64,000 bases of DNA from an uncultured virus (IMG/VR IMGVR_UViG_3300021957_000020) (lineage: Duplodnaviria; Heunggongvirae; Uroviricota; Caudoviricetes), in IMG/VR virus record IMGVR_UViG_3300021957_000020; one strand, given 5' to 3'. The position numbers and the translations under genes are program-made. Positions 1 through 64,000 of the stretch are shown one piece after another (position 1 is the stretch's first letter; each line of letters starts with the position of its first letter). The notes beneath the pieces are model-generated. The model was not told where the DNA came from, searched no databases, and saw nothing but the letters and a program-made list of their open reading frames with translations.

Positions 1-1
1 T

Positions 2-61
2 AAAGTAACTAAAGACGCACAACAAAAAGGAAAATCTTTTAGAATGGATCTTAAAAGATGA
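2..61 (+). CDS. 3' end of a CDS entering from the left edge (partial)
   Basis: Open frame KVTKDAQQKGKSFRMDLKR ending in TGA that overlaps the next ATG (ATGA coupling). Confidence 0.5.
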   Translation, partial: KVTKDAQQKGKSFRMDLKR

Positions 62-414
62 TTTCTTTTAAAGAATATCTTTCTGAAAAAGGTCCAGGAC
101 TCTGGGCTAATATTCGTAAGAAAAGAAAAAGTGGAAGGCCAATGCGTAAGAAGGGAGAGAAAGGTGCTCCTACAGCAGCTGCTATGAAACAAGCTTCAGA
201 AGGCGCTGGTAAATATAAAGGCGAGACTTGGGAAGATGGTTTTAAGAGAAGAGTAGTACCAACAACAGATCCTAAACACAAAGAAGACGGTTTTGGTTGG
301 AGAATTAAAGGTAAAGAAAAAGACAATATATCTATTAAGTTATATAAGACTAAGCCAGATTTCACTGAATACAAAAAACAAATGAGGAGAGTAGCAGGCC
401 ATGAATTTGGTTAA
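58..414 (+). CDS. Basic hypothetical protein, candidate internal head protein
   Basis: 118 aa, K/R-rich; N-terminus MISFKEYLSE resembles the T4 capsid-targeting sequence. Confidence 0.6.
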   Translation: MISFKEYLSEKGPGLWANIRKKRKSGRPMRKKGEKGAPTAAAMKQASEGAGKYKGETWEDGFKRRVVPTTDPKHKEDGFGWRIKGKEKDNISIKLYKTKPDFTEYKKQMRRVAGHEFG

Positions 415-766
415 TTTTAAAGAATTTAATACAACATTTGGTTTATACGAAGGAACACATGTTCCATTAGAACAACCAATGTGCGAAGGACCAGAATTAA
501 ATAGTCCTAAGAGATCAGCAGGTCCAAGCAAATATGTTGTATATGTAAAAGATCCAACAACGGGTAATGTAAAAAAGATTAACTTTGGCGACGCAAAAGG
601 CGGACTCAGTTCAAAGATTAATGATAGAGATGCAGCTCGTAACTTTGCTAGTAGACATAACTGTGATACTAAAAAAGATAAGATGAAAGCCGGCTATTGG
701 TCCTGTAGGTTACCTAAGTATGCTAAAGACCTAGGACTAAAAGGAGGAGGTAATTACTTTTGGTAG
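401..766 (+). CDS. Conserved marine T4-like phage hypothetical protein
   Basis: KYVVYVK...KINFGD...FASRHNC...AGYWSC motifs; N-terminal FKEF. Confidence 0.65.
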   Translation: MNLVNFKEFNTTFGLYEGTHVPLEQPMCEGPELNSPKRSAGPSKYVVYVKDPTTGNVKKINFGDAKGGLSSKINDRDAARNFASRHNCDTKKDKMKAGYWSCRLPKYAKDLGLKGGGNYFW

Positions 767-1035
767 AACTTCCTTTTGCAGACGAATATATCCAAGAGGG
801 TATAGAAAGAGAATTCTTCGTTGATCGAGACGACGCGGAATATGTCTGGCATAAAGATCATGAAAATCGTGAAATAGAAATACTCGAAGGTGAAGGATGG
901 AGAATACAGTTTGAAGACTGTTTACCATATTTATTAAAACCAGGTATGATATTTGATGTCCCGAAGGGTCATTATCATAGAGTTATAAAAGGCGTTAACA
1001 CGTTAAAATGTAGGATCATATCAAAAAATGGATAA
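760..1035 (+). CDS. Cupin-fold small protein
   Basis: WHKDHENREIEILEGEGW and VPKGHYHRV match the two cupin metal-binding motifs. Confidence 0.65.
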   Translation: MVELPFADEYIQEGIEREFFVDRDDAEYVWHKDHENREIEILEGEGWRIQFEDCLPYLLKPGMIFDVPKGHYHRVIKGVNTLKCRIISKNG

Positions 1036-1339
1036 AGACTTAGACCAAGTATACACAATTCAGTCTCAGAGGCTGGATAGAATAGAAGAGAAATTAGATC
1101 AAATGGCTCAAGCGATAATAGCGCTTGCACGAGCAGAAGAAAAGATTTCAACTCTCGCAGAATTTAATAAGCAACAAGCAACTCAAGTACAGTTGCTTAT
1201 AAATAGAATAGACAGAGTGGAGCAATTAGTTAATAGCAATGCAAGCACTGTCAATATAATAAATAGAATCTTTTGGGTTATATTAGTTGGGTTAATCTCA
1301 GCAGTAACTTGGGAGTACATAATTCATTTAAGCAATTAG
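1028..1339 (+). CDS. Coiled-coil protein with C-terminal transmembrane helix
   Basis: Heptad-rich body; hydrophobic IFWVILVGLISAVTW. Confidence 0.65.
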   Translation: MDKDLDQVYTIQSQRLDRIEEKLDQMAQAIIALARAEEKISTLAEFNKQQATQVQLLINRIDRVEQLVNSNASTVNIINRIFWVILVGLISAVTWEYIIHLSN

Positions 1340-1348
1340 GAGATTAAA

Positions 1349-1975
1349 ATGAAATTTCAAGATGACATAACAATGAGCATTGCTAGTACTGTAAAAGACG
1401 TACTCGAAGGTAAAGCTCCAAAAAAAGAAGAAGCTAAATATCCTCATGATATGTTTCACCCAGAAACAGGTGAGAAAGAAGTAGCTAAAGACGAAGCAGA
1501 GCATAATGCCTTAGATAAAAAAGGTTACACTCATGAAAAGCCAAAAGTAAAAGAAGTAGCAGAACCTGAGCCAAAAGGCGAAAAAGAATTTAAAGCTAAA
1601 CACGTAATTAAGAAGTCTGGCGAAAACAATGACGGAACAGTTACTAAAGAATCTAAACATGACGAAGACGAAAAGAAAGAAGGTAATGCCTTCACTGCAG
1701 CTTTAAACGCTGCTCGCAAAAATGGCGATGACGAATTCGTAGTTTCTGGTAAGAAATACAAAGTAGAAGATTACGCTGAAGACGAAGAAGAAGTCAAAGA
1801 AGCTAAAGTAGCGACTGATGAAGAGTCAGAAAAGCAAAAGAAATATCAGGCATTCTTTAATAAAGCACTTAAAAAGTTTGGTGTAGATTCACCATCTGAA
1901 TTAGAAGGCGATAAGAAAAAAGAATTCTTTGACTATGTAGACAAAAACTACGAAGCTGATAACGAAGAAGACTAA
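1349..1975 (+). CDS. Highly charged (E/K) protein, probable prohead core/internal protein
   Basis: Strong RBS AGGAG; E/K-rich; TATAAATA at 1198-1205 upstream. Confidence 0.6.
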   Translation: MKFQDDITMSIASTVKDVLEGKAPKKEEAKYPHDMFHPETGEKEVAKDEAEHNALDKKGYTHEKPKVKEVAEPEPKGEKEFKAKHVIKKSGENNDGTVTKESKHDEDEKKEGNAFTAALNAARKNGDDEFVVSGKKYKVEDYAEDEEEVKEAKVATDEESEKQKKYQAFFNKALKKFGVDSPSELEGDKKKEFFDYVDKNYEADNEED

Positions 1976-2005
1976 TTACTATATACCAGGAGGTATATAT
2001 AATAT

Positions 2006-2377
2006 ATGATGAAAGTATTTGATGAATTGAATAGCAAGAATTTTAAACTTTTTGCGGCACAACATTATAGCAATCCGGAATGTACGGATGTAGAAGAATT
2101 TAAGCAAGATATGAGTAGGTTTAAATACCTCAAAAGATTGCTAACACGTTATGAAGAACATGGTGAGTTACAAGAGAGACTTATTCTCAACCACATCATA
2201 GTTCTTTATAATGTATTCGGTATTGAAGCTTGCAACAGAATGATATGGTATAAGATAGAAGAAAGACAATATTGTTATATCAAACCATTTCTAGTATACC
2301 TTCACTACTTACCAGAGGATGAAAAAGTTGAGGTCGTAATGGATCCGAGCATAGTAGAAGTATTAAGGGAACTTTAA
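2006..2377 (+). CDS. Conserved T4-like marine phage hypothetical protein
   Basis: NFKLFAAQHYSNP...RFKYLKRLL...RLILNHIIVLYNVFG pattern typical of cyano-/pelagimyophages. Confidence 0.7.
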   Translation: MMKVFDELNSKNFKLFAAQHYSNPECTDVEEFKQDMSRFKYLKRLLTRYEEHGELQERLILNHIIVLYNVFGIEACNRMIWYKIEERQYCYIKPFLVYLHYLPEDEKVEVVMDPSIVEVLREL

Positions 2378-2967
2378 TGGGAATTATATCAAGAACAGGA
2401 GATTTATTTTACGCATTTCGCTTTTTGAAATTGCTTGTCACTCCGTTTGAAAAGACAAAAGCTTTTGAGCTTGGTATTATAGACAAAGAAGGCACTGTTC
2501 TTAAAAAGGCAGTTGATCGTACAACTACAGATGAAAAGTCAGCATTTACAGTCTTTCATAGACTTGTATTTAATCTTAAAAAAATTATGGCAAAAGCACC
2601 AGGCGGCAAATCAGTCGTAGCGAGATACGGTGCAGCTCTCTTTCTAATTAAAGAACACACTGGAATGACAGATAAAAAGCTTCTTAAGACTATAGAAAAG
2701 GCCTTAGATACCACAATCACCGATGAACTTAGCGAAAACTATTGGTACCAAGATGACGAAGCAAGACTTATGCCAGGCAACTATGTACTTACAGAAGATA
2801 TGGCATCACCAATTACAGGTGAAGTTATTGCAAAGAAAAACGAAAAGATTATAGTAGAAGACTTTAAAAGTCCAATTGGGAGCATTTCGAATATAAATAT
2901 CTATAGGGTAATGCATAATAAAACCAAACAAGAAATATACATCAGCAATAGAGATATAAAACGATGA
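2377..2967 (+). CDS. Conserved T4-like hypothetical (probable virion) protein
   Basis: RFLKLLVTPFEKTKAFELGIID...FHRLVFNLKK; TAATG coupling to upstream gene. Confidence 0.65.
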   Translation: MGIISRTGDLFYAFRFLKLLVTPFEKTKAFELGIIDKEGTVLKKAVDRTTTDEKSAFTVFHRLVFNLKKIMAKAPGGKSVVARYGAALFLIKEHTGMTDKKLLKTIEKALDTTITDELSENYWYQDDEARLMPGNYVLTEDMASPITGEVIAKKNEKIIVEDFKSPIGSISNINIYRVMHNKTKQEIYISNRDIKR

Positions 2968-3191
2968 GAAGAACATTTAAAGAATTTGAAGCAATGTGGG
3001 AAGACGCTGCAGCTAATTCAGTAGCTGGCGGTGGAGTATCCATGCCATCAGATGCAATGGGTAAACAAGCGTTACTCAGAAGAAACAAGAAAGCCAAATT
3101 ATATGATGGTAGAACTAAAGAGGGTAAGAAGTTTGTAAAACGTATCCTTGCTAGGAGAACAGCACGTGAAGCACTTACGAAAATTACTTAA
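2964..3191 (+). CDS. Small hypothetical protein with capsid-targeting-like N-terminus
   Basis: MRRTFKEFEAMWE then AAANSV; DGRTK motif; late promoter at 2892-2899. Confidence 0.6.
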   Translation: MRRTFKEFEAMWEDAAANSVAGGGVSMPSDAMGKQALLRRNKKAKLYDGRTKEGKKFVKRILARRTAREALTKIT

Positions 3192-3417
3192 GCATTTAAA
3201 GACTTTTTATTGGTGGATAGTAAATAAGTTTAATCCACGATTTACAGTTACAGTTTCCTTTGATAACCAATGGGGTAACGGTGACGATCAACAGTATGTT
3301 CACGTGAGAAAAATAATCAAAGCAAATTTTAAAGAATTAAAGTTTAGAACAGATGATAAAAGAACTGTGCATATCAAAGGTATGCAAGGTTTAAGATATA
3401 AAATAGAGGACGAATAA
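3166..3417 (+). CDS. Hypothetical protein
   Basis: Likely GTG start after AGGAG; stop overlaps the next ATG. Confidence 0.55.
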   Translation: MKHLRKLLKHLKTFYWWIVNKFNPRFTVTVSFDNQWGNGDDQQYVHVRKIIKANFKELKFRTDDKRTVHIKGMQGLRYKIEDE

Positions 3418-3785
3418 TGCAACAATTTTTTATTGCAATCATATTAGTACTAGGACTGAGTACCTGGTGGTTATATGGCCAAAACCAAACATTTAAAGCA
3501 AACCAAATTAAACTCGAAGCTGCTGTAGAAGAACAGAAACAAGCTATGGAGATTATGAAAGAGTCTTATGAAAAGCAAGGTAAAGCTTTAATGAATATGA
3601 GTAAGCAAAATGCTCAAATTGAACAAGAAAAAGCAGAATATTTAGCCATATTCTCTAGGCATAATTTAGACTTACTTGCTCTGAAAAAGCCTGGACTCAT
3701 AGAATTACGATTTAATAAAGCAAGTGAAGCAGTGATGGAGGGACTTGAAGATGATACAGAAAAACTTAGTAATCTTAATAGGTAG
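3417..3785 (+). CDS. Putative inner-membrane spanin (Rz-like)
   Basis: N-terminal TM helix followed by a long coiled coil; overlaps a downstream lipoprotein gene. Confidence 0.65.
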   Translation: MQQFFIAIILVLGLSTWWLYGQNQTFKANQIKLEAAVEEQKQAMEIMKESYEKQGKALMNMSKQNAQIEQEKAEYLAIFSRHNLDLLALKKPGLIELRFNKASEAVMEGLEDDTEKLSNLNR

Positions 3786-4290
3786 TATCTTTTTATTTAC
3801 AGGATGTAGTACCTTAGGACTCTTAGGTCCTAGACAAATAGAGACAGTATCAAAACCGATACAAATAGATATTATGCAACCCGATCTTCCAAGACCTGTT
3901 GAACTAACAGCACCGCAATGGTATGTCGTTTCAGAAGCTCGTATTGCAAATCCATGCAAAAAGTCTTTATCATTCGAGCCTAAAAAGTTTGATGAGAATA
4001 AGGTAGAACAACTTAAAAGACCTAAAACATGCGATAAAGCAGATAAAGAAAATCCAGAATGGCCAGATGGTTATACATATCTAGATAGATTTATTGATGA
4101 AATGAAAAAACAAAACAATGGAGACATTGTATTTGTCGCAACTTCAGTTGGTGACTATAAAGTTATGGCTGAAGATATGCAAGAACTTAAAAGGTACCTT
4201 AAGCAATTAGGAGAAGTAGTAGTCTATTATAGAGACGTTACAATGCCTAATGGTGATAAGGGCGCCGGCGCTGCTATTAAGAAAAAATGA
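3751..4290 (+). CDS. Putative outer-membrane spanin lipoprotein (Rz1-like)
   Basis: Lipobox LFTGC, Pro-rich segment, C-terminal helix; overlaps the Rz-like gene. Confidence 0.65.
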   Translation: MIQKNLVILIGSIFLFTGCSTLGLLGPRQIETVSKPIQIDIMQPDLPRPVELTAPQWYVVSEARIANPCKKSLSFEPKKFDENKVEQLKRPKTCDKADKENPEWPDGYTYLDRFIDEMKKQNNGDIVFVATSVGDYKVMAEDMQELKRYLKQLGEVVVYYRDVTMPNGDKGAGAAIKKK

Positions 4291-4505
4291 TTGGCATTCT
4301 GGTAGCAGTATTCAAAGCGATAGTGACTAAGTTATTAACAACTTCAGCACTCAGCTTTCTCCATCCCCATCTCTTACGATTAGACAAGTGGTGTGAAGAT
4401 AAACTTGGAATAGACATTATCAAACAAGATAAGAAGTTTCATGACAAGTATCCGCTAGTAGCTCAACGACTAGTAGAAATTGAAAGAAGACTTAAAATTA
4501 AATAA
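4287..4505 (+). CDS. Small hypothetical protein with hydrophobic N-terminus
   Basis: 72-aa ORF, ATGA-coupled. Confidence 0.55.
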   Translation: MIGILVAVFKAIVTKLLTTSALSFLHPHLLRLDKWCEDKLGIDIIKQDKKFHDKYPLVAQRLVEIERRLKIK

Positions 4506-4516
4506 ATAAAATAAAG

Positions 4517-4546
4517 GTTTACATTTGTTTACTTTTATGATATAAT
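4517..4546 (+). promoter_or_regulatory. Early (sigma70-type) promoter for nrdA
   Basis: GTTTACA-N17-TATAAT with extended TG. Confidence 0.85.
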
Positions 4547-4555
4547 ATATATTAT

Positions 4556-6850
4556 ATGAATGGAACAACTACAATTAACGTAACAAAGAGAGATGGTTCA
4601 ATACAACCATTTGATTTAGAAAAAGTACATAAAGTTCTGGAATGGGCAGTTGAAGATATATCAGGCGTATCAATGTCTGAAATAGAACTCAAAGCTAACA
4701 TTCAGCTTTATGACAAAATCGAAGCTTATGATATCCATGAGCTCTTAATTAAATCAGCCTCTGAACTTATATCAGAACATACACCCAACTATCAATTCGT
4801 GGCAGCTCGTCTTATATCTTATAAGATGAGAAAAGAAGCTTATGGTGACTATCAAGTCCCGCCACTTTCAGTTATAATTAATAGAAACATACTTCTCGGA
4901 GTTTATGATAAAGAGATTATAGAAATTTATAGCCAAGAAGAATTAGATGAGCTTGAAGCTCATATTAAACATGAAAGAGATGATACCTTTACGTATGCAG
5001 GTATGGAACAATTTAGAGGTAAGTATCTCGTTCAAGATAGAAGAACAAAAGAAATCTATGAAACACCACAGATATTGTATATGTTAATATCAATGACTCT
5101 GTTTGGTAAATACAAAGACAATAGACTTAAATTTGTAAAGGACTATTATGATGCAATATCTCAATTTTATATATCACTACCTACGCCAATCATGGCAGGA
5201 GTTAGAACTCCGACTCGACAATTCAGTTCTTGCGTACTTATTGAATCAGGAGATTCCCTTGATTCTATTAATGCTACTGCTACTTCTATTGTCAAATACA
5301 TAAGCAAGAAAGCAGGTATAGGAATAGGCGCAGGTTCAATCAGAGCTAATGGTGCAAAAGTTGGAGATGGTTCAGTAGTTCATACAGGACTTATACCATT
5401 CTTAAAATACTTTCAGTCAGCCGTTAAATCATGTTCTCAAGGTGGAGTACGTGGAGGCGCAGCTACTGTATACTTACCAATCTGGCACTATGAGTTTGAA
5501 GATTTAATTGTACTTAAAAATAATAAAGGAACAGATGAAACAAGAGTTCGTCATATGGATTATGCATTTCAGTTTAATAAACTTATGTATGAAAGACTAC
5601 TATCAGGTGGGAACATCACTTTCTTCGATCCTAACGACGTACCTGGTCTCTATGATGCATTCTTTGTAGATCAAGACAAGTTTCAAGAGTTATACGAAAA
5701 ATATGAAAGAAAGACATCAATACGTAAAAAATCATTACCAGCTCTTGAAGTCTTTCAACAATTCTTAACTGAAAGAAAAGACACTGGTAGAATATATCTT
5801 ATGAATGTAGATCATGCAAACGAACATGGTGCATTTATTCCAGAAAGAGCTCCTATTAAAATGAGTAATCTTTGTTGTGAAATAGATTTACCTACTCAAC
5901 CACTGAATAGTCATGACGACACTGATGGAGAAATATCCCTATGTACTCTTTCAGCAATTAATTGGGGATTAATAAATGAAACACACGAATTTGAAAAATA
6001 TTGCGATCTTACTGTCCGTGCTCTTGATGAGCTTCTTGACTATCAAGGGTATCCAATCGAAGCAGCAAAACAAGGAACACTTAATAGACGCCCCCTTGGA
6101 GTGGGGATTATTAACCTCGCATATTTCTTAGCTAAAAGAGGACTAAAATATGACGAATCAGCCTATGAAATAGTTGATGAATATGCTGAAGCATGGTCAT
6201 ATTATTTGATAAAAAGTTCCGCAAACCTTGCCGCTGAAAAAGGAAAATTGATATATAATAATGATACGAAATATTCCGAAGGAGTGCTTCCTATCGATAC
6301 TTATAAACGAGCGATAGATAATTTAATAGAGTCTAGAGAACGCTTACCGTGGGAAGATTTGCGCAAGCAACTCAGAGAAACTGGTATTCGAAACTCGACC
6401 CTGATGGCATTAATGCCAGCTGAAACAAGTGCTCAGATAAGTAATAGTACGAATGGTATTGAACCACCAAGAGCATTGGTATCGTACAAACAGAGTAAAG
6501 ATGGAGTAATGGCACAGGTTGTGCCTGGATATCATCATTACAAAAATAAGTATGATTTACTATGGGATCAAAAGTCACCTGAAGGCTACCTAGCAATATG
6601 TGGTATTCTTCAAAAATATATCGATCAAGGCATATCAGTCAATACATCTTACAATCCAGAACATTATGAGGATAATAAGGTGCCTATGTCAGCGATGATA
6701 ACAGATCTTGTAACAGCATACAAATATGGCCTGAAGCAATTATATTATTTCAATACGTTTGACGGAGCTGGAGAAATGAAAGAAGAACTACCAGATTTAG
6801 AAAGAACAATAATTGAAGATGAAGATGATTGTGATTCATGCAAGATTTAA
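4556..6850 (+). CDS. nrdA: Ribonucleotide reductase class Ia alpha subunit
   Basis: N-terminal ATP cone (VTKRDG), QFSSCVL, SNLCCEI catalytic motif, LMPAETS, LYY, C-terminal CDSCKI. Confidence 0.98.
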   Translation: MNGTTTINVTKRDGSIQPFDLEKVHKVLEWAVEDISGVSMSEIELKANIQLYDKIEAYDIHELLIKSASELISEHTPNYQFVAARLISYKMRKEAYGDYQVPPLSVIINRNILLGVYDKEIIEIYSQEELDELEAHIKHERDDTFTYAGMEQFRGKYLVQDRRTKEIYETPQILYMLISMTLFGKYKDNRLKFVKDYYDAISQFYISLPTPIMAGVRTPTRQFSSCVLIESGDSLDSINATATSIVKYISKKAGIGIGAGSIRANGAKVGDGSVVHTGLIPFLKYFQSAVKSCSQGGVRGGAATVYLPIWHYEFEDLIVLKNNKGTDETRVRHMDYAFQFNKLMYERLLSGGNITFFDPNDVPGLYDAFFVDQDKFQELYEKYERKTSIRKKSLPALEVFQQFLTERKDTGRIYLMNVDHANEHGAFIPERAPIKMSNLCCEIDLPTQPLNSHDDTDGEISLCTLSAINWGLINETHEFEKYCDLTVRALDELLDYQGYPIEAAKQGTLNRRPLGVGIINLAYFLAKRGLKYDESAYEIVDEYAEAWSYYLIKSSANLAAEKGKLIYNNDTKYSEGVLPIDTYKRAIDNLIESRERLPWEDLRKQLRETGIRNSTLMALMPAETSAQISNSTNGIEPPRALVSYKQSKDGVMAQVVPGYHHYKNKYDLLWDQKSPEGYLAICGILQKYIDQGISVNTSYNPEHYEDNKVPMSAMITDLVTAYKYGLKQLYYFNTFDGAGEMKEELPDLERTIIEDEDDCDSCKI

Positions 6851-7071
6851 GAATTAAAATAGAACAAAGGATGGAAATCCTACAAGCCTGGATGGAAGTA
6901 GACTATCACATGAGAAACCCAGAAGTCGTCTACGCTCATACTCTTACAATCAGTAAGTTTTGGTCAGTACTATCAGAAGAAGACAAAGAATATATACAAT
7001 GCGCTCAAAACGCAATAGATGAAAAATCGACAATAACATGGAGACCAAATGGCGATACTACAAAAAAATAA
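6838..7071 (+). CDS. Hypothetical protein between nrdA and nrdB
   Basis: 77-aa ORF overlapping both neighbours. Confidence 0.55.
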   Translation: MQDLRIKIEQRMEILQAWMEVDYHMRNPEVVYAHTLTISKFWSVLSEEDKEYIQCAQNAIDEKSTITWRPNGDTTKK

Positions 7072-8122
7072 AAAATCACATTTGGAACGTAACATGTTCT
7101 TTGATGGTGGCGTTGACATCGCAAGATACGATCAAGTCAAATACCCACAACTAGAAAAAATAACAGACAAACAACTTGGTTTCTTTTGGAGACCAGAAGA
7201 AGTAGATGTATCAAAAGATAAAAAAGACTTTTATGACCTTACAGAACATGAGCAACATATCTTTACATCTAACTTAAAAAGACAAATCATATTAGATTCA
7301 GTTCAAGGTCGAGCTCCTAATATGGCATTCTTACCAATCAGCTCTTTACCTGAAGTAGAAAACTGGGTAGAGACATGGTCATTCTTTGAAACAATTCACA
7401 GCAGATCTTATACTCATATTATAAGAAACATATATCCTAATCCATCAGACGTCTTTGATACTATGCTAGATGTTAAAGAAATCGCAGAATGCGGTAATGA
7501 TATTGCTAAATACTATGATGAACTTATAGATGATAACTCTTCAGCCACAAACAAAATGGCTCATAAGACATCTCTTTATATGTGTTTGCTTTCAGCCAAT
7601 GCCCTAGAAGGAATTCGTTTTTATGTATCCTTCGCCTGCAGTTGGGCATTTGCTGAATTGAAAAAGATGGAAGGCAATGCTAAGATTATTAAGTTTATTG
7701 CAAGAGATGAAAATACTCATTTAGCTGGAACAACTGTAATGTTACGTAATTTATTAAAAGAAGATCCTGACTTTGTAAAGATTGCAAAGAAGATGGAAAA
7801 AGAAGCAGTAAAACTCTTTACAGATGTTATTGAACAAGAAAAAGCTTGGGCTCAATATCTCTTTAAAGATGGTTCTATGATTGGTTTAAACGGATCAATC
7901 TTAGAAGATTACGTTGAGTGGATAGGATGTAAACGAATGAGAGCATTAGGTTTACCATGTCCTTACACAGTTCCACAAATGAATCCATTACCTTGGACAG
8001 AGAAATGGATATCAGGTGGCAACGTACAAGTAGCGCCACAAGAAACAGAGATCAGCTCTTATGTAGTTGGTGGTGTAAAGCAAGACGTTACTGAAAAGAC
8101 GTTTAGTGGATTAAGTTTATAA
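7049..8122 (+). CDS. nrdB: Ribonucleotide reductase class Ia beta subunit
   Basis: FFWRPEE, ETIHSRSY, LEGIRFYVSF, RDENTH, VAPQETEISSY motifs. Confidence 0.98.
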   Translation: MAILQKNKKSHLERNMFFDGGVDIARYDQVKYPQLEKITDKQLGFFWRPEEVDVSKDKKDFYDLTEHEQHIFTSNLKRQIILDSVQGRAPNMAFLPISSLPEVENWVETWSFFETIHSRSYTHIIRNIYPNPSDVFDTMLDVKEIAECGNDIAKYYDELIDDNSSATNKMAHKTSLYMCLLSANALEGIRFYVSFACSWAFAELKKMEGNAKIIKFIARDENTHLAGTTVMLRNLLKEDPDFVKIAKKMEKEAVKLFTDVIEQEKAWAQYLFKDGSMIGLNGSILEDYVEWIGCKRMRALGLPCPYTVPQMNPLPWTEKWISGGNVQVAPQETEISSYVVGGVKQDVTEKTFSGLSL

Positions 8123-8125
8123 ATA
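8118..8125 (+). promoter_or_regulatory. T4-type late promoter
   Basis: TATAAATA about 20 nt upstream of the 8145 ATG. Confidence 0.7.
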
Positions 8126-8144
8126 AAATTATTAGGAGAAGAAT

Positions 8145-8498
8145 ATGGAATTAATAATATTACTTGGATTACTTTGGGCATGGGACGGAAACCTATGGGA
8201 ACAATATGATTCAGAAGAAACTGTAGAAGAAACTGCAGAAGTTGTAGTTGAAACTCCAGTACCAGATACTGCAGTCGATGTTACACAAGTAACTCAAACA
8301 GCAGCAGTACTTACAGCAGTTGCTGAATCATTAAGTGGTACATCAACAAGTACATCAACAAGTACATCAACAGACGCTGAAATAGAAGCTCAGATTATTG
8401 AAGAGCTAGAAAATATGGACGTAACAACAACAACTGTTCCTACTACTACAACTAGCAGTGGAACATCAACATCAACAAGTACATCAACAGGAACATAA
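8145..8498 (+). CDS. Acidic Ser/Thr-rich low-complexity exported or membrane protein
   Basis: Hydrophobic N-terminus, TSTSTS tracts, RBS AGGAG. Confidence 0.65.
   Translation: MELIILLGLLWAWDGNLWEQYDSEETVEETAEVVVETPVPDTAVDVTQVTQTAAVLTAVAESLSGTSTSTSTSTSTDAEIEAQIIEELENMDVTTTTVPTTTTSSGTSTSTSTSTGT
8340..8372 (+). repeat. 12-bp tandem repeat (ACATCAACAAGT) encoding a Thr-Ser tract
   Basis: About 2.7 copies here; related copies near 8463-8490. Confidence 0.7.
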
Positions 8499-8941
8499 TG
8501 AAAGAATTAGGAATGAGTTTAATGGGATGTTTAGCAATAGGACTATTCTTTGTTGCTAAAGTCTATCCAAATCTACAGCATACTGGAGCGCCAAGTCATA
8601 TGAAATGCATCGATGAATGCTATGAAGAATATGTAAGAGTGAATGGTACAGTAGTTGAGATAGAACAACGTAAAAGAGAACTTGCTAATGCAGATGAGTT
8701 TAGTTCTATTAGAAGTTTATGGGCTGGATGCGCAGCATGTCATGGAGCTGATGGTCAAGGAATGGCAGTCTTTCCAAAACTTGCAGGCCAAAATAAAGAT
8801 TATATCGTAAGTAGATTAACTGCTTACAAAAATAGAGAGCAAGTTGGACCAATGAGTTCAACAATGTGGAGTCAAGCAGGTATGCTATCAGATAATGATA
8901 TAGATACTATAGGAAAATTCATACAGGAGACGATGAAATGA
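8498..8941 (+). CDS. Membrane-anchored class I c-type cytochrome (c553/c4-like)
   Basis: CAACHG heme motif, FPKLAGQ, downstream Met candidates for axial ligand, LSDNDI helix, N-terminal TM. Confidence 0.9.
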   Translation: MKELGMSLMGCLAIGLFFVAKVYPNLQHTGAPSHMKCIDECYEEYVRVNGTVVEIEQRKRELANADEFSSIRSLWAGCAACHGADGQGMAVFPKLAGQNKDYIVSRLTAYKNREQVGPMSSTMWSQAGMLSDNDIDTIGKFIQETMK

Positions 8942-9162
8942 TTGAAATATTTGGAAAAGACAATTGTCCATATTGCGATAGAGCAATCGGATTAGCAGAA
9001 AAACTTGACGTAGAGTTTACATATAAAAAACTTGATACTGACTTTACAAGAGAACAACTCTTTGAGCAGTTTCCAGAAGCAAGAACGTTCCCACAAATTC
9101 GAATCGATGGCGAAGCCATTGGTGGTTACACAGATTTTCTACATTATAGTCACGGCGTATGA
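8938..9162 (+). CDS. nrdC: Glutaredoxin
   Basis: CPYC, RTFPQI, IGGY. Confidence 0.92.
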   Translation: MIEIFGKDNCPYCDRAIGLAEKLDVEFTYKKLDTDFTREQLFEQFPEARTFPQIRIDGEAIGGYTDFLHYSHGV

Positions 9163-9293
9163 TTTTAGAATGCGAATACTGCTATTCTAGAATTGTAATA
9201 AAACCAGATGACAGAGAAACTCGCATAAATTTTTGCCCACATTGCGGCGAACCAGCCGATGACGATTTAGACGAATTAGATTTTAATGAATAA
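9159..9293 (+). CDS. 44-aa zinc-ribbon protein (not in ORF track)
   Basis: MILECEYC...FCPHCGE with acidic tail; coupled to both neighbours. Confidence 0.75.
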   Translation: MILECEYCYSRIVIKPDDRETRINFCPHCGEPADDDLDELDFNE

Positions 9294-9720
9294 CTGGTTA
9301 TACGAAGGAAGAATATTTACACCACCTGAAGAGTTTACACCAGAAGTTTGGTATGGATTCGTATATTGTATAACAAATAGAGCAAATGCAAGACAATACA
9401 TTGGAAAGAAGTTTTTTTGGAAAGCAAAGACTTTACCTATCACTAAGACTCGTAAGAGACGTAAAAAACTTAAAGTTGAATCGGATTGGCGTCTATACTA
9501 CGGTTCGAATAAACACCTACAACAGGATGTCGAAACTATGGGAGAGGACTTCTTCCATAGAGAGATCTTACATCTCTGTAAATCGAAAGGCGAATGCGCT
9601 TATCTTGAAACAAAAGAACAATTTGAAAAAGAAGTCCTCTTGAGCGAGAAGTATTACAATGGTATCATTAATTGTAGGATTGGTGGAAATAGTGTGAAAA
9701 ACTTGTTTACAAATGACTAA
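9286..9720 (+). CDS. denA: GIY-YIG endonuclease, T4 endonuclease II-like
   Basis: YGFVYCITN...YIGKK, ESDWRLYYGS, YYNGII. Confidence 0.8.
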   Translation: MNNWLYEGRIFTPPEEFTPEVWYGFVYCITNRANARQYIGKKFFWKAKTLPITKTRKRRKKLKVESDWRLYYGSNKHLQQDVETMGEDFFHREILHLCKSKGECAYLETKEQFEKEVLLSEKYYNGIINCRIGGNSVKNLFTND

Positions 9721-9734
9721 AACTATGATATAAT
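9705..9734 (+). promoter_or_regulatory. Early promoter
   Basis: GTTTACA-N17-TATAAT. Confidence 0.85.
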
Positions 9735-9743
9735 ATAACTATT

Positions 9744-10178
9744 ATGGCAAAAATATTACAGTTTCCAACTAAGGAAATAATAAAAGAAAAAGACGAAGCA
9801 GACAATCTTAATAAATTAAGTGATGAATGCGTAGATAGCTCACACTTCTTATTAGAAGTATTAGAAGAGTTTATTAACACTGGTGAAGTACATAAAGACT
9901 TTATTGATATGGATTTCAGAGATGAGACCAAACAAGAGTCAAGAGACATGTTTGTTATTGTTAATATGATGAATGCAATGTTTACTCGTTGGTATGGAAT
10001 CCCACATGGATTACACCAAACAATGGATAACGCTTATATTAAAGTAAAAGAAATGATCGTCTTAAACGAAGAAGCCAACCATGAACTCGCTGAATATATC
10101 TTCGAACCAGAAGATAGCGATATGGATATCGAATTTACATTTACACCTGAGGACCCAGAAAATAATGATACTGATTGA
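9744..10178 (+). CDS. Hypothetical protein
   Basis: 144 aa, starts MAKILQFP, directly behind an early promoter. Confidence 0.7.
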   Translation: MAKILQFPTKEIIKEKDEADNLNKLSDECVDSSHFLLEVLEEFINTGEVHKDFIDMDFRDETKQESRDMFVIVNMMNAMFTRWYGIPHGLHQTMDNAYIKVKEMIVLNEEANHELAEYIFEPEDSDMDIEFTFTPEDPENNDTD

Positions 10179-11019
10179 TTACAGCCAAATAGCGCTGTCT
10201 AATATAATAGTTCAAAAACTTAATGATGAACAAATGATACGACATATGATACTTAATAGTATACGTATGTACAACAAGAGATACAGAGAAGAGTATGGCC
10301 AAGTGGTTATATGTGCTGATGGTATGAATACTTGGAGAAAAGAATTCTTTCCAGAGTACAAAGCAGCTCGTAAAAAAGGCAGAGAAAGCTCTGGTATGGA
10401 CTGGACAGAGATCTTTAGAATCTTACATACAGTAAGAGATGAGATAAGAGATTACCTACCATATAAAGTTGTTCATCTTGAAGGCGTAGAAGCTGATGAT
10501 GTTATTGGCACACTTACAATGCAAACACAAGAGTTTGGTCAAGACGAACCAATCATGATCATATCATCAGATAAAGACTTTATTCAACTACAGAAATTTA
10601 AGAATGTAAAACAATTTAGTCCTATACAAAAGAAATTCGTAAAGGATGCTAATCCACGCACATATCTCTTTAATCATATTATGAGAGGAGATAGCGGAGA
10701 TGGTATACCAAACGTTCTGTCAGCTGACGATACCTTTATTACCGAAAAGAGTCAAACTCCTTTAAGGCAAACAAGGATCGATGCATGGGCAGAAAATGCA
10801 GATAACCTCAGAGAATCAATGGATGATGAGGTATATCGCAACTATCAGCGTAATAAAACTTTGATAGATTTAACAGACATTCCTGAAAGCGTGCAGGAAT
10901 CTATTATAAATAATTTTAATGGGCAACAAAAAACGCCAAATATGAAAGTATTAAACTATCTTATTAAAAAGAGATGTAATCATTTGATTGAAGTCGTGGA
11001 GGAATTTTACAATGGCTAG
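10165..11019 (+). CDS. rnh: T4-type RNase H / 5'-3' exonuclease
   Basis: MILID start, WRKEFFPEYKAAR, EADDVIG, SSDKDFIQL, GDSGDGIPN. Confidence 0.95.
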   Translation: MILIDYSQIALSNIIVQKLNDEQMIRHMILNSIRMYNKRYREEYGQVVICADGMNTWRKEFFPEYKAARKKGRESSGMDWTEIFRILHTVRDEIRDYLPYKVVHLEGVEADDVIGTLTMQTQEFGQDEPIMIISSDKDFIQLQKFKNVKQFSPIQKKFVKDANPRTYLFNHIMRGDSGDGIPNVLSADDTFITEKSQTPLRQTRIDAWAENADNLRESMDDEVYRNYQRNKTLIDLTDIPESVQESIINNFNGQQKTPNMKVLNYLIKKRCNHLIEVVEEFYNG

Positions 11020-11461
11020 AAAATTAGTATCAGAAACGTTAGAAAAAGCGGGATCGATAATACAAAGGGAAGAACGAATCAAGTTCTTAAGAGATAATAA
11101 AACACCAGGTCTTACTGACCTATTAAGAATAAACTACGATGCAGATATCGTAAGTCTTCTACCAGAAGGCGCACCATCATATAAAAAAGATGACGCTCCT
11201 AAAGGATACGAATATACAAATCTTAATAAAGCTTATACACAGTTTAAGTACTTCTTTAAAGGACCAGTCGGCCTCGGCGTAAAACCTTTAAAAAGAGAAG
11301 GCATGTTCTTAAACTTGTTAGAGACACTAAATCCAGAAGAAGCTGAATTACTCATCCTTGCAAAGGATAAGAAAATGAAGCTTAAAGGCATTACACCAAG
11401 ATTGGTCAATGATGCATTTCCAAATTTGATTAAAAAAGGGGCTGTAACAGACCCTGCATAG
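11012..11461 (+). CDS. Conserved T4-like hypothetical protein following rnh
   Basis: LPEGAPSY...KREGMFLNLLETLNPEEAELLI...KDKK pattern. Confidence 0.75.
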   Translation: MARKLVSETLEKAGSIIQREERIKFLRDNKTPGLTDLLRINYDADIVSLLPEGAPSYKKDDAPKGYEYTNLNKAYTQFKYFFKGPVGLGVKPLKREGMFLNLLETLNPEEAELLILAKDKKMKLKGITPRLVNDAFPNLIKKGAVTDPA

Positions 11462-11520
11462 GAGGTGATCCCGAACTTTTCGTTATGAGGTTATTTAATT
11501 TTTATAATATAGGAGAATCT

Positions 11521-11670
11521 ATGTTTGCACAAATTGAAAGACTGAAGAAAGATATTTCTGAAGCAATAGTCTATAAAAGAAAATTAGTTAAAAAAGGTAA
11601 GAACAACAAAGCTTACCGAATGGGAAAGAAAATTGACTACATGTATCACACACTAAATGAAATGAAATAA
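11521..11670 (+). CDS. Small basic hypothetical protein
   Basis: RBS AGGAG before MFAQIERLKK. Confidence 0.6.
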   Translation: MFAQIERLKKDISEAIVYKRKLVKKGKNNKAYRMGKKIDYMYHTLNEMK

Positions 11671-11673
11671 AAC

Positions 11674-11703
11674 GTTTACATTTATTTGAAACTATGATAT
11701 AAT
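11674..11703 (+). promoter_or_regulatory. Early promoter
   Basis: GTTTACA-N17-TATAAT. Confidence 0.85.
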
Positions 11704-11710
11704 ATACATT

Positions 11711-12280
11711 ATGAACATTTTTATACTAGATAATGACCCAGTGATTGCAGCACAAGAGCAGTGTGACAAACATGTCGTTAAAATGATTGTCGAGTCTGCT
11801 CAAATGCTATCAACAGTCCATCGAATGCTCGATGGCACTATGGAACGAAGACCCTCTAAGTCGGGAGCAATGCTTCAATATTGGAAGCTACATGACGAAC
11901 GCGAAACTACTCTCTACAAAGCATGTCATTTCAATCATCCATCAACAGTATGGACAAGAGAATGTGGATTAAACTATGATTGGCATTACAAACACTTTAT
12001 TGGCCTTTGCGATGAGTATACCTATAGGTATGGCAAAGTGCATTCAACAGATACAAAGCTCAGAGTAGCTCTTAAAACAAAACCAAGTATGATTCCGGAA
12101 GAAAATCAAATGACTCCATTTAAACTTGCAATGAGCGCAAGACCGGAATGCATTCTTAAATGCCCAGTTGAATCTTATCGTAGATTCTATGAAACAAAAC
12201 AAGAGCGATTTAAAATGGTATGGACTAAAAGGTCTCAACCAACATGGTTTAATCAACAAAAGAATAATGCTAACGTATAA
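11711..12280 (+). CDS. Pyrimidine-dimer DNA glycosylase family protein (DenV-like)
   Basis: MNIFILD...CDKHVVKMIVESAQMLST...HFNHPSTVW...EYTYRYGKVH. Confidence 0.8.
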   Translation: MNIFILDNDPVIAAQEQCDKHVVKMIVESAQMLSTVHRMLDGTMERRPSKSGAMLQYWKLHDERETTLYKACHFNHPSTVWTRECGLNYDWHYKHFIGLCDEYTYRYGKVHSTDTKLRVALKTKPSMIPEENQMTPFKLAMSARPECILKCPVESYRRFYETKQERFKMVWTKRSQPTWFNQQKNNANV

Positions 12281-13199
12281 ATTGTACGAATATCGATATA
12301 CATTCAAAGGTAACTTTAAGCATGCAGCTAACTGTATAAAAGCGGCGTTAGATATGAAAGGTTATAGAGAAGTTTATGTACCTGATGAAAAAGTAGATCT
12401 TCATGTATACAATCATACAGCAAGAGACTTAGAACCTCATATGCCAGAAAATTCTATTATATTTAAACCAACAGCTCCTACAAGTAAGCATTTTCAAATA
12501 TGCGATTTAGGATATGCAAATAGCTCTCGTATTACATTTGAAAAGCCGCCATATAAAGATTTTACATGGACAAAGAATATTGATTGGGGCTATATTGAAA
12601 AGATGATTGAAGATCGAACTAACAAATGGGACGATTCTATTCTAGTCAAATGGGAAAAGGCTAAAAAAATACCAAAGAACCATATTCTTGTTATAGGTCA
12701 AATGCCAGAAGATGAAACAGTAAATGGCTTTGGATTTGGCGATCATTGGAAAAAAATGTGCATGATAATAGACAAACTCAAAGACGAAAATGTTGTTATT
12801 AAACTGCATCCGAGAATAAGAAAAGCAAGTCATATTATACGTGACATACACAAACAAATAGAAAAATGGGAAGAAGCTGGTCATACAGTTCTGCTTGGAT
12901 TTAAATCAATGCATGATGTTCTTCCTAAAACAAGAGTTGCAATACTCGACAATTCAACAGCTGGTATAGAATGTATGATGCATGATGTACCTATAATATC
13001 ATATGGTTATCCTGATTATCATTGGATAACAAAAGATTTAAGAATATTAACAGAACTACGTGGATATATTAAGGACTTATCATGGTTTAGCAAAGAAGAC
13101 AGCAGATGCTTTTTACTTTGGTATATATATTCATATCTATGTAATGATGAGTTATCAACATATAATAGACTAGGAGAATTATTAGATGCCAACGTATGA
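12267..13199 (+). CDS. Capsular polysaccharide synthesis (KpsS/KpsC-like) glycosyltransferase
   Basis: LVIGQMPED, VIKLHPR, NSTAGIE...PIISYG motifs. Confidence 0.7.
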   Translation: MLTYKLYEYRYTFKGNFKHAANCIKAALDMKGYREVYVPDEKVDLHVYNHTARDLEPHMPENSIIFKPTAPTSKHFQICDLGYANSSRITFEKPPYKDFTWTKNIDWGYIEKMIEDRTNKWDDSILVKWEKAKKIPKNHILVIGQMPEDETVNGFGFGDHWKKMCMIIDKLKDENVVIKLHPRIRKASHIIRDIHKQIEKWEEAGHTVLLGFKSMHDVLPKTRVAILDNSTAGIECMMHDVPIISYGYPDYHWITKDLRILTELRGYIKDLSWFSKEDSRCFLLWYIYSYLCNDELSTYNRLGELLDANV

Positions 13200-13431
13200 A
13201 TTTAAAAACAATGAAACAGAAGAAGTGTTCGAAAGAATAATGTCTTACGAAAGTAAAATAGAATTCTTAGAAGAGAATCCTCATATTCAATCTCATTATA
13301 CAACAATGAATATTGATCATGATGGTGGAAAGTCAGTTCTTACAAGAGCCGGATCAGGCTGGAAAGAAGTACAAGATAGAATTAAAGCGGGCATGCCTCC
13401 TAGATTAAGAGATAACATTAAAACTAAATGA
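13186..13431 (+). CDS. FmdB-like small regulatory protein (Cys-less variant)
   Basis: MPTYEFKN...E.FE start; GWKEVQDRIK. Confidence 0.6.
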   Translation: MPTYEFKNNETEEVFERIMSYESKIEFLEENPHIQSHYTTMNIDHDGGKSVLTRAGSGWKEVQDRIKAGMPPRLRDNIKTK

Positions 13432-13556
13432 AATCATTAATGTTGATAGTGCCTACTATAATAATAGGAATTTGGATTATTGACGTATCGATATTCGAAT
13501 ATAAACAATATAAAAGAAGGAAAAATGAAAAAGCAAGAACTAGTAAAACTATTTGA
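13428..13556 (+). CDS. 42-aa single-TM peptide (not in ORF track)
   Basis: MKSLMLIVPTIIIGIWIIDV then basic tail; ATGA-coupled. Confidence 0.55.
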   Translation: MKSLMLIVPTIIIGIWIIDVSIFEYKQYKRRKNEKARTSKTI

Positions 13557-13755
13557 AAACATACCTAACGAAGATAAAGAAGGACATATTGAAGGTATAT
13601 TCTTTGATAGATTTGGTGGTATAACATATACAGATAGTATTAGATTAGATATGGACGGCGGAAGACTTATTATGGTACAACAAGGCTGTGATAACTTTGA
13701 GTCAAATAATGCTAATTGGCAACAAGAGGTAAATTTTAATGCCAAGAAAAAATAA
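13525..13755 (+). CDS. Hypothetical protein
   Basis: Start MKKQELVK after AAGGA. Confidence 0.6.
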   Translation: MKKQELVKLFENIPNEDKEGHIEGIFFDRFGGITYTDSIRLDMDGGRLIMVQQGCDNFESNNANWQQEVNFNAKKK

Positions 13756-13939
13756 AACAACCGAAGAAAAATTACTACAAGTAGCAAATCTATCTCCAGA
13801 CGAAGACTGGATAGAGAAAATTGTAGATGTACATCCAATGAAACAGGTAGCTATTATGTCAGTAGTACAAGCCATAGTGTTTTTTGGTATGTTAGGAGTA
13901 ATGGCAATAACTGATCTATATTTAGAAGGAATGATATGA
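13739..13939 (+). CDS. Small membrane protein
   Basis: C-terminal hydrophobic helix. Confidence 0.6.
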   Translation: MPRKNKTTEEKLLQVANLSPDEDWIEKIVDVHPMKQVAIMSVVQAIVFFGMLGVMAITDLYLEGMI

Positions 13940-14610
13940 AATTTAAACATGAACCGGCCGATCTTGGCTACAACGATCTAGAAGCTGTCACAGGAGACAG
14001 TGGAAGATTTTACACAGATCCAGAAGGAAATAAGTACGCATCAGTAACTACAGTTCTTTCAATACTATCTGAAGAAGCAATTCAAGCTTGGAGAGCAAGA
14101 GTTGGAGAAGAAGAAGCAAATAGAATATCGAGACAAGCAAGCTCTCGTGGAACAACAGTACATAACATTATAGAAAAATATGTAGCAAATGATCCAGATT
14201 ATATCAAAGGAGAAATGCCACATAACGTTCAAACATTTAAAGATATACAACCAGTCTTAGACGAAAGCGTAACAAAGGTCTATCAACAAGAAGCTCCTTT
14301 ATTTTCTAAACATTTGGGTTTAGCAGGTAGAGTGGACTTAGTAGGTCAATGGAAAGGAGTTGATTCAATCATAGATTGGAAAACTTCTCGTAAGCTTAAG
14401 AAAAAAGAATGGATTAGTTCTTACTTCATGCAGTGCGCAGCATATGCTATCATGTGGGAAGAAAGAACAGGCCAACCAATTAAACAGTTAGTAGTATGTA
14501 TTGCTGGAGATGAAGGTTCTCAAGTCTTTGTAGAAGATAGAGATAACTGGACAAAAGATCTAATTAATACTATTAATGAATATAAACGAAGAAAACTATT
14601 TGGGAGATAG
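13936..14610 (+). CDS. PD-(D/E)XK exonuclease (Cas4/RecB-like, marine T4-like type)
   Basis: SVTTVLS, RGTTVH, LAGRVD, IIDWKTS, YFMQCAAY. Confidence 0.88.
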   Translation: MKFKHEPADLGYNDLEAVTGDSGRFYTDPEGNKYASVTTVLSILSEEAIQAWRARVGEEEANRISRQASSRGTTVHNIIEKYVANDPDYIKGEMPHNVQTFKDIQPVLDESVTKVYQQEAPLFSKHLGLAGRVDLVGQWKGVDSIIDWKTSRKLKKKEWISSYFMQCAAYAIMWEERTGQPIKQLVVCIAGDEGSQVFVEDRDNWTKDLINTINEYKRRKLFGR

Positions 14611-14612
14611 AA

Positions 14613-14828
14613 ATGACAGCAAATTATAAAGGAAGAATAATTGAAACGCTTAAAACGTCAGCAAAGGCTAATATCGATAAACACATTATGAATGTTGATA
14701 TATTGATTGGAAGCCACACTGGAGTAGCAGAGCATCCTGATATGATGGAAACAATTGAAAAAGAATTACTTGAAGCAGCTAAGTATCAAGACATTCTAGA
14801 CATGCTTAATTCACACATAGGTAGATAA
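14613..14828 (+). CDS. Conserved small hypothetical protein
   Basis: GVAEHPDMMETIEKEL motif common in marine myoviruses. Confidence 0.7.
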   Translation: MTANYKGRIIETLKTSAKANIDKHIMNVDILIGSHTGVAEHPDMMETIEKELLEAAKYQDILDMLNSHIGR

Positions 14829-14832
14829 AAAG

Positions 14833-14883
14833 TATAAATAGATATATAAATACGTTTACATTTACGTAAAAGTATGATATAAT
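14833..14883 (+). promoter_or_regulatory. Two late promoters followed by an early promoter
   Basis: TATAAATA at 14833 and 14845; GTTTACA(14854)-N17-TATAAT(14878). Confidence 0.8.
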
Positions 14884-14892
14884 ATATCTATA

Positions 14893-15498
14893 ATGAAAAA
14901 GTTTAATGAATTTCTTACAGAAAGAGCTGGCAAAGGTTTAACTATCTTTGATATCGATGACACTATGTTTGTCTCAAAAGCTCGAGTTATAGTAAGAAAT
15001 ATTAATACTGGAAAGACAAAATCTTTAACTCCTCAACAATTTAATACATATAAGTTAAGAGGTAATGAAGAGTTTGATTATGGAGAGTTTAGATCTTCTA
15101 AAATATTCTATCAGACTGCGACTCCAATAGCTCGTATGATTCAAAAGGCAAAAGCGATTATTCGTAACGCTACAAAAAAAGGATCAAAAGTTATTGTAGT
15201 AACAGCAAGATCAGATATGGACGATAAGAATCTCTTTATAAAGACTTTTGAAGCTCATGGTATACCAATGAAAAATGTATACGTTGAAAGAGCCGGCAAT
15301 ATGGCAGGTTCAAGCGCTGAAAACAAAAAAGTTATCTTTCGAAAGTATTTAAAAACTGGAGAATATGCGAGAGTAAGATTGTTTGATGATCATAAAGAAA
15401 ATCTTCAAGCGTTACTTGATTTGAAAACAGAGTTTCCTACAACTGAGATGTTTGCTTATTTAGCAGATCTTAAAGGAGGCGTAAAAAGGATAAAATAA
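14893..15498 (+). CDS. HAD-superfamily phosphatase
   Basis: FDIDDT motif I, VVTAR motif II, K, LFDD motif IV; N-terminus MKKFNEFLTE. Confidence 0.8.
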   Translation: MKKFNEFLTERAGKGLTIFDIDDTMFVSKARVIVRNINTGKTKSLTPQQFNTYKLRGNEEFDYGEFRSSKIFYQTATPIARMIQKAKAIIRNATKKGSKVIVVTARSDMDDKNLFIKTFEAHGIPMKNVYVERAGNMAGSSAENKKVIFRKYLKTGEYARVRLFDDHKENLQALLDLKTEFPTTEMFAYLADLKGGVKRIK

Positions 15499-15692
15499 TG
15501 GCTATAAAATTAACACAAAGCATGACGGTAAGAGATCGTCAAACAGGTAAAGTAACAACACAACATGACTATATTAAGAGTCATTCAGTGCAGGATCTTA
15601 TGGATAAGTATAATTCAGGAGATCTTAAACCAAAGGTAAAACAAAAGGTAAAAAACGAATTAGTTAGGAGAGGCGGAGTTGTCTTCAAATAA
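15498..15692 (+). CDS. Small hypothetical protein
   Basis: 64 aa, coupled; KVKQKVKNELVRRG. Confidence 0.65.
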   Translation: MAIKLTQSMTVRDRQTGKVTTQHDYIKSHSVQDLMDKYNSGDLKPKVKQKVKNELVRRGGVVFK

Positions 15693-15834
15693 ATTAGATC
15701 GTATCAAGGAAGTACTTGATTTAAAAGCATACCGACTAAAAAAGAAAAAGGAATTTAGAAGATGGCTTCTTAGTATATTCTTAGGAATCATACTTATAGT
15801 TGGAGCAATATACTATTATATAAATTATGGATAA
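15679..15834 (+). CDS. 51-aa membrane peptide (TTG start, not in ORF track)
   Basis: AGGAG upstream; basic patch followed by WLLSIFLGIILIVGAIYYYI. Confidence 0.55.
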   Translation: MSSNKLDRIKEVLDLKAYRLKKKKEFRRWLLSIFLGIILIVGAIYYYINYG

Positions 15835-16042
15835 TAAACAATGGCATGGCGGTAAAGGATCTAAACGAAGAAATTCGGATGATACTCTATACGCAGATAA
15901 TTGGGAAAAGATCTTTGGTCAAAAGAAACCAGAAATTTCTGTGCGTAAAGAAACTCCCAAACATGCTCAATCACAAATACATAAAGATCAGACAAAAGTG
16001 ATCCCAAGACGTTATAAATATACTAAAGAGGAAGAACTATGA
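15827..16042 (+). CDS. Small basic hypothetical protein
   Basis: WHGGKGSKRR...YADNWEKIFG motif. Confidence 0.65.
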   Translation: MDNKQWHGGKGSKRRNSDDTLYADNWEKIFGQKKPEISVRKETPKHAQSQIHKDQTKVIPRRYKYTKEEEL

Positions 16043-16305
16043 GCATAGATATAGACGAATTTGATTTTGGTTTTACAGCTGTAGACGAGAACGAACTTGA
16101 AGCTGTACAAAAATTAACTACAAAAGCTTCAACAGTTTCAGCAACTGCAGAAAAAACTGAAGATAAGTTAAACAATCTATATAATGCTATATTACCACTC
16201 TTATCAAATTTAAAAGCTAACCCAGAAAAAGATTATATCTATTGGCCTAAAAGGACAGAAAAAGTAGAAGCTTTTGAGGATATGATATCGGAGATAATTA
16301 AGTAA
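16039..16305 (+). CDS. Conserved small hypothetical protein
   Basis: FDFGFTAVDE...LKANPEKDYIYWP; late promoter at 16013-16020. Confidence 0.7.
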   Translation: MSIDIDEFDFGFTAVDENELEAVQKLTTKASTVSATAEKTEDKLNNLYNAILPLLSNLKANPEKDYIYWPKRTEKVEAFEDMISEIIK

Positions 16306-17024
16306 TGGCAATACCAAGTTCAGGAACAATAAAAATGGGTGGTGCAGGTACTAATAGTATCGCTCAAGTCAAAGCAGGTACTGATACTGGTACTCCTACA
16401 GCAGTTACAAACGTATCATTGAAAGGATTATCCGTAGATGGTGTAAGAGATTTTATATCTGGTGGGACAACTAATGTAGATATTGCAGTAGCTGGTAGTA
16501 CACCAAACCAAACAGCACCTTTTGCTATGTCAGAATTTCATGGATATGTTCAAACATTAGCTACAAGATATTATGCTAGTTTAAGTGAAGACGAATTCGC
16601 GCCCGATTCGAATATTATTGTACGACCACAACTTAGAATACAATACGCAAGTGGCAATATTAATGTTAATTGGTATCCTGACAGTGAAAATCCAAGTCCA
16701 AGCTCAGGCACACTTGTTTATCAAATTGTAAACCCAGCTTCTGGATACACAGTAAGAGAAACGCACACTGAGACTGGCGACGGCCCAAATTCATGGACTT
16801 ACTCAAATATACAACCAAATGGTTCAGCAGTGTCTATTCCAACTTCAACATTCTATCAAGATTGGCAACCAACGTTTGAATCTGGTGGCAGTTATGATGA
16901 TGCAGGAGCCAATAGTTCAGTCTTAACTGTAAGTCTTATTTTTGAAAAATCAGGAGAAACAACTTTTACTTATAGTTTCACATTAAATATTGACATAGAA
17001 ACTGAAGGTTCGGGTGGTGAATAA
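16305..17024 (+). CDS. Probable virion/tail-fibre accessory protein
   Basis: MAIPSSG.I start and PFAMSEFHGY motif typical of fibre-associated proteins; S/T/G-rich. Confidence 0.55.
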   Translation: MAIPSSGTIKMGGAGTNSIAQVKAGTDTGTPTAVTNVSLKGLSVDGVRDFISGGTTNVDIAVAGSTPNQTAPFAMSEFHGYVQTLATRYYASLSEDEFAPDSNIIVRPQLRIQYASGNINVNWYPDSENPSPSSGTLVYQIVNPASGYTVRETHTETGDGPNSWTYSNIQPNGSAVSIPTSTFYQDWQPTFESGGSYDDAGANSSVLTVSLIFEKSGETTFTYSFTLNIDIETEGSGGE

Positions 17025-17030
17025 TATTTT

Positions 17031-17723
17031 ATGTTACCTAAACCTATAGGTGGAATATATGATATTGATTGTATTGTATCATTTTCAGGTGGCGTAGAAT
17101 CAACAGCGTTATTACAATATTTACAAGATAAAAATTTAAACCCAATTGCAATATATAGTCATTATCCAATGAAAACTAACAGAATACAAGCTACTACGAT
17201 TCCTCAACATTTAGAACAAATATGTAAGATTTTAAATGTGAAATTGATAGTACACACTCATCAAAATTATCAAAATAACAATGAAACTGAACAATACTTT
17301 TATTCTACCAGACATTGGTTATTAGCAATGTGTAATGCTTCATTAAGATTTTCTAAAATAAAAAACTTTTATTGGGGAGCTAATAGTGGTCTGTTAGAGT
17401 TTAATGATGGAGTGGGAGACTGTTCTATCGTCGACCCTACAAAGTATCAAGTTCAAAATGTATTTGAAGCATTACAAAACATACCTAGAAAGGTAGATGG
17501 TTATCATGATGCAGATTCGAAGCATGCTGATGGTTCATATAAAGCAAATATTGATTGGAAAAACAAACAAACAATATCAGCACCATTAATTGGTTGGACA
17601 AAAAAACAACAATGGGATTATATAAGAAACGATATAAAAGAATTAATTCAAAGCTGTGTAAGCTATAATAATTGTGGAAGATGCGTTAAGTGCGAAGAAT
17701 TTCAACTATTAGAAAGTGTATAA
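17031..17723 (+). CDS. QueC-like PP-loop ATPase
   Basis: SFSGGVEST PP-loop; C-terminal SC-x4-CGRCVKC zinc site. Confidence 0.75.
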   Translation: MLPKPIGGIYDIDCIVSFSGGVESTALLQYLQDKNLNPIAIYSHYPMKTNRIQATTIPQHLEQICKILNVKLIVHTHQNYQNNNETEQYFYSTRHWLLAMCNASLRFSKIKNFYWGANSGLLEFNDGVGDCSIVDPTKYQVQNVFEALQNIPRKVDGYHDADSKHADGSYKANIDWKNKQTISAPLIGWTKKQQWDYIRNDIKELIQSCVSYNNCGRCVKCEEFQLLESV

Positions 17724-17726
17724 ATA
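17719..17726 (+). promoter_or_regulatory. Late promoter for lysozyme
   Basis: TATAAATA upstream of 17751. Confidence 0.75.
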
Positions 17727-17750
17727 AAACAGCAATAAGAGGTATTTAAA

Positions 17751-18221
17751 ATGTTTTGGAATAAAGAATCTAAAGAAATTAATATAGAACAACTAAAAGA
17801 AACACTCAAAGTAGATGAAGGTGTAGTATATAAAATATACAAAGATCACCTGGGTTATCCTACATTTGGAATAGGACATTTAGTTATTAAAGAAGACAAG
17901 GAATTCGGTAAAGATATTGGCACTGAAATTTCAGAGGATCGTGTAAACGAATGCTTTGAATCAGATGTACAATCTGTAATCGATGATTGTAAAAAACTGC
18001 ATGATGGTTGGGATGGTTATCCTCAAGAGGCTAAACAAATAATCGCAAACATGATGTTTAATATGGGACTTACGCGCTTGAGTAAATTTAAGAACCACAA
18101 TGCAGCGCTGCAAAGTGGGGATTGGAAGGAGGCTGCCAAAGAAGGCAGAGATTCAAAATGGCACAAGCAAGTGACAAACAGAGCCGAGAGGCTAATGAAG
18201 AGACTCGAGGAGATCAAATAA
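17751..18221 (+). CDS. T4-type lysozyme (GH24 endolysin)
   Basis: LKVDEG-x7-D-x5-TFGIGHL catalytic triad; NMMFNMG; SKWHKQVTNRAERL. Confidence 0.92.
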   Translation: MFWNKESKEINIEQLKETLKVDEGVVYKIYKDHLGYPTFGIGHLVIKEDKEFGKDIGTEISEDRVNECFESDVQSVIDDCKKLHDGWDGYPQEAKQIIANMMFNMGLTRLSKFKNHNAALQSGDWKEAAKEGRDSKWHKQVTNRAERLMKRLEEIK

Positions 18222-18313
18222 AGACTGAAGAACAAAAAGGTCGATTTTGGTGCCACGAAAGAAAGAACTATTTCAGTTGGAAAGAGTTCATTAATTATAA
18301 CTATAAGACCTAG
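18158..18313 (+). CDS. Small hypothetical protein overlapping the lysozyme 3' end
   Basis: Open frame fills the gap to the next RBS; GRFWCHERKNYFSWKEF. Confidence 0.45.
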   Translation: MAQASDKQSREANEETRGDQIKTEEQKGRFWCHERKNYFSWKEFINYNYKT

Positions 18314-18325
18314 GAGGTATATATT

Positions 18326-18628
18326 ATGGATACAGCATTCATAGTGATTGGAGGAATAGTATTAGCTGCAGCAGTTTACGCTGTATATGATTCTACCAGA
18401 CCTGCGTCAGGAGTTAGAGCAAGAAATAACAAGGGACATTATATAAAAGATGACCCTTCTACTGCGAAGAACGAAGCTTATGTAGATGGTAAAACACCAC
18501 CTGCAAAAAAGAAAGCTCCGGTAAAACGTAAGCCAGCGGCAAAGAAAAAGCCAGCAGCTAAAAAAACAGTAGCAAAGAAAGCTCCAGCTAAACGCAGAAC
18601 CAATAGAAAAACAGTAGCTAAAAAATAA
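18326..18628 (+). CDS. Membrane-anchored protein with histone H1-like K/A/P tail
   Basis: N-terminal TM; RARNNKGHYIKDDP; KKKAPVKRKPAAKKKPAAKK repeats. Confidence 0.75.
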   Translation: MDTAFIVIGGIVLAAAVYAVYDSTRPASGVRARNNKGHYIKDDPSTAKNEAYVDGKTPPAKKKAPVKRKPAAKKKPAAKKTVAKKAPAKRRTNRKTVAKK

Positions 18629-18644
18629 GTTACAAAATTAGATT

Positions 18645-18815
18645 ATGAAACATATGATCAAATGGCTGAAAATCTCAGCCGCAATCAACGTGTATCTATC
18701 AATCATACTTACTTTTGTTTTAGTAGCATTAATGATTGATATTGGTTTGGATTCTTATTGGCATTCAAATGATTTCATGGAACAATTCTTGTTACAAAAG
18801 AATGATTCTAAGTAA
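18645..18815 (+). CDS. 56-aa membrane peptide (not in ORF track)
   Basis: MKHMIKWLK then a hydrophobic helix. Confidence 0.55.
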   Translation: MKHMIKWLKISAAINVYLSIILTFVLVALMIDIGLDSYWHSNDFMEQFLLQKNDSK

Positions 18816-19047
18816 ATACACAAAAACAATTCAATTACATGTAGGTCTTATTACAGGCCTTCATGTTATTGTCTTATCAATTTTATCATACCCATTTTTC
18901 ATGTTAGTCTGTGCAATATTTTGTACTTTAATAGGATTAAAATGTCAATACGAGTGGGTAACTATTATGGAAGAGCATGAGAATGATTATCATCTTATTA
19001 TAAATAATAGTAGGGATAGTATGGCAGATGGTCTACTATCAAAATAA
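18802..19047 (+). CDS. Small two-TM membrane protein
   Basis: Start MILSKYTK; two hydrophobic segments. Confidence 0.55.
   Translation: MILSKYTKTIQLHVGLITGLHVIVLSILSYPFFMLVCAIFCTLIGLKCQYEWVTIMEEHENDYHLIINNSRDSMADGLLSK
18999..19006 (+). promoter_or_regulatory. Late promoter for the lipoprotein gene
   Basis: TATAAATA. Confidence 0.65.
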
Positions 19048-19052
19048 AAGCA

Positions 19053-19370
19053 ATGGAGAATATAATGCAAAATTTATTTACTCTGTTCGTCGGATTAGTT
19101 CTTATTACGAACTGTGCTTCAATTGGAAGCGTCGTAGAAGGAACCAAGGAGTTTACAACTGGAGTTGTTGACGGTGCTGTAAAAGGTACTTCAACTGTTA
19201 TTTCAGCTGTAGCTTCGGATGTAGTATCCACTGGTGAATTCGTTGTTGAAACAGCTGTTGATGTAGGTAAAACTGCAGTCAATACTGGTACTGGAGTTGT
19301 TCAAAAAGCAGCTAACAGGATCGACGAAGAAACTGACAAACTACAAACTCCTCAACCTGAGGGAAAGTAG
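19053..19370 (+). CDS. Putative lipoprotein (short isoform)
   Basis: Signal peptide with lipobox-like LITNC; amphipathic V/G/T repeats; start may be the second Met (19065). Confidence 0.75.
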   Translation: MENIMQNLFTLFVGLVLITNCASIGSVVEGTKEFTTGVVDGAVKGTSTVISAVASDVVSTGEFVVETAVDVGKTAVNTGTGVVQKAANRIDEETDKLQTPQPEGK

Positions 19371-19519
19371 CTTGGTCTCTCTTTCCACAATATCCTAAAC
19401 AACAAAAGGATATCGAAAAAGAGAGAGTAGTAGTTGGAGAAGCAACTAATGATATAACAGTTATCATAAAAATTGTGAAACGCTACTGTACGCAATATCC
19501 GGAAGAGTGCGAACAATAA
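19361..19519 (+). other. Candidate -1 programmed frameshift site with 50-aa extension ORF
   Basis: G GGA AAG just before the stop; 9+7-bp hairpin at 19376-19426; -1 frame open to TAA at 19519 with no ATG. Confidence 0.7.
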
Positions 19520-19522
19520 ACT

Positions 19523-19549
19523 AAAGGGATCTTTTAGGTCCCTTTTTTT
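19523..19549 (+). terminator. Rho-independent terminator
   Basis: AAAGGGATC/GGTCCCTTT hairpin followed by T-run. Confidence 0.85.
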
Positions 19550-19570
19550 ATGTCTTAGCGTTACAGCTAT

Positions 19571-19578
19571 TATAAATA
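19571..19578 (+). promoter_or_regulatory. Late promoter heading the curli/cyclase operon
   Basis: TATAAATA directly after the terminator. Confidence 0.75.
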
Positions 19579-19609
19579 ACCATATAGATTTTTAATAGAG
19601 GAAAAAACA

Positions 19610-19864
19610 ATGGCAAGTACAATTAAATTATTAGGTTCAGAAGGCAATTTAGGCTCAGCATCTAATGTAGGATTTGCAAAAGTGGTAAGAGTATTGAACA
19701 ATAAAACAGCTGTTCAGGCAATCACTTGGAAAAATGCAGGTGGAACAACTTTAGGAACAATTACTTTGAAAGCAGCAGAAGTAGCTTATATAGAAAAAGC
19801 TTCTACTGATACATTAACTGGTGTCGCAACTTCTTTAGCTGTAGGTGTTGCTTATAGTAACTAA
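19610..19864 (+). CDS. Small beta-rich hypothetical (probable virion) protein
   Basis: 84 aa; RBS GAGG; late promoter. Confidence 0.65.
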   Translation: MASTIKLLGSEGNLGSASNVGFAKVVRVLNNKTAVQAITWKNAGGTTLGTITLKAAEVAYIEKASTDTLTGVATSLAVGVAYSN

Positions 19865-20160
19865 TGGAAGATGTCTTTACACTTATCTCCGAAGTAGGTT
19901 TACCTATAGCTGGAGCTTTAGTAATGGGATTCTTCATTTTTACAATCATCAAACAGATTTTAGAAGGAGTCGTTGATGATATTAAGACGCTTACAATGTT
20001 TTGTTCTAGTTTAGAAAATAGAGCAAGAACAATGAGTAATGAAATGGTCAAGATAGACTTACTCGTAAGTAGCGCATTAGAATTAAGACCAGATATCGAA
20101 AGAATAGCTCGCGCAGAGAACTTTATCGAAGATGGTAAACTTGACGTAAGAAGAGATTAA
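19864..20160 (+). CDS. Single-TM coiled-coil membrane protein
   Basis: LISEVGLPIAGALVMGFFIF; paralog-like to next gene. Confidence 0.7.
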   Translation: MEDVFTLISEVGLPIAGALVMGFFIFTIIKQILEGVVDDIKTLTMFCSSLENRARTMSNEMVKIDLLVSSALELRPDIERIARAENFIEDGKLDVRRD

Positions 20161-20161
20161 T

Positions 20162-20422
20162 ATGGATATTGCGCAATTAATTGCCGATTTTGGCTTTCCA
20201 ACAGTAATGGTTGTAGGTTTAGGCTATTTTGTTTACTTTGTATATAACTTTATTCAAGAACATCTAGATCCAGCAACAGAAAAAATGCATTTTCAATTAA
20301 TTCGAGTCATTGATCAGATGAGAATGTTAGATCAAGACCTTATAAGATTACAACAAAAAGTAGACGTGGTATTGGAATACAGAGAAAATGAAAAGAAAAA
20401 GAGTAGACAAAATGAAGAGTAA
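20162..20422 (+). CDS. Single-TM coiled-coil membrane protein (holin-like N-terminus)
   Basis: LIADFGFPTVMVVGLGYFVYFVY then coiled coil. Confidence 0.7.
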   Translation: MDIAQLIADFGFPTVMVVGLGYFVYFVYNFIQEHLDPATEKMHFQLIRVIDQMRMLDQDLIRLQQKVDVVLEYRENEKKKSRQNEE

Positions 20423-20930
20423 CGCTGAATTATTAACACTTATTAGCGTCTTCGTCGTATCAATTATGGCTATTACTCCTGCTAACGCCACAGAAATTGT
20501 ACACAAGTTTAAAAATCCTTCCTTTAGTGGACAAGGTACAGCATCTCATTATCTTACAGTAGAAAACCAAGAGTTCTCTCGTAAGAAATCAATAGAAGAA
20601 GCATTAGCTGCAGCAGAAAAAGCAGCACAAAGAGAAGCTGATAATACGACATTAGCAAAATTCATTCGTAACTTAGAATCAAGAATATATGCTCAAATGT
20701 CGAAACAACTTGTAGAAAGTATGTTTCAAAATGATAATGCTGTAAGATTTGGATCTTTTACATTAGAAGGTTCAATAGTAACATATGAAGTGATAACCAA
20801 TGCAGATGGTTCAGAATTTATTAAAATGACTATAGTAGATACCGACGGTACGGAAACAATAATTGAAATCCCAATCGGTAGTGGATATTTCGGGAGCGAC
20901 TATGGTACGACACCACCTGACGGCGGCTAG
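20412..20930 (+). CDS. csgF: Curli assembly protein CsgF
   Basis: Signal peptide ending ANA, mature N-terminus TEIVHKFKNPSFSG (CsgF NPxFGG motif), FIRNLESRIYAQMSKQL. Confidence 0.85.
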   Translation: MKSNAELLTLISVFVVSIMAITPANATEIVHKFKNPSFSGQGTASHYLTVENQEFSRKKSIEEALAAAEKAAQREADNTTLAKFIRNLESRIYAQMSKQLVESMFQNDNAVRFGSFTLEGSIVTYEVITNADGSEFIKMTIVDTDGTETIIEIPIGSGYFGSDYGTTPPDGG

Positions 20931-21825
20931 TTTAGCAGTCATTATATTACTGTCTAGCTGTGCTCAAATACCAAGATACACAGAAGATCCGACTATCTGT
21001 AATCCAGATATGTGGGGTGATCAATATAATCATAATGTAGTTGAATGGGTTAAAGCAAGCGGTAGAGTATTTAAAAAAGCCATGCCATACATCTGCGTTG
21101 ATGTACCTGAAATTGTTAATATGCCGTCATACTTTCAATTATTAGATATACCACCAGCTGATAAAAAACCAGTTGTAGCAGTTTATAAATTCCAAGACCT
21201 AACAGGACAAAGAAAAGCTCTTGATGGTATTGCCTCATTTAGTACTGCAGTAACACAAGGTGCTGATGCTATGTTAATTGATGCATTAAAGAGCGCAGGT
21301 GGAGGAACTTGGTTCCGCGTGGTAGAGCGACAAGGATTAGACCACCTTGTACGAGAAAGACAAATTATACGAAGTGCACGCCAAGATATTGCAAAGGCAA
21401 AAGGCGAAGACGAAGCACAAGGAATACAACCAATGTTATTTGCTGGAATGATTATAGAAGGCGGTATTATTGGTTACGATACTAACATCTTATCTGGTGG
21501 ACGAGGCGCACGGACTCTGGGTATAGGTGCAAGTAGACAATATCGTAAAGATGTTGTCACAATCTCTATAAGAGCTGTTTCAGTTCTGACTGGAGAGGTT
21601 TTATTAAACGTCCAAAGTAAGAAGACTATCCTATCTTACGGCAGTGGAGGAGACGTATTTAGGTTCATAGAACAAGGTACGCAATTAATAGAGTATGAGG
21701 ACGGAGTGGGTAAAAATGAGTCAGTGACATATGCAGTACGATCAGCTATTGAAGCAGGAGTACTAGAATTAATCAACCAAGGACATGATAGAGGTTTTTG
21801 GGTTATAAAAGGAAAAGAAAAATGA
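20902..21825 (+). CDS. csgG: Curli secretion channel lipoprotein CsgG
   Basis: Lipobox LSSC; VAVYKFQDLTGQRK, FSTAVTQGA, WFRVVERQGL, EGGIIGYDTN, GGRGARTLGIG. Confidence 0.95.
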   Translation: MVRHHLTAASLAVIILLSSCAQIPRYTEDPTICNPDMWGDQYNHNVVEWVKASGRVFKKAMPYICVDVPEIVNMPSYFQLLDIPPADKKPVVAVYKFQDLTGQRKALDGIASFSTAVTQGADAMLIDALKSAGGGTWFRVVERQGLDHLVRERQIIRSARQDIAKAKGEDEAQGIQPMLFAGMIIEGGIIGYDTNILSGGRGARTLGIGASRQYRKDVVTISIRAVSVLTGEVLLNVQSKKTILSYGSGGDVFRFIEQGTQLIEYEDGVGKNESVTYAVRSAIEAGVLELINQGHDRGFWVIKGKEK

Positions 21826-22547
21826 TAAAATATATATTAGGCCTAAGCTTATTTTTCAGTTCTTTGACTTTTGCACAAGCATCTGATGATAATGAAATTA
21901 ATATTACACAAGTTGGTGATACATTAACTTTGTATATTGACCAAGTAGGATATGGTAACAAGATTGGACTAGATAACTTTAGTTCATCTTCGTCTGCTTC
22001 TCCAATTACTGGTTCTTCATTAACTTTCAATATCGATCAGTTAGGTAACGAGAACTTACTCTTTGGTAAGGTCACAGCAGACTCATCATCATACACTTTA
22101 GAGTGGAATGGCGATAGTAATGTTTGGGACTGGATGATAGGACAATCTGGTTCATCAGATAGTTCAAATTTTCTGGTTGATATTACTGGAGATTCAAATA
22201 CAATGGATTTGGATCAAGGTTCTTTAGCTAGTGCAGAAAGATTAGACTTTGACTTAACAGTGTTAGGTAGTTCAAATGTATTTGATGTTGATGTAGAAAC
22301 TGATGATGTCACATGGAATTTTGACATTACTGGTAGTACAAATAATATTAATACTTTACAAAAAGATGGATTCTATCAAGAGATTAATTTTACTCTTGAC
22401 GGTTCTGGAGCTGATGTAGACATTAACCAATTATCTGGTACATGTCCTACTGGCATTTCAGCTTGTAAAGGTATTATCACACTTGATGTAGATAGTGAAA
22501 ATGCAACAATTCAAATCAATCAAAAAGATACAGCTGGCGATAGTTAA
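21822..22547 (+). CDS. Secreted curlin-repeat protein (CsgA/CsgB-like) 1
   Basis: Signal peptide; recurring Q/T-x-G-x-x-N repeats about every 23 aa; C-terminal CPTGISAC. Confidence 0.7.
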   Translation: MIKYILGLSLFFSSLTFAQASDDNEINITQVGDTLTLYIDQVGYGNKIGLDNFSSSSSASPITGSSLTFNIDQLGNENLLFGKVTADSSSYTLEWNGDSNVWDWMIGQSGSSDSSNFLVDITGDSNTMDLDQGSLASAERLDFDLTVLGSSNVFDVDVETDDVTWNFDITGSTNNINTLQKDGFYQEINFTLDGSGADVDINQLSGTCPTGISACKGIITLDVDSENATIQINQKDTAGDS

Positions 22548-23655
22548 TTTTTTACTCATAGGGTCCGTTTCGGCGGACTCTATCGGGTCTATAGTAGAAC
22601 AATCAGGTTCTGCTCAACTCAAAAGACAACAAGAAGAAATAATAATTACAGAAGAGTCTCTGCCTGAGATCGAATTGAATGATGTGGCAGAAACAGCGAA
22701 TGGTAAACTTAAAATAAAGTTTTTAGATAATGCTCAATTAGATATTAAAGAACATAGTGAAGTATTAATTGATGAGATCTATTACGATCCTGATCCTTCA
22801 CTCTCTAAAATGTCAATGAAATTTACAATGGGAACAGCAAGATTTGCTTCAGGTTCTCTTGGATTAGTAAATAAAGCAAACATTGATATACAAACACCAA
22901 CAGCCACGATTGGTATTCGTGGTACAGATTTCACTACAACAATTGATGAACTTGGTAGAAGTTTAATTATGTTATTGCCAGATGCAAATGGTGATCCATC
23001 TGGAGAGATTACAGTAACAAATGAAGCTGGAGTTATTACTCTGAATCAAGCGTATCAAGCAACAATGGTACAAAGTTTAAATACAATGCCAACAAAGCCA
23101 GTTACGATTGGTGGTATTACTCCATCGATGATTGATAACATGTTTATCGTGAATCCACCAACAGAAGTAAAACAAGCCATACAAGACCAAGTGGATAATG
23201 ATTTAAATAAAGATCAAGGAATATTAGATGTTGATTTTTTAGAGTATAATGAATTGGATAAAACCATAGATGATTATTACGAAGAGGATAAAGACTATAA
23301 TCGTATTGATGTCGACTTTTTAGCAGGCGAATTCCTACCAGATTTGTTAGATGTGGTAGAAGAATTAGTAAAAACCAAAAGGGTTCTTGGAGATAAACAA
23401 GCTTCATCAAGCTCTGGTGGATCAGCTGGGTTTAAACTTGAGGGTGCAACACTTGGCTTAAATAAAGATAGCCAATATAATGTATTCCTTGAAGATGGCG
23501 GTATTATATTCTATCGAGATGTAAATGGTATTATTAATCTTAAGTTCGAAGCAGGAGCTGAGGTAACACTTAATACTATTGTTGATGGATATGAAGGAAC
23601 AATACGAATGAACGGTGGTGATGATATAAATATATACATAAGGCAGGTAAATTAA
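22501..23655 (+). CDS. FecR-domain exported protein
   Basis: ETANGKLKIKFLDN, GTARFASG, IQTPTATIGIRGTDF, GEITVTN motifs of FecR periplasmic domains. Confidence 0.85.
   Translation: MQQFKSIKKIQLAIVNFLLIGSVSADSIGSIVEQSGSAQLKRQQEEIIITEESLPEIELNDVAETANGKLKIKFLDNAQLDIKEHSEVLIDEIYYDPDPSLSKMSMKFTMGTARFASGSLGLVNKANIDIQTPTATIGIRGTDFTTTIDELGRSLIMLLPDANGDPSGEITVTNEAGVITLNQAYQATMVQSLNTMPTKPVTIGGITPSMIDNMFIVNPPTEVKQAIQDQVDNDLNKDQGILDVDFLEYNELDKTIDDYYEEDKDYNRIDVDFLAGEFLPDLLDVVEELVKTKRVLGDKQASSSSGGSAGFKLEGATLGLNKDSQYNVFLEDGGIIFYRDVNGIINLKFEAGAEVTLNTIVDGYEGTIRMNGGDDINIYIRQVN
23625..23632 (+). promoter_or_regulatory. Internal late promoter for second curlin-like gene
   Basis: TATAAATA about 22 nt upstream of 23655. 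Confidence 0.6.
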
Positions 23656-24302
23656 TGAAAACAATAGCATATATATGGCTCATTTCTTTTTGCACTCTTG
23701 CATTTGCAGGAGATAATCATGTGCATATAGAACAGGTCAATGGTGGAGATAACGTCGATATTGAGATCACTCAAATTGGATATGATAACGAAATAAAATT
23801 TTCATTTGATCATCAAAATAATATATTTGATTTAAGCCAAACTGGAAACGGAAATTCTATATCATGGGTTTCATATTGGGGACCAGGCAAAAGTTGGGGT
23901 GGTGATGTTGATGGCACAAACAATAACGAATCAGTAATTCAACTTAATGGTGCAACTTATGGTCGACATATATGGGGCAATAGTAATGATGTTGATGTAT
24001 ATCAAAATGGAACACATACTCATAACTTAGATTTACATGCAAGTTCAGTAGATCATGACCTATGGCAAGAAGGAAGTGGTAGTCATTATAATCATACTTA
24101 TTTTTATGGCTCATCATCTTATTCAGATACGAATATAATGCAAAAAGGAACTGGTTCGCATAACTCTCAAGTAACATTAACGGGTTCATATGCAACTACA
24201 TTAAACGTATTACAACAAGGATCAGTAAATCAAACATATAGTTTAACACAAAACTGCCAAACAAGTAATGGTTGTTCAGTTTCAGTAACACAAGGAAATT
24301 AA
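23655..24302 (+). CDS. Secreted curlin-repeat protein (CsgA/CsgB-like) 2, His-rich
   Basis: Signal peptide ending AFA; repeats ITQIGYDN, LSQTGNGN, VYQNGTH, LWQEGSG, IMQKGTG, VLQQGSVN. Confidence 0.75.
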   Translation: MKTIAYIWLISFCTLAFAGDNHVHIEQVNGGDNVDIEITQIGYDNEIKFSFDHQNNIFDLSQTGNGNSISWVSYWGPGKSWGGDVDGTNNNESVIQLNGATYGRHIWGNSNDVDVYQNGTHTHNLDLHASSVDHDLWQEGSGSHYNHTYFYGSSSYSDTNIMQKGTGSHNSQVTLTGSYATTLNVLQQGSVNQTYSLTQNCQTSNGCSVSVTQGN

Positions 24303-24303
24303 C

Positions 24304-24570
24304 ATGATAGAATGTCCACCAGAGTTTTACGAATGTCTTACCGAAGAAGAGTACGATGAGATTCTAGAAATCTTCGAAGAGAATGATATGGTTATGCCAG
24401 AATCAATGGAATCAAGAGGAGACGCAGAAGCTGCAGTGGATTTTGTATGGCAGGTTTTATTCTTGGCACCTTGGGAGCTTGCTTATATAGCATTGCCTAT
24501 GAGTGTATTAGCATTCTACGGACTTTCAATATATACAGTATTTAAAATGATACAAAAGAAATATTCATAA
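24304..24570 (+). CDS. Small acidic membrane protein
   Basis: CPPEFYEC acidic N-terminus; hydrophobic C-terminus. Confidence 0.65.
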   Translation: MIECPPEFYECLTEEEYDEILEIFEENDMVMPESMESRGDAEAAVDFVWQVLFLAPWELAYIALPMSVLAFYGLSIYTVFKMIQKKYS

Positions 24571-24992
24571 TGGCATATAGTAAAGAAGTAGTAGACAGAT
24601 TCGAATCAGTATTAGCTAACCCAGCTAAACACTCTGTTGGAAGATTCGATCCAAACGATAAAACAGTTATAACGGGAATGGTCGGCGCTCCAGCTTGTGG
24701 CGATGTCATGAAACTAGATTTAAAGATGAATGGTAACATAATAGAAGACGTTAAGTTTAAAACATACGGCTGTGGTTCAGCAATAGCATCATCAACTCTT
24801 TTCGTAGAGATGTTAAAAGGTAAAACAATAGAAGAAGCTCAAAGTATAAAAGATAAAGATATTGCTGAAGCTTTACAATTACCTGCAATTAAATTACATT
24901 GTTCAGTATTAGCTGAAGATGCAATAAGACAAGCTATTTCAAACTGGAAACCTGATACTATGATCGGGCATAATAATCCACCAAAATCATGA
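24570..24992 (+). CDS. iscU: Fe-S cluster scaffold IscU
   Basis: GAPACGDVM, FKTYGCGSAIASS, LPAIKLHCS (LPPVK-like). Confidence 0.95.
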   Translation: MAYSKEVVDRFESVLANPAKHSVGRFDPNDKTVITGMVGAPACGDVMKLDLKMNGNIIEDVKFKTYGCGSAIASSTLFVEMLKGKTIEEAQSIKDKDIAEALQLPAIKLHCSVLAEDAIRQAISNWKPDTMIGHNNPPKS

Positions 24993-25303
24993 TAGAGATA
25001 ACAAATGAAGCAATTACAAAACTTATACAAAAGACTAAAGGAAAGAGCAATACCATTCGCATTGGCGTCACTGGCGGTGGGTGTGCTGGTTATGAATATA
25101 TATTTGATTATGAATCCACAATACTTGCCGAAGACAATGTGTACAATTTCGGAAAATTCAACATCGTTATTAACAATGAATCATTGCCCTTTTTATCCGA
25201 TGTCACTTTAGACTATATCACTCTTGGTTTAAATGAATCATTCAAAATAATTAATCCGGCTGAAAAATCTGCATGTGGGTGTGGCGTTTCAGTACAATTT
25301 TAG
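24989..25303 (+). CDS. iscA: A-type Fe-S carrier (IscA/HesB family)
   Basis: GGGCAGYEY, TLDY, NP, CGCG. Confidence 0.9.
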   Translation: MIEITNEAITKLIQKTKGKSNTIRIGVTGGGCAGYEYIFDYESTILAEDNVYNFGKFNIVINNESLPFLSDVTLDYITLGLNESFKIINPAEKSACGCGVSVQF

Positions 25304-25324
25304 TATAACACTGTATAACACTTT

Positions 25325-27154
25325 ATGAAATATTTAACAAGCATTTGGACAACAATTATATTGGGTATAACACTTTTAGGTGTAAGAATATCTGATCCTC
25401 AGTTAGTTGAACAGTTTAGGTTAAATATATTCGACCAAGTAATACAATCAATGCCAGTAGAACATTCTAATGATATAGTGTTGTTGAACATATCCGAGTC
25501 TTCACTCGAAGCCTATGGGCAATACCCTTGGCCGCGTCAGAATCACGCAGCAGTGATTTCTGATCTGAGGAACGCAAATGCTGGTATGATTGGGTTCACT
25601 ATTATGTTTCCAGAGGCTGACAGGTTTGGCGGTGATGAAGTTTTTGCTTCTTGGATTAATGGTAATGGAATAATACTTGCACAAGACGCTGACGAAAATG
25701 GAAGAAGTTCTAAAGCACCTTATGTAGGGTATGCAACATTTGGTTATTCGGGTGATATACTAGATCTTACTTATCGATATAAAGGATTAGTTACTAACAT
25801 AGAAGAGTTAGAGAAACATTCATGGGGAGTAGGATTACTTAATGGTGCGCCAGAAGTAGATAATCAGACGCGTAGGATACCATTAATGTCACAAGTCAAT
25901 GGGAATGTCTACCCATCATTTGCACTAGAAACGGTACGAGCACTACAAAATAAGAAATCGTATACTGTTAAATTAAATGAATCAGGAATAGAATCTATTA
26001 TACTTAGACCTTTTATAATACCTACTGATGAAAGAGGAAGTATCTGGTTAAAGTGGAATACACATTTTGATAGCTATGATTATGGAAAGCCTTTACCAGA
26101 TTTAAAAGGAAAGACAGTTATAATAGGAGTAACGGCTAAAGGTATATCACCTCAGATTACAACTCCAGCTGGACTTCTATATCCTCATCAATTACAAGCA
26201 AATGCTTTGCAGACTATAATATCTGACTCTCCGATATCTCGTCCTCAATGGACATTTGCTGCTGAGTTGGGAATGATTCTGATTGGGAGTCTGCTGATAG
26301 TTCTAGCTGTTTATTATCTACCGATCTGGATAGGACTTGTGTTCTTCGTCGGTTCCGCTGCTGCCGTATGCTACGCTGTTTATTACGCCTGGTACGAATT
26401 TTCTATACTCCTCGATTTATCAGCTTCTCTATTAATATATATACTTTTACTCACCTCATCGAGTTTCAATAACTTTTACAAGCAATTTGTTTTACGACAG
26501 CAAATAAAGAAACAGTTTGGCACATATGTATCTCCTGATCTTGTTAAGCAACTACAAGAAGACCCATCATTACTTAAGCTTGGTGGTGAAAGAAAAGACA
26601 TGACCTTTATGTTTATGGATATATGTGGATTTACTCCAATATCAGAACACTATAAGAATAATGACGATCCAGAAGGTCTTGTAGTTCTTATAAATAATTA
26701 TTTAGATACCATGACAAAGATTGTTTTAAAGAATGGTGGAACAATAGATAAATTCATGGGTGATTGCATTATGGCATTCTGGAACGCTCCATTGCCATGT
26801 GAAGATCATCCACAAAAAGCGATAGATACCGCTAGGGAAATTACAGATGCAGCTGACATACTTATTAAAGAACTCGAAAATCAAGGCTTGCCTAGGATTG
26901 ATATTGGCATTGGTATCAACACAGGTACTTGCATCGTTGGAAACATGGGATCCGAAGAGCGGTTTGACTATTCCGTTATTGGCGATGCCGTCAACCTTGG
27001 GGCTAGACTCGAAGGACAAACTCGCAATTACGATGGGGTTCGAGTGTTGCTGGGCCCAGAAACATATCAACGCAGTAAAGACGGAAGCCTCACTTTTGTT
27101 GATTCCATCCAAGTTAAAGGAAAGTCAGAAAAGGTGGACATTTACACTTGTTAG
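25325..27154 (+). CDS. CHASE2-domain class III adenylate cyclase
   Basis: GQYPWPR CHASE2 motif, three TM helices, FMDICGFT, DKFMGDCIM, GIGINTG, DYSVIGDAVNLGARLE, VKGK. Confidence 0.95.
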   Translation: MKYLTSIWTTIILGITLLGVRISDPQLVEQFRLNIFDQVIQSMPVEHSNDIVLLNISESSLEAYGQYPWPRQNHAAVISDLRNANAGMIGFTIMFPEADRFGGDEVFASWINGNGIILAQDADENGRSSKAPYVGYATFGYSGDILDLTYRYKGLVTNIEELEKHSWGVGLLNGAPEVDNQTRRIPLMSQVNGNVYPSFALETVRALQNKKSYTVKLNESGIESIILRPFIIPTDERGSIWLKWNTHFDSYDYGKPLPDLKGKTVIIGVTAKGISPQITTPAGLLYPHQLQANALQTIISDSPISRPQWTFAAELGMILIGSLLIVLAVYYLPIWIGLVFFVGSAAAVCYAVYYAWYEFSILLDLSASLLIYILLLTSSSFNNFYKQFVLRQQIKKQFGTYVSPDLVKQLQEDPSLLKLGGERKDMTFMFMDICGFTPISEHYKNNDDPEGLVVLINNYLDTMTKIVLKNGGTIDKFMGDCIMAFWNAPLPCEDHPQKAIDTAREITDAADILIKELENQGLPRIDIGIGINTGTCIVGNMGSEERFDYSVIGDAVNLGARLEGQTRNYDGVRVLLGPETYQRSKDGSLTFVDSIQVKGKSEKVDIYTC

Positions 27155-27434
27155 ACAGCCAACAAAAAATCAGTTAGTAACATACTACACTCTTCAATTC
27201 TTAGATGTTTACACTACCGCAAGAGGTGTAAGAGATTCTAGAGTAAGAGAACTTAATCCAATATATGGCGAAAAACCAACGCCAGGTAAGCTTTTATTAG
27301 GCAAATCAATTACAACAACATACTTGTTTAATGCGAATCCTACTGCCAATGATATACAATTCATGAACAATCTTCTTCTTATGACTGTTCTTAACAACGT
27401 CGACGTTCTCGAATCACAAAATATAAAATTATAA
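26847..27434 (+). CDS. Hypothetical membrane/exported protein overlapping the cyclase 3' end (start uncertain: 26847, 26985 or 27033)
   Basis: C-terminal LQFLDVYTT...ELNP region lies outside the cyclase; no in-frame start near 27154. Confidence 0.55.
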   Translation: MQLTYLLKNSKIKACLGLILALVSTQVLASLETWDPKSGLTIPLLAMPSTLGLDSKDKLAITMGFECCWAQKHINAVKTEASLLLIPSKLKESQKRWTFTLVRQPTKNQLVTYYTLQFLDVYTTARGVRDSRVRELNPIYGEKPTPGKLLLGKSITTTYLFNANPTANDIQFMNNLLLMTVLNNVDVLESQNIKL

Positions 27435-27436
27435 AA

Positions 27437-27536
27437 GTGAAATAATTTGCATAAAAGTGTTGATGTTTCTGTAACAACACTATAGTCACAACCCAAAGGT
27501 GATAAGAGTGCTAATTATTTTCACCTTTAGGTGAAA
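27437..27536. repeat. Inverted-repeat element upstream of early promoter (copy 1)
   Basis: GTGAAATAATT...AATTATTTTCAC arms plus TTTCACCT/AGGTGAAA hairpin; 27440-27467 is the exact reverse complement of 28809-28836. Confidence 0.75.
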
Positions 27537-27542
27537 TAAACC

Positions 27543-27571
27543 TTTACATTTGCTCCCAACTAGTGTATAAT
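27543..27571 (+). promoter_or_regulatory. Early promoter
   Basis: TTTACA-N17-TATAAT; RBS GATAAGGAG at 27590. Confidence 0.85.
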
Positions 27572-27605
27572 ATATAGTATATATTAAAGGATAAGGAGAA
27601 AATAT

Positions 27606-27905
27606 ATGGCTTACAACATTATAGGCAAATCTAAGGAAGGCAGAAAAGGACACTACTCTGCTACAAAAATCGTTACTTACTTCAGAAACAAATTAGGATA
27701 TGATTTGGTTCCAGTTCAAGGACAATACAACAAATACTGGTTCAGAGCCGTTTACAAAAAAGGCGAAAGATTCGACTTTATGGACGGACCTAAGTACTAC
27801 AAATTAGTAGTTAATTGGAACGATTTTGGTATTGAATCTGGCGGTGATCTTAACGGATGGCAGTTCGCTGGAAAAATCAAAACACAATTAAAGGAGGCTT
27901 CATAA
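27606..27905 (+). CDS. Early hypothetical protein
   Basis: Strong RBS behind an early promoter. Confidence 0.75.
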   Translation: MAYNIIGKSKEGRKGHYSATKIVTYFRNKLGYDLVPVQGQYNKYWFRAVYKKGERFDFMDGPKYYKLVVNWNDFGIESGGDLNGWQFAGKIKTQLKEAS

Positions 27906-27979
27906 TGGATTGGGGTTTCATACAAGGGTTGGCTTTATTTGCCTTTCCAGTAATATTAAAAATTTTAGGAGTATCATAA
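27905..27979 (+). CDS. 24-aa hydrophobic peptide (not in ORF track)
   Basis: AAGGAGG RBS; MDWGFIQGLALFAFPVILKILGVS; TAATG-coupled at both ends. Confidence 0.6.
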   Translation: MDWGFIQGLALFAFPVILKILGVS

Positions 27980-28182
27980 TGCAAGCAACAATGATGGAAA
28001 TAATAGAAAGCATCGCTGATGATGTTAATGATACTATCAGAATCGAGTATAACCTCGGTGGTAGTTTTACAGAAAACGAAGTTGATACTTTGATTCTGAG
28101 TAAGATCCCAACGGATCAGGCTGACTTTTTCGGCTTAGAAGAAGTTAAAGAGTTAGTAGATTTAAATTTAATAGGAGTATAA
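27979..28182 (+). CDS. Early acidic hypothetical protein
   Basis: AGGAG before MQATMM. Confidence 0.65.
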   Translation: MQATMMEIIESIADDVNDTIRIEYNLGGSFTENEVDTLILSKIPTDQADFFGLEEVKELVDLNLIGV

Positions 28183-28623
28183 ATGAAAATTATATTTGAC
28201 GTAGACGGTACCTTAATGGACGTCGAACACAGAAGAAAATTCGTTGACGGAAGTCAACAAGTAGACTGGCCAGCATTCGAAGCGGCAACAGTTGATGACA
28301 CACGACATGAGCATATCTTCGAGATAGCAGAATGCATGAAAGATGCAGGACACTCAATAGTTGTTGTATCAGCTAGAAAAGAAAGACAAAGAGACATAAC
28401 TGAAAAACAGTTAGCTGCAACATGCGGTCAATTCTGGGACTTTCTTTTTATGAGACCAGACGATAGCTACGAGCCAGATCATGAATTTAAGAAAAGAGTC
28501 TTGGACGAGCTTATCAAAGCTGACTGGAAACCTGATATGGTTTTCGATGATAGAGATCAAGTCGTTAGCATGTGGAGAGCAGAAGGCATCCCATGTTTAC
28601 AAGTAGCACCAGGAGCATTTTAA
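28183..28623 (+). CDS. HAD phosphatase resembling the PNKP (PseT) 3'-phosphatase domain
   Basis: FDVDGTL, VSAR, LFMRPDD, FKK, VFDDRDQVV.MWR..GIPCLQVAPG. Confidence 0.85.
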   Translation: MKIIFDVDGTLMDVEHRRKFVDGSQQVDWPAFEAATVDDTRHEHIFEIAECMKDAGHSIVVVSARKERQRDITEKQLAATCGQFWDFLFMRPDDSYEPDHEFKKRVLDELIKADWKPDMVFDDRDQVVSMWRAEGIPCLQVAPGAF

Positions 28624-28748
28624 TGGGCAAATTTAGACAATGGTTTAGAAAATGGTTTGATTATCAGATTGAAAGATCTCTGCAGAGAAAAGCTGACAAG
28701 ATGTTCATGAAACACGATGTAGAGTATCGCGATGGTGATAACACATAA
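28623..28748 (+). CDS. 41-aa hypothetical protein (not in ORF track)
   Basis: MGKFRQWFRKWFDYQIERSLQRK...; TAATG-coupled. Confidence 0.55.
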   Translation: MGKFRQWFRKWFDYQIERSLQRKADKMFMKHDVEYRDGDNT

Positions 28749-28750
28749 CA

Positions 28751-28840
28751 TGAAAAATAATAAGCAGAAAAGTGTTGACACCCTAGTGACAACAGTCATC
28801 CTTAGAGTAACATCAACACTTTTATGCAAATTATTTTCAC
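28751..28840. repeat. Inverted-repeat element upstream of early promoter (copy 2)
   Basis: TGAAAAATAATAAGCAGAAAAGTGTTGA ... TCAACACTTTTATGCAAATTATTTTCA arms. Confidence 0.75.
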
Positions 28841-28847
28841 CAAAGTC

Positions 28848-28877
28848 GTTTACAAAACAGCCAGACTATGGTATAAT
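28848..28877 (+). promoter_or_regulatory. Early promoter
   Basis: GTTTACA-N17-TATAAT; RBS GATAAGGAGT at 28893. Confidence 0.85.
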
Positions 28878-28906
28878 ATACATATAATTCAGGATAAGGA
28901 GTAATT

Positions 28907-29176
28907 ATGAAAAAAGCAATAAATGCAATAAACCAAATCGACAACATGGTCGATTTAAACGAAGCTATCGCAGCTTTAAAAGCAAAACAAAAAGCTCTCA
29001 GAGCTTCTCTTGTAGCCGCTAAAAAAGCGAAATTCACAGCTGGTCAAACAGTAAACATCACTTCCCAAAAAGGAAACTTAACTGGGACTATCGTAAAACT
29101 CAATCGTACAAAAGCGGTTGTTGAAATCGATGGCAGACAATATAACTGCCCAATCTCAATCATGGAGGTAGCGTAA
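28907..29176 (+). CDS. Early protein, coiled coil plus SH3/KOW-like barrel
   Basis: FTAGQTVNI...GTIVKLNRTKAVVE. Confidence 0.7.
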   Translation: MKKAINAINQIDNMVDLNEAIAALKAKQKALRASLVAAKKAKFTAGQTVNITSQKGNLTGTIVKLNRTKAVVEIDGRQYNCPISIMEVA

Positions 29177-29682
29177 TGAATAACTTGTTTATACACACAC
29201 AGTACCTAGAAAACTATGGTACACACGACGCACCTTACATGAAGTTCAAAGGTGGTAACACCTACGTCATGAGGAACTGTGGCGAATTTGATAAGCTTAA
29301 TTGCGGCGAATATGATCGCAATCTAATTGCTTCAGTTGTTGCACAGGTTAAGCCTTATATAACTACTGACTTGATAAAGTCAAACGGTGGCTGCGAAGAG
29401 TATGTCACTGATGTTGAAGTCTTAAAAACTGGAATGACAAAAAACGTTTACGATATAACTCCTACAGAGTTTCATATTTACAATGGATCAGTCAACTTCA
29501 TGAAAGTTACTGATAACCGTGAAGATGGTTGGATGAAAAAAGAAATCTTAGATATGACTGAGACTTGGACTAACGATCGTGACAACGGGACTTATAAAGT
29601 ATCTTACTTAATGGAAGATGGAGATTTCTGCGAAAGTCAAGAAGAGCTTAAAGCTTGGTTTACAACTCAGGAGGTAGCGTAA
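29176..29682 (+). CDS. Early hypothetical protein
   Basis: TQYLENYG...YMKFKGGNTY motif. Confidence 0.7.
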   Translation: MNNLFIHTQYLENYGTHDAPYMKFKGGNTYVMRNCGEFDKLNCGEYDRNLIASVVAQVKPYITTDLIKSNGGCEEYVTDVEVLKTGMTKNVYDITPTEFHIYNGSVNFMKVTDNREDGWMKKEILDMTETWTNDRDNGTYKVSYLMEDGDFCESQEELKAWFTTQEVA

Positions 29683-29819
29683 TGGAAAATTGCGAAATGT
29701 TTGACAAGTTCTTAGCTACACTCGATTTAAACGACGAGGCTGAGTATGAATGGGCACAAAGAATGGAACTATTTGCTGTAGGTATTATTAAAGAAAAAGA
29801 GGTAAAAAACGATGAGTAA
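29682..29819 (+). CDS. 45-aa early hypothetical protein (not in ORF track)
   Basis: GGAGG RBS, TAATG coupling. Confidence 0.6.
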   Translation: MENCEMFDKFLATLDLNDEAEYEWAQRMELFAVGIIKEKEVKNDE

Positions 29820-30096
29820 GTCATTTGAACAACTAAAAAAAGAACTGAATCGATTCAAAGAAGAAAAAGAGATGCAGGATATTATTATCAATCTTGATGC
29901 ACGTAAAGCTGTTATCAAAGAACAATCAAAGCTAACTAAGCAAGTTAAAAAAGCTGGTAAGCAATCACCAGGTGGTTTAGATTGTTTCAAAGAAGAGAAT
30001 ATGTATCACAGCGAAAAGAATATTGAAAGATATCTTGAAGGTACATCTTATATGGATGCGTTTGCAGCATCAAAGCTTGACCAGGAGTGGAACTAA
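29812..30096 (+). CDS. Early hypothetical protein
   Basis: 94-aa ORF with GAGG RBS. Confidence 0.65.
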   Translation: MSKSFEQLKKELNRFKEEKEMQDIIINLDARKAVIKEQSKLTKQVKKAGKQSPGGLDCFKEENMYHSEKNIERYLEGTSYMDAFAASKLDQEWN

Positions 30097-30236
30097 TGAA
30101 AAAACTTACAACACTACAGCGAGTAGCAGCTCTTACACAAGCAAGAAACAACGCAAAAGATCCTGACTTTAAATTAGTTTGGGATATGAAGCTTAGACAC
30201 TTAATCAAAATGGCTGAAAGAGGAGAAACATCATGA
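30096..30236 (+). CDS. 46-aa early hypothetical protein (not in ORF track)
   Basis: AGGAG RBS; ARNNAKDPDFKLVWDMKL. Confidence 0.6.
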   Translation: MKKLTTLQRVAALTQARNNAKDPDFKLVWDMKLRHLIKMAERGETS

Positions 30237-30502
30237 GTCAATACAACAACAGAGTTGAAAAACAAAGATTAAAAATAGAAGCAGAAGAATGGGCAAAGGG
30301 CGTAAAAAGCGTACACGCACATTCAATGGATTCTTTATGGTACGATGATAGACCACAAGATACGCAAGACGGTAAGTCAGTCTTTGATATACATTATAAC
30401 GATGACAGCGTAAGAAGAACTACATCAACTAACGAAACAATTATTATGGGTAATTCAATCTCTGGGCAAGAGTTGATAGACAATTATATTCGCAATAAGT
30501 GA
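30233..30502 (+). CDS. Early hypothetical protein
   Basis: GAGGAG RBS; 89 aa. Confidence 0.7.
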   Translation: MSQYNNRVEKQRLKIEAEEWAKGVKSVHAHSMDSLWYDDRPQDTQDGKSVFDIHYNDDSVRRTTSTNETIIMGNSISGQELIDNYIRNK

Positions 30503-30521
30503 AAATAATTGAAAATAAACC

Positions 30522-30550
30522 TTTACATCTACGCCGAACTATGATATAAT
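30522..30550 (+). promoter_or_regulatory. Early promoter
   Basis: TTTACA-N17-TATAAT, preceded by GTGAAAATAATT half-site at 30499. Confidence 0.85.
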
Positions 30551-30557
30551 ATACATT

Positions 30558-30806
30558 ATGAACAAATACTTAATTGAAAAAAACAAACACAATGGTGGTA
30601 TACAAAAAGTATACAGCTTTCCAAATGGCTATGGCGCAAGTGTTATACAACATCAAGGCTCTTATGGATATGAAAAAGGTCTATGGGAAGTCGCAGTCAT
30701 GCTTCACGGCGAGCTTTGTTATGACAGTGGTATTACTGAAGATGTCATGGGACATTTAAATGATCCAGAAGTGGACAATATATTAGGAAAAATATTTAGA
30801 TTATGA
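30558..30806 (+). CDS. Conserved phage hypothetical protein
   Basis: FPNGYGASVI...SYG...GLWEVAV...DVMGHL pattern seen in many phages. Confidence 0.75.
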   Translation: MNKYLIEKNKHNGGIQKVYSFPNGYGASVIQHQGSYGYEKGLWEVAVMLHGELCYDSGITEDVMGHLNDPEVDNILGKIFRL

Positions 30807-30934
30807 AAAAAACAAAAAGACAGTCCGTGAGTACTCTAACTCATACTACAAGAGAAGTCGCTATTCATTTCCTTGCATGGAGAGAAGCGCTTAAAAACAA
30901 ATCAATGATTGGCCACAATGGCGGTCCTAAGTAA
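30803..30934 (+). CDS. 43-aa early protein ending in MIGHNGGPK (not in ORF track)
   Basis: Coupled at both ends. Confidence 0.6.
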   Translation: MKKTKRQSVSTLTHTTREVAIHFLAWREALKNKSMIGHNGGPK

Positions 30935-31284
30935 TGGGTGCAACTAATTTTTATATGGGATCACTAAGGTATTCGCCTTGTGGTCGTAAGAGAAAGAATC
31001 ACGCTTTAAATTCAGTCAAGAAAAGTAAACCTGTATTTAAACCAATGACAATAGAAGTATCTACACTTGATCAGATGCGAGCTCAACAAGAGAAGCAATA
31101 TAAATCTATTATGGAAGAATATATGCAAACAAAAGAGTATCCTACTTCAAACACTAACAAAAAAGAGTCACCCGTATATACAGGTACTCTTGTAAAAGGT
31201 ATTGCTACGATGCATAAATCAAATGCAGTACCAGTCATCAGCCAACAAGAAGCTGAAGACATTTCAAATATGAGGAGAAACTAA
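30934..31284 (+). CDS. Conserved marine phage hypothetical protein
   Basis: YTGTLVKGIATMHKSNAVPV...ISNMRRN. Confidence 0.75.
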   Translation: MGATNFYMGSLRYSPCGRKRKNHALNSVKKSKPVFKPMTIEVSTLDQMRAQQEKQYKSIMEEYMQTKEYPTSNTNKKESPVYTGTLVKGIATMHKSNAVPVISQQEAEDISNMRRN

Positions 31285-31367
31285 TGGAAATTATCATATA
31301 TACAATTATGGCTACTTTAGCTATGGGAACAATTTACTACTTATTTATGGAGAATGACGATGTATAA
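31284..31367 (+). CDS. 27-aa hydrophobic peptide (not in ORF track)
   Basis: GAGGAG RBS; MEIIIYTIMATLAMGTIYYLF. Confidence 0.55.
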   Translation: MEIIIYTIMATLAMGTIYYLFMENDDV

Positions 31368-31626
31368 TTTTGACGACGTAATGAGCAGATTAAGCGATAT
31401 CGAAGAAAAGATAGATTTTCTTATAGAAAAGACTCATGAATACGAAGAACTATCATCGTATCAAAACGAAAATAGATACGCTTTAGTTACTCGAAGACAA
31501 GATGGAATCTATTGTGTACATAAATTTGTAGACAAAGTACTTACAGAGATAGCAGCAATGGGAATACACAATGAAACTTATGCAGAAAATGCAGCAGAAA
31601 ATTGGGTACTCTCAATTAACTCATAA
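31354..31626 (+). CDS. Hypothetical protein
   Basis: YAENAAENWV C-terminal motif. Confidence 0.65.
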   Translation: MTMYNFDDVMSRLSDIEEKIDFLIEKTHEYEELSSYQNENRYALVTRRQDGIYCVHKFVDKVLTEIAAMGIHNETYAENAAENWVLSINS

Positions 31627-31632
31627 ATCAAT

Positions 31633-31680
31633 GGCTAAGCTGAATCAACGCAACTCCTTATCACCCGCGTCAGCTTGGCC
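31633..31680 (+). ncRNA. GC-rich hairpin with anti-Shine-Dalgarno loop (candidate regulatory RNA)
   Basis: GGCTAAGCTGA/TCAGCTTGGCC stem; loop contains ACTCCTTATC. Confidence 0.45.
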
Positions 31681-31694
31681 CTCTAAAATTAATC

Positions 31695-31724
31695 GTTTAC
31701 ATTTGATAAGGAATGTGATATAAT
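31695..31724 (+). promoter_or_regulatory. Early promoter
   Basis: GTTTACA-N17-TATAAT. Confidence 0.85.
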
Positions 31725-31752
31725 ATAACTATAAACATATATAAGGAGAAAT

Positions 31753-32874
31753 ATGGCAGCACGTAAAAAGAAAAGAGGACCAAGTCTTGATGAAAAGTAT
31801 CTTGGACCAGAACCAATCTATACTCAAGAGTCAGACTTTAGTTCAACTGAATGGACAAAAGGCGCTCATTGGTATAACTACTTTTATAAGACAAAAGATT
31901 ATATGCCTACCACGTATCAGTTTGCAATAGACTATTGTGGATACGATAAAAAGAAAGTAGCAGTACTTAAGAGACTTAAAGATTGGAAGTTTAGTAAAGT
32001 CAATAAAATCATTAAACTTCATACTCGTGGATTTGAATACGAAGGAAACAAACTCGATCAAGTCAAAGACTTTATCGACCAGATGTATGTTGAAGGCTTA
32101 AAGCTTAAAAAGATCGAAGAGAAAGAAAAAGCAGCAGTCGTAGTTATCAGTCCAGCTGAAAGAACAAGAAGAAAAGTCTTAGAGACTATCTATCACGATT
32201 GGGATAGAGTCATTGTTGAAGGTTGGTTCGAAGAAGACTACAAACAAGGCTTTAGTTGCTATAACAGATTTAAAGGACATGGATTGAAAGGTAACGCCAT
32301 CAATCTGTTTAAAGATCTTATCGAACCTGAATATGAAAACATTAAAGCAGCGTATGAAAAAACATGCGATGATTGTGTTGAAGGTTATTCACATATCTCT
32401 AAAGGAGATAAGAAAAAAATTATGAAGCAGTTTGAAGACGTATTTGCCGATTTAGAAAAGCTACGATCTTCATTTAAAGCAACAAAGATCCCAAGAGCTA
32501 AAAAAGTTAAGGCATCAGATCAACAGGTCACTAAGTTACAATATTGTACAGAAGATAATGTCGTCAAGTTGACGTCGATTAATCCAGTAATGATACCTGG
32601 TAAGAGCAAGCTATATGTCTACAATAGAAAGAATAAGAAACTTATTGAATACATAACTGATAGTATTGGAGGATTTGAAGTCTCTGGCACATCAATTAAG
32701 AACTTTAATAATTCAAGTAAACAAGCAACCATCAGAAAACCTGATGATATATTACCCATGATACTTAATAAGACTGAGAAACAGATCGAAAAAGTATGGG
32801 AAACATTAACAACAAAAATAAGTAAACCATCAGGCAGAGTTAATGCTGACTGTATTTTAATGAGAGTATTTTAG
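31753..32874 (+). CDS. Conserved T4-like hypothetical protein
   Basis: WYNYFY...SINPVMIPGKSKLYVYNRK...GFEVSGTSI...IRKPDDIL...GRVNADCIL; strong RBS. Confidence 0.8.
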   Translation: MAARKKKRGPSLDEKYLGPEPIYTQESDFSSTEWTKGAHWYNYFYKTKDYMPTTYQFAIDYCGYDKKKVAVLKRLKDWKFSKVNKIIKLHTRGFEYEGNKLDQVKDFIDQMYVEGLKLKKIEEKEKAAVVVISPAERTRRKVLETIYHDWDRVIVEGWFEEDYKQGFSCYNRFKGHGLKGNAINLFKDLIEPEYENIKAAYEKTCDDCVEGYSHISKGDKKKIMKQFEDVFADLEKLRSSFKATKIPRAKKVKASDQQVTKLQYCTEDNVVKLTSINPVMIPGKSKLYVYNRKNKKLIEYITDSIGGFEVSGTSIKNFNNSSKQATIRKPDDILPMILNKTEKQIEKVWETLTTKISKPSGRVNADCILMRVF

Positions 32875-32883
32875 GAGAAAAAT

Positions 32884-33405
32884 ATGTTAACAGTAGGAGA
32901 TTATTTCCCAGCCTTTTCACTGCAGGGAGTTAATAAAGAAAATGAATTTGTGAAAGTGGATATACATGAGACATTCCAACCACTTAAAAAAGATTGGTCA
33001 GTCGTATACTTCTATCCAAAAGACTTTACGTTTATCTGTCCAACAGAAATTGCAGGAATGGATATACTTACAGAGCATGCAAATGTTGTAGGTATTAGTG
33101 GAGATAACGAGTATTGCAAACTGGCTTGGAAACAAGACAACCATATGATTGGAGAAATCGATCATATACTTGCAGCTGACTGTGGATTACAACTTGCAGA
33201 TGAGTTAGGTATTGTTGATCATGATAACGGTGTAGCTTATAGAGCGACATTTATATTTGATAAAAATAGAGTTATTCAACATGTATCAGTAAATGCATTA
33301 GACACAGGCAGAAATGCACAAGAAGTATTAAGAACTTTAAAAGGTTTACAAGCAGGCGGTCTTACAGGCTGTGCTTGGAATGAAGGAGAAGATTTTGTCG
33401 GATAA
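32884..33405 (+). CDS. ahpC: Peroxiredoxin (AhpC/Prx1)
   Basis: FYPKDFTFICPTE, RATFIFD, GRNAQEVLR. Confidence 0.93.
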   Translation: MLTVGDYFPAFSLQGVNKENEFVKVDIHETFQPLKKDWSVVYFYPKDFTFICPTEIAGMDILTEHANVVGISGDNEYCKLAWKQDNHMIGEIDHILAADCGLQLADELGIVDHDNGVAYRATFIFDKNRVIQHVSVNALDTGRNAQEVLRTLKGLQAGGLTGCAWNEGEDFVG

Positions 33406-33640
33406 TCCTATAGACGAAAAGATCATGACAAAGAAGAGATTCTCTGCTGCGGTCGAGCATTTAGTTGCTCATAACAATATGTCATACATAGACGCAGCAG
33501 CATACGTAGTTGAAGAGAGAAAGATGGACTATAAGAACATGAAGAAACTTTTAACTGATTCGCTTAAACAAAAGATCCAAGAAGAAGCAGCAAGCTTAAA
33601 CTTGATTAAAGTTAAGAGAACTAATAAACTACCTGTATGA
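33395..33640 (+). CDS. gp33: Late transcription co-activator gp33
   Basis: FSAAVE...SYIDA...LKQKIQEEAASLNLI; TTG start after AAGGAG; 33-59-32 synteny. Confidence 0.85.
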   Translation: MSDNPIDEKIMTKKRFSAAVEHLVAHNNMSYIDAAAYVVEERKMDYKNMKKLLTDSLKQKIQEEAASLNLIKVKRTNKLPV

Positions 33641-33798
33641 ATCAATTATGGACTATATGGAAATACTCGTTAGGTGGATTTTCAGATGAAAAGACCGAAC
33701 CTTATGATAATTACGTAGCATGTTTACGTACTCTTATTGTTAGCGTTAACTTTTTAACTTGCTTTTTTATAATGGCAAACGTGGTACATAATTGGTAA
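33637..33798 (+). CDS. 53-aa conserved membrane protein (not in ORF track)
   Basis: WTIWKYSLGGFSDEKTEPYDNYVA...CFFIMANVVHNW. Confidence 0.7.
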   Translation: MNQLWTIWKYSLGGFSDEKTEPYDNYVACLRTLIVSVNFLTCFFIMANVVHNW

Positions 33799-34394
33799 TG
33801 AACGATCCTTTCGAGTCTTATAAATTATACAATGCGCTTAAACTCCATTTCGAAACAGATGGATATGACGCAGTTAAGTATCATTTTAAGACTTCAGTAA
33901 AGCCAACATCATTCTTTAAGCGCAAAGATAAATACTTCTTTGCCAAGCTAGCAAAGACATATGAGAACGAATTAAAAGAGTTCTATATTGCTAACTTTAA
34001 AAACGATGTTAAGTATGTCGGTGATATGCTTAACGAAGGTGGAGAACGATATTATAGAGATCATAAAAAGATTATGGAATCTCTATCGTATCAGTTTCAA
34101 AACGATATAAATAAACTTAATGATATGGATGTATCGTTTGATTCGCTGTTAGAAGCAGAAGAAAACAATCATCCATTAATCATCAAGCTTTGGATGCAAG
34201 AAGAAATCCTATTGGAAACAATAGTCATCTTGGATTCAATACTTGGGTTTGTAGAACGTGAAAATAAAAAGATTACGGACACTATCATATGGCCAGATAT
34301 CTATAGAAAGATTATGAAATACAAACCATTCGTAAAGTTCGATCGAGATAAGTGTTTACATTTATTAAAAAAGACCTTTACAAATGCCACGTAA
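33798..34394 (+). CDS. gp59: Helicase loader gp59
   Basis: YNALKLHF...YDAVKY...FFKRKDKYFFAKL...ETIVILD...KYKPF. Confidence 0.9.
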   Translation: MNDPFESYKLYNALKLHFETDGYDAVKYHFKTSVKPTSFFKRKDKYFFAKLAKTYENELKEFYIANFKNDVKYVGDMLNEGGERYYRDHKKIMESLSYQFQNDINKLNDMDVSFDSLLEAEENNHPLIIKLWMQEEILLETIVILDSILGFVERENKKITDTIIWPDIYRKIMKYKPFVKFDRDKCLHLLKKTFTNAT

Positions 34395-34405
34395 TGTGGT
34401 ATAAT
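34377..34405 (+). promoter_or_regulatory. Early promoter for gene 32
   Basis: TTTACA-N17-TATAAT. Confidence 0.8.
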
Positions 34406-34462
34406 ATAACTATACATTATGAATAAAGTGGATAATTCAGTAAATATACGGAGAAATATACT

Positions 34463-35371
34463 ATGTCATTAGACAACTTAAAGAGCATGCGAGGCTCATC
34501 AATCGATAAACTCGTAAAAGCAGCGGAAGCGGTATCAACAGCCAAAACAGAATCTAACAGCTATGCTGACGATAGGTTTTGGAAACCGTCTCGAGATAAA
34601 GCAGGAAACGGTTACGCCGTAGTCAGATTCCTACCAGCTAAAGAAGGTGAAGATCTTCCTTGGGTAAGGTATTGGGATCATGGGTTCAAAGGACCTACTG
34701 GCTTATGGTACATCGAAAACTCTTTAACATCCATTGGACAACCAGATCCAGTCAGTGAATCAAATGGTTTACTTTGGAACTCTGGACGTGATGAAGATAA
34801 AGCTCTCGCAAGAGAAAGGAAAAGAAGACTGCACTATGTATCAAATGTGCTAGTTGTATCTGATCCTGATAATCCTCAAAATGAAGGTAAAGTATATCTT
34901 TATAAATTTGGTAAAAAGATCTTTGATAAGATTATGGACGTCATGCAACCTCAGTTCGCTGATGAAGAACCAGTAAATCCTTACGATTTCTGGGAAGGCG
35001 CTGACTTCAAGATCAAAATCAGAAAAGTAGAAGGGTGGGTCAACTATGACAAATCAGAATTCTCTTCAGCTTCTGCCTTACACGGTGGAGATGAAGCAAG
35101 ACTTACTGAAGTCTATGATAGAATCTATTCTTTACAAGAGTTCTTAGAGCCAAACAACTATAAGACTTATGATGAGCTATCGATGAAACTCAACAAGGTA
35201 TTAGGTATCAATGCAGGTCATGCACCAGCAGCTGATCCTTATGCTGCAACGCCAACAGCTCCGGCTCCAACGTTAACAGCAGACGATAATCCTTTTGAAG
35301 AAGTTCCAGCCGACAATTCATCCGAGGATGATACGTTAAGTTATTTTGCGAAACTCGCTAAGGAATCTTAA
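34463..35371 (+). CDS. gp32: Single-stranded DNA-binding protein gp32
   Basis: DDRFWKP.DKAGNGYAVVRFLP, WYIENSLT, KFGKKIFDKI, NYDKSEF, acidic tail. Confidence 0.97.
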   Translation: MSLDNLKSMRGSSIDKLVKAAEAVSTAKTESNSYADDRFWKPSRDKAGNGYAVVRFLPAKEGEDLPWVRYWDHGFKGPTGLWYIENSLTSIGQPDPVSESNGLLWNSGRDEDKALARERKRRLHYVSNVLVVSDPDNPQNEGKVYLYKFGKKIFDKIMDVMQPQFADEEPVNPYDFWEGADFKIKIRKVEGWVNYDKSEFSSASALHGGDEARLTEVYDRIYSLQEFLEPNNYKTYDELSMKLNKVLGINAGHAPAADPYAATPTAPAPTLTADDNPFEEVPADNSSEDDTLSYFAKLAKES

Positions 35372-35403
35372 TTTGAATTAAAAAACTTCACCACAGTTTT
35401 TTC

Positions 35404-35433
35404 AGGGACTCTTAAAGGTGAGTCCCTTTTTTT
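35404..35433 (+). terminator. Rho-independent terminator at the convergence of gene 32 and the tail block
   Basis: AGGGACTC/GAGTCCCT stem followed by T-run. Confidence 0.85.
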
Positions 35434-37123
35434 ATCTGTTAGTTAGACCAGTGGATATAGAATCAACAGCTGGCGGCGTAGTGATAACATAATTATCGCC
35501 CATTTTAGTTGAATTGTTTGTTGTTGCAACTGCGTTTACTATTTCAGCTGGTGTTGGACCAGCAGCTCTTTCTTCAGCTTTTAATTCAGTTGATTGTTTG
35601 TTAAGGTTTTCTCCTTTTTGAGATGCTGCATTTTTATTTTCTACATTCTGAATTGCTTCATCTACACCAGTATCCATTGTAAGTTTACCTTTAAATGACC
35701 TAATACCTGCAGCAATATCATCGCCTTTAAATGGTATTTTTTCTGCTAATTTTGCCAAGCCTTCTAATAATAATCGGATTGGAGCTGTTAATGTATTGAA
35801 TATTGTACCAACTAAGACTTTAATCATTCTACCAAAGTCAAACGATCCTGTTTCGTCAAGCATAGCATTAAAGAAACCTAGAACTGTATTTTTAATTTTA
35901 TCAAACATACTACCAATAAGTCCTGCAATGCTAAATGATGCAAGCGTTTCTTTAAATCCATCAAATCCTAGTTTACCTGCTATAAAACCAACAGCTGATT
36001 TTAATAAGTCAAGTGGTATACCAATAAGTCCTACAACTGCTCCTTTAAGACCACCGATGACTCCAGCAAATAGCTTAGTGAAAAACCCACCTTCTTGCTT
36101 AGTAAACCCGTCTATCGATCCTTTGATTGCATCAACAGCAGTAAGAAGTATAGTAAGAGGCAAGAATAATCTACCAAGTACTCGACCAACTCCTTGGAAT
36201 GCTGTAAATACAGTCTTAAAGAAACTACCTAAACTTTTAAGTACTCCACCTGCGCTTTTAGCGCCTTTTGCAGTACTCTTTGCTGTATCGCTAACAAGTC
36301 CAAATTGTTTACCTATATCGCTAAAAGCTTTACCAGCGTCTGCAAAAGCTCCTGTTATAAAAGCAACACCTTTACCAAATACACTTCCAATAGTTTTAAA
36401 AAATCCACCGACTTTCGAAGACATAGCAGTAATGCTACCTCTTATTCCTTTAGTAGCATTCATAAAGATATTCTTTTTAAGAGTAAATGCTTTAGTAACT
36501 CTACCAAAGAAATTGGCTGTAGACATTAGAATACCAGCCTTAAATGTTTTAAGACCTTTTGTGCCCATTGTAAATGATGCTTTAAACCGTTTAAAGAATT
36601 CAGCGAGAGGTTTAGTTATACTATTTGTAAATGCAGTTTTAACAAATTTAGGAACAAGCTTCTTTAAAGCAAGACCTAATCCTTTTACAAAGAGCGTTAT
36701 AGCATCTGCAATACCAAGTATAAAACCTTGTAAAACAGCTCCTATAGCTATTACTATACCACCTACAATTCCAGCTGCAACTTCACCAGGACCTTCAAGC
36801 TTATCGCCAGATTTCTCTGTGTTTTCAGATATCTCTCCAAGTAGCTTTAAAGTCTCTTCAGCTCTTTTATTAGCTTCTTTTTGAGCTTCAATATCATCAA
36901 ATTTATTGCCAGCTAGCTGATCAGCCAAGTCTTGCATTGCTTTTAATGAATCGCCTTGTAGGTTATGACTTTTATCGGCCATGACCATAGCCATTTGAGC
37001 TTGTAATTGGGCAGAGTCCTTTGTTGCTTTACTGACTTCAGCTTGCTCTTTAAGTGTATCTGTTAGAATTTCGAAACCAGACTTTTCAGCCAATGGTTTC
37101 TTTGTTTTCTTTTCCTCTGCCAT
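35432..37123 (-). CDS. Tape-measure/baseplate hub protein (gp29-like)
   Basis: 563 aa, helical, G/A/F/K amphipathic repeats with hydrophobic segments; position downstream of gp26/gp51. Confidence 0.65.
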   Translation of the reverse strand: MAEEKKTKKPLAEKSGFEILTDTLKEQAEVSKATKDSAQLQAQMAMVMADKSHNLQGDSLKAMQDLADQLAGNKFDDIEAQKEANKRAEETLKLLGEISENTEKSGDKLEGPGEVAAGIVGGIVIAIGAVLQGFILGIADAITLFVKGLGLALKKLVPKFVKTAFTNSITKPLAEFFKRFKASFTMGTKGLKTFKAGILMSTANFFGRVTKAFTLKKNIFMNATKGIRGSITAMSSKVGGFFKTIGSVFGKGVAFITGAFADAGKAFSDIGKQFGLVSDTAKSTAKGAKSAGGVLKSLGSFFKTVFTAFQGVGRVLGRLFLPLTILLTAVDAIKGSIDGFTKQEGGFFTKLFAGVIGGLKGAVVGLIGIPLDLLKSAVGFIAGKLGFDGFKETLASFSIAGLIGSMFDKIKNTVLGFFNAMLDETGSFDFGRMIKVLVGTIFNTLTAPIRLLLEGLAKLAEKIPFKGDDIAAGIRSFKGKLTMDTGVDEAIQNVENKNAASQKGENLNKQSTELKAEERAAGPTPAEIVNAVATTNNSTKMGDNYVITTPPAVDSISTGLTNR

Positions 37124-37133
37124 TTTTTATTCC

Positions 37134-37508
37134 TTATTTACCGAATGCTTTACCAGCTTCGCTGATGCCGAATGCGCCAAGTGTTACTACAACAAATGAT
37201 GTATAAATTGTGTCTGATATAAGTAAATCTTGTCCCATAAATGCTGTGACTAAATCACACATTCCAAAGACTACCATAAGTCCAAAGGATATAAATCCAA
37301 TGATTGCTTTCTCATTGAGAATGTTATCATCTAGAAATAAGTCCATAAACTTATGTTTAGGTGGTGAGAGCTGATTCTTAGCACGAATCGCTTCATCTTT
37401 CATTTCTTTAATTTGATCTTCTTGCTCATCGAGCTTTTCGATCATTGCCATATACTTATCTAAGTCAATCTCGACTTCGTTTCTGCTGTTATCTGTATTT
37501 TCAGCCAT
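37134..37508 (-). CDS. Coiled-coil plus two-TM membrane protein
   Basis: NEKAIIGFISF...VTLGAFGISE. Confidence 0.7.
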   Translation of the reverse strand: MAENTDNSRNEVEIDLDKYMAMIEKLDEQEDQIKEMKDEAIRAKNQLSPPKHKFMDLFLDDNILNEKAIIGFISFGLMVVFGMCDLVTAFMGQDLLISDTIYTSFVVVTLGAFGISEAGKAFGK

Positions 37509-37510
37509 TA

Positions 37511-37645
37511 TTATCTCCTATTTTCATTTTTAATTCTTTCATTCTCTTCTTTAATATACTCTTGTAAGAGTGATATATAAATCTCCCTCTCCCACGGTAT
37601 CATATTATCAAGTTCAGTCAAACTATAATTATGGTGTTGCATCAT
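37511..37645 (-). CDS. gp51: Baseplate hub assembly protein gp51-like (not in ORF track; possibly made as a frameshift fusion with gp26)
   Basis: MMQHHNYSLTELDNMIPWEREIYISLL; frame is open upstream into the gp26 3' end. Confidence 0.8.
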   Translation of the reverse strand: MMQHHNYSLTELDNMIPWEREIYISLLQEYIKEENERIKNENRR

Positions 37646-37692
37646 TGCAAAATTAGTCTTATAGTGATTGACTAAACTCTCATGCGAGAGGC

Positions 37693-38394
37693 CTATGTAA
37701 AAAAACTTTGTAAGCCTTTTAACTCCATATGATTTGCCTTATTACATGTTGGACAATCATAGTGTAAATCATGTTTTAATGCCGGCATATCTTCAAAATA
37801 TGTAGACATCTTTTTAAACTGATCACTATTTAAATTCTCCAAAAAGTCATTCATTTCTTTTTCAGTTACGTTAGATGCATCATGTACTGCATCATCGTCA
37901 AAGATAGTATCGATACAGTCTGCGATCATTTTAAATGCTCCATCAACTGTGTCTATATCATCTCCCATGTTTGAAACCATTTCAAACGAAGGGTACCTTA
38001 GTGTAACACCAACTGTTTCAGTCAACATGACTACATTATCAGTGTTTACTTGTGGTGGAACTATCTCATCAACGTTAATTAAAACATCAACTAATCCTTC
38101 ACACTCACTGCACTTAATTTTTAAATCCATATTTTCACCAACGGATTTAGATCTTAGTGCTAAAAACAAACATTCAATATCAAATACTGCTAATTTGTTT
38201 ACATTAATGTCATCAAACGTACATAGTTCAATAACATCTTTAATTGCTCTCATGATCATCTTTTGATCTTGAGATTCCAATGCCAACATAAGAATCTTTT
38301 CCTCTTTTACAAGGTAAGGTCTATATGATATAGTCTTACCTAAGGAAGGAATCGTTGTCTCATACCTAGCACTGTTTAGCTGTGGTAAAGCCAT
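37693..38394 (-). CDS. gp26: Baseplate hub assembly chaperone gp26
   Basis: MALP...YRPYLVKEEKIL...LRSKSVGE...CSEC...LRYP...CPTC...GLQSFF. Confidence 0.9.
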   Translation of the reverse strand: MALPQLNSARYETTIPSLGKTISYRPYLVKEEKILMLALESQDQKMIMRAIKDVIELCTFDDINVNKLAVFDIECLFLALRSKSVGENMDLKIKCSECEGLVDVLINVDEIVPPQVNTDNVVMLTETVGVTLRYPSFEMVSNMGDDIDTVDGAFKMIADCIDTIFDDDAVHDASNVTEKEMNDFLENLNSDQFKKMSTYFEDMPALKHDLHYDCPTCNKANHMELKGLQSFFT

Positions 38395-38412
38395 AATATT
38401 TCTCCTATTATA

Positions 38413-39051
38413 TTATCCAAAAATAGATAACGCACTTCTTAATGCGCTACCTGTACTACTTACCGGACCTTCCGGAGTAGCCTTATCATAACTAAAGCTC
38501 ACATTTACTGTTTGAACTGTATTTTCATTCTCGTTAGATAATTCAATATCAGAAACAGTGGTAGGAAATGCTCCCTCAAGTTTTACACCATATATTGGCG
38601 TATTTTGCTCATCCAACTGCTGTATTATTACATCAGTCGTAATGTCTTTTTTATATGCTACTTTGTATGTGTCCATATCGACTACAGATCCTATCCAAGA
38701 ATCTAATACAGTTTTCATATAATAATCATTAGTTAAAAGAAACGTACATGTTACATCATCGTGTAATTCGCCATACGGTATCTTTATTGTTTGTTTTTGT
38801 GCCTGGTAATCTATAGTAGCTATCTGTTTGCCTGGTATGACAACTGATGTGCATAACATTGATATATCTCTTGGATCATTTATTAAGTTTCTTGCGCTAA
38901 AATTACCAGATATAGCTGAACTTATAATCTGTTGAGGATCTAAATTTAATAAAGATTGAGTAGGCGGAGTAAAGATAACGTTAAATCTATTAGAGCGAGC
39001 CAATCCACCTTTTTTTGCTATAGTTGCTTTTAAATCTTCTATTGTTGCCAT
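38413..39051 (-). CDS. Tail-tube-fold protein (gp54/gp19-like tube initiator)
   Basis: GGLARSNRF...LCTSVVIPG...IQQLDE...KLEGAFPTTV...VSFSY. Confidence 0.75.
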   Translation of the reverse strand: MATIEDLKATIAKKGGLARSNRFNVIFTPPTQSLLNLDPQQIISSAISGNFSARNLINDPRDISMLCTSVVIPGKQIATIDYQAQKQTIKIPYGELHDDVTCTFLLTNDYYMKTVLDSWIGSVVDMDTYKVAYKKDITTDVIIQQLDEQNTPIYGVKLEGAFPTTVSDIELSNENENTVQTVNVSFSYDKATPEGPVSSTGSALRSALSIFG

Positions 39052-39638
39052 TAGTTTCTCGCGATTTTAAGACTTTCCTGCCAAATTGCAGTCTTACTTT
39101 TCTTTTTAAATTGTTCTATTGGTAAAAATATAGCGATCTCCCAATCAGTCATTGGTACTCTTGCGAATTGAGATACTACATGCTTACCTAAATAATGCTT
39201 AAAGCATGGTTTAAATTCTTTATATTTTTTAACTCCACTTATTACACTATATCTTAATTTTGTAATTCGACTATTTTCTTTTGCTTTTGCTGGTCCTAAT
39301 GCCATAAGCTCATCAAGAAACGCTGCTCTTACGTTATAATTTAAGTAGTGTAAGTTTAAACCGTAGAATCCGTTAGGAGCTGGATCGATCATGATCGTTA
39401 AGGGAAATCTATCGTAATAAGGAAGAGTTGCTTTATGTTTTGGATCGTAGAAGTACATGTACATATTCCCACGTATATTTCTACTTGTTCTCTCTAAAGC
39501 GTCGTCTTTAAGTAAGCTTGCACGAGATACTTGAAGATTCTTTACGTTCTTTTGAAACCATTTTTGAGATTCTTTTGTACGTGCAGTTACTCCAGCTCTC
39601 TGAGCTCCTGCTTGTAGTGTATCAAATAAACTTGCCAT
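39051..39638 (-). CDS. gp2: DNA end protector gp2
   Basis: MYMYFYDPKHKATLPYYDRFPL, GLNLHYL, PCFKHYL, WEIAIFLP. Confidence 0.93.
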   Translation of the reverse strand: MASLFDTLQAGAQRAGVTARTKESQKWFQKNVKNLQVSRASLLKDDALERTSRNIRGNMYMYFYDPKHKATLPYYDRFPLTIMIDPAPNGFYGLNLHYLNYNVRAAFLDELMALGPAKAKENSRITKLRYSVISGVKKYKEFKPCFKHYLGKHVVSQFARVPMTDWEIAIFLPIEQFKKKSKTAIWQESLKIARN

Positions 39639-39643
39639 ACTGT

Positions 39644-39651
39644 TATTTATA
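39644..39651 (-). promoter_or_regulatory. Late promoter for gene 2 block
   Basis: TATAAATA on the minus strand. Confidence 0.75.
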
Positions 39652-39656
39652 AAGAA

Positions 39657-40097
39657 TTAGAGTATCTTTATGCCTAAATTTTTAAGAGTTTCTTCTGTCC
39701 ATACTTGAAACTTCCATCCCTTATGTTCAGCAAACTCTTGAGCTGCTTCCCACTTAGATATATTTTTTGCGTATGTAGTCACTTCATTAATATATTTTTT
39801 AGTCTTACGACTACGTTTCTTAGGTGGCTGTGTTTGTCCTTTAGGTTTAATTTCAACAAGATAAGTTTTTTTATCTTCCATTTGTATGAAAAGATCGACA
39901 AAATACCTATGAAGTCTATTATCTGTCTTACATTTATAGGGTACAACTACCTCTTCTGAGTTCCACATCTTTACTTTAGGATTGCTTTCACACCATTTAA
40001 ACGCTTGTCTTTCCCATAAAGATCGATATACTACCTTCGCTGGATTGCCGGCGTATTTTTCTGGATGCTTTATTTTGTATTTACCACTGTAACTCAT
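39657..40097 (-). CDS. gp4: Head completion nuclease gp4
   Basis: YRSLWE, WNSEEVVVPY, HRYFVD, VEIKP, KWEAA, WTE. Confidence 0.93.
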   Translation of the reverse strand: MSYSGKYKIKHPEKYAGNPAKVVYRSLWERQAFKWCESNPKVKMWNSEEVVVPYKCKTDNRLHRYFVDLFIQMEDKKTYLVEIKPKGQTQPPKKRSRKTKKYINEVTTYAKNISKWEAAQEFAEHKGWKFQVWTEETLKNLGIKIL

Positions 40098-40128
40098 ATA
40101 AATAACTCTATAGTTTAATTTATTTATA
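40097..40128. promoter_or_regulatory. Pair of opposed late promoters for divergent genes 48 and 4
   Basis: TATAAATA (+) at 40097-40104 and TATAAATA (-) at 40121-40128. Confidence 0.75.
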
Positions 40129-40140
40129 CAGGTAAGAAGT

Positions 40141-40968
40141 ATGGCTGAAAACCAAACAACAACAGAAGAAAGTGGTAAGGAAGAGAAAAGAACGCAAGAG
40201 ACGTATATTTTTCCAAGTAGTTTAAGAGCTGATGCAGATAACGGCCACCCATGCGTACAATTTAAAGTAATGCAGCCAGCAAATACTACTCAAGACGTTA
40301 ATATATTTTTATATCAGCCATCAGGTGTTTCAGTTATTGACGGAGCAAGCTATACCAATTTAGATATGGGTCTTTTAGGAGCTGCTTCAGGTTTAGCAGA
40401 CTCAGGAGGTAAGACTAAATTTACACAATCAGATGCAGTGGCTGCAGGATTACTTGGTAAAGACGCAGTAGCATCTTTTACTGGGCTTGATATTGCAAAA
40501 GGAGGAGCTGTTGGAGCTTTAAAGTCAGGAGTTGCAGCTAATCCATATACCAGAGTAGCATTTGAAGGTACATCATTAAGAACTTTCGAATTTAATTTTA
40601 AATTAGTAGCTGAAAGCGCAGAAGAAACAGAAATAGCTAAGAAGATAGAAAGAACTTTTAGAAAATTCTTATATCCTGAGAGAGCTGGAGCAATTGCTCT
40701 TGCATATCCACCACTCTTTCAAATAACGTACTTCACAAATGGTGAGGAAAGTCTCTATATGCCTAGAATTAAACCATCATATTTAACATCATTAACAACA
40801 ACATTCAACGAATCGACTAATGCTGTATTTCAAGGGACAGGAGCTCCTATTGAAATAACATTAGCTCTTTCATTCCAAGAAGAACGTCAATTAGTACGTC
40901 AAGATCTCTATACAAACAATAGCGATATCGATGAAAGAAAAGGCGGATACTTTGATGGAGGTACTTAA
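40141..40968 (+). CDS. gp48: Baseplate tail-tube cap gp48
   Basis: NPYTRVAFEGTSLRTFEFNFKL...GAPIEITLALSFQE; synteny. Confidence 0.8.
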   Translation: MAENQTTTEESGKEEKRTQETYIFPSSLRADADNGHPCVQFKVMQPANTTQDVNIFLYQPSGVSVIDGASYTNLDMGLLGAASGLADSGGKTKFTQSDAVAAGLLGKDAVASFTGLDIAKGGAVGALKSGVAANPYTRVAFEGTSLRTFEFNFKLVAESAEETEIAKKIERTFRKFLYPERAGAIALAYPPLFQITYFTNGEESLYMPRIKPSYLTSLTTTFNESTNAVFQGTGAPIEITLALSFQEERQLVRQDLYTNNSDIDERKGGYFDGGT

Positions 40969-40970
40969 TC

Positions 40971-41783
40971 ATGGCATTTTTTAAACAATTTCCAAAAATA
41001 GAGTATGACTTTAATCGTACAGGTATTAAACAAAACATGGTAGATCTTTTTAGATCAGTAAGGCCTTTACCTTCTTTTTTAGATAACTATTCAGCTTATA
41101 AATTTTATGAAGTAAAAAATGGCGAAAGACCTGATATTGTATCACAACGACTGTATGGTACATCACAATACTATTGGACTTTCTTTGTAGTTAACGATTT
41201 TTTACATGATGGTATGAGAGCCTGGCCTATGAGTCAAGAAGATATTTTTACATTTATTGAAAAAGAGTATGAAGGATATGTAATTGAAACAAATCCGGTG
41301 ATAACTCGTGACACTGACGGGCTTATAACTGATCATAGGAATAGTCTATCAGGGCGGTTTACACTCGGAGAGACAGTTACAGGTGCTACAAGTTCAGCAA
41401 CTGGTACACTTACAGTTAAAAATGCTGATCTTTCTCAACTCGTAGTACAAAATGTTACTGGCGGAGCGTTTATTGGAAGCGCTTTAGGCCAAGCAACGAC
41501 TGAATTAGTCGTAGGTCAAACATCAGGAGATTCAGTATCTACTTATAATGTATACAAATATGCAGAAGCTCCATACTATTATCATCTTACAAACGATGCT
41601 CTTAAAAAACCAGTAACAAATGCGAATCATATTGTTGGTGGCGTTGATGCATTAGACCTATCATATGTAAGTAACAGACAGCACGTCATTGATGAGAATG
41701 ATGAACATTCACAAATCAGATATGTCGATCCAGCTTATATCGATGAGTTCGTTAATAATTTTGAAGAACTTCTAAATGAGTAA
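40971..41783 (+). CDS. gp53: Baseplate wedge protein gp53
   Basis: FFKQFPKIEY, GERPDIVSQRLYG...YYW...WPMS. Confidence 0.88.
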   Translation: MAFFKQFPKIEYDFNRTGIKQNMVDLFRSVRPLPSFLDNYSAYKFYEVKNGERPDIVSQRLYGTSQYYWTFFVVNDFLHDGMRAWPMSQEDIFTFIEKEYEGYVIETNPVITRDTDGLITDHRNSLSGRFTLGETVTGATSSATGTLTVKNADLSQLVVQNVTGGAFIGSALGQATTELVVGQTSGDSVSTYNVYKYAEAPYYYHLTNDALKKPVTNANHIVGGVDALDLSYVSNRQHVIDENDEHSQIRYVDPAYIDEFVNNFEELLNE

Positions 41784-43116
41784 GAATTATAACTTAGAGG
41801 TCAATAGAATGGCCGCAACGCCGAAAGCTTATAAAGTAAGTAAGGCAGATTTTCATTCGAATCAAGGATTAATTGTAAAGATAGGCGGTATTATAAAAGA
41901 TATTAAAGTAAAAGAGAGTCTCTATACGTCATCTCTTGTTGTAGATCTTTTTATTTTAGATAGTATTCCTTTAATAGATTATTTAAAAATTGCTGGTAAC
42001 GAAAAGATTGAGTTAGTTATTGAAAGAAGAGATATAAAAAGTAAAGTAAATAAACAATTTAAATTAGAAGTATACATAGCAGAGGTAAGAGACTATAGTA
42101 CTCCAACTCCGTCATCAAAAGCTTACACACTACATTGTGTATCAAAGCATGCTTACATTAATAATGTAAAAGTTCTTACACAATCATTTAATAATACTCC
42201 AAGTTTTTTAATTAATTCTATCGTAACAGGACCGTTAAGTAGTAAAATTGATATACGTAATCCTTCAACGACTCCTATTAAAGGTATCTACCCTAGAATA
42301 CGTCCATTAGCAGCAATCTCTTGGCTACTTCGTAATGCATATGAGGACTCAACTCCCAGTTATTTTTACGAAACTGCAAAAAGCGGATTAGTTTTTGATT
42401 CATATAAAAAAATATTAGAAAAAAAAGTATACGATACGTATGATAATAATCCTAATTATAAAGAAACATCGCAAAATTCGATAGAAGAACTTTATGAAGA
42501 GGAAAGAAAAAAAATTCAGAAGATTTTAGGACAAACTTTAAATCTTTCTAAATATAATGCATCAGCTGCTGGAGCATTTGGATCAACTCTTCATAAAATT
42601 GATATATATGATAAGTCTTCTTCAACAGTTGATTATTCATATAACGAAAGAATTAATAAATTAAATGATAATGCTCCAATAACAGATAAAATTTTAATAG
42701 ACGGCCAAGCAATAAATAAATTTAAAAAAGGTAAGAATTATTTTGTATCATATAATAGCGGATCTTTTGATTCGATTAAAAATTATCATGCACCAACTGA
42801 TCAGAGTATGTTAAAAGCAGAAGCTTATCATCATAATCTTAATACCGTGAAACAAGAACTCTTATTAACAGGCGATTTTGATTTTGAAGTAGGTATTGTA
42901 ATTAATTTAAAACTTTTAAAATCAGCTGATATTACTCAAGAGATCATAGCAAGCGAAGAAAAAAAGGATGAGACACTGTCAGGAAATCATTTAGTGACAG
43001 GTATTGTACATCATTTTGGTTCTGAAGGCTATTTTATGTCAGTCACAGCGAAAAAAGATTCCTTTATAAGAAAACTTGAAGGTATTAAAGGAGATAAGAA
43101 TGATACAAAGGCATGA
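41776..43116 (+). CDS. Probable baseplate hub protein (gp27-like)
   Basis: Between gp53 and gp5; IAGNEKI, YFYET, LSGNHLVTGIVHHF. Confidence 0.6.
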   Translation: MSKNYNLEVNRMAATPKAYKVSKADFHSNQGLIVKIGGIIKDIKVKESLYTSSLVVDLFILDSIPLIDYLKIAGNEKIELVIERRDIKSKVNKQFKLEVYIAEVRDYSTPTPSSKAYTLHCVSKHAYINNVKVLTQSFNNTPSFLINSIVTGPLSSKIDIRNPSTTPIKGIYPRIRPLAAISWLLRNAYEDSTPSYFYETAKSGLVFDSYKKILEKKVYDTYDNNPNYKETSQNSIEELYEEERKKIQKILGQTLNLSKYNASAAGAFGSTLHKIDIYDKSSSTVDYSYNERINKLNDNAPITDKILIDGQAINKFKKGKNYFVSYNSGSFDSIKNYHAPTDQSMLKAEAYHHNLNTVKQELLLTGDFDFEVGIVINLKLLKSADITQEIIASEEKKDETLSGNHLVTGIVHHFGSEGYFMSVTAKKDSFIRKLEGIKGDKNDTKA

Positions 43117-43606
43117 TGATCAATACATTGGTGGCCAATTCACTTGGTTTACGGGTATTGTAGAGGATATAAATGATGCAGAGAACTTAAATAGAGTTCG
43201 AGTAAGGTGTCTGGGTTGGTATGACGCATCAGTTGCGACATCAGATCTTCCCTGGGCAACAGTTATGATGCCCGTAACATCCGCTTCATTGAAAGGAGTG
43301 GGCGGTAATCATCATTTAGAGGTAGGTTCATGGGTCGTAGGATTCTTTCGTGATGGTCCGAGTGCTCAAGATCCTATGGTAATGGGATCAGTTGCGACAA
43401 AAACAGACGGCGAAAGAGACATACCGTCAGCCGCGTCACCAGATAATAAGATCTATACCTCAAAAGCCGGTCATAAAATAGAAATCGATAACACAGACGG
43501 TGCAGAAGAAGTTCGAATTACTCATGGTAAGAAGGCTTCGTATATCAAAATCGATAAAGACGGACTGATAGAGATCAAATCTACTGTTAAAACAAGAATC
43601 ATCTAA
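43100..43606 (+). CDS. gp5: Short central spike protein gp5 (OB fold plus short beta region, no lysozyme)
   Basis: WFTGIVED...RVRVRC...LPWA...GSWVVGFFRDG..AQDPMVMG; SKAGHKIEID. Confidence 0.85.
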   Translation: MIQRHDDQYIGGQFTWFTGIVEDINDAENLNRVRVRCLGWYDASVATSDLPWATVMMPVTSASLKGVGGNHHLEVGSWVVGFFRDGPSAQDPMVMGSVATKTDGERDIPSAASPDNKIYTSKAGHKIEIDNTDGAEEVRITHGKKASYIKIDKDGLIEIKSTVKTRII

Positions 43607-44604
43607 TGGCTGTTCCAAGCATTACGCTCCCTTCTCTCGAATGTCCTGACGTTCTGTTACCCACACCAGCGAATCTTTCTAATCTCTTTGGCGGTCTTGC
43701 GACTCAAGCCTATCGCTATCCTGACGAATTAAAGGATCTGAAAGAGAAATTAGAACAGATAGAAGAAGATATCCTAGACATATACAATCCTAAGTGGGAA
43801 AAGATCGACATACCAGAAAAGAAATGGGATATCATGATGACTCGTCTTGCTGCTGAATATCCGATGTACGTACAGAAGAAGATACTTGAGCTTATTGATA
43901 CACTCTTTCCTATAGACTTTAACGTAACAGTGTTAGGTATACAGATAGAGATCATTTCTTTCTTAAGAGATCCTTCGAGCATCTCTGATTCTATCTTTTT
44001 AAAAGACATCGATGACCTCTATTTAAAAATACCTGAGGAGTATCGGGTCTGGAACAAATTTGAGACTGCTGACTTTAAAAAAGCATCTGTGATGAATTAC
44101 ATAAGGAGTGAGGTCGCAAAGAAGATGAACTTACTGCTTCATGGAGGGTTCACAGGCCTTATAGGTACCTTTGATGAGGTATGGAGTGCACTCGGTCTTC
44201 CTACCATACCAGCATTAGAAGAGCTCGACTTAGAGACTCTTATAAGAGATAAGACAACAGAGGAGTTAGAGTCAATATCGATCTTCGGTTATAGCTTAAA
44301 TGATCTCTTAGGCGGAGACTTTGATAACAATGTCGATATAGATGAGTACAATAAAGAACGTCTTTTAAAGAGAGCAAGAGAGTTTGCAGAGGAATGGCAG
44401 ACATATTTAATTAAAAAGTGGATGGAAAAGGTAACGGCGTTCTTCGATGCTATAGGACTCAGTTCTTTAACAGAGTTTATTACATTTACTTTCTGCGATT
44501 TCTTAAAGATCGTAGGCTTTCCGTCTACTATAGACTTACCACCATCAATACAGACAGCAGTTGCAACAACAAATAGCTTAACAGTACCTGAAAGTAGCGG
44601 CTAA
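43606..44604 (+). CDS. Hypothetical baseplate-region protein
   Basis: 332 aa, coupled to gp5; acidic and helical. Confidence 0.65.
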   Translation: MAVPSITLPSLECPDVLLPTPANLSNLFGGLATQAYRYPDELKDLKEKLEQIEEDILDIYNPKWEKIDIPEKKWDIMMTRLAAEYPMYVQKKILELIDTLFPIDFNVTVLGIQIEIISFLRDPSSISDSIFLKDIDDLYLKIPEEYRVWNKFETADFKKASVMNYIRSEVAKKMNLLLHGGFTGLIGTFDEVWSALGLPTIPALEELDLETLIRDKTTEELESISIFGYSLNDLLGGDFDNNVDIDEYNKERLLKRAREFAEEWQTYLIKKWMEKVTAFFDAIGLSSLTEFITFTFCDFLKIVGFPSTIDLPPSIQTAVATTNSLTVPESSG

Positions 44605-44608
44605 ACGA

Positions 44609-44616
44609 TATAAATA
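44609..44616 (+). promoter_or_regulatory. Late promoter
   Basis: TATAAATA upstream of gene 25. Confidence 0.75.
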
Positions 44617-44621
44617 ACTAT

Positions 44622-45071
44622 ATGGCAGGATTATATACAGGCGATAAACAGATCTCAGGTAACTTAGAACAGGCTCGAATTGTCTCTAAGAAGAAACCTT
44701 GGAGAGACTTAGATCTTTCTCTTAAGATCCATCCTATACGTAAAGACATTATACCATTAAAGGATGATGTCGCGATTAAGAATGCTGTGAAGAATCTTTT
44801 AATAAGTAATTTCTTCGAAAGACCTTTTCAAGATGATTTAGGCGCTAACCTCAGAGGATTACTCTTTGAGCCGGCAGGGTTTATTACTGAGATACAATTA
44901 AGAGATAACATTCGTACAGTATTGAATAAATATGAACCGAGAGTAAGAGTGACGAATATTGATATCACTGATCTGTCTCAACAGAACGCTTATAAGATAA
45001 TAGTTAATTTTAAAATAAAAGAATATGATTCAGCTGCATCAGTTGAGATTATATTAAGAAGGCTCAGATAA
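44622..45071 (+). CDS. gp25: Baseplate wedge subunit gp25
   Basis: AIKNAVKNLL...ERPF...LLFE...YEPRV. Confidence 0.92.
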   Translation: MAGLYTGDKQISGNLEQARIVSKKKPWRDLDLSLKIHPIRKDIIPLKDDVAIKNAVKNLLISNFFERPFQDDLGANLRGLLFEPAGFITEIQLRDNIRTVLNKYEPRVRVTNIDITDLSQQNAYKIIVNFKIKEYDSAASVEIILRRLR

Positions 45072-45072
45072 T

Positions 45073-46935
45073 ATGGCAACAAACTTAAATGTAACGGAAC
45101 TCGATTTTGCAGATATCAAGCAGAATTTAAAGAACTTTTTAAAACAACAAACAGAGTTTAATGACTATGACTTCGATGGAAGTGGATTAAATGTCCTATT
45201 AGACGTCTTAGCTTATAACACTCATTATAACGCTTTGAATGCTCACTATAGTTTAAATGAATCCTTTTTAGATTCAGCTCAGATACGTGGCAATGTTGTT
45301 ACAAGAGCAAAGCTGTTAGGATATACACCGCGATCAGTCTTATCTCCAAGAGGTAAAGTAGATATTGTAGTGAATGTCGCATCAGAAGTAGGTACAAAGC
45401 CGACCGTCTTAGACCTCACAAGAGGGACTAAATTAAATACTATCGTTGGCGGTGAAGAGTTTCAATACGTTGTATTAGAAACACAGCAAGCAACACTGAG
45501 TGCTGTCACTGCGAATACATATCAATATAATGATGTTATCATAGCAGAAGGTACTGTAAGAGAATTAAAATATAGAGTTGATAATGATATAGAGAATCAG
45601 AAATTTCAACTCTCTGATTATGATGCTGATACAAGTACATTAAGAGTAAGAGTACAGTCAAACGAAGAGTCAAGCTCATTCGACGTATATACAAAATTTG
45701 AGACATTAAAGAACGTTGATTCAGAATCAAAGGTATATTACTTACAAGAAAATCCAAGCGGTTATTATGAGGTATATTTCGGTGATGGAGTAACAGGGTT
45801 TAAGCCGTCTAATAATAATATCGTTACAATCGATTACGTGACTACTCAAGGGAAGGAATCAAATGGAGCTAACAGTTTCTCTATGGTTGATTCTATCGGG
45901 GGATTCTCAGGGATTACAGTGACTCTCGATACGGCCGCTGCTGGTGGTGTAGATCAAGAGACAATGGAGTCAATACGATTTAACGCACCCTTAACCTTTA
46001 TTGCTCAGAACAGAGCGGTAACAGCTGATGACTATGCATCTATTATAAAGAAAGAGTTTAGTAATATCGATTCAATATCTACATGGGGCGGAGAAGATAA
46101 TGATCCACCTGACTATGGTAAGGTATATATCGCAATTAAACCTTTATTAGCAGATCAGTTAACAACAGCTGAGAAGACAGATATTACTGGTGTGATATTA
46201 AAAGGAAAGAATGTAGTATCTATTACACCAGAGATTGTTAACACTAACTATACCTTTTTAGAGATAGACGCTAACTTTAAATATAACCCTAACTTAACAG
46301 ATAGAAGCTCAGTAGAATTACAATCAGTTGTAAGAGATACAATAACAGACTATAATTTTAATAACTTAAATAAATTTGATGGTGTATTTAGGCACTCTCA
46401 ATTAACACGAGCTATTGATAACTCAGATCCTTCTATACTTAATACTATAATACGTCCAAGAATGTTTCAGAATATTACACCGAGTAATGTATCAACGCTA
46501 CCTAATGATTTTAACCTAAGCTTTACATCACCATTCTATCAGAGTGGTAATTCAACAGCCTTTATATTAACATCCTCTGCGTTTAAGATTAATAACGTAG
46601 ATCATTTCTTTGGAGATATACCTATTACAGGATCAACTCAGAGACAAGTAATAGTATATAAGGTAGTTAATTTAGAAAACGTCACAGTGATTAATAACGC
46701 TGGTATTATAGATGTATTAAAAGGTACAATTACTCTTCATAGTTTTTTACCTGACGCAACAACAGCAATTAAAATTACCGTATTACCTAACTCATTAGAC
46801 CTTGCGCCTAAGAGAGATCAGTTAATATCTATAGATAATAATAGCGTTGTTATAACACCAGAGATTGATACCATCGCAGTTGCAGGTTCAGCGGGTAGTA
46901 TTACATATAACACAACATCAAGATTTAAATCATAA
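45073..46935 (+). CDS. gp6: Baseplate wedge subunit gp6
   Basis: LDFADIK, DYDFDGSGL.VLLDVLAYNTHY, YFGDG, AQNRAVTADDY, WGGED. Confidence 0.95.
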   Translation: MATNLNVTELDFADIKQNLKNFLKQQTEFNDYDFDGSGLNVLLDVLAYNTHYNALNAHYSLNESFLDSAQIRGNVVTRAKLLGYTPRSVLSPRGKVDIVVNVASEVGTKPTVLDLTRGTKLNTIVGGEEFQYVVLETQQATLSAVTANTYQYNDVIIAEGTVRELKYRVDNDIENQKFQLSDYDADTSTLRVRVQSNEESSSFDVYTKFETLKNVDSESKVYYLQENPSGYYEVYFGDGVTGFKPSNNNIVTIDYVTTQGKESNGANSFSMVDSIGGFSGITVTLDTAAAGGVDQETMESIRFNAPLTFIAQNRAVTADDYASIIKKEFSNIDSISTWGGEDNDPPDYGKVYIAIKPLLADQLTTAEKTDITGVILKGKNVVSITPEIVNTNYTFLEIDANFKYNPNLTDRSSVELQSVVRDTITDYNFNNLNKFDGVFRHSQLTRAIDNSDPSILNTIIRPRMFQNITPSNVSTLPNDFNLSFTSPFYQSGNSTAFILTSSAFKINNVDHFFGDIPITGSTQRQVIVYKVVNLENVTVINNAGIIDVLKGTITLHSFLPDATTAIKITVLPNSLDLAPKRDQLISIDNNSVVITPEIDTIAVAGSAGSITYNTTSRFKS

Positions 46936-49454
46936 TGCCTCATAAGACTACATTAACTCCAGGTGCAATCGAAGTCGATCATGGGAGTTTAGCTGAAACA
47001 AAAGAAAATATACGTATTGATCAGTTAATACCGTCTGAGATATTAGAAGATAAGGTACAATTAACTAAATTTCTAGAAGCGTATTATACGTTTCAGAATA
47101 TGGATGAGTTTATATATCAAGAAACAGAAAGCTTTGATGATGTAGTACTTAATAATCAAGCTCAGTTTAGAATACCAGATCCTAAAAACGAAAATAATCG
47201 TTTCTTTACAGATGAGACAGGAGCTGATTCTACTCTTATATTAACAGCGCCTAATGGTACAATCACTACAATATCTTTAAATGATATCAATGTAGCAATT
47301 ACTAACGGTAATGAATTACCTGGATCGCTTGTTAATTCAACATCTGAAATAGGTAAGACATATACAGTCAATAGTCTTTCTGGCTATAATAATTATACTG
47401 CTCGATTAACTACAATCGTTAAATATTGGGTCGGTCCAGGACCTTCCTATGTAATGAATACCATTGAACACGCAATGGATATAGATCGTAATGATACAAA
47501 TTATTTAGAGCTTATGCAGAAAGAAATCGCTGCTACCATTCCAAGAGGAGTCACAGTAGATAAAAGGAATCTATATAAACAGATAATAGACTTCTATAAG
47601 TTACGTGGTTCAGCTGATAGTATAGAAATTTTCTTTCGTATATTATTTAATGATTCCGTTGAGGTTGAGTTTCCTTATGATAAAGTATTAGTACCGTCAA
47701 GCGGTGACTGGGAAGCAAATGCTGCTCTTACAAAGGGTGGTATCTATTTAAATAAAAAAGGATTCTTATCAGATAGTATTGTATTACAGGACAGTAAAAA
47801 ATATCAGAAGTTTGCCTACTTAATAAAGACAGGTAAAAATTTAGCTGACTGGGAACTCTCTTACGATAGATTAGTACATCCAGCAGGGTTTATATATTTC
47901 TCAGAGATATTAATCTTCTTAGAATTAACTGGCGCGGCACTTACAGATGCATTAACACTCAGTAGAATGCCTGGTATACAACCTGGTATTATAGGACCTG
48001 AAGATATACCAGTACTTGTAGAGATGTTTGTATCTACATTCTTACCTACAACAACAGCTCATATACATAGAACAGGTACGTTATCTCTTGCTCTTAAAAC
48101 AGGAGTGATTAACGCGATTACAGTAACATCAGGAGGGAGTGGTTATACCAGCGTTCCTACCATTACGTCAAGTGATAGTGGAACGCCTTCAGGGTTTACA
48201 ACCGCTACTCTGACGGGAGTACTTACAAACGGTTCTTTATCTTCTATTACAATAGGTAATGGCGGTAAGGATTATAATGTACCAACATTAACTGTCGCGG
48301 CTCCGACTGCGATGACCTTTAACGGAAGTCAAGCAGAATCATTAGGTTCTGGTACAGTACATATCGTCGATAATACAATTAAATTAACATCAGCTCAGCA
48401 AGCGGCTTTACCAGTCGGAGCTACTGTAACATATTCAACTGGTGGCGGAGGAGCAATCGGTGGTTTAGTTAATGGTACATCATATTTTATTAAGACATCA
48501 ACAGGATCTAAGGTATCTCTTTCAGCTACAAACGGTGGAGCTGTTATCGATATTACGAGCGTGGGAACTGGTACAAGTCATACCTTTACAGGCGCAACAG
48601 CCACAGCAACCGCTACTAAATTAGACGGAGCTTTAGAATCCGTTACGATTGTAGAACCTGGATTTGGTTATTCATCAGCTCCAGCAGTTACATTTAATGG
48701 TATTAATATATCAGGCCAGACTGGCGTAGCTCCTGTTGTATCGATTGCAATTGATTCAAAAGGAAGATTAGATCAAGATAATATTACAATTACATCAGAG
48801 GGATCAAATTTTTCTAACCTATTTGGTTCAGTCGCGGCGAATACAAATGCAGGTAAAATCGCAAGTATAGATCTTATAGGACTTGCAGATAAAAATTATA
48901 CAACAGCACCAACAATTGTATTTCCAGCACCACAATCAAAAGATGCTTTAGGTAATCTCTTATCTACAAATGTAACAGCAACGGCTATATTTACATTAAA
49001 TGCAGATGGAGAAATTACTGGCGTAAGTATTACTGAAGCTGGTAACGGTTATATCATAGACCCAACAGTCAGAATAGGAAGCGCGGTCAATAATGAGGTT
49101 CGAGTAGCTGATCAAAAAGAGATCTTAGATATATCATTAAATCATAATGATGTAGATCTACTTATTACTGAAGTAAAAACAAATCCAAGACAAACGTCTG
49201 GATCAATTATGACATCAACTGGTACAGCTGTTAAATTCTTACCAGCACATACAGTAAAGGTCGTAAATACAAATTTTAGATCTATTATAAATAATGGATA
49301 TAACCAAAGGAAAGGCACAGCTAATTTTTATAATACAGCTCGTCTTTATAATACTAACCAAACAATTGAGTTTTTAGGTAACAAAACTATACAAACTATA
49401 GACTCAAGTGATATAAATAAATATAACACAGGTACTTTTGTACACATAGAATAA
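46935..49454 (+). CDS. gp7: Baseplate wedge initiator gp7-like
   Basis: FLEAYY, IIDFYKLRGS...FFRILF, YQKFAYLIK, VHPAGF; inserted GxGY-x2-P repeats. Confidence 0.75.
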   Translation: MPHKTTLTPGAIEVDHGSLAETKENIRIDQLIPSEILEDKVQLTKFLEAYYTFQNMDEFIYQETESFDDVVLNNQAQFRIPDPKNENNRFFTDETGADSTLILTAPNGTITTISLNDINVAITNGNELPGSLVNSTSEIGKTYTVNSLSGYNNYTARLTTIVKYWVGPGPSYVMNTIEHAMDIDRNDTNYLELMQKEIAATIPRGVTVDKRNLYKQIIDFYKLRGSADSIEIFFRILFNDSVEVEFPYDKVLVPSSGDWEANAALTKGGIYLNKKGFLSDSIVLQDSKKYQKFAYLIKTGKNLADWELSYDRLVHPAGFIYFSEILIFLELTGAALTDALTLSRMPGIQPGIIGPEDIPVLVEMFVSTFLPTTTAHIHRTGTLSLALKTGVINAITVTSGGSGYTSVPTITSSDSGTPSGFTTATLTGVLTNGSLSSITIGNGGKDYNVPTLTVAAPTAMTFNGSQAESLGSGTVHIVDNTIKLTSAQQAALPVGATVTYSTGGGGAIGGLVNGTSYFIKTSTGSKVSLSATNGGAVIDITSVGTGTSHTFTGATATATATKLDGALESVTIVEPGFGYSSAPAVTFNGINISGQTGVAPVVSIAIDSKGRLDQDNITITSEGSNFSNLFGSVAANTNAGKIASIDLIGLADKNYTTAPTIVFPAPQSKDALGNLLSTNVTATAIFTLNADGEITGVSITEAGNGYIIDPTVRIGSAVNNEVRVADQKEILDISLNHNDVDLLITEVKTNPRQTSGSIMTSTGTAVKFLPAHTVKVVNTNFRSIINNGYNQRKGTANFYNTARLYNTNQTIEFLGNKTIQTIDSSDINKYNTGTFVHIE
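49412..49419 (+). promoter_or_regulatory. Late promoter
   Basis: TATAAATA upstream of gene 8. Confidence 0.7.
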
Positions 49455-49469
49455 TAGCAGGAAAGCAGC

Positions 49470-51062
49470 ATGGCAGCAATCATCACATCGAATTTTAGAA
49501 CAACTAATGCAAAGAAATTAAAGCAACAAGTAGGTAGTTCAAGCGTTTATGTAGGAATAGGAAAATCAGACGTATGGTCCTTAACTACATCAGACACAAC
49601 AGACACTACACCCTTTACTCCAGCAGATACTCTTGACCAACTTGGAGAAGCAAGATCTAATCTTATTGGTTTAAAGAAAATTGTAGGAACAGAAATTGCT
49701 CATGTCGTACCAAGACATACTTGGACTTCAGGTAGTTCATACTATGCTTGGGATTCAGATGATGCTAGCATCTTTGATAAAGCATTCTATATTATTACTT
49801 CAGAATTTAAAGTATATAAATGTATTAAAGCAGGCGGTGGAGCTTCAAGTATTCAGCCTACACAAACATTAACTGATCCAACAGCAGAGTCTGATGGATA
49901 TACATGGAAATATATGTTTACAACAGGTGTTGAAGACGCTGAAAAATTCTTAACTAATAGTTATATGCCTGTTAAAACAATTTCATTAGGCGCAGAGGCA
50001 ACTGTCGCTGTCGCAACTACTACTGCAACTGTGATATTAACAGAAACAGTAGACGAAATTACAGTCGGTATGACAATGGCAGGAACTAACGTAGGTTCTG
50101 CAAAAAAAGTATCAGCAATTAACGGTTCAGTCTTAACATTAAATGGAGCGCCAACAGGTTCAGTCACAGGTATTGTTACTTTTTCATGGGCAACAGACGC
50201 TGATGCAGAAGCTCAGTTAACAGAAGCTGATTATGCTCAATACTTAAACCAAAAAGCTTCAACAGCCTCTGCAACTGCAGCAGGTATCGAAAGAATTGAA
50301 GTCACAGCAGGTGGAACAAGTTATACATCAGCTCCAACAGTCGCAATTACAGGAGACGGTTCAGGTGCAACAGCAACTGCTACTGTTTCAGGTGGAGCAG
50401 TCACAGCAGTTACAGTTACAGGTAAGGGTACTAATTATAGAGTAGTCGATATTACTTTCTCAGGTGGCGGTGGTTCCGATGCAGCAGCAAGAGCAGTTCT
50501 TACTCCTAAAGCAGGACATGGAACAGACCCAGTATCAGAACTTGGTGGATTCTTTATCTCATTAAATACTAAACTAGATGGTAATGATGGTGGAGACTTA
50601 ACAGTAGGCAATGACTTTAGACAAATTACTTTGTTTGATGAGCCAAGAAATTATAACGCAACTCCATTAGCTGGAACAGTTGCAACAGACAATACATTAA
50701 AAGCAACAAGCTATTTAGCAATTGCAGCTTCTGGTTCAACAGATAATGCTACTGATTTTACAATTGATGAATTATTAGTAGGACAAACATCTGGTGCACA
50801 AGCATACTTAGTAGAAAAAGATACAACAAATGACTATTTACGATATCATCAAAATGATAAGACAGGTTATAAAGCATTTGTAAACGGAGAAAATGTAATA
50901 GGACAAACAAGTACAAAGAATTGTTTATTACACGCTTCAGCAGCTTTAGGAAATCCAGAAGTAGATCGAATGAGCGGAGACATTTTATTCTTAGAGAATA
51001 GAAATCCTATCAGTAGAACAACAACACAGATTGAAGATATAAAAGTAATTATAGAATTCTAA
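49470..51062 (+). CDS. gp8: Baseplate wedge subunit gp8
   Basis: MAAIITSNFR, VYKCI, DGYTWKYM, GHG.DP..ELGG, NDFRQI, EDIKVIIEF. Confidence 0.92.
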   Translation: MAAIITSNFRTTNAKKLKQQVGSSSVYVGIGKSDVWSLTTSDTTDTTPFTPADTLDQLGEARSNLIGLKKIVGTEIAHVVPRHTWTSGSSYYAWDSDDASIFDKAFYIITSEFKVYKCIKAGGGASSIQPTQTLTDPTAESDGYTWKYMFTTGVEDAEKFLTNSYMPVKTISLGAEATVAVATTTATVILTETVDEITVGMTMAGTNVGSAKKVSAINGSVLTLNGAPTGSVTGIVTFSWATDADAEAQLTEADYAQYLNQKASTASATAAGIERIEVTAGGTSYTSAPTVAITGDGSGATATATVSGGAVTAVTVTGKGTNYRVVDITFSGGGGSDAAARAVLTPKAGHGTDPVSELGGFFISLNTKLDGNDGGDLTVGNDFRQITLFDEPRNYNATPLAGTVATDNTLKATSYLAIAASGSTDNATDFTIDELLVGQTSGAQAYLVEKDTTNDYLRYHQNDKTGYKAFVNGENVIGQTSTKNCLLHASAALGNPEVDRMSGDILFLENRNPISRTTTQIEDIKVIIEF

Positions 51063-51070
51063 TATAAATA
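51063..51070 (+). promoter_or_regulatory. Late promoter
   Basis: TATAAATA. Confidence 0.75.
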
Positions 51071-51089
51071 ATATTAGCAAGAGAGATTT

Positions 51090-54000
51090 ATGGCAACAAC
51101 AATAGTAAACTTACCAGCTGGTTACACATTAGACGATTTTGATGAAACAAAGAATTTTCATCGAGTTCTTTTTAGACCAGGTTATTCAGTTCAAGCAAGA
51201 GAGCTTACACAACTACAAACATCGCTTCAAGCGCAAATAGATCGACATGGTCAATATTCATTTAAAGACGGTTCAAGAGTTGTAAATGGTAAAGTCACAC
51301 TTAATGTAGAATATGATTTTGTAAAAGTAGAATCTTCATTTTATCATTCAGCATCTTCAGCTACATTAACTACAGATAATTACTTAACCGAGTTTGTTGG
51401 AACAACAATTACAGGAGCAACAGGCGGAGTTACTGCAGTTGTACAAGCAGTCATTGCAGCAGGATCTGGCGATCCCGCAACACTATATGTTAAATATACA
51501 GGTTCAGGTACAAACAATGCTACATCAACATTTGCTGCAGGAGAAGTACTCAGTTCAAACGCGAGTACTGTAAGGTACGCAATGGTTGGTGGTAACGCCA
51601 ATCCAAATAATTCAAGTCCTGCAGTAGCTTCAAGTATATCTACTCCTATAGGATTAGGATCAGCAGTTAATATAGAAGAAGGTGTATACTTTATTTCAGG
51701 TACATTTGTTTATGTACCAGCAGGATCGCTTATACTTGACAAATATACAAACACACCAAACTATATTATTGGTTTAAAAGTTACTGAAGATATTGTTGAT
51801 GCTACAACAGATACAACTTTATTAGATAACGCTGCAGGAACTCCAAACACAGCAGCTCCTGGAGCAAGACGATATCGCATTTCAACAACTCTTATTAAAG
51901 AGCCATTAAGCTTATCATCAAGAGTAGAAACAGATTATATTACTCTTATTGTTATTGAAGACGGTAAATCAGCTGTTGATAAGACAGATAAAAATCAAGA
52001 AACAGAATTAACAGAAAGATTAGCAAGAAGAACATTTGAAGAGTCAGGAGATTACTCAGTTAATCCATATCAGTTAAATGTGAGAGAACATTTAGATACA
52101 GGAACTAATAATGGTTATTTAACATCAAGCAATGGTGGGTCTGCTACTAAATTAGCGATTGGTATAGAACCAAATACATCTTACGTAAAAGGATTTAGAG
52201 TTGAAAACACAACAACCAAATATTTAGCTGTTGATAAACCAAGAGGAGCCGATGCTACTATTGATGTTAATCAAACACAACAAACATTAAATCTTGGAAA
52301 CTATATTAGATTAAATGAAGCAAGTTCTCTTGGAATGCCAGACATTGCTACTTTTGATACAATTGATTTATACGATGCAGCTAATGGTGGCGGTACTAAA
52401 AGAGGTACATGCAGAGCTCGAGGAATAAGTCAAGGTTCAAGTTCAACTGAATTATATTTGTATATTTTTGATATCCAATTTAATAGTGGATATGGAATGA
52501 ATAACATTGTAAGTGTTGAATGGGATGATGGCGGAACAGTTAAATTTAGAGCTAATACTTTTGATCAAAGCAGTGTAACTGATAGAACTATATATGGTTC
52601 AAGCTTTAATTCATTAGTTTACAAATTACCATATTCAGCAGTTGATACTTTAAGAGATCCTGGTTCAACAGTTTCTTCACCTTCATATAATACAACATAC
52701 GTAGTAAGAGAAACAAGAACTACAAATGCTAATAATCCAGCTGCTACAATAAGTGGAGCATCGTTTGTTAATGCTTCTACAGTCGTTGCATACATTAAAG
52801 ATGGAAGTACATACAATGCTTTAGACGCAAGTCCAACAGCATCTATTACAGGCGGCGGAAGCACTATCACTTTTACTACAATAGGAGGCTCAAGCGTAAA
52901 TTTATCTGGAGGTCAACAAATTGTATTTAGTGTAGATGTATCATACACTGGTGCTGCACCAAAAACAAAAGATAAAGAGACTCAGACTTTAACAGCTCAA
53001 TCTTTAAGTAGTGGAGTTCTTTCATTAGGTAAAGCTGACATTAAAAAAATTACTTCAATAGTAGATCCAGCTGGACAAAGCGTTATTGGTAGATTTATAT
53101 TAGACAATGGTCAAAGAGATAATTTCTATGATATAGGAAAAATTACTCTTAAGTCAGGCGAAATTGATCCAGGCGCGATTACAGTTGTCTTTGATTGGTA
53201 TGATCATTCTGGCTCAGGCGATTTCTTTAGTGTTGATTCATACGATGATACAGAATATACACAGATACCATCATTCTCAGGTAATATAGGAACAGTTCAA
53301 TTAAGAGATTGTATCGACTTTAGACCGAGAATTAATGATGCAGGTACAAGTTATGCTTCAGGCAGTAACCAATCTCTTTCATCTCCTCCAGTAAATAGTG
53401 GTAATTTCGTAACAGATCTTACGCACTTCTTACCAAGGATTGATAAACTATATGTTACAAGAAAAGGCGAGTTTAAAATAGAAACAGGAGTACCTAGCTC
53501 AAGCCCAAGAGCACCAGGAACACCAGATGATGCAATGGGGATATATGATATTAGAGTATCACCTTATGTTTTTTCATTAAGCGGTGTTAAACCGAAACTT
53601 ATAGAAAACAAAAGATTTACAATGGCAAACATTGGAAGCTTAGACAAACGAATTAAAAATTTAGAATATTTTACATCGCTTTCTTTATTAGAGCAAAGCG
53701 CATCTTCAATTGATATCACTGATTCAACAGGAGCAACTCGACTTAAGAATGGATTTATTGTAGATAACTTTACAAATCATGGAATTGGAGATACATCTAA
53801 TCCGGATTATGCATGCTCTATTGATAAAGAAAATGGTGTCCTTAGACCTAAGTTTGATGAAAGAAATGTTAACCTAGTTAGATTAGCAGGAGATAGTAAT
53901 GCTGCTGTAATTAATGATGGTTTAGTTACTTTACCAATGGGCACAGATGTTAATTATATTAATCAACCTTATGCTTCAACATTTAGTAATGTAAATCCAT

Positions 54001-56438
54001 ATAATGTATTTAGTTGGGCTGGTACTGTTAAATTATCTCCTGATTCAGATGAATGGAAAGAAGTTGATGTACGACCAGTTGTTACCGTTGATGATTCTTC
54101 ATCATTTGAACAATTTCAAAAAATGGCTGAACAAGACGGAATTCTTGGTACAGTATGGAATGAGTGGGAAACAAATTGGACAGGCATTGACGTTGATGAA
54201 AAGTCAGAAACAACTGGAAACCGCGGAAGAGGCGGAGGCAGAGGTAGAGATGAAGCAGAAGAAATGCGTGAGTTTTGGTGGACCGAAGGTGAACCAGAAA
54301 TATGGGATGCCAACGATATAGAAACATTAGATGGAGCTGGTCAAAACGTTACAACAATTACAACAACCACTACAACTACTGGTCAATCAAGAAGTGGTAT
54401 AAAAACAACTCTTGCATTTGATACCATACTTAAAAGCAATGGATCGAAAGTAGTTGAAATGAACTTTATACCATTTATTCGTTCAAGAAAAATATTCTTT
54501 AAAGCTGAATTGCTTAAACCAAATACAAAAGTATATGGTTTCTTTGATGGCGCTTCTATAGCAAGTTATATTAAAGAAGAATCTTTTACAGATTTTACAA
54601 CTTTAACAGGTGCTGATACTTTTGAAGGATTAACATCACATCCAAATACTGCTGGAGCTTTAATATCAAATGCATCAGGTGTAGTTGAAGGTTCATTTAT
54701 TATACCAAGAAATAACGCATTAAAATTTGCAGTAGGTACAAGAGAATTTAGACTATCAGATAGTAGTACAAATGATAAATCAGCTGAAACTACTTATGCA
54801 GAAGCTCAATATCATGCTCAAGGAATGTTAGAAATAACAGAAGAAAAAGTTGTTTCTACAAAAGTACCAAGATTAGTACAATCAGAGTTAAATGAAGACA
54901 GAACACTTGTTGATACACAGGTATCAGAAACAACTGAATATATCGATCCAGTCGCTGAAACATTCTTAATTGATAAGGACGGTGGATTGTTTGTTAAGTC
55001 AGTTGACTTATTCTTTAGAAAAAAATCAGCGACTATACCAGTAAGAGTTACAATAAGAACAGTATTAAATGGCACACCTACACAAAGAATAGTACCAGGT
55101 GGAGATAAAATTTTATATCCAAGCAGTGTTAACCTACCATCAGATGCAGCAGCAAATAATGGCTTTGGTAATGCTAATGCCGCTACTAACTTTGCATTTG
55201 ACTATCCAGTTTATTTAGCTCAAGATACAGAATATGCAATAGTAATTACATCTCAATCAGATGACTACGAAGTTTATGTAGCTGAAATGGGTGGACAAGA
55301 TTTAACAAATACAACTGAAAGAATTACAAAACAACCATATAATGGAGTGTTCTTTAGTTCAGCAAATGCTTCAACATGGACACCAGAGCAAAGTAAAGAT
55401 CTTAAGTTCAAATTAAATAGAGCTACGTTTACAGGTTCAGGCTCAAAAATTATATTTGCAAACGATGTTATACCTCCTAAAAAATTACAAGTTAATCCAT
55501 TCTATGTAAATGGAACAACAACATGTAAAGTATTCCATAAGAATCATGGAATGTACAGTACAAGTAATGATGTGACAATTGCAGGTGCAACTGGTACAAA
55601 TGCATCTCTATTAAATGGAACACATGATATTGCTGCATATACTCATGACACATATGATATTACTTTGTCAAGTGCAGCAACAGGTACTGGTTATGTTGGT
55701 GGTCCAGCTGCAACTGCAACTGAAAATAGACACATGGATGTAATGTATCCATACATTGAAAACATACAAGTTCCAGGAACGTCAGTTAGATTTTTCTTAA
55801 AAACACGTACAACAACAAGTGTTAATGGAACTGAAACAAGATATGCTCTTACAGGAACAGGTGATGGCTATGAGATTTTACCAAATAGAAATTATAGATA
55901 TGTGACGCCTCAAGCAATTTATTCAGCAATTAATGAAACTAGTAATGTTAAATCATTTCAATTAACTGCAGTCTTAACAACTGAGAATGAGGCGTTAAGT
56001 CCAGTTATCGATATGAACAGATTATCGGTGAATACCATACAAAATATTATTAGTGATAATGGTGGGTCTGAAACGACTGCTACTGGCGGTACTGAAGTTG
56101 CAAGATATATTACTAAGAAAATTGAATTAGCAGAACAAGCTGACATAGCTACAGTATATATTAATGCTTTAAAACCAGGTGGAGCTGATGTTGATTTTTA
56201 TTGGAGAGCTACAAGCGGTGATGAAGATATTACAGCAAGTACTTGGACAGCGCAATTACCAGTTACTGGAACAGTTATTCCATTCAATGATTCTTCTTTC
56301 CAAGAAGTACAATATGATATTGATCCATTTGGAGCAGGTTCATCATTTAGTTCAATACAATTTAAAATAGTATTACAAGGAGCAGTATCTTCTACACCTC
56401 CATTAGTTAAAGATTTTAGAGCAATCTGTGCAACATAG
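51090..56438 (+). CDS. Large virion structural protein (VrlC-like)
   Basis: DDFDETKNFHRVLFRPGYSVQARELTQLQ; RTFEESGDY; GFIVDNF; DPVAETF. Confidence 0.85.
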   Translation: MATTIVNLPAGYTLDDFDETKNFHRVLFRPGYSVQARELTQLQTSLQAQIDRHGQYSFKDGSRVVNGKVTLNVEYDFVKVESSFYHSASSATLTTDNYLTEFVGTTITGATGGVTAVVQAVIAAGSGDPATLYVKYTGSGTNNATSTFAAGEVLSSNASTVRYAMVGGNANPNNSSPAVASSISTPIGLGSAVNIEEGVYFISGTFVYVPAGSLILDKYTNTPNYIIGLKVTEDIVDATTDTTLLDNAAGTPNTAAPGARRYRISTTLIKEPLSLSSRVETDYITLIVIEDGKSAVDKTDKNQETELTERLARRTFEESGDYSVNPYQLNVREHLDTGTNNGYLTSSNGGSATKLAIGIEPNTSYVKGFRVENTTTKYLAVDKPRGADATIDVNQTQQTLNLGNYIRLNEASSLGMPDIATFDTIDLYDAANGGGTKRGTCRARGISQGSSSTELYLYIFDIQFNSGYGMNNIVSVEWDDGGTVKFRANTFDQSSVTDRTIYGSSFNSLVYKLPYSAVDTLRDPGSTVSSPSYNTTYVVRETRTTNANNPAATISGASFVNASTVVAYIKDGSTYNALDASPTASITGGGSTITFTTIGGSSVNLSGGQQIVFSVDVSYTGAAPKTKDKETQTLTAQSLSSGVLSLGKADIKKITSIVDPAGQSVIGRFILDNGQRDNFYDIGKITLKSGEIDPGAITVVFDWYDHSGSGDFFSVDSYDDTEYTQIPSFSGNIGTVQLRDCIDFRPRINDAGTSYASGSNQSLSSPPVNSGNFVTDLTHFLPRIDKLYVTRKGEFKIETGVPSSSPRAPGTPDDAMGIYDIRVSPYVFSLSGVKPKLIENKRFTMANIGSLDKRIKNLEYFTSLSLLEQSASSIDITDSTGATRLKNGFIVDNFTNHGIGDTSNPDYACSIDKENGVLRPKFDERNVNLVRLAGDSNAAVINDGLVTLPMGTDVNYINQPYASTFSNVNPYNVFSWAGTVKLSPDSDEWKEVDVRPVVTVDDSSSFEQFQKMAEQDGILGTVWNEWETNWTGIDVDEKSETTGNRGRGGGRGRDEAEEMREFWWTEGEPEIWDANDIETLDGAGQNVTTITTTTTTTGQSRSGIKTTLAFDTILKSNGSKVVEMNFIPFIRSRKIFFKAELLKPNTKVYGFFDGASIASYIKEESFTDFTTLTGADTFEGLTSHPNTAGALISNASGVVEGSFIIPRNNALKFAVGTREFRLSDSSTNDKSAETTYAEAQYHAQGMLEITEEKVVSTKVPRLVQSELNEDRTLVDTQVSETTEYIDPVAETFLIDKDGGLFVKSVDLFFRKKSATIPVRVTIRTVLNGTPTQRIVPGGDKILYPSSVNLPSDAAANNGFGNANAATNFAFDYPVYLAQDTEYAIVITSQSDDYEVYVAEMGGQDLTNTTERITKQPYNGVFFSSANASTWTPEQSKDLKFKLNRATFTGSGSKIIFANDVIPPKKLQVNPFYVNGTTTCKVFHKNHGMYSTSNDVTIAGATGTNASLLNGTHDIAAYTHDTYDITLSSAATGTGYVGGPAATATENRHMDVMYPYIENIQVPGTSVRFFLKTRTTTSVNGTETRYALTGTGDGYEILPNRNYRYVTPQAIYSAINETSNVKSFQLTAVLTTENEALSPVIDMNRLSVNTIQNIISDNGGSETTATGGTEVARYITKKIELAEQADIATVYINALKPGGADVDFYWRATSGDEDITASTWTAQLPVTGTVIPFNDSSFQEVQYDIDPFGAGSSFSSIQFKIVLQGAVSSTPPLVKDFRAICAT

Positions 56439-56447
56439 GATAAAATA

Positions 56448-56648
56448 ATGGCGAAGAAAAAAATTATAGGAAGTCCGGATTTAGTTAAAGATACATCTAA
56501 TGGAGCAGTTATAAATACTAATACTAATGCATTTGCCAAAAGAAGGCTACAAATGCAGTTAGCACAAGAAAAAGATAATAAGTTAGCTCAACTCGAAAGT
56601 GATGTAGCCGAACTTAAAAAAATAGTAAAGAAATTAGGCAGTAAATAA
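56448..56648 (+). CDS. Small conserved coiled-coil protein
   Basis: LVKDTSNGAVIN...LESDVAELK. Confidence 0.7.
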   Translation: MAKKKIIGSPDLVKDTSNGAVINTNTNAFAKRRLQMQLAQEKDNKLAQLESDVAELKKIVKKLGSK

Positions 56649-59600
56649 TGGCAGCAAATAACGAAACAAGAACATTAAAATCAAATAGTATCGAAGAACT
56701 TCGTCAGAAGTCTAATGAAGTATCGCTTCATTTAGGAGACAATGGTCTTATTGATTCTCGTATACTCGATAAAACTCAATCATTTACAGCAACAGCTGGA
56801 CAAAAGCTTTTTACTTCAAACACACTTAGATTTGAATTAAAACCAGAAGAGACTATTGATTTATCAAGTGAAGCAGTTAATGTTGGAGTTGTAAAAGTCT
56901 TTAAAGACGGAACAGAATTAACACAAGGTACTGCAACTGCTAATTTTATAGCACCTAACTTTTCTTTATTAGTAACACTACAAAACACTCCTACAATACC
57001 ATCTCAGTTTATAGAAGGAGCAGTACTTACACAATCAGGCGGATTCTCAGGAACACTATTATCTGCTGATACATCAGTATTAAGATTTAAAGCTACAACA
57101 GGAACATTTAATGCAGCACAAAATTTAGGTATACCACATACAGATGCATCTAAAAGAATAGTTGCTAATGATCTTGTATCAAGCACATTTCAAACTCCAA
57201 CTTACGGAAAGATTATTAAATTAAATACAGCTGCTTCAGCTGGCGAAGTTATAAAAATAGTTTCAACAAATCTTATTGACGCTGTAAATGAAGTACAAGA
57301 CGATGTAGGTGATATCACAGCATTAGCAGCAGGCATCCCAGTAAAAACTGACGTTGTTATAGCTGTTAATTCTTTTAAAGGAGAAGTTGGAAACGCAACT
57401 GATCTTACTCCTGCAGCTGGTACAGTTGTAGGTGCTATTAATGAGCATGAAACTGATATAGGTACAGTTGCTAACTTAACAACAACTGCTAATGATTTAG
57501 TTACTGCGATTAATGAACATGATGCAGAACTTGGAACAATCTCAGCCTCAGCTTTTGGAACAACAGCTTCTACAGTATCTACTGCAATTGCAGAATTACA
57601 TACAGATGTAGACGCAAGATTCTTTTTAACAAAAGGTTCACAACAAACAATTAATTCAGATGCTACATTTACTAATGGTAACACATTAGTATTTCCTTCA
57701 GGATCTACACTTGATATAAGAAATGGTTTATTACAAACTGGTTCAGGTGGACTTTCTGTATCAACAGCCTTTATTGACTTTAACTCTGACTTAGATGATA
57801 GAGGTCTTTCTTTTGAAAGAAGCAATTTTGGTAATGGTGTTGATGTAAAACTTATATGGGATGAAGCTTATGCAGCATCTCAGCCAGATAGAGCATTTAG
57901 AGTTATAGGTTTAAATACAGGTTCAACAACTCAAACAGCAGACTTAGTAACATTTTATAATGCACAAGACTTAATTGCTAATAATGTTGAAACAGGTATT
58001 GATGTAACATGGGATGCTACAAACCAAAACTTTGATTTTGCTTTATCAGCAGATCCTACCATTACATTAGGTGGAGATTTAAGTGGTGCAGTTACTCTTA
58101 CAAATTTAGCAAGTGGAACATTAACAGCAACGATTGCTGCTGGATCAGTAGAAAATACTATGTTAGCAGGAAGCATTGCAGCTTCTAAATTAGCTGGTTC
58201 AATAGGAAATTCTAAACTCAGTAACTCATCTATTACAGTAAGTGATGGGTCGAATACAAGTCCAATCGCATTAGGCGGAACATTAACATTTGCTGGAACA
58301 TCCGGTGAAGTAGATATTGTAGAAAATGCAGGAACTGTTACTGTAGGATTACCAAACAATGTAACAGTGGGTGGTAACTTAACAATCACAGGTAACTTAG
58401 ATGTTAATGGAACACAAACAACTATTAATACAGCAACATTAGAAATAGATGACACATTAGTATTAATGGGAGCTTCAGCTTCCGAGCCAACAACTGGCGG
58501 ATTCGGTCTAGAAACAAGAAGCTTTACAGGCGTGGGTACACATTCAAACAATGCTTCAAATGTAACAGGTTCACATTCAATTGTATATAACTTTGCAACA
58601 GATCGTTGGGAAGCAGATGGTTCATTAATATTAAGTGAAGCTTCAGCTGGTGTACCAGGTATTAAAGTTTCTTCAGCATCTAATGCATTATCAGAACAAA
58701 ATTTTGGTTCAACAAACATATTAGACTTTAACGAAGGCTCAGGTATTACAGTACTCGGTGCAACTTCAGGCAATGACATTGATGTTACTATTACGAACTC
58801 TGATAGAGGTTCATTACAAAACATATTTAAAAACGTTTTAACAGATTCAGGTACAGCAGTAGCTGATACAAATAACGATACGCTTTCCATATTAGGTGGA
58901 AATGATTTATCAACATCAGTTAGTGCAGACGCAATTACAATTCAACATGATAACTCAGGCGTAACTGCAGCTTCATACGGAAGTCAGCTAGTAGTACCAA
59001 GTATTACCGTCGACGCAAGAGGTCATATCACAGCGGCATCAAGTAATGCTGCAATAAGTTTATCAGCTCTTGGATATTCAGGAGTAAGCAATGCAGATAA
59101 CTATGGTTCATTTAGCATAAGCGCAAATGGTGCTTCAGCAGAAGCTATTGGTTCAGGTGAAACAGTTACTTTTAATGGTGGTGGTTCTACAAACATTGGT
59201 AGATCTGGAAATTCTCTTACTTTTACATCAACAAATACTGTTACAAATGTTGGAGTAAGCGGAGATCTATCATCAGGTAATATTACTCTTGTAGGCGGAA
59301 CCAATATTACTGTAAGCAAATCAGGTGGAACAATCACATTTGCTGCAAATGATAACAATACTATAACAAGCGTTGGAACAAGCGGAAATCTATCATCAGG
59401 TAATATTACTCTTGTAGGCACGGGCGCTACAACAGTATCTAAATCTGGCGGAACAATTACAATTAATTCAACAGATAGTAATGATAATGATAATACAATA
59501 ACAAATATTGGAGCAAACGGCGGAAGCTTTACAAATGGTAATATTACTTTTAATAGCGGCACTAATACTACTGTAAGTAAATCTGCTAATAGTGTTACTA

Positions 59601-60115
59601 TTTCATCTGTGAATACTACATATAGTAATCTAAACCAATTTACAAATGGTCCAGGGTATGTTACATCATCTGGAGTAACATCAGTTGCAACAGGTAATGG
59701 AATAAGTGGTGGTACAATTACTTCTAGTGGAACACTTACTGTAGCCGCAGGTAACGGATTATCTCAATCATCAACAGGATTATTAATGTCAGGTTCTTAC
59801 ACAGGAACATTTACGGCAAGTGCTGATGTAGTAGCTTTCTCAGATAAAAAACTAAAAGACAATGTTAAAACTCTTGACGGTTCGAAAGTATTCGATATGA
59901 GAGGAGTTTCATTTAATCGTAATGACCAAGATGGTAAATTATCATCTGGTGTTATAGCTCAGGAACTTGAAATGATAGCTCCTGAATTAATTCATGAAGC
60001 AGAAGACGGAACAAAAGGTGTTGCATACGGTAACACGGTAGGATACTTAATTGAGGCAATTAAATTACTTAAAGCTGAAATTGAAGAACTAAAAAGTATA
60101 AATAAGAAGGTATAA
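56648..60115 (+). CDS. Tail fibre with C-terminal intramolecular chaperone (peptidase S74-like)
   Basis: G/S/T-rich repeats; AINEH coiled-coil repeats; FSDKKLKDNV...GVIAQE...V.YG...LIEAIK. Confidence 0.8.
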   Translation: MAANNETRTLKSNSIEELRQKSNEVSLHLGDNGLIDSRILDKTQSFTATAGQKLFTSNTLRFELKPEETIDLSSEAVNVGVVKVFKDGTELTQGTATANFIAPNFSLLVTLQNTPTIPSQFIEGAVLTQSGGFSGTLLSADTSVLRFKATTGTFNAAQNLGIPHTDASKRIVANDLVSSTFQTPTYGKIIKLNTAASAGEVIKIVSTNLIDAVNEVQDDVGDITALAAGIPVKTDVVIAVNSFKGEVGNATDLTPAAGTVVGAINEHETDIGTVANLTTTANDLVTAINEHDAELGTISASAFGTTASTVSTAIAELHTDVDARFFLTKGSQQTINSDATFTNGNTLVFPSGSTLDIRNGLLQTGSGGLSVSTAFIDFNSDLDDRGLSFERSNFGNGVDVKLIWDEAYAASQPDRAFRVIGLNTGSTTQTADLVTFYNAQDLIANNVETGIDVTWDATNQNFDFALSADPTITLGGDLSGAVTLTNLASGTLTATIAAGSVENTMLAGSIAASKLAGSIGNSKLSNSSITVSDGSNTSPIALGGTLTFAGTSGEVDIVENAGTVTVGLPNNVTVGGNLTITGNLDVNGTQTTINTATLEIDDTLVLMGASASEPTTGGFGLETRSFTGVGTHSNNASNVTGSHSIVYNFATDRWEADGSLILSEASAGVPGIKVSSASNALSEQNFGSTNILDFNEGSGITVLGATSGNDIDVTITNSDRGSLQNIFKNVLTDSGTAVADTNNDTLSILGGNDLSTSVSADAITIQHDNSGVTAASYGSQLVVPSITVDARGHITAASSNAAISLSALGYSGVSNADNYGSFSISANGASAEAIGSGETVTFNGGGSTNIGRSGNSLTFTSTNTVTNVGVSGDLSSGNITLVGGTNITVSKSGGTITFAANDNNTITSVGTSGNLSSGNITLVGTGATTVSKSGGTITINSTDSNDNDNTITNIGANGGSFTNGNITFNSGTNTTVSKSANSVTISSVNTTYSNLNQFTNGPGYVTSSGVTSVATGNGISGGTITSSGTLTVAAGNGLSQSSTGLLMSGSYTGTFTASADVVAFSDKKLKDNVKTLDGSKVFDMRGVSFNRNDQDGKLSSGVIAQELEMIAPELIHEAEDGTKGVAYGNTVGYLIEAIKLLKAEIEELKSINKKV
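60097..60104 (+). promoter_or_regulatory. Late promoter
   Basis: TATAAATA. Confidence 0.7.
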
Positions 60116-60124
60116 AGGAAAAAA

Positions 60125-60460
60125 ATGGCAGTTTATTCCAATATTTTAGTAGATCAAGGAGCAGATTATTCAGCTTCTATCGATGTTACTGATAATGATG
60201 GTGACAACATAAATCTTACTGGCTACTCAGGCGCTGGGCAAATAAGAAAAAGTTATTCATCTACAACAGCTGTAAATTTTACAGTTACAGTTGCATCGCC
60301 AGCAACAGCTGGAGTACTTAATATTAGTTTGAGCAATTCTCAAACAAATGCCATGAAAGCAGGCCGGTATGTTTATGATGTAGAAATCACAAAAGCTGGC
60401 GTAAAAACAAGAGTTTTAGAAGGACAATTAGAGATAACACCTGGAGTGACACAGATATAA
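60125..60460 (+). CDS. Virion structural protein (fibre adaptor-like)
   Basis: VDQGADY...LTGY...QIRK...GRYVYDVEI...RVLEG...PGVT. Confidence 0.75.
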   Translation: MAVYSNILVDQGADYSASIDVTDNDGDNINLTGYSGAGQIRKSYSSTTAVNFTVTVASPATAGVLNISLSNSQTNAMKAGRYVYDVEITKAGVKTRVLEGQLEITPGVTQI

Positions 60461-60675
60461 TGGCAAACATAAAAGCTAAAATACGAAGAGATCCAAATAA
60501 AATTGTTGCTCAAACTTTAAAAATAGGAAATGTATCATTAACCGATTTAACGGACATTAATGCAGCAGGAACTACAGATGGAGCAGTTTTAATATATAAT
60601 GGAACGTCATCTCAATGGGATACTACTACAATAGTAGGAAATAGTAATACAAATATAACTGGAGGCACATACTAG
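60460..60675 (+). CDS. Small fibre-associated protein
   Basis: LTDLTDI...DGAVLIYN...W; ends GGTY like the next gene. Confidence 0.7.
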   Translation: MANIKAKIRRDPNKIVAQTLKIGNVSLTDLTDINAAGTTDGAVLIYNGTSSQWDTTTIVGNSNTNITGGTY

Positions 60676-62270
60676 TGGCTAACTTAACAAGAATTAAAAT
60701 ATTAACAACGGGTTCCACAACCAGTGCTCCTGCTAATATAAAAACAGGAGAGCTAGCGTATTCATATGTATCTGGTACTCAAGCTAATAACGGTGATAGA
60801 CTTTATGTAGGTACTGGAACAGAATCTGGTGGTGTAGCAGCTTCAGTAGATCTAATAGGTGGTAAGTATTTTACTACTATGTTGGACCATGTGCATGGTA
60901 CTACAACAGCCAATAGCGCTTTAATTGTAGACGGTAATAAACATGTTGATGAATTAAATATTGCAAGTTTAGCTCTTGAAGCTTCTGGCGGAAGTGGTCA
61001 AGTTGTTACAGCAATTTCTACAAGCACATCTTTAGATGGTGGGTCTGCTTCAAATGCAACTTTACCTACTCAGCTAGCTGTTAAAACATATGTTGATGCT
61101 CAAGTAACACTTCAAGATTTAGATACATCTGGTGATTCAGGTACAGGATCAATTGATTTAGATTCACAAAGTTTAGCAGTCACAGGTTTAACAGGAATAA
61201 CAACAGTAGCTGCAAACCAAGGTATTACAATTGACCTTGATGATACAGCAGTAACACCAGGTTCATACGGTTCACAAACAGCCATTCCAACTTTTACAGT
61301 TGACCAACAAGGTAGATTAACAGCAGCTGCAACAGTAACAGTTGCTACTGCTTTAACAGTTGACGGCGATTCAGGTACAGGCGATGTATCATTATTATCA
61401 GATGATTTAAGAATTATTGGTACAGCTAATGAAATTGAAACAGCATCTTCTAAATCTGGAACAGATGTAACATTACAAGTTGGGTTACCAAATGATGTTA
61501 CTATTGGAAATGATTTAACAGTTACTACAGATTTTGTAGTAGGCTCAAACAAATTAACAGTTGCTGGTGCTACTGGTAATACACTTATTGATGGTACATT
61601 AAATGTTAACGGTAATGTTAACTTAGGTAATGCTACATCTGATACAGTTGTTATTGCTGGTAACTTAACTGTACAAGGTACAACAACTACAGTTAATTCA
61701 ACAGAAGTAACTTTAAACGATCCAGTTATGGCGTTAGCAAACAATACGTCATCCAATACATCAGACGGTTTAGATCGCGGTGTTAGATTTAAGTGGGGAA
61801 CAGGTTCAGCAGTTGCAACTGGTTTCTTTGGATTTGATATTCAATCACAAAGATTTGTATTTACAAAAGACGAAACAGTAACATCAGATGATTTCTCTAC
61901 TCCTTGGAGTGATGCAGAATTCGGTAACATTTACGGTACTGGTGCTGATCTTGGAAACATCCAAATAGGTATTACAGGCGATAATGAAATTGATACAGCT
62001 TCTGGTAATTTAACAATTGATTCAGCTGGTGGAACAGTTACAGTTGATGATAACTTAAGTGTTACAGGAACAGTCACATTAACAAACGATTTAGGAGTAC
62101 CTCACGGTGGTACTGGAGTTTCAACATTTACAGATAACGGTGTATTATATGGAGACGGCGCTAATGCATTAGACGTAACAGCAGCATCAAGCGCAAACGG
62201 ATCTCTTTTACAAGCTAACTCAGGAGCAGCTCCTGCGTTTTCAAATATCATTGATGGCGGAACCTACTAA
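60675..62270 (+). CDS. Tail fibre protein
   Basis: GTG start; GELAYS...RLYVG...IGGKYF; GNLTVQGTTTTVNS; ends IDGGTY. Confidence 0.8.
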   Translation: MANLTRIKILTTGSTTSAPANIKTGELAYSYVSGTQANNGDRLYVGTGTESGGVAASVDLIGGKYFTTMLDHVHGTTTANSALIVDGNKHVDELNIASLALEASGGSGQVVTAISTSTSLDGGSASNATLPTQLAVKTYVDAQVTLQDLDTSGDSGTGSIDLDSQSLAVTGLTGITTVAANQGITIDLDDTAVTPGSYGSQTAIPTFTVDQQGRLTAAATVTVATALTVDGDSGTGDVSLLSDDLRIIGTANEIETASSKSGTDVTLQVGLPNDVTIGNDLTVTTDFVVGSNKLTVAGATGNTLIDGTLNVNGNVNLGNATSDTVVIAGNLTVQGTTTTVNSTEVTLNDPVMALANNTSSNTSDGLDRGVRFKWGTGSAVATGFFGFDIQSQRFVFTKDETVTSDDFSTPWSDAEFGNIYGTGADLGNIQIGITGDNEIDTASGNLTIDSAGGTVTVDDNLSVTGTVTLTNDLGVPHGGTGVSTFTDNGVLYGDGANALDVTAASSANGSLLQANSGAAPAFSNIIDGGTY

Positions 62271-62274
62271 GTAG

Positions 62275-62282
62275 TATAAATA
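62275..62282 (+). promoter_or_regulatory. Late promoter
   Basis: TATAAATA. Confidence 0.75.
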
Positions 62283-62366
62283 CTATTATACCATATATAT
62301 GGTAGAAAGTAAACAGTTTTATAAAAATTCTCTAAATAGAGATTGAACAGATAGGAGAAGCCAAAA

Positions 62367-64000
62367 TTGGCAAGAAATACTAACATCAAGTTAAGGCGCT
62401 CTGCTACGCAGGGTTCTATACCAACTACATCAAATCTCGACCTAGGCGAACTTGCAATTAATACATATGACGGTAAGTTATATGTTAAGAAAACGTTTGG
62501 TAGTATTGATCGAGTAGTTCAAGTCGGTTCTTCTTCTTATGATTATCATCTCTCAACAGGAGTCACAGAAACTCTTACAGTCACAGTTGTTTCAACTACT
62601 ACAGATCATAGATATAATGGTACAGGTAGCTCCAGTAAATATTTTATCAATGGATTACCTTCACCTTACTTAAAATTAATACCAGGCGTAACATACAGGT
62701 TTGATCAATCAGATTCTTCTAATAGTAATCATCCATTAAGATTCTATTATGAAGCAGATAAAACAACTGCTTATAGTACAGGTGTAACAACATCTGGAAC
62801 ACCAGGATCTTCTGGTGCGTACACTCAAATAATTCCAACAGATGCTACTCCTGGAGTATTACATTATCAATGTTCAGCTCATGGCTACATGGGTAACCAA
62901 GCAAGTTTTGCTACAAGAAATTTAACTGGATTTGATACTGCTGATTTAACAGAAGGAACAAATTTATACTATACAGATGCAAGAGCACGAGCAGCTATAA
63001 GCGCAAGTGGAGATTTATCTTATAATAATTCAACAGGTGTTATGTCTTTTACACAAAGGACAGATGCTCAAGTACGAGGATTAATATCAGTAACTGATGC
63101 TGGTGGAGATGGTTCATTAGCATATAATAATTCAACTGGTGTAATTACATATACAGGTCCAAGTGCTTCAGAAACAAGGGCTCATTTCTCTGCAGGTACA
63201 GGCGTTACAATATCGTCTGGCCAAATATCAATTGGACAAGCAGTAGCTACATCTGACGATGTTACATTTAATGATCTGACAGTAGCTGGTGATTTAACTG
63301 TACAAGGAACAACAACAACTTTAAATACAGCAACACTTGATGTAGAAGATAAAAATATAACTCTTAACTTTGGTTCAGGAGATACATCAGGTTCAGCCAA
63401 TGGTGCTGGTATTACAATACAAGATGCAGTTAATAGTTCAACAGATGCTACTTTATTATGGGATGCGACAAACGATAGGTTTGATGTTTCACACCCATTA
63501 ACAATTACAAGTACAACAACTGATGATACTTTATTATTAACAACAACTGAAGCTTCAAGTTCTGCAGCTCCTGTTATAACATTAAAAAGAAATTCATCTT
63601 CAGTTGCAGATGCAGATTATTTAGGTCAATTAAAATTCAAAGGCGAAAATGATGCTGACCAAGAAGTGGTTTATGCAAAAGTCACAGCCAAAATACAAGA
63701 TGCTTCAGATGGAAGTGAAGATGGTTTATTAGAATTTGCTAATAAAAAAGCTGGTTCAAATGTTATTACAGCAAGATTAAGATCTGATTCATTACAATTA
63801 TTAAATGGTACAACCCTAGTAGTTGCAGGACTAACTTACCCGACAAGTGATGGTTCAAGTGGACAAGCATTAGTAACTGATGGTTCAGGAAACTTATCAT
63901 TTAGTTCTATATCAGCTGGTGGAAATGCTTTTGGTACAGTATCAGTTTCAGGACAAAGTGATGTTGTTGCAGACTCTAATAGTGATACACTAACTTTAGC
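62367..64000 (+). CDS. Long tail fibre protein, partial (runs off the window; not in ORF track)
   Basis: TTG start after AGGAG; (M)ARNTNIKLRRSATQGSIP...LGELAINTYDGKLY; YRFDQSDSSN..HPLRF; LHYQCSAHGYMG. Confidence 0.8.
   Translation, partial: MARNTNIKLRRSATQGSIPTTSNLDLGELAINTYDGKLYVKKTFGSIDRVVQVGSSSYDYHLSTGVTETLTVTVVSTTTDHRYNGTGSSSKYFINGLPSPYLKLIPGVTYRFDQSDSSNSNHPLRFYYEADKTTAYSTGVTTSGTPGSSGAYTQIIPTDATPGVLHYQCSAHGYMGNQASFATRNLTGFDTADLTEGTNLYYTDARARAAISASGDLSYNNSTGVMSFTQRTDAQVRGLISVTDAGGDGSLAYNNSTGVITYTGPSASETRAHFSAGTGVTISSGQISIGQAVATSDDVTFNDLTVAGDLTVQGTTTTLNTATLDVEDKNITLNFGSGDTSGSANGAGITIQDAVNSSTDATLLWDATNDRFDVSHPLTITSTTTDDTLLLTTTEASSSAAPVITLKRNSSSVADADYLGQLKFKGENDADQEVVYAKVTAKIQDASDGSEDGLLEFANKKAGSNVITARLRSDSLQLLNGTTLVVAGLTYPTSDGSSGQALVTDGSGNLSFSSISAGGNAFGTVSVSGQSDVVADSNSDTLTL

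Follow-up and report, generated by a model that had tools for sequence, protein, structure and literature searches.

A programmed -1 ribosomal frameshift very probably yields two N-terminally identical lipoproteins, late in infection, from a single gene of a marine T4-like phage, as judged from a 64,000-nt stretch of its DNA (IMG/VR record IMGVR_UViG_3300021957_000020; hereafter, the window) and from related sequences. The window is a fragment of such a phage: it carries baseplate, nrdAB and gp32-type genes, and its gp32 is 54% identical to that of phage C48C1 and 52.5% identical to that of pelagiphage HTVC008M, the nearest named matches, while no tRNA genes were found within it. The elements of the predicted recoding cassette are the following.

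18999..19006, + strand: T4-type late promoter TATAAATA, a match to the consensus
19053..19370, + strand: 0-frame lipoprotein precursor, 105 aa from the first start, with lipobox Cys21, 11-residue amphipathic helical repeats and an acidic C-terminal segment
19361..19367, + strand: slippery heptamer G GGA AAG in X XXY YYZ phase, directly 5' of TAG 19368-19370
19367..19519, + strand: -1 frame extension of 50 aa (the tail), consisting of a variable linker, an amphipathic helix and a C-x6-C loop (YCTQYPEEC)
19376..19426, + strand: 3' stem-loop, a putative stimulator made of two stacked helices inside the tail coding sequence, with a possible outward extension to about 19372/19429
19523..19553, + strand: intrinsic terminator-like hairpin (19523-19545) with a U-tract, 4 nt past the -1 stop

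The predicted recoding cassette of the window

Read in order, the cassette consists of a late promoter, the lipoprotein gene, a heptamer abutting its stop codon, a stem 4-8 nt further on and a -1 open reading frame ending just before a terminator; this layout was read from the sequence, and the slip mechanism was inferred from established knowledge. The stem would slow ribosomes that hold tRNA-Gly on GGA and tRNA-Lys on AAG, and in some passes these tRNAs would re-pair on GGG AAA. Slipped ribosomes would then read ...PEGK-VAWSLF... to the second stop, the predicted transframe junction peptide being of the type PEGKVAWSLFPQYPK.

Direct reading confirmed that the gene ends CCT GAG GGA AAG TAG and that GGGAAAG occupies 19361-19367 in slippery phase, as the first-pass annotation had reported. 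We take G GGA AAG to be the heptamer of the lambda G-T frameshift. The 50-codon -1 frame without an ATG, running from VAWSLF to YCTQYPEECEQ and a TAA at 19517-19519, was likewise found as described, together with its end at 19519 just before the terminator (hairpin 19523-19545) and with both stems of the hairpin, in which 19376-84 pairs with 19418-26 and 19390-96 with 19407-13. A further claim, that a TGA closes the -1 frame directly before the site, is correct for the window (19358-19360) but did not extend to the family, in which this frame is open for 2-21 codons upstream of the site (2 codons in 37 of 146 cases). G_GGA_AAG is shift-prone and is used in the g-t genes of HCTV-5, and A_AAA_AAG is, like G_GGA_AAG, highly shift-prone in E. 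coli (passages of PMC5009743). Among the other ORF ends of the same loci, which give the chance level, an in-phase heptamer was present in the last three codons in 29 of 906, one of these 29 being a truncated copy of the lipoprotein gene itself.

The spacer between heptamer and stem measures 8 nt, or 4 nt if the bulged extension forms. The predicted folding energy of the hairpin is -20.6 kcal/mol, with a z score of -1.5 on 86 nt (18 of 200 shuffles were as good), and the 65 nt after the stop gave a z score of -3.7. An indel joining both frames was absent from the contigs that span the slip site, namely two from RNA libraries (19299-19486 and 19293-19494) and one of 570 nt from an unlabelled run, and an assembly error in the window is thereby removed; contigs drop rare variants. 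The RNA-library contigs cover the lipoprotein gene and not its flanks, but the runs had been selected with this stretch, and neither start nor strand nor level can be read from contigs, so that no conclusion is drawn from this coverage.

The promoter TATAAATA was identified with the T4-type late promoter consensus, and ATAAATA lies no more than 200 nt upstream of the lipobox cysteine in 57 of 64 representatives with a tail and in 18 of 33 without one, at a background of 0.11 per 200 nt. Since a GGAGA stands just 5' of ATG 19065 and the ESM Atlas record begins at residue 5, this ATG is probably the true start, which would give precursors of 101 and 151 aa and mature chains of 85 and 135 aa from Cys21. 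Thus, of the isoforms of about 105 and 155 aa proposed initially, the two predicted sizes 50 aa apart stand, and the lengths are likelier to be 101 and 151 aa. By eye and by alignment, a hydrophobic signal peptide ends in the lipobox cysteine, which is invariant in 96/96 sequences of an alignment trimmed at that residue and in 16/16 of another. It is followed by AS in 58, AT in 24, ST in 12 and GT in 3 of 97 representatives. The hydrophobic moment of the lipoprotein peaks at 98 degrees and relatives differ in length by whole 11-residue repeats, while the structure model is helical at low confidence (pLDDT 50). Judged from these sequences, the mature short form would be a lipid-anchored chain of 11-residue repeats. 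The gene was single-copy in 30 of 30 records.

Co-occurrence of slip site, stem and tail

At least 383 loci in addition to the window were gathered from viral, metagenome and genome collections using lipoprotein and tail queries, two of the homologue scans contributing the best 80 of 138 and the best 80 of 162 loci. Of the resulting 384 sequences, 377 had a lipoprotein match (the 7 loci with none were left out), and after 8 truncated matches had been set aside, 369 complete genes gave 213 distinct 3' regions. L124 and L259, which fitted the loose cysteine pattern, were reclassified by eye as tail-less. The 213 regions listed then comprised 141 with a heptamer lying 0-2 codons upstream of the stop and a -1 tail containing [YF]C-x5-7-C, 5 with G GAA AAG and -1 tail, 5 whose tail is in the +1 frame, and 62 with neither; a heptamer without a tail occurred in none of them. 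Hence, an X XXY YYZ heptamer in 0-frame phase precedes 141 of 146 -1 tails, the remaining five having G GAA AAG. The heptamer sequence varies across the family (A AAA AAG 104, G GGA AAG 22, C CCA AAA 13, C CCA AAC 1 and G GGA AAC 1; n = 141) and its phase is constant. AAG serves as second slip codon at 126 of 141 sites, whereas the gene bodies encode lysine by AAA 693 times and by AAG 131 times.

Loci found with the lipoprotein query alone (n = 132) gave a similar division: 64 had heptamer and -1 tail, 5 had G GAA AAG, 1 was of the +1-frame type and 62 had neither. In the reciprocal test, 163 of the 176 loci listed from the tail query alone had an upstream lipoprotein gene, a heptamer and the -1 phase; the others were 5 loci of the +1-frame type, which also have the lipoprotein gene upstream (168 of 176 in total), 5 cut by contig ends and 3 short spurious matches. 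Homologues down to 24-50% identity retain a slippery heptamer in phase, and their open -1 frame holds two cysteines that never vary, in favor of the first-pass reading. Because 62 of 132 genes found with the lipoprotein query are tail-less, the tail is dispensable in some lineages. On a tree built from 51 representatives, four changes are required to explain the tail-less state, each along with the heptamer, and well-supported branches force them. G GGA AAG is dispersed over seven rows, with at least five changes forced; this tree is based on 77 columns of a repeat protein and has no true root, and it does not distinguish gain from loss. The size and completeness estimates of four tail-less loci, L279, L273, L251 and L271 (G010, G019, G020 and G026), imply genomes of about 55-60 kb; tail-less copies therefore accompany the curli module in much smaller phages as well, possibly the podoviruses of PMC9599517.

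The tail evolves as a protein in the -1 frame only. Substitutions among 97 distinct tail cores fall on codon positions 1, 2 and 3 in shares of 30, 5 and 64%, and stops interrupt the core in 0 of 97 cases in the -1 frame versus 89 and 88 of 97 in the other frames. Both cysteines of the C-x6-C pair, which the first-pass annotation had noticed in the long form, are invariant in 60 of 60 tails. An ATG, GTG or TTG 5' of the tail helix is absent in 125 of 146, so that a conserved coding frame exists there with no start of its own. Tails are 31-68 aa long, indels in their linkers preserve the frame, and the tail's stop is coupled to the ATG of the next gene in 39 of 151. In the structure model, a helix spans residues 29-43 and pLDDT reaches 88-89 over residues 31-50. 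The model thus suggests a variable charged linker, encoded by the hairpin, followed by a helix closed by the C-x6-C loop, and the spacing of the cysteines, with a proline between them, would suit an intramolecular loop. Within the C CCA AAA clade (L143-L166), the tails have extra hydrophobic strands on both helix flanks, beta-alpha-beta by pattern, which suggests a bigger folded module than in the window's clade.

Concerning the stem, its position is conserved across the family and its sequence is not. The first stem begins 6 nt past the heptamer in 26 of 61 representatives and 5-7 nt past it in 40 of 61, as compared with 9 of 61 for a control position. The predicted structure thus lies 5-9 nt downstream, which is the spacing range described for stimulatory structures (passages of PMC5009743). 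The check for covariation found some compensatory changes in two clades: one has 93.7% pairing, and 4 of its 9 pairs are compensatory, and the other has 99.2% with 2 of 10 (0 and 3 of 500 shuffles scored as high for covariation, counts that ignore relatedness). The window's own hairpin showed a compensatory change at 1 of 23 pairs among 5 close sequences. A downstream hairpin with z < -2 was found in 19 of 40 tail-less versus 33 of 55 tail-bearing genes, and therefore stability alone does not mark a stimulator. The post-stop hairpins of tail-less genes are often terminator-like, and by sequence stimulator and terminator may interconvert. A Shine-Dalgarno-like stimulator upstream of the site (the dnaX/IS911 subtype) was not apparent, as 3 of 61 tail-bearing versus 7 of 33 tail-less genes fell below -4 kcal/mol.

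Six loci (L215, L217, L378, L299, L375 and L412) carry the same tail in the +1 frame, with 68-100% identity over the last 78 nt. GAA AAG AAG-stop closes the gene in all six, with a spacer of 5 nt to the conserved basal stem, and their -1 relatives have A AAA AAG-stop with a 6-nt spacer (10 of 10). Changes in the +1-frame tail fall mainly at third positions (85/23/120), and no start codon is common to all. At such a site, the tRNA-Lys on the first AAG would re-pair on AAA two bases back, and the second pairing (AGA) would need wobble or an empty A site; as a -2 slip site the sequence is therefore imperfect. The phage Mu shift is -2, and in an HIV cassette a shorter spacer raised the share of -2 events (passages of PMC5009743). 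On balance, the sequences somewhat favor a real -2 shift in these six loci over separate initiation or +1 shifting, and a switch from -1 to -2 could have come about through AAA to AAG in the site plus a spacer 1 nt shorter. Tails of this lineage, whose loci lie on the reverse strand, also have an extra conserved C-x4/5-C pair in the linker.

Alternative explanations of the open frame

The tail might instead constitute a small gene in its own right, translated from a non-ATG start or by translational coupling, beside which the heptamer would be incidental. An ATG, GTG or TTG does lie upstream of the helix in 21 of 146 tails, and four of the six loci with a +1-frame tail have an ATG 50-68 nt upstream of the stop, but there is no family-wide start, the sole common start codon in the window's -1 frame is a GTG that leaves 13 codons, and the tail frame of L412 has no ATG, GTG or TTG at all. 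Together with the presence of the heptamer in 141 of 146 -1 tails and in 0 of 62 tail-less genes, and with the little use that a signal-less cytoplasmic peptide would presumably have for an invariant cysteine pair, this makes a separate gene very improbable.

A change of frame by RNA polymerase slippage, in which the ribosome is not involved, has a precedent in the envelope protein TssM, of which transcriptional frameshifting is reported to give two length variants (part of PMC4256274), and many homologues do have A-runs of 6-8 nt at the site. Nevertheless, the window and 21 other regions have G GGA AAG and 14 have C CCA AAA/C, with no long run; the codon phase is retained, as is a 3' stem with ribosome-sized spacing, and the RNA-library contigs contain no indel, with the same reservation about rare variants. 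We regard this mechanism as scarcely credible. Equally hard to sustain is the idea that only an RNA structure, such as a terminator or stability hairpin, is being maintained downstream, or that the segment represents an assembly artefact or the remains of a gene, with the open frame as a by-product: terminator-like hairpins at the same place in tail-less relatives and the variable N-terminal half of the tail, which overlaps the hairpin, would fit it, but the helix and cysteines are conserved 3' of the hairpin with changes mainly at third codon positions, the same arrangement recurs in 146 distinct regions with linker indels in frame, and contigs cross the site with no indel.

A weak search of 8,000 scored candidates of 120-2000 aa yielded no in-frame full-length fusion. 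One candidate, P0044, was rejected as such a fusion, as its middle is missing and its end is identical to that of the L412 tail, which points to a deletion or mis-assembly.

Relation to known systems and possible role of the two forms

As in lambda gpG/gpGT and its tailed-phage analogues, the proposed ribosomal slip occurs near the 3' end of a short gene and adds a C-terminal extension to a minority of the product. Such tail-chaperone analogues vary in site and direction, with -1, +1 and, in phage Mu, -2 shifts (passages of PMC5009743; also of PMC10885494 and PMC12846349), and the family's C_CCA_AAA/C is close to the shift-prone C_CCA_AAG of PMC5009743. Unlike lambda G/GT, the lipoprotein is exported and encoded outside the tail genes in the window, its extension of 31-68 aa has a cysteine pair, and the 3' stem is positionally conserved. 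Instead of lying between tail tube and tape measure genes, it has as neighbors lysozyme, small membrane proteins, csgF/G, the cyclase and DNA polymerase/UvsX-like genes, and in place of homology to the cytoplasmic TAC family there are a lipoprotein signal peptide, no Pfam match and no significant PHROG match. By its sequence, the cassette appears to work like lambda G/GT with a dnaX-like site, outside the tail-chaperone family by position, localisation and homology. The dnaX cassette has a stem-loop and an internal Shine-Dalgarno element. E. coli dnaX (tau/gamma) shares with the family A_AAA_AAG, the commonest site here (104/141), followed by a stem (passages of PMC5009743); by contrast, the shift here lengthens the protein, no internal Shine-Dalgarno-like element was found, and the gene is unrelated. 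The capsid and major-tail extensions of T7, T3, A2, PSA and A118 are similarly minority subunits with an extra C-terminal module (passages of PMC5009743), whereas here the carrier is a membrane lipoprotein and the module a short helix plus disulfide loop, not an Ig-like domain.

Database searches placed neither part in a described family. Pfam gave no match for lipoprotein or tail; in PHROGs the best lipoprotein hit had an E value of 0.076, and 2 of 60 tails gave three matches at 0.002-0.007; and NCBIfam scores for the lipoprotein were below cut-off. The small helical lipoproteins NF038104 / DUF6726 resemble it in having a lipobox followed by Val/Ala/Thr/Gly-rich amphipathic repeats, at scores far under cut-off (E 0.003; one at 16.8 bits versus 50). 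To our knowledge, no frameshift tail is known in those lipoproteins. A PDB sequence search returned no significant match, Foldseek with the tail model returned nothing at E <= 0.001 in PDB or BFVD, and the C-terminal peptide of CP12 matched the tail at E 0.92, a lead only. No homologue was found among 50,697 GenBank phage records with three different family members as queries, nor in cellular genomes with the lipoprotein query. A genome scan with the tail found L380, a full lipoprotein-heptamer-tail arrangement on a 9.6-kb MAG contig that is probably phage DNA, and three spurious short matches.

The window carries csgF, csgG, curlin-like, FecR and CHASE2-cyclase genes, which it shares with the curli-like (T8SS) module of pelagiphages and Melnitz (parts of PMC7029224, PMC9004378 and PMC9599517). 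The lipoprotein gene had been placed directly upstream of this curli operon; this proved wrong, as about 870 nt separate it from csgF (20388), including its own terminator, a new TATAAATA late promoter (19571) and three ORFs, one of 84 aa and two for small membrane proteins. A module gene occurred in the flanks of 49 of 97 representative loci (39 of 64 tail-bearing, 10 of 33 tail-less), and in other representatives the lipoprotein gene adjoins the DNA polymerase gene or sits elsewhere. All nine tail-bearing contigs >45 kb carry csgG and CHASE2, as do several tail-less ones, and a 99%-complete tail-less genome with the lipoprotein (G007) has neither CsgG nor CHASE2. Linkage to the module is hence frequent, not obligatory.

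Several neighboring genes deserve mention in their own right. At least 24 of 97 representatives, in varied genomic contexts, have a 56-aa membrane ORF (MKHMIKWLK...; window 18645-18815) on the 5' side of the lipoprotein gene. Directly before csgF (19864-20422) are two tandem paralogous small membrane proteins, both phrog_18771 with weak holin-family matches; in PMC9599517, genes at that position are named histidine kinases, for which a length of 86-98 aa is no obvious fit. A candidate overprinted gene (26847-27434, + strand; late promoter at 26689) consists of a 195-aa ORF that begins with an ATG and a sequence resembling a signal peptide, shares the final ~100 codons of the CHASE2-cyclase gene (25325-27154), read in the +1 frame, and extends beyond them as a DUF5658-like domain. 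In three diverged phages (L384, L387 and L388), that frame stays open for 199-225 codons and holds an internal TATAAATA, and in the other scorable cyclases it is open at this point for only 12-48 codons. Residues 44-187, the overlapped CC motif included, align with a stand-alone gene in L079 (pair E 4e-14), and by sequence such stand-alone copies could derive from the overprinted frame, or it from them. Elsewhere, a 362-codon open frame (35796-36884, + strand), antisense to a tape-measure-like gene (35432-37123), is probably a by-product of codon bias.

E. coli lipoproteins are sorted according to the residues after the cysteine. Both forms would be lipidated at Cys21 and, with Ala-Ser after it, probably sorted to the outer membrane. 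There, the short form may serve as a 3/11 amphipathic helix, held by its lipid anchor and forming a coat or bundles on the membrane, and the rarer long form would join its assembly and display the disulfide-stapled helix as a binding handle, the frameshift setting handle density as gpG/gpGT does for lambda tails. This assignment of a short-form coat with a minority handle, drawn from sequence features, has in our estimate slightly less than an even chance of being right. The likeliest partners of such a handle would be envelope proteins of the curli-like/cyclase module, although we consider this attribution doubtful. The YC-x2-NP-x2-C motif of the tail recurs in a neighboring secreted DUF5658-like protein, the gene for which (L096:3069-3536 and relatives) often begins at the tail's stop codon. 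A [YF]C-x6-C motif is found near the N-terminus in 15 of 34 distinct proteins of this kind, and the tail matched their profile with a probability of 90% over 13 columns, the segments having been picked by motif, so that the E-value is circular.

A competing reading of function, which leaves the frameshift itself untouched, is that the long form is a covalent cross-linker acting through intermolecular disulfides, in a spanin-like or receptor-blocking manner. Disulfide-linked spanins and receptor-blocking phage lipoproteins are precedents, and such a role would agree with late expression, with the presence of a lysozyme gene some 830 nt upstream and with weak matches to holin families downstream, as well as with the lysis-timing function proposed for the phage CsgGF pore (part of PMC9004378). 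Against it, a probable i-spanin/o-spanin-type pair lies elsewhere (3417-4290; by anatomy, with nothing over the Pfam cut-off) and no i-spanin gene adjoins the lipoprotein gene, lysozyme is adjacent in 4 of 97 representatives only, and the modeled C-x6-C spacing with proline rather suits a loop within one chain. We therefore consider the cross-linker unlikely, if worth keeping in mind.

Starting from the minority binding handle, a broader proposal is that recoding is an evolvable control of the ratio of the two forms in a widespread marine-phage lipoprotein family, with a site re-written several times, four joint losses with the tail, one switch from -1 to -2, and a disulfide-stapled helix docking the lipoprotein coat to the curli/cyclase module; taken as a whole, this is a speculative view that we judge rather improbable.

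Known phage frameshifts mostly concern tail chaperones, capsid or tail proteins (passages of PMC5009743), and certain T4-like phages lack a frameshift even in the tail chaperone (part of PMC10885494, citing Vladimirov 2022). The main texts of the three curli-module papers (PMC7029224, PMC9004378 and PMC9599517) do not contain the words "frameshift" or "lipoprotein", and searches of the main texts of openly available papers gave no description of the gene or its frameshift. The mechanism is classical, and no report of it in such a lipoprotein gene was found. The case extends phage frameshifting to an exported lipoprotein of T4-like phages. The tail escapes gene callers, so that protein databases lack a conserved product of common marine phages. 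The finding also adds a candidate component to the unexplained curli-like module of these phages. Furthermore, the family provides dozens of natural cassettes that differ in heptamer and stem, along with losses that occurred in nature and a probable switch from -1 to -2 accompanied by a one-base change of spacer, and if that switch is true, it would provide a natural test set for the determinants of -1 versus -2 slipping.
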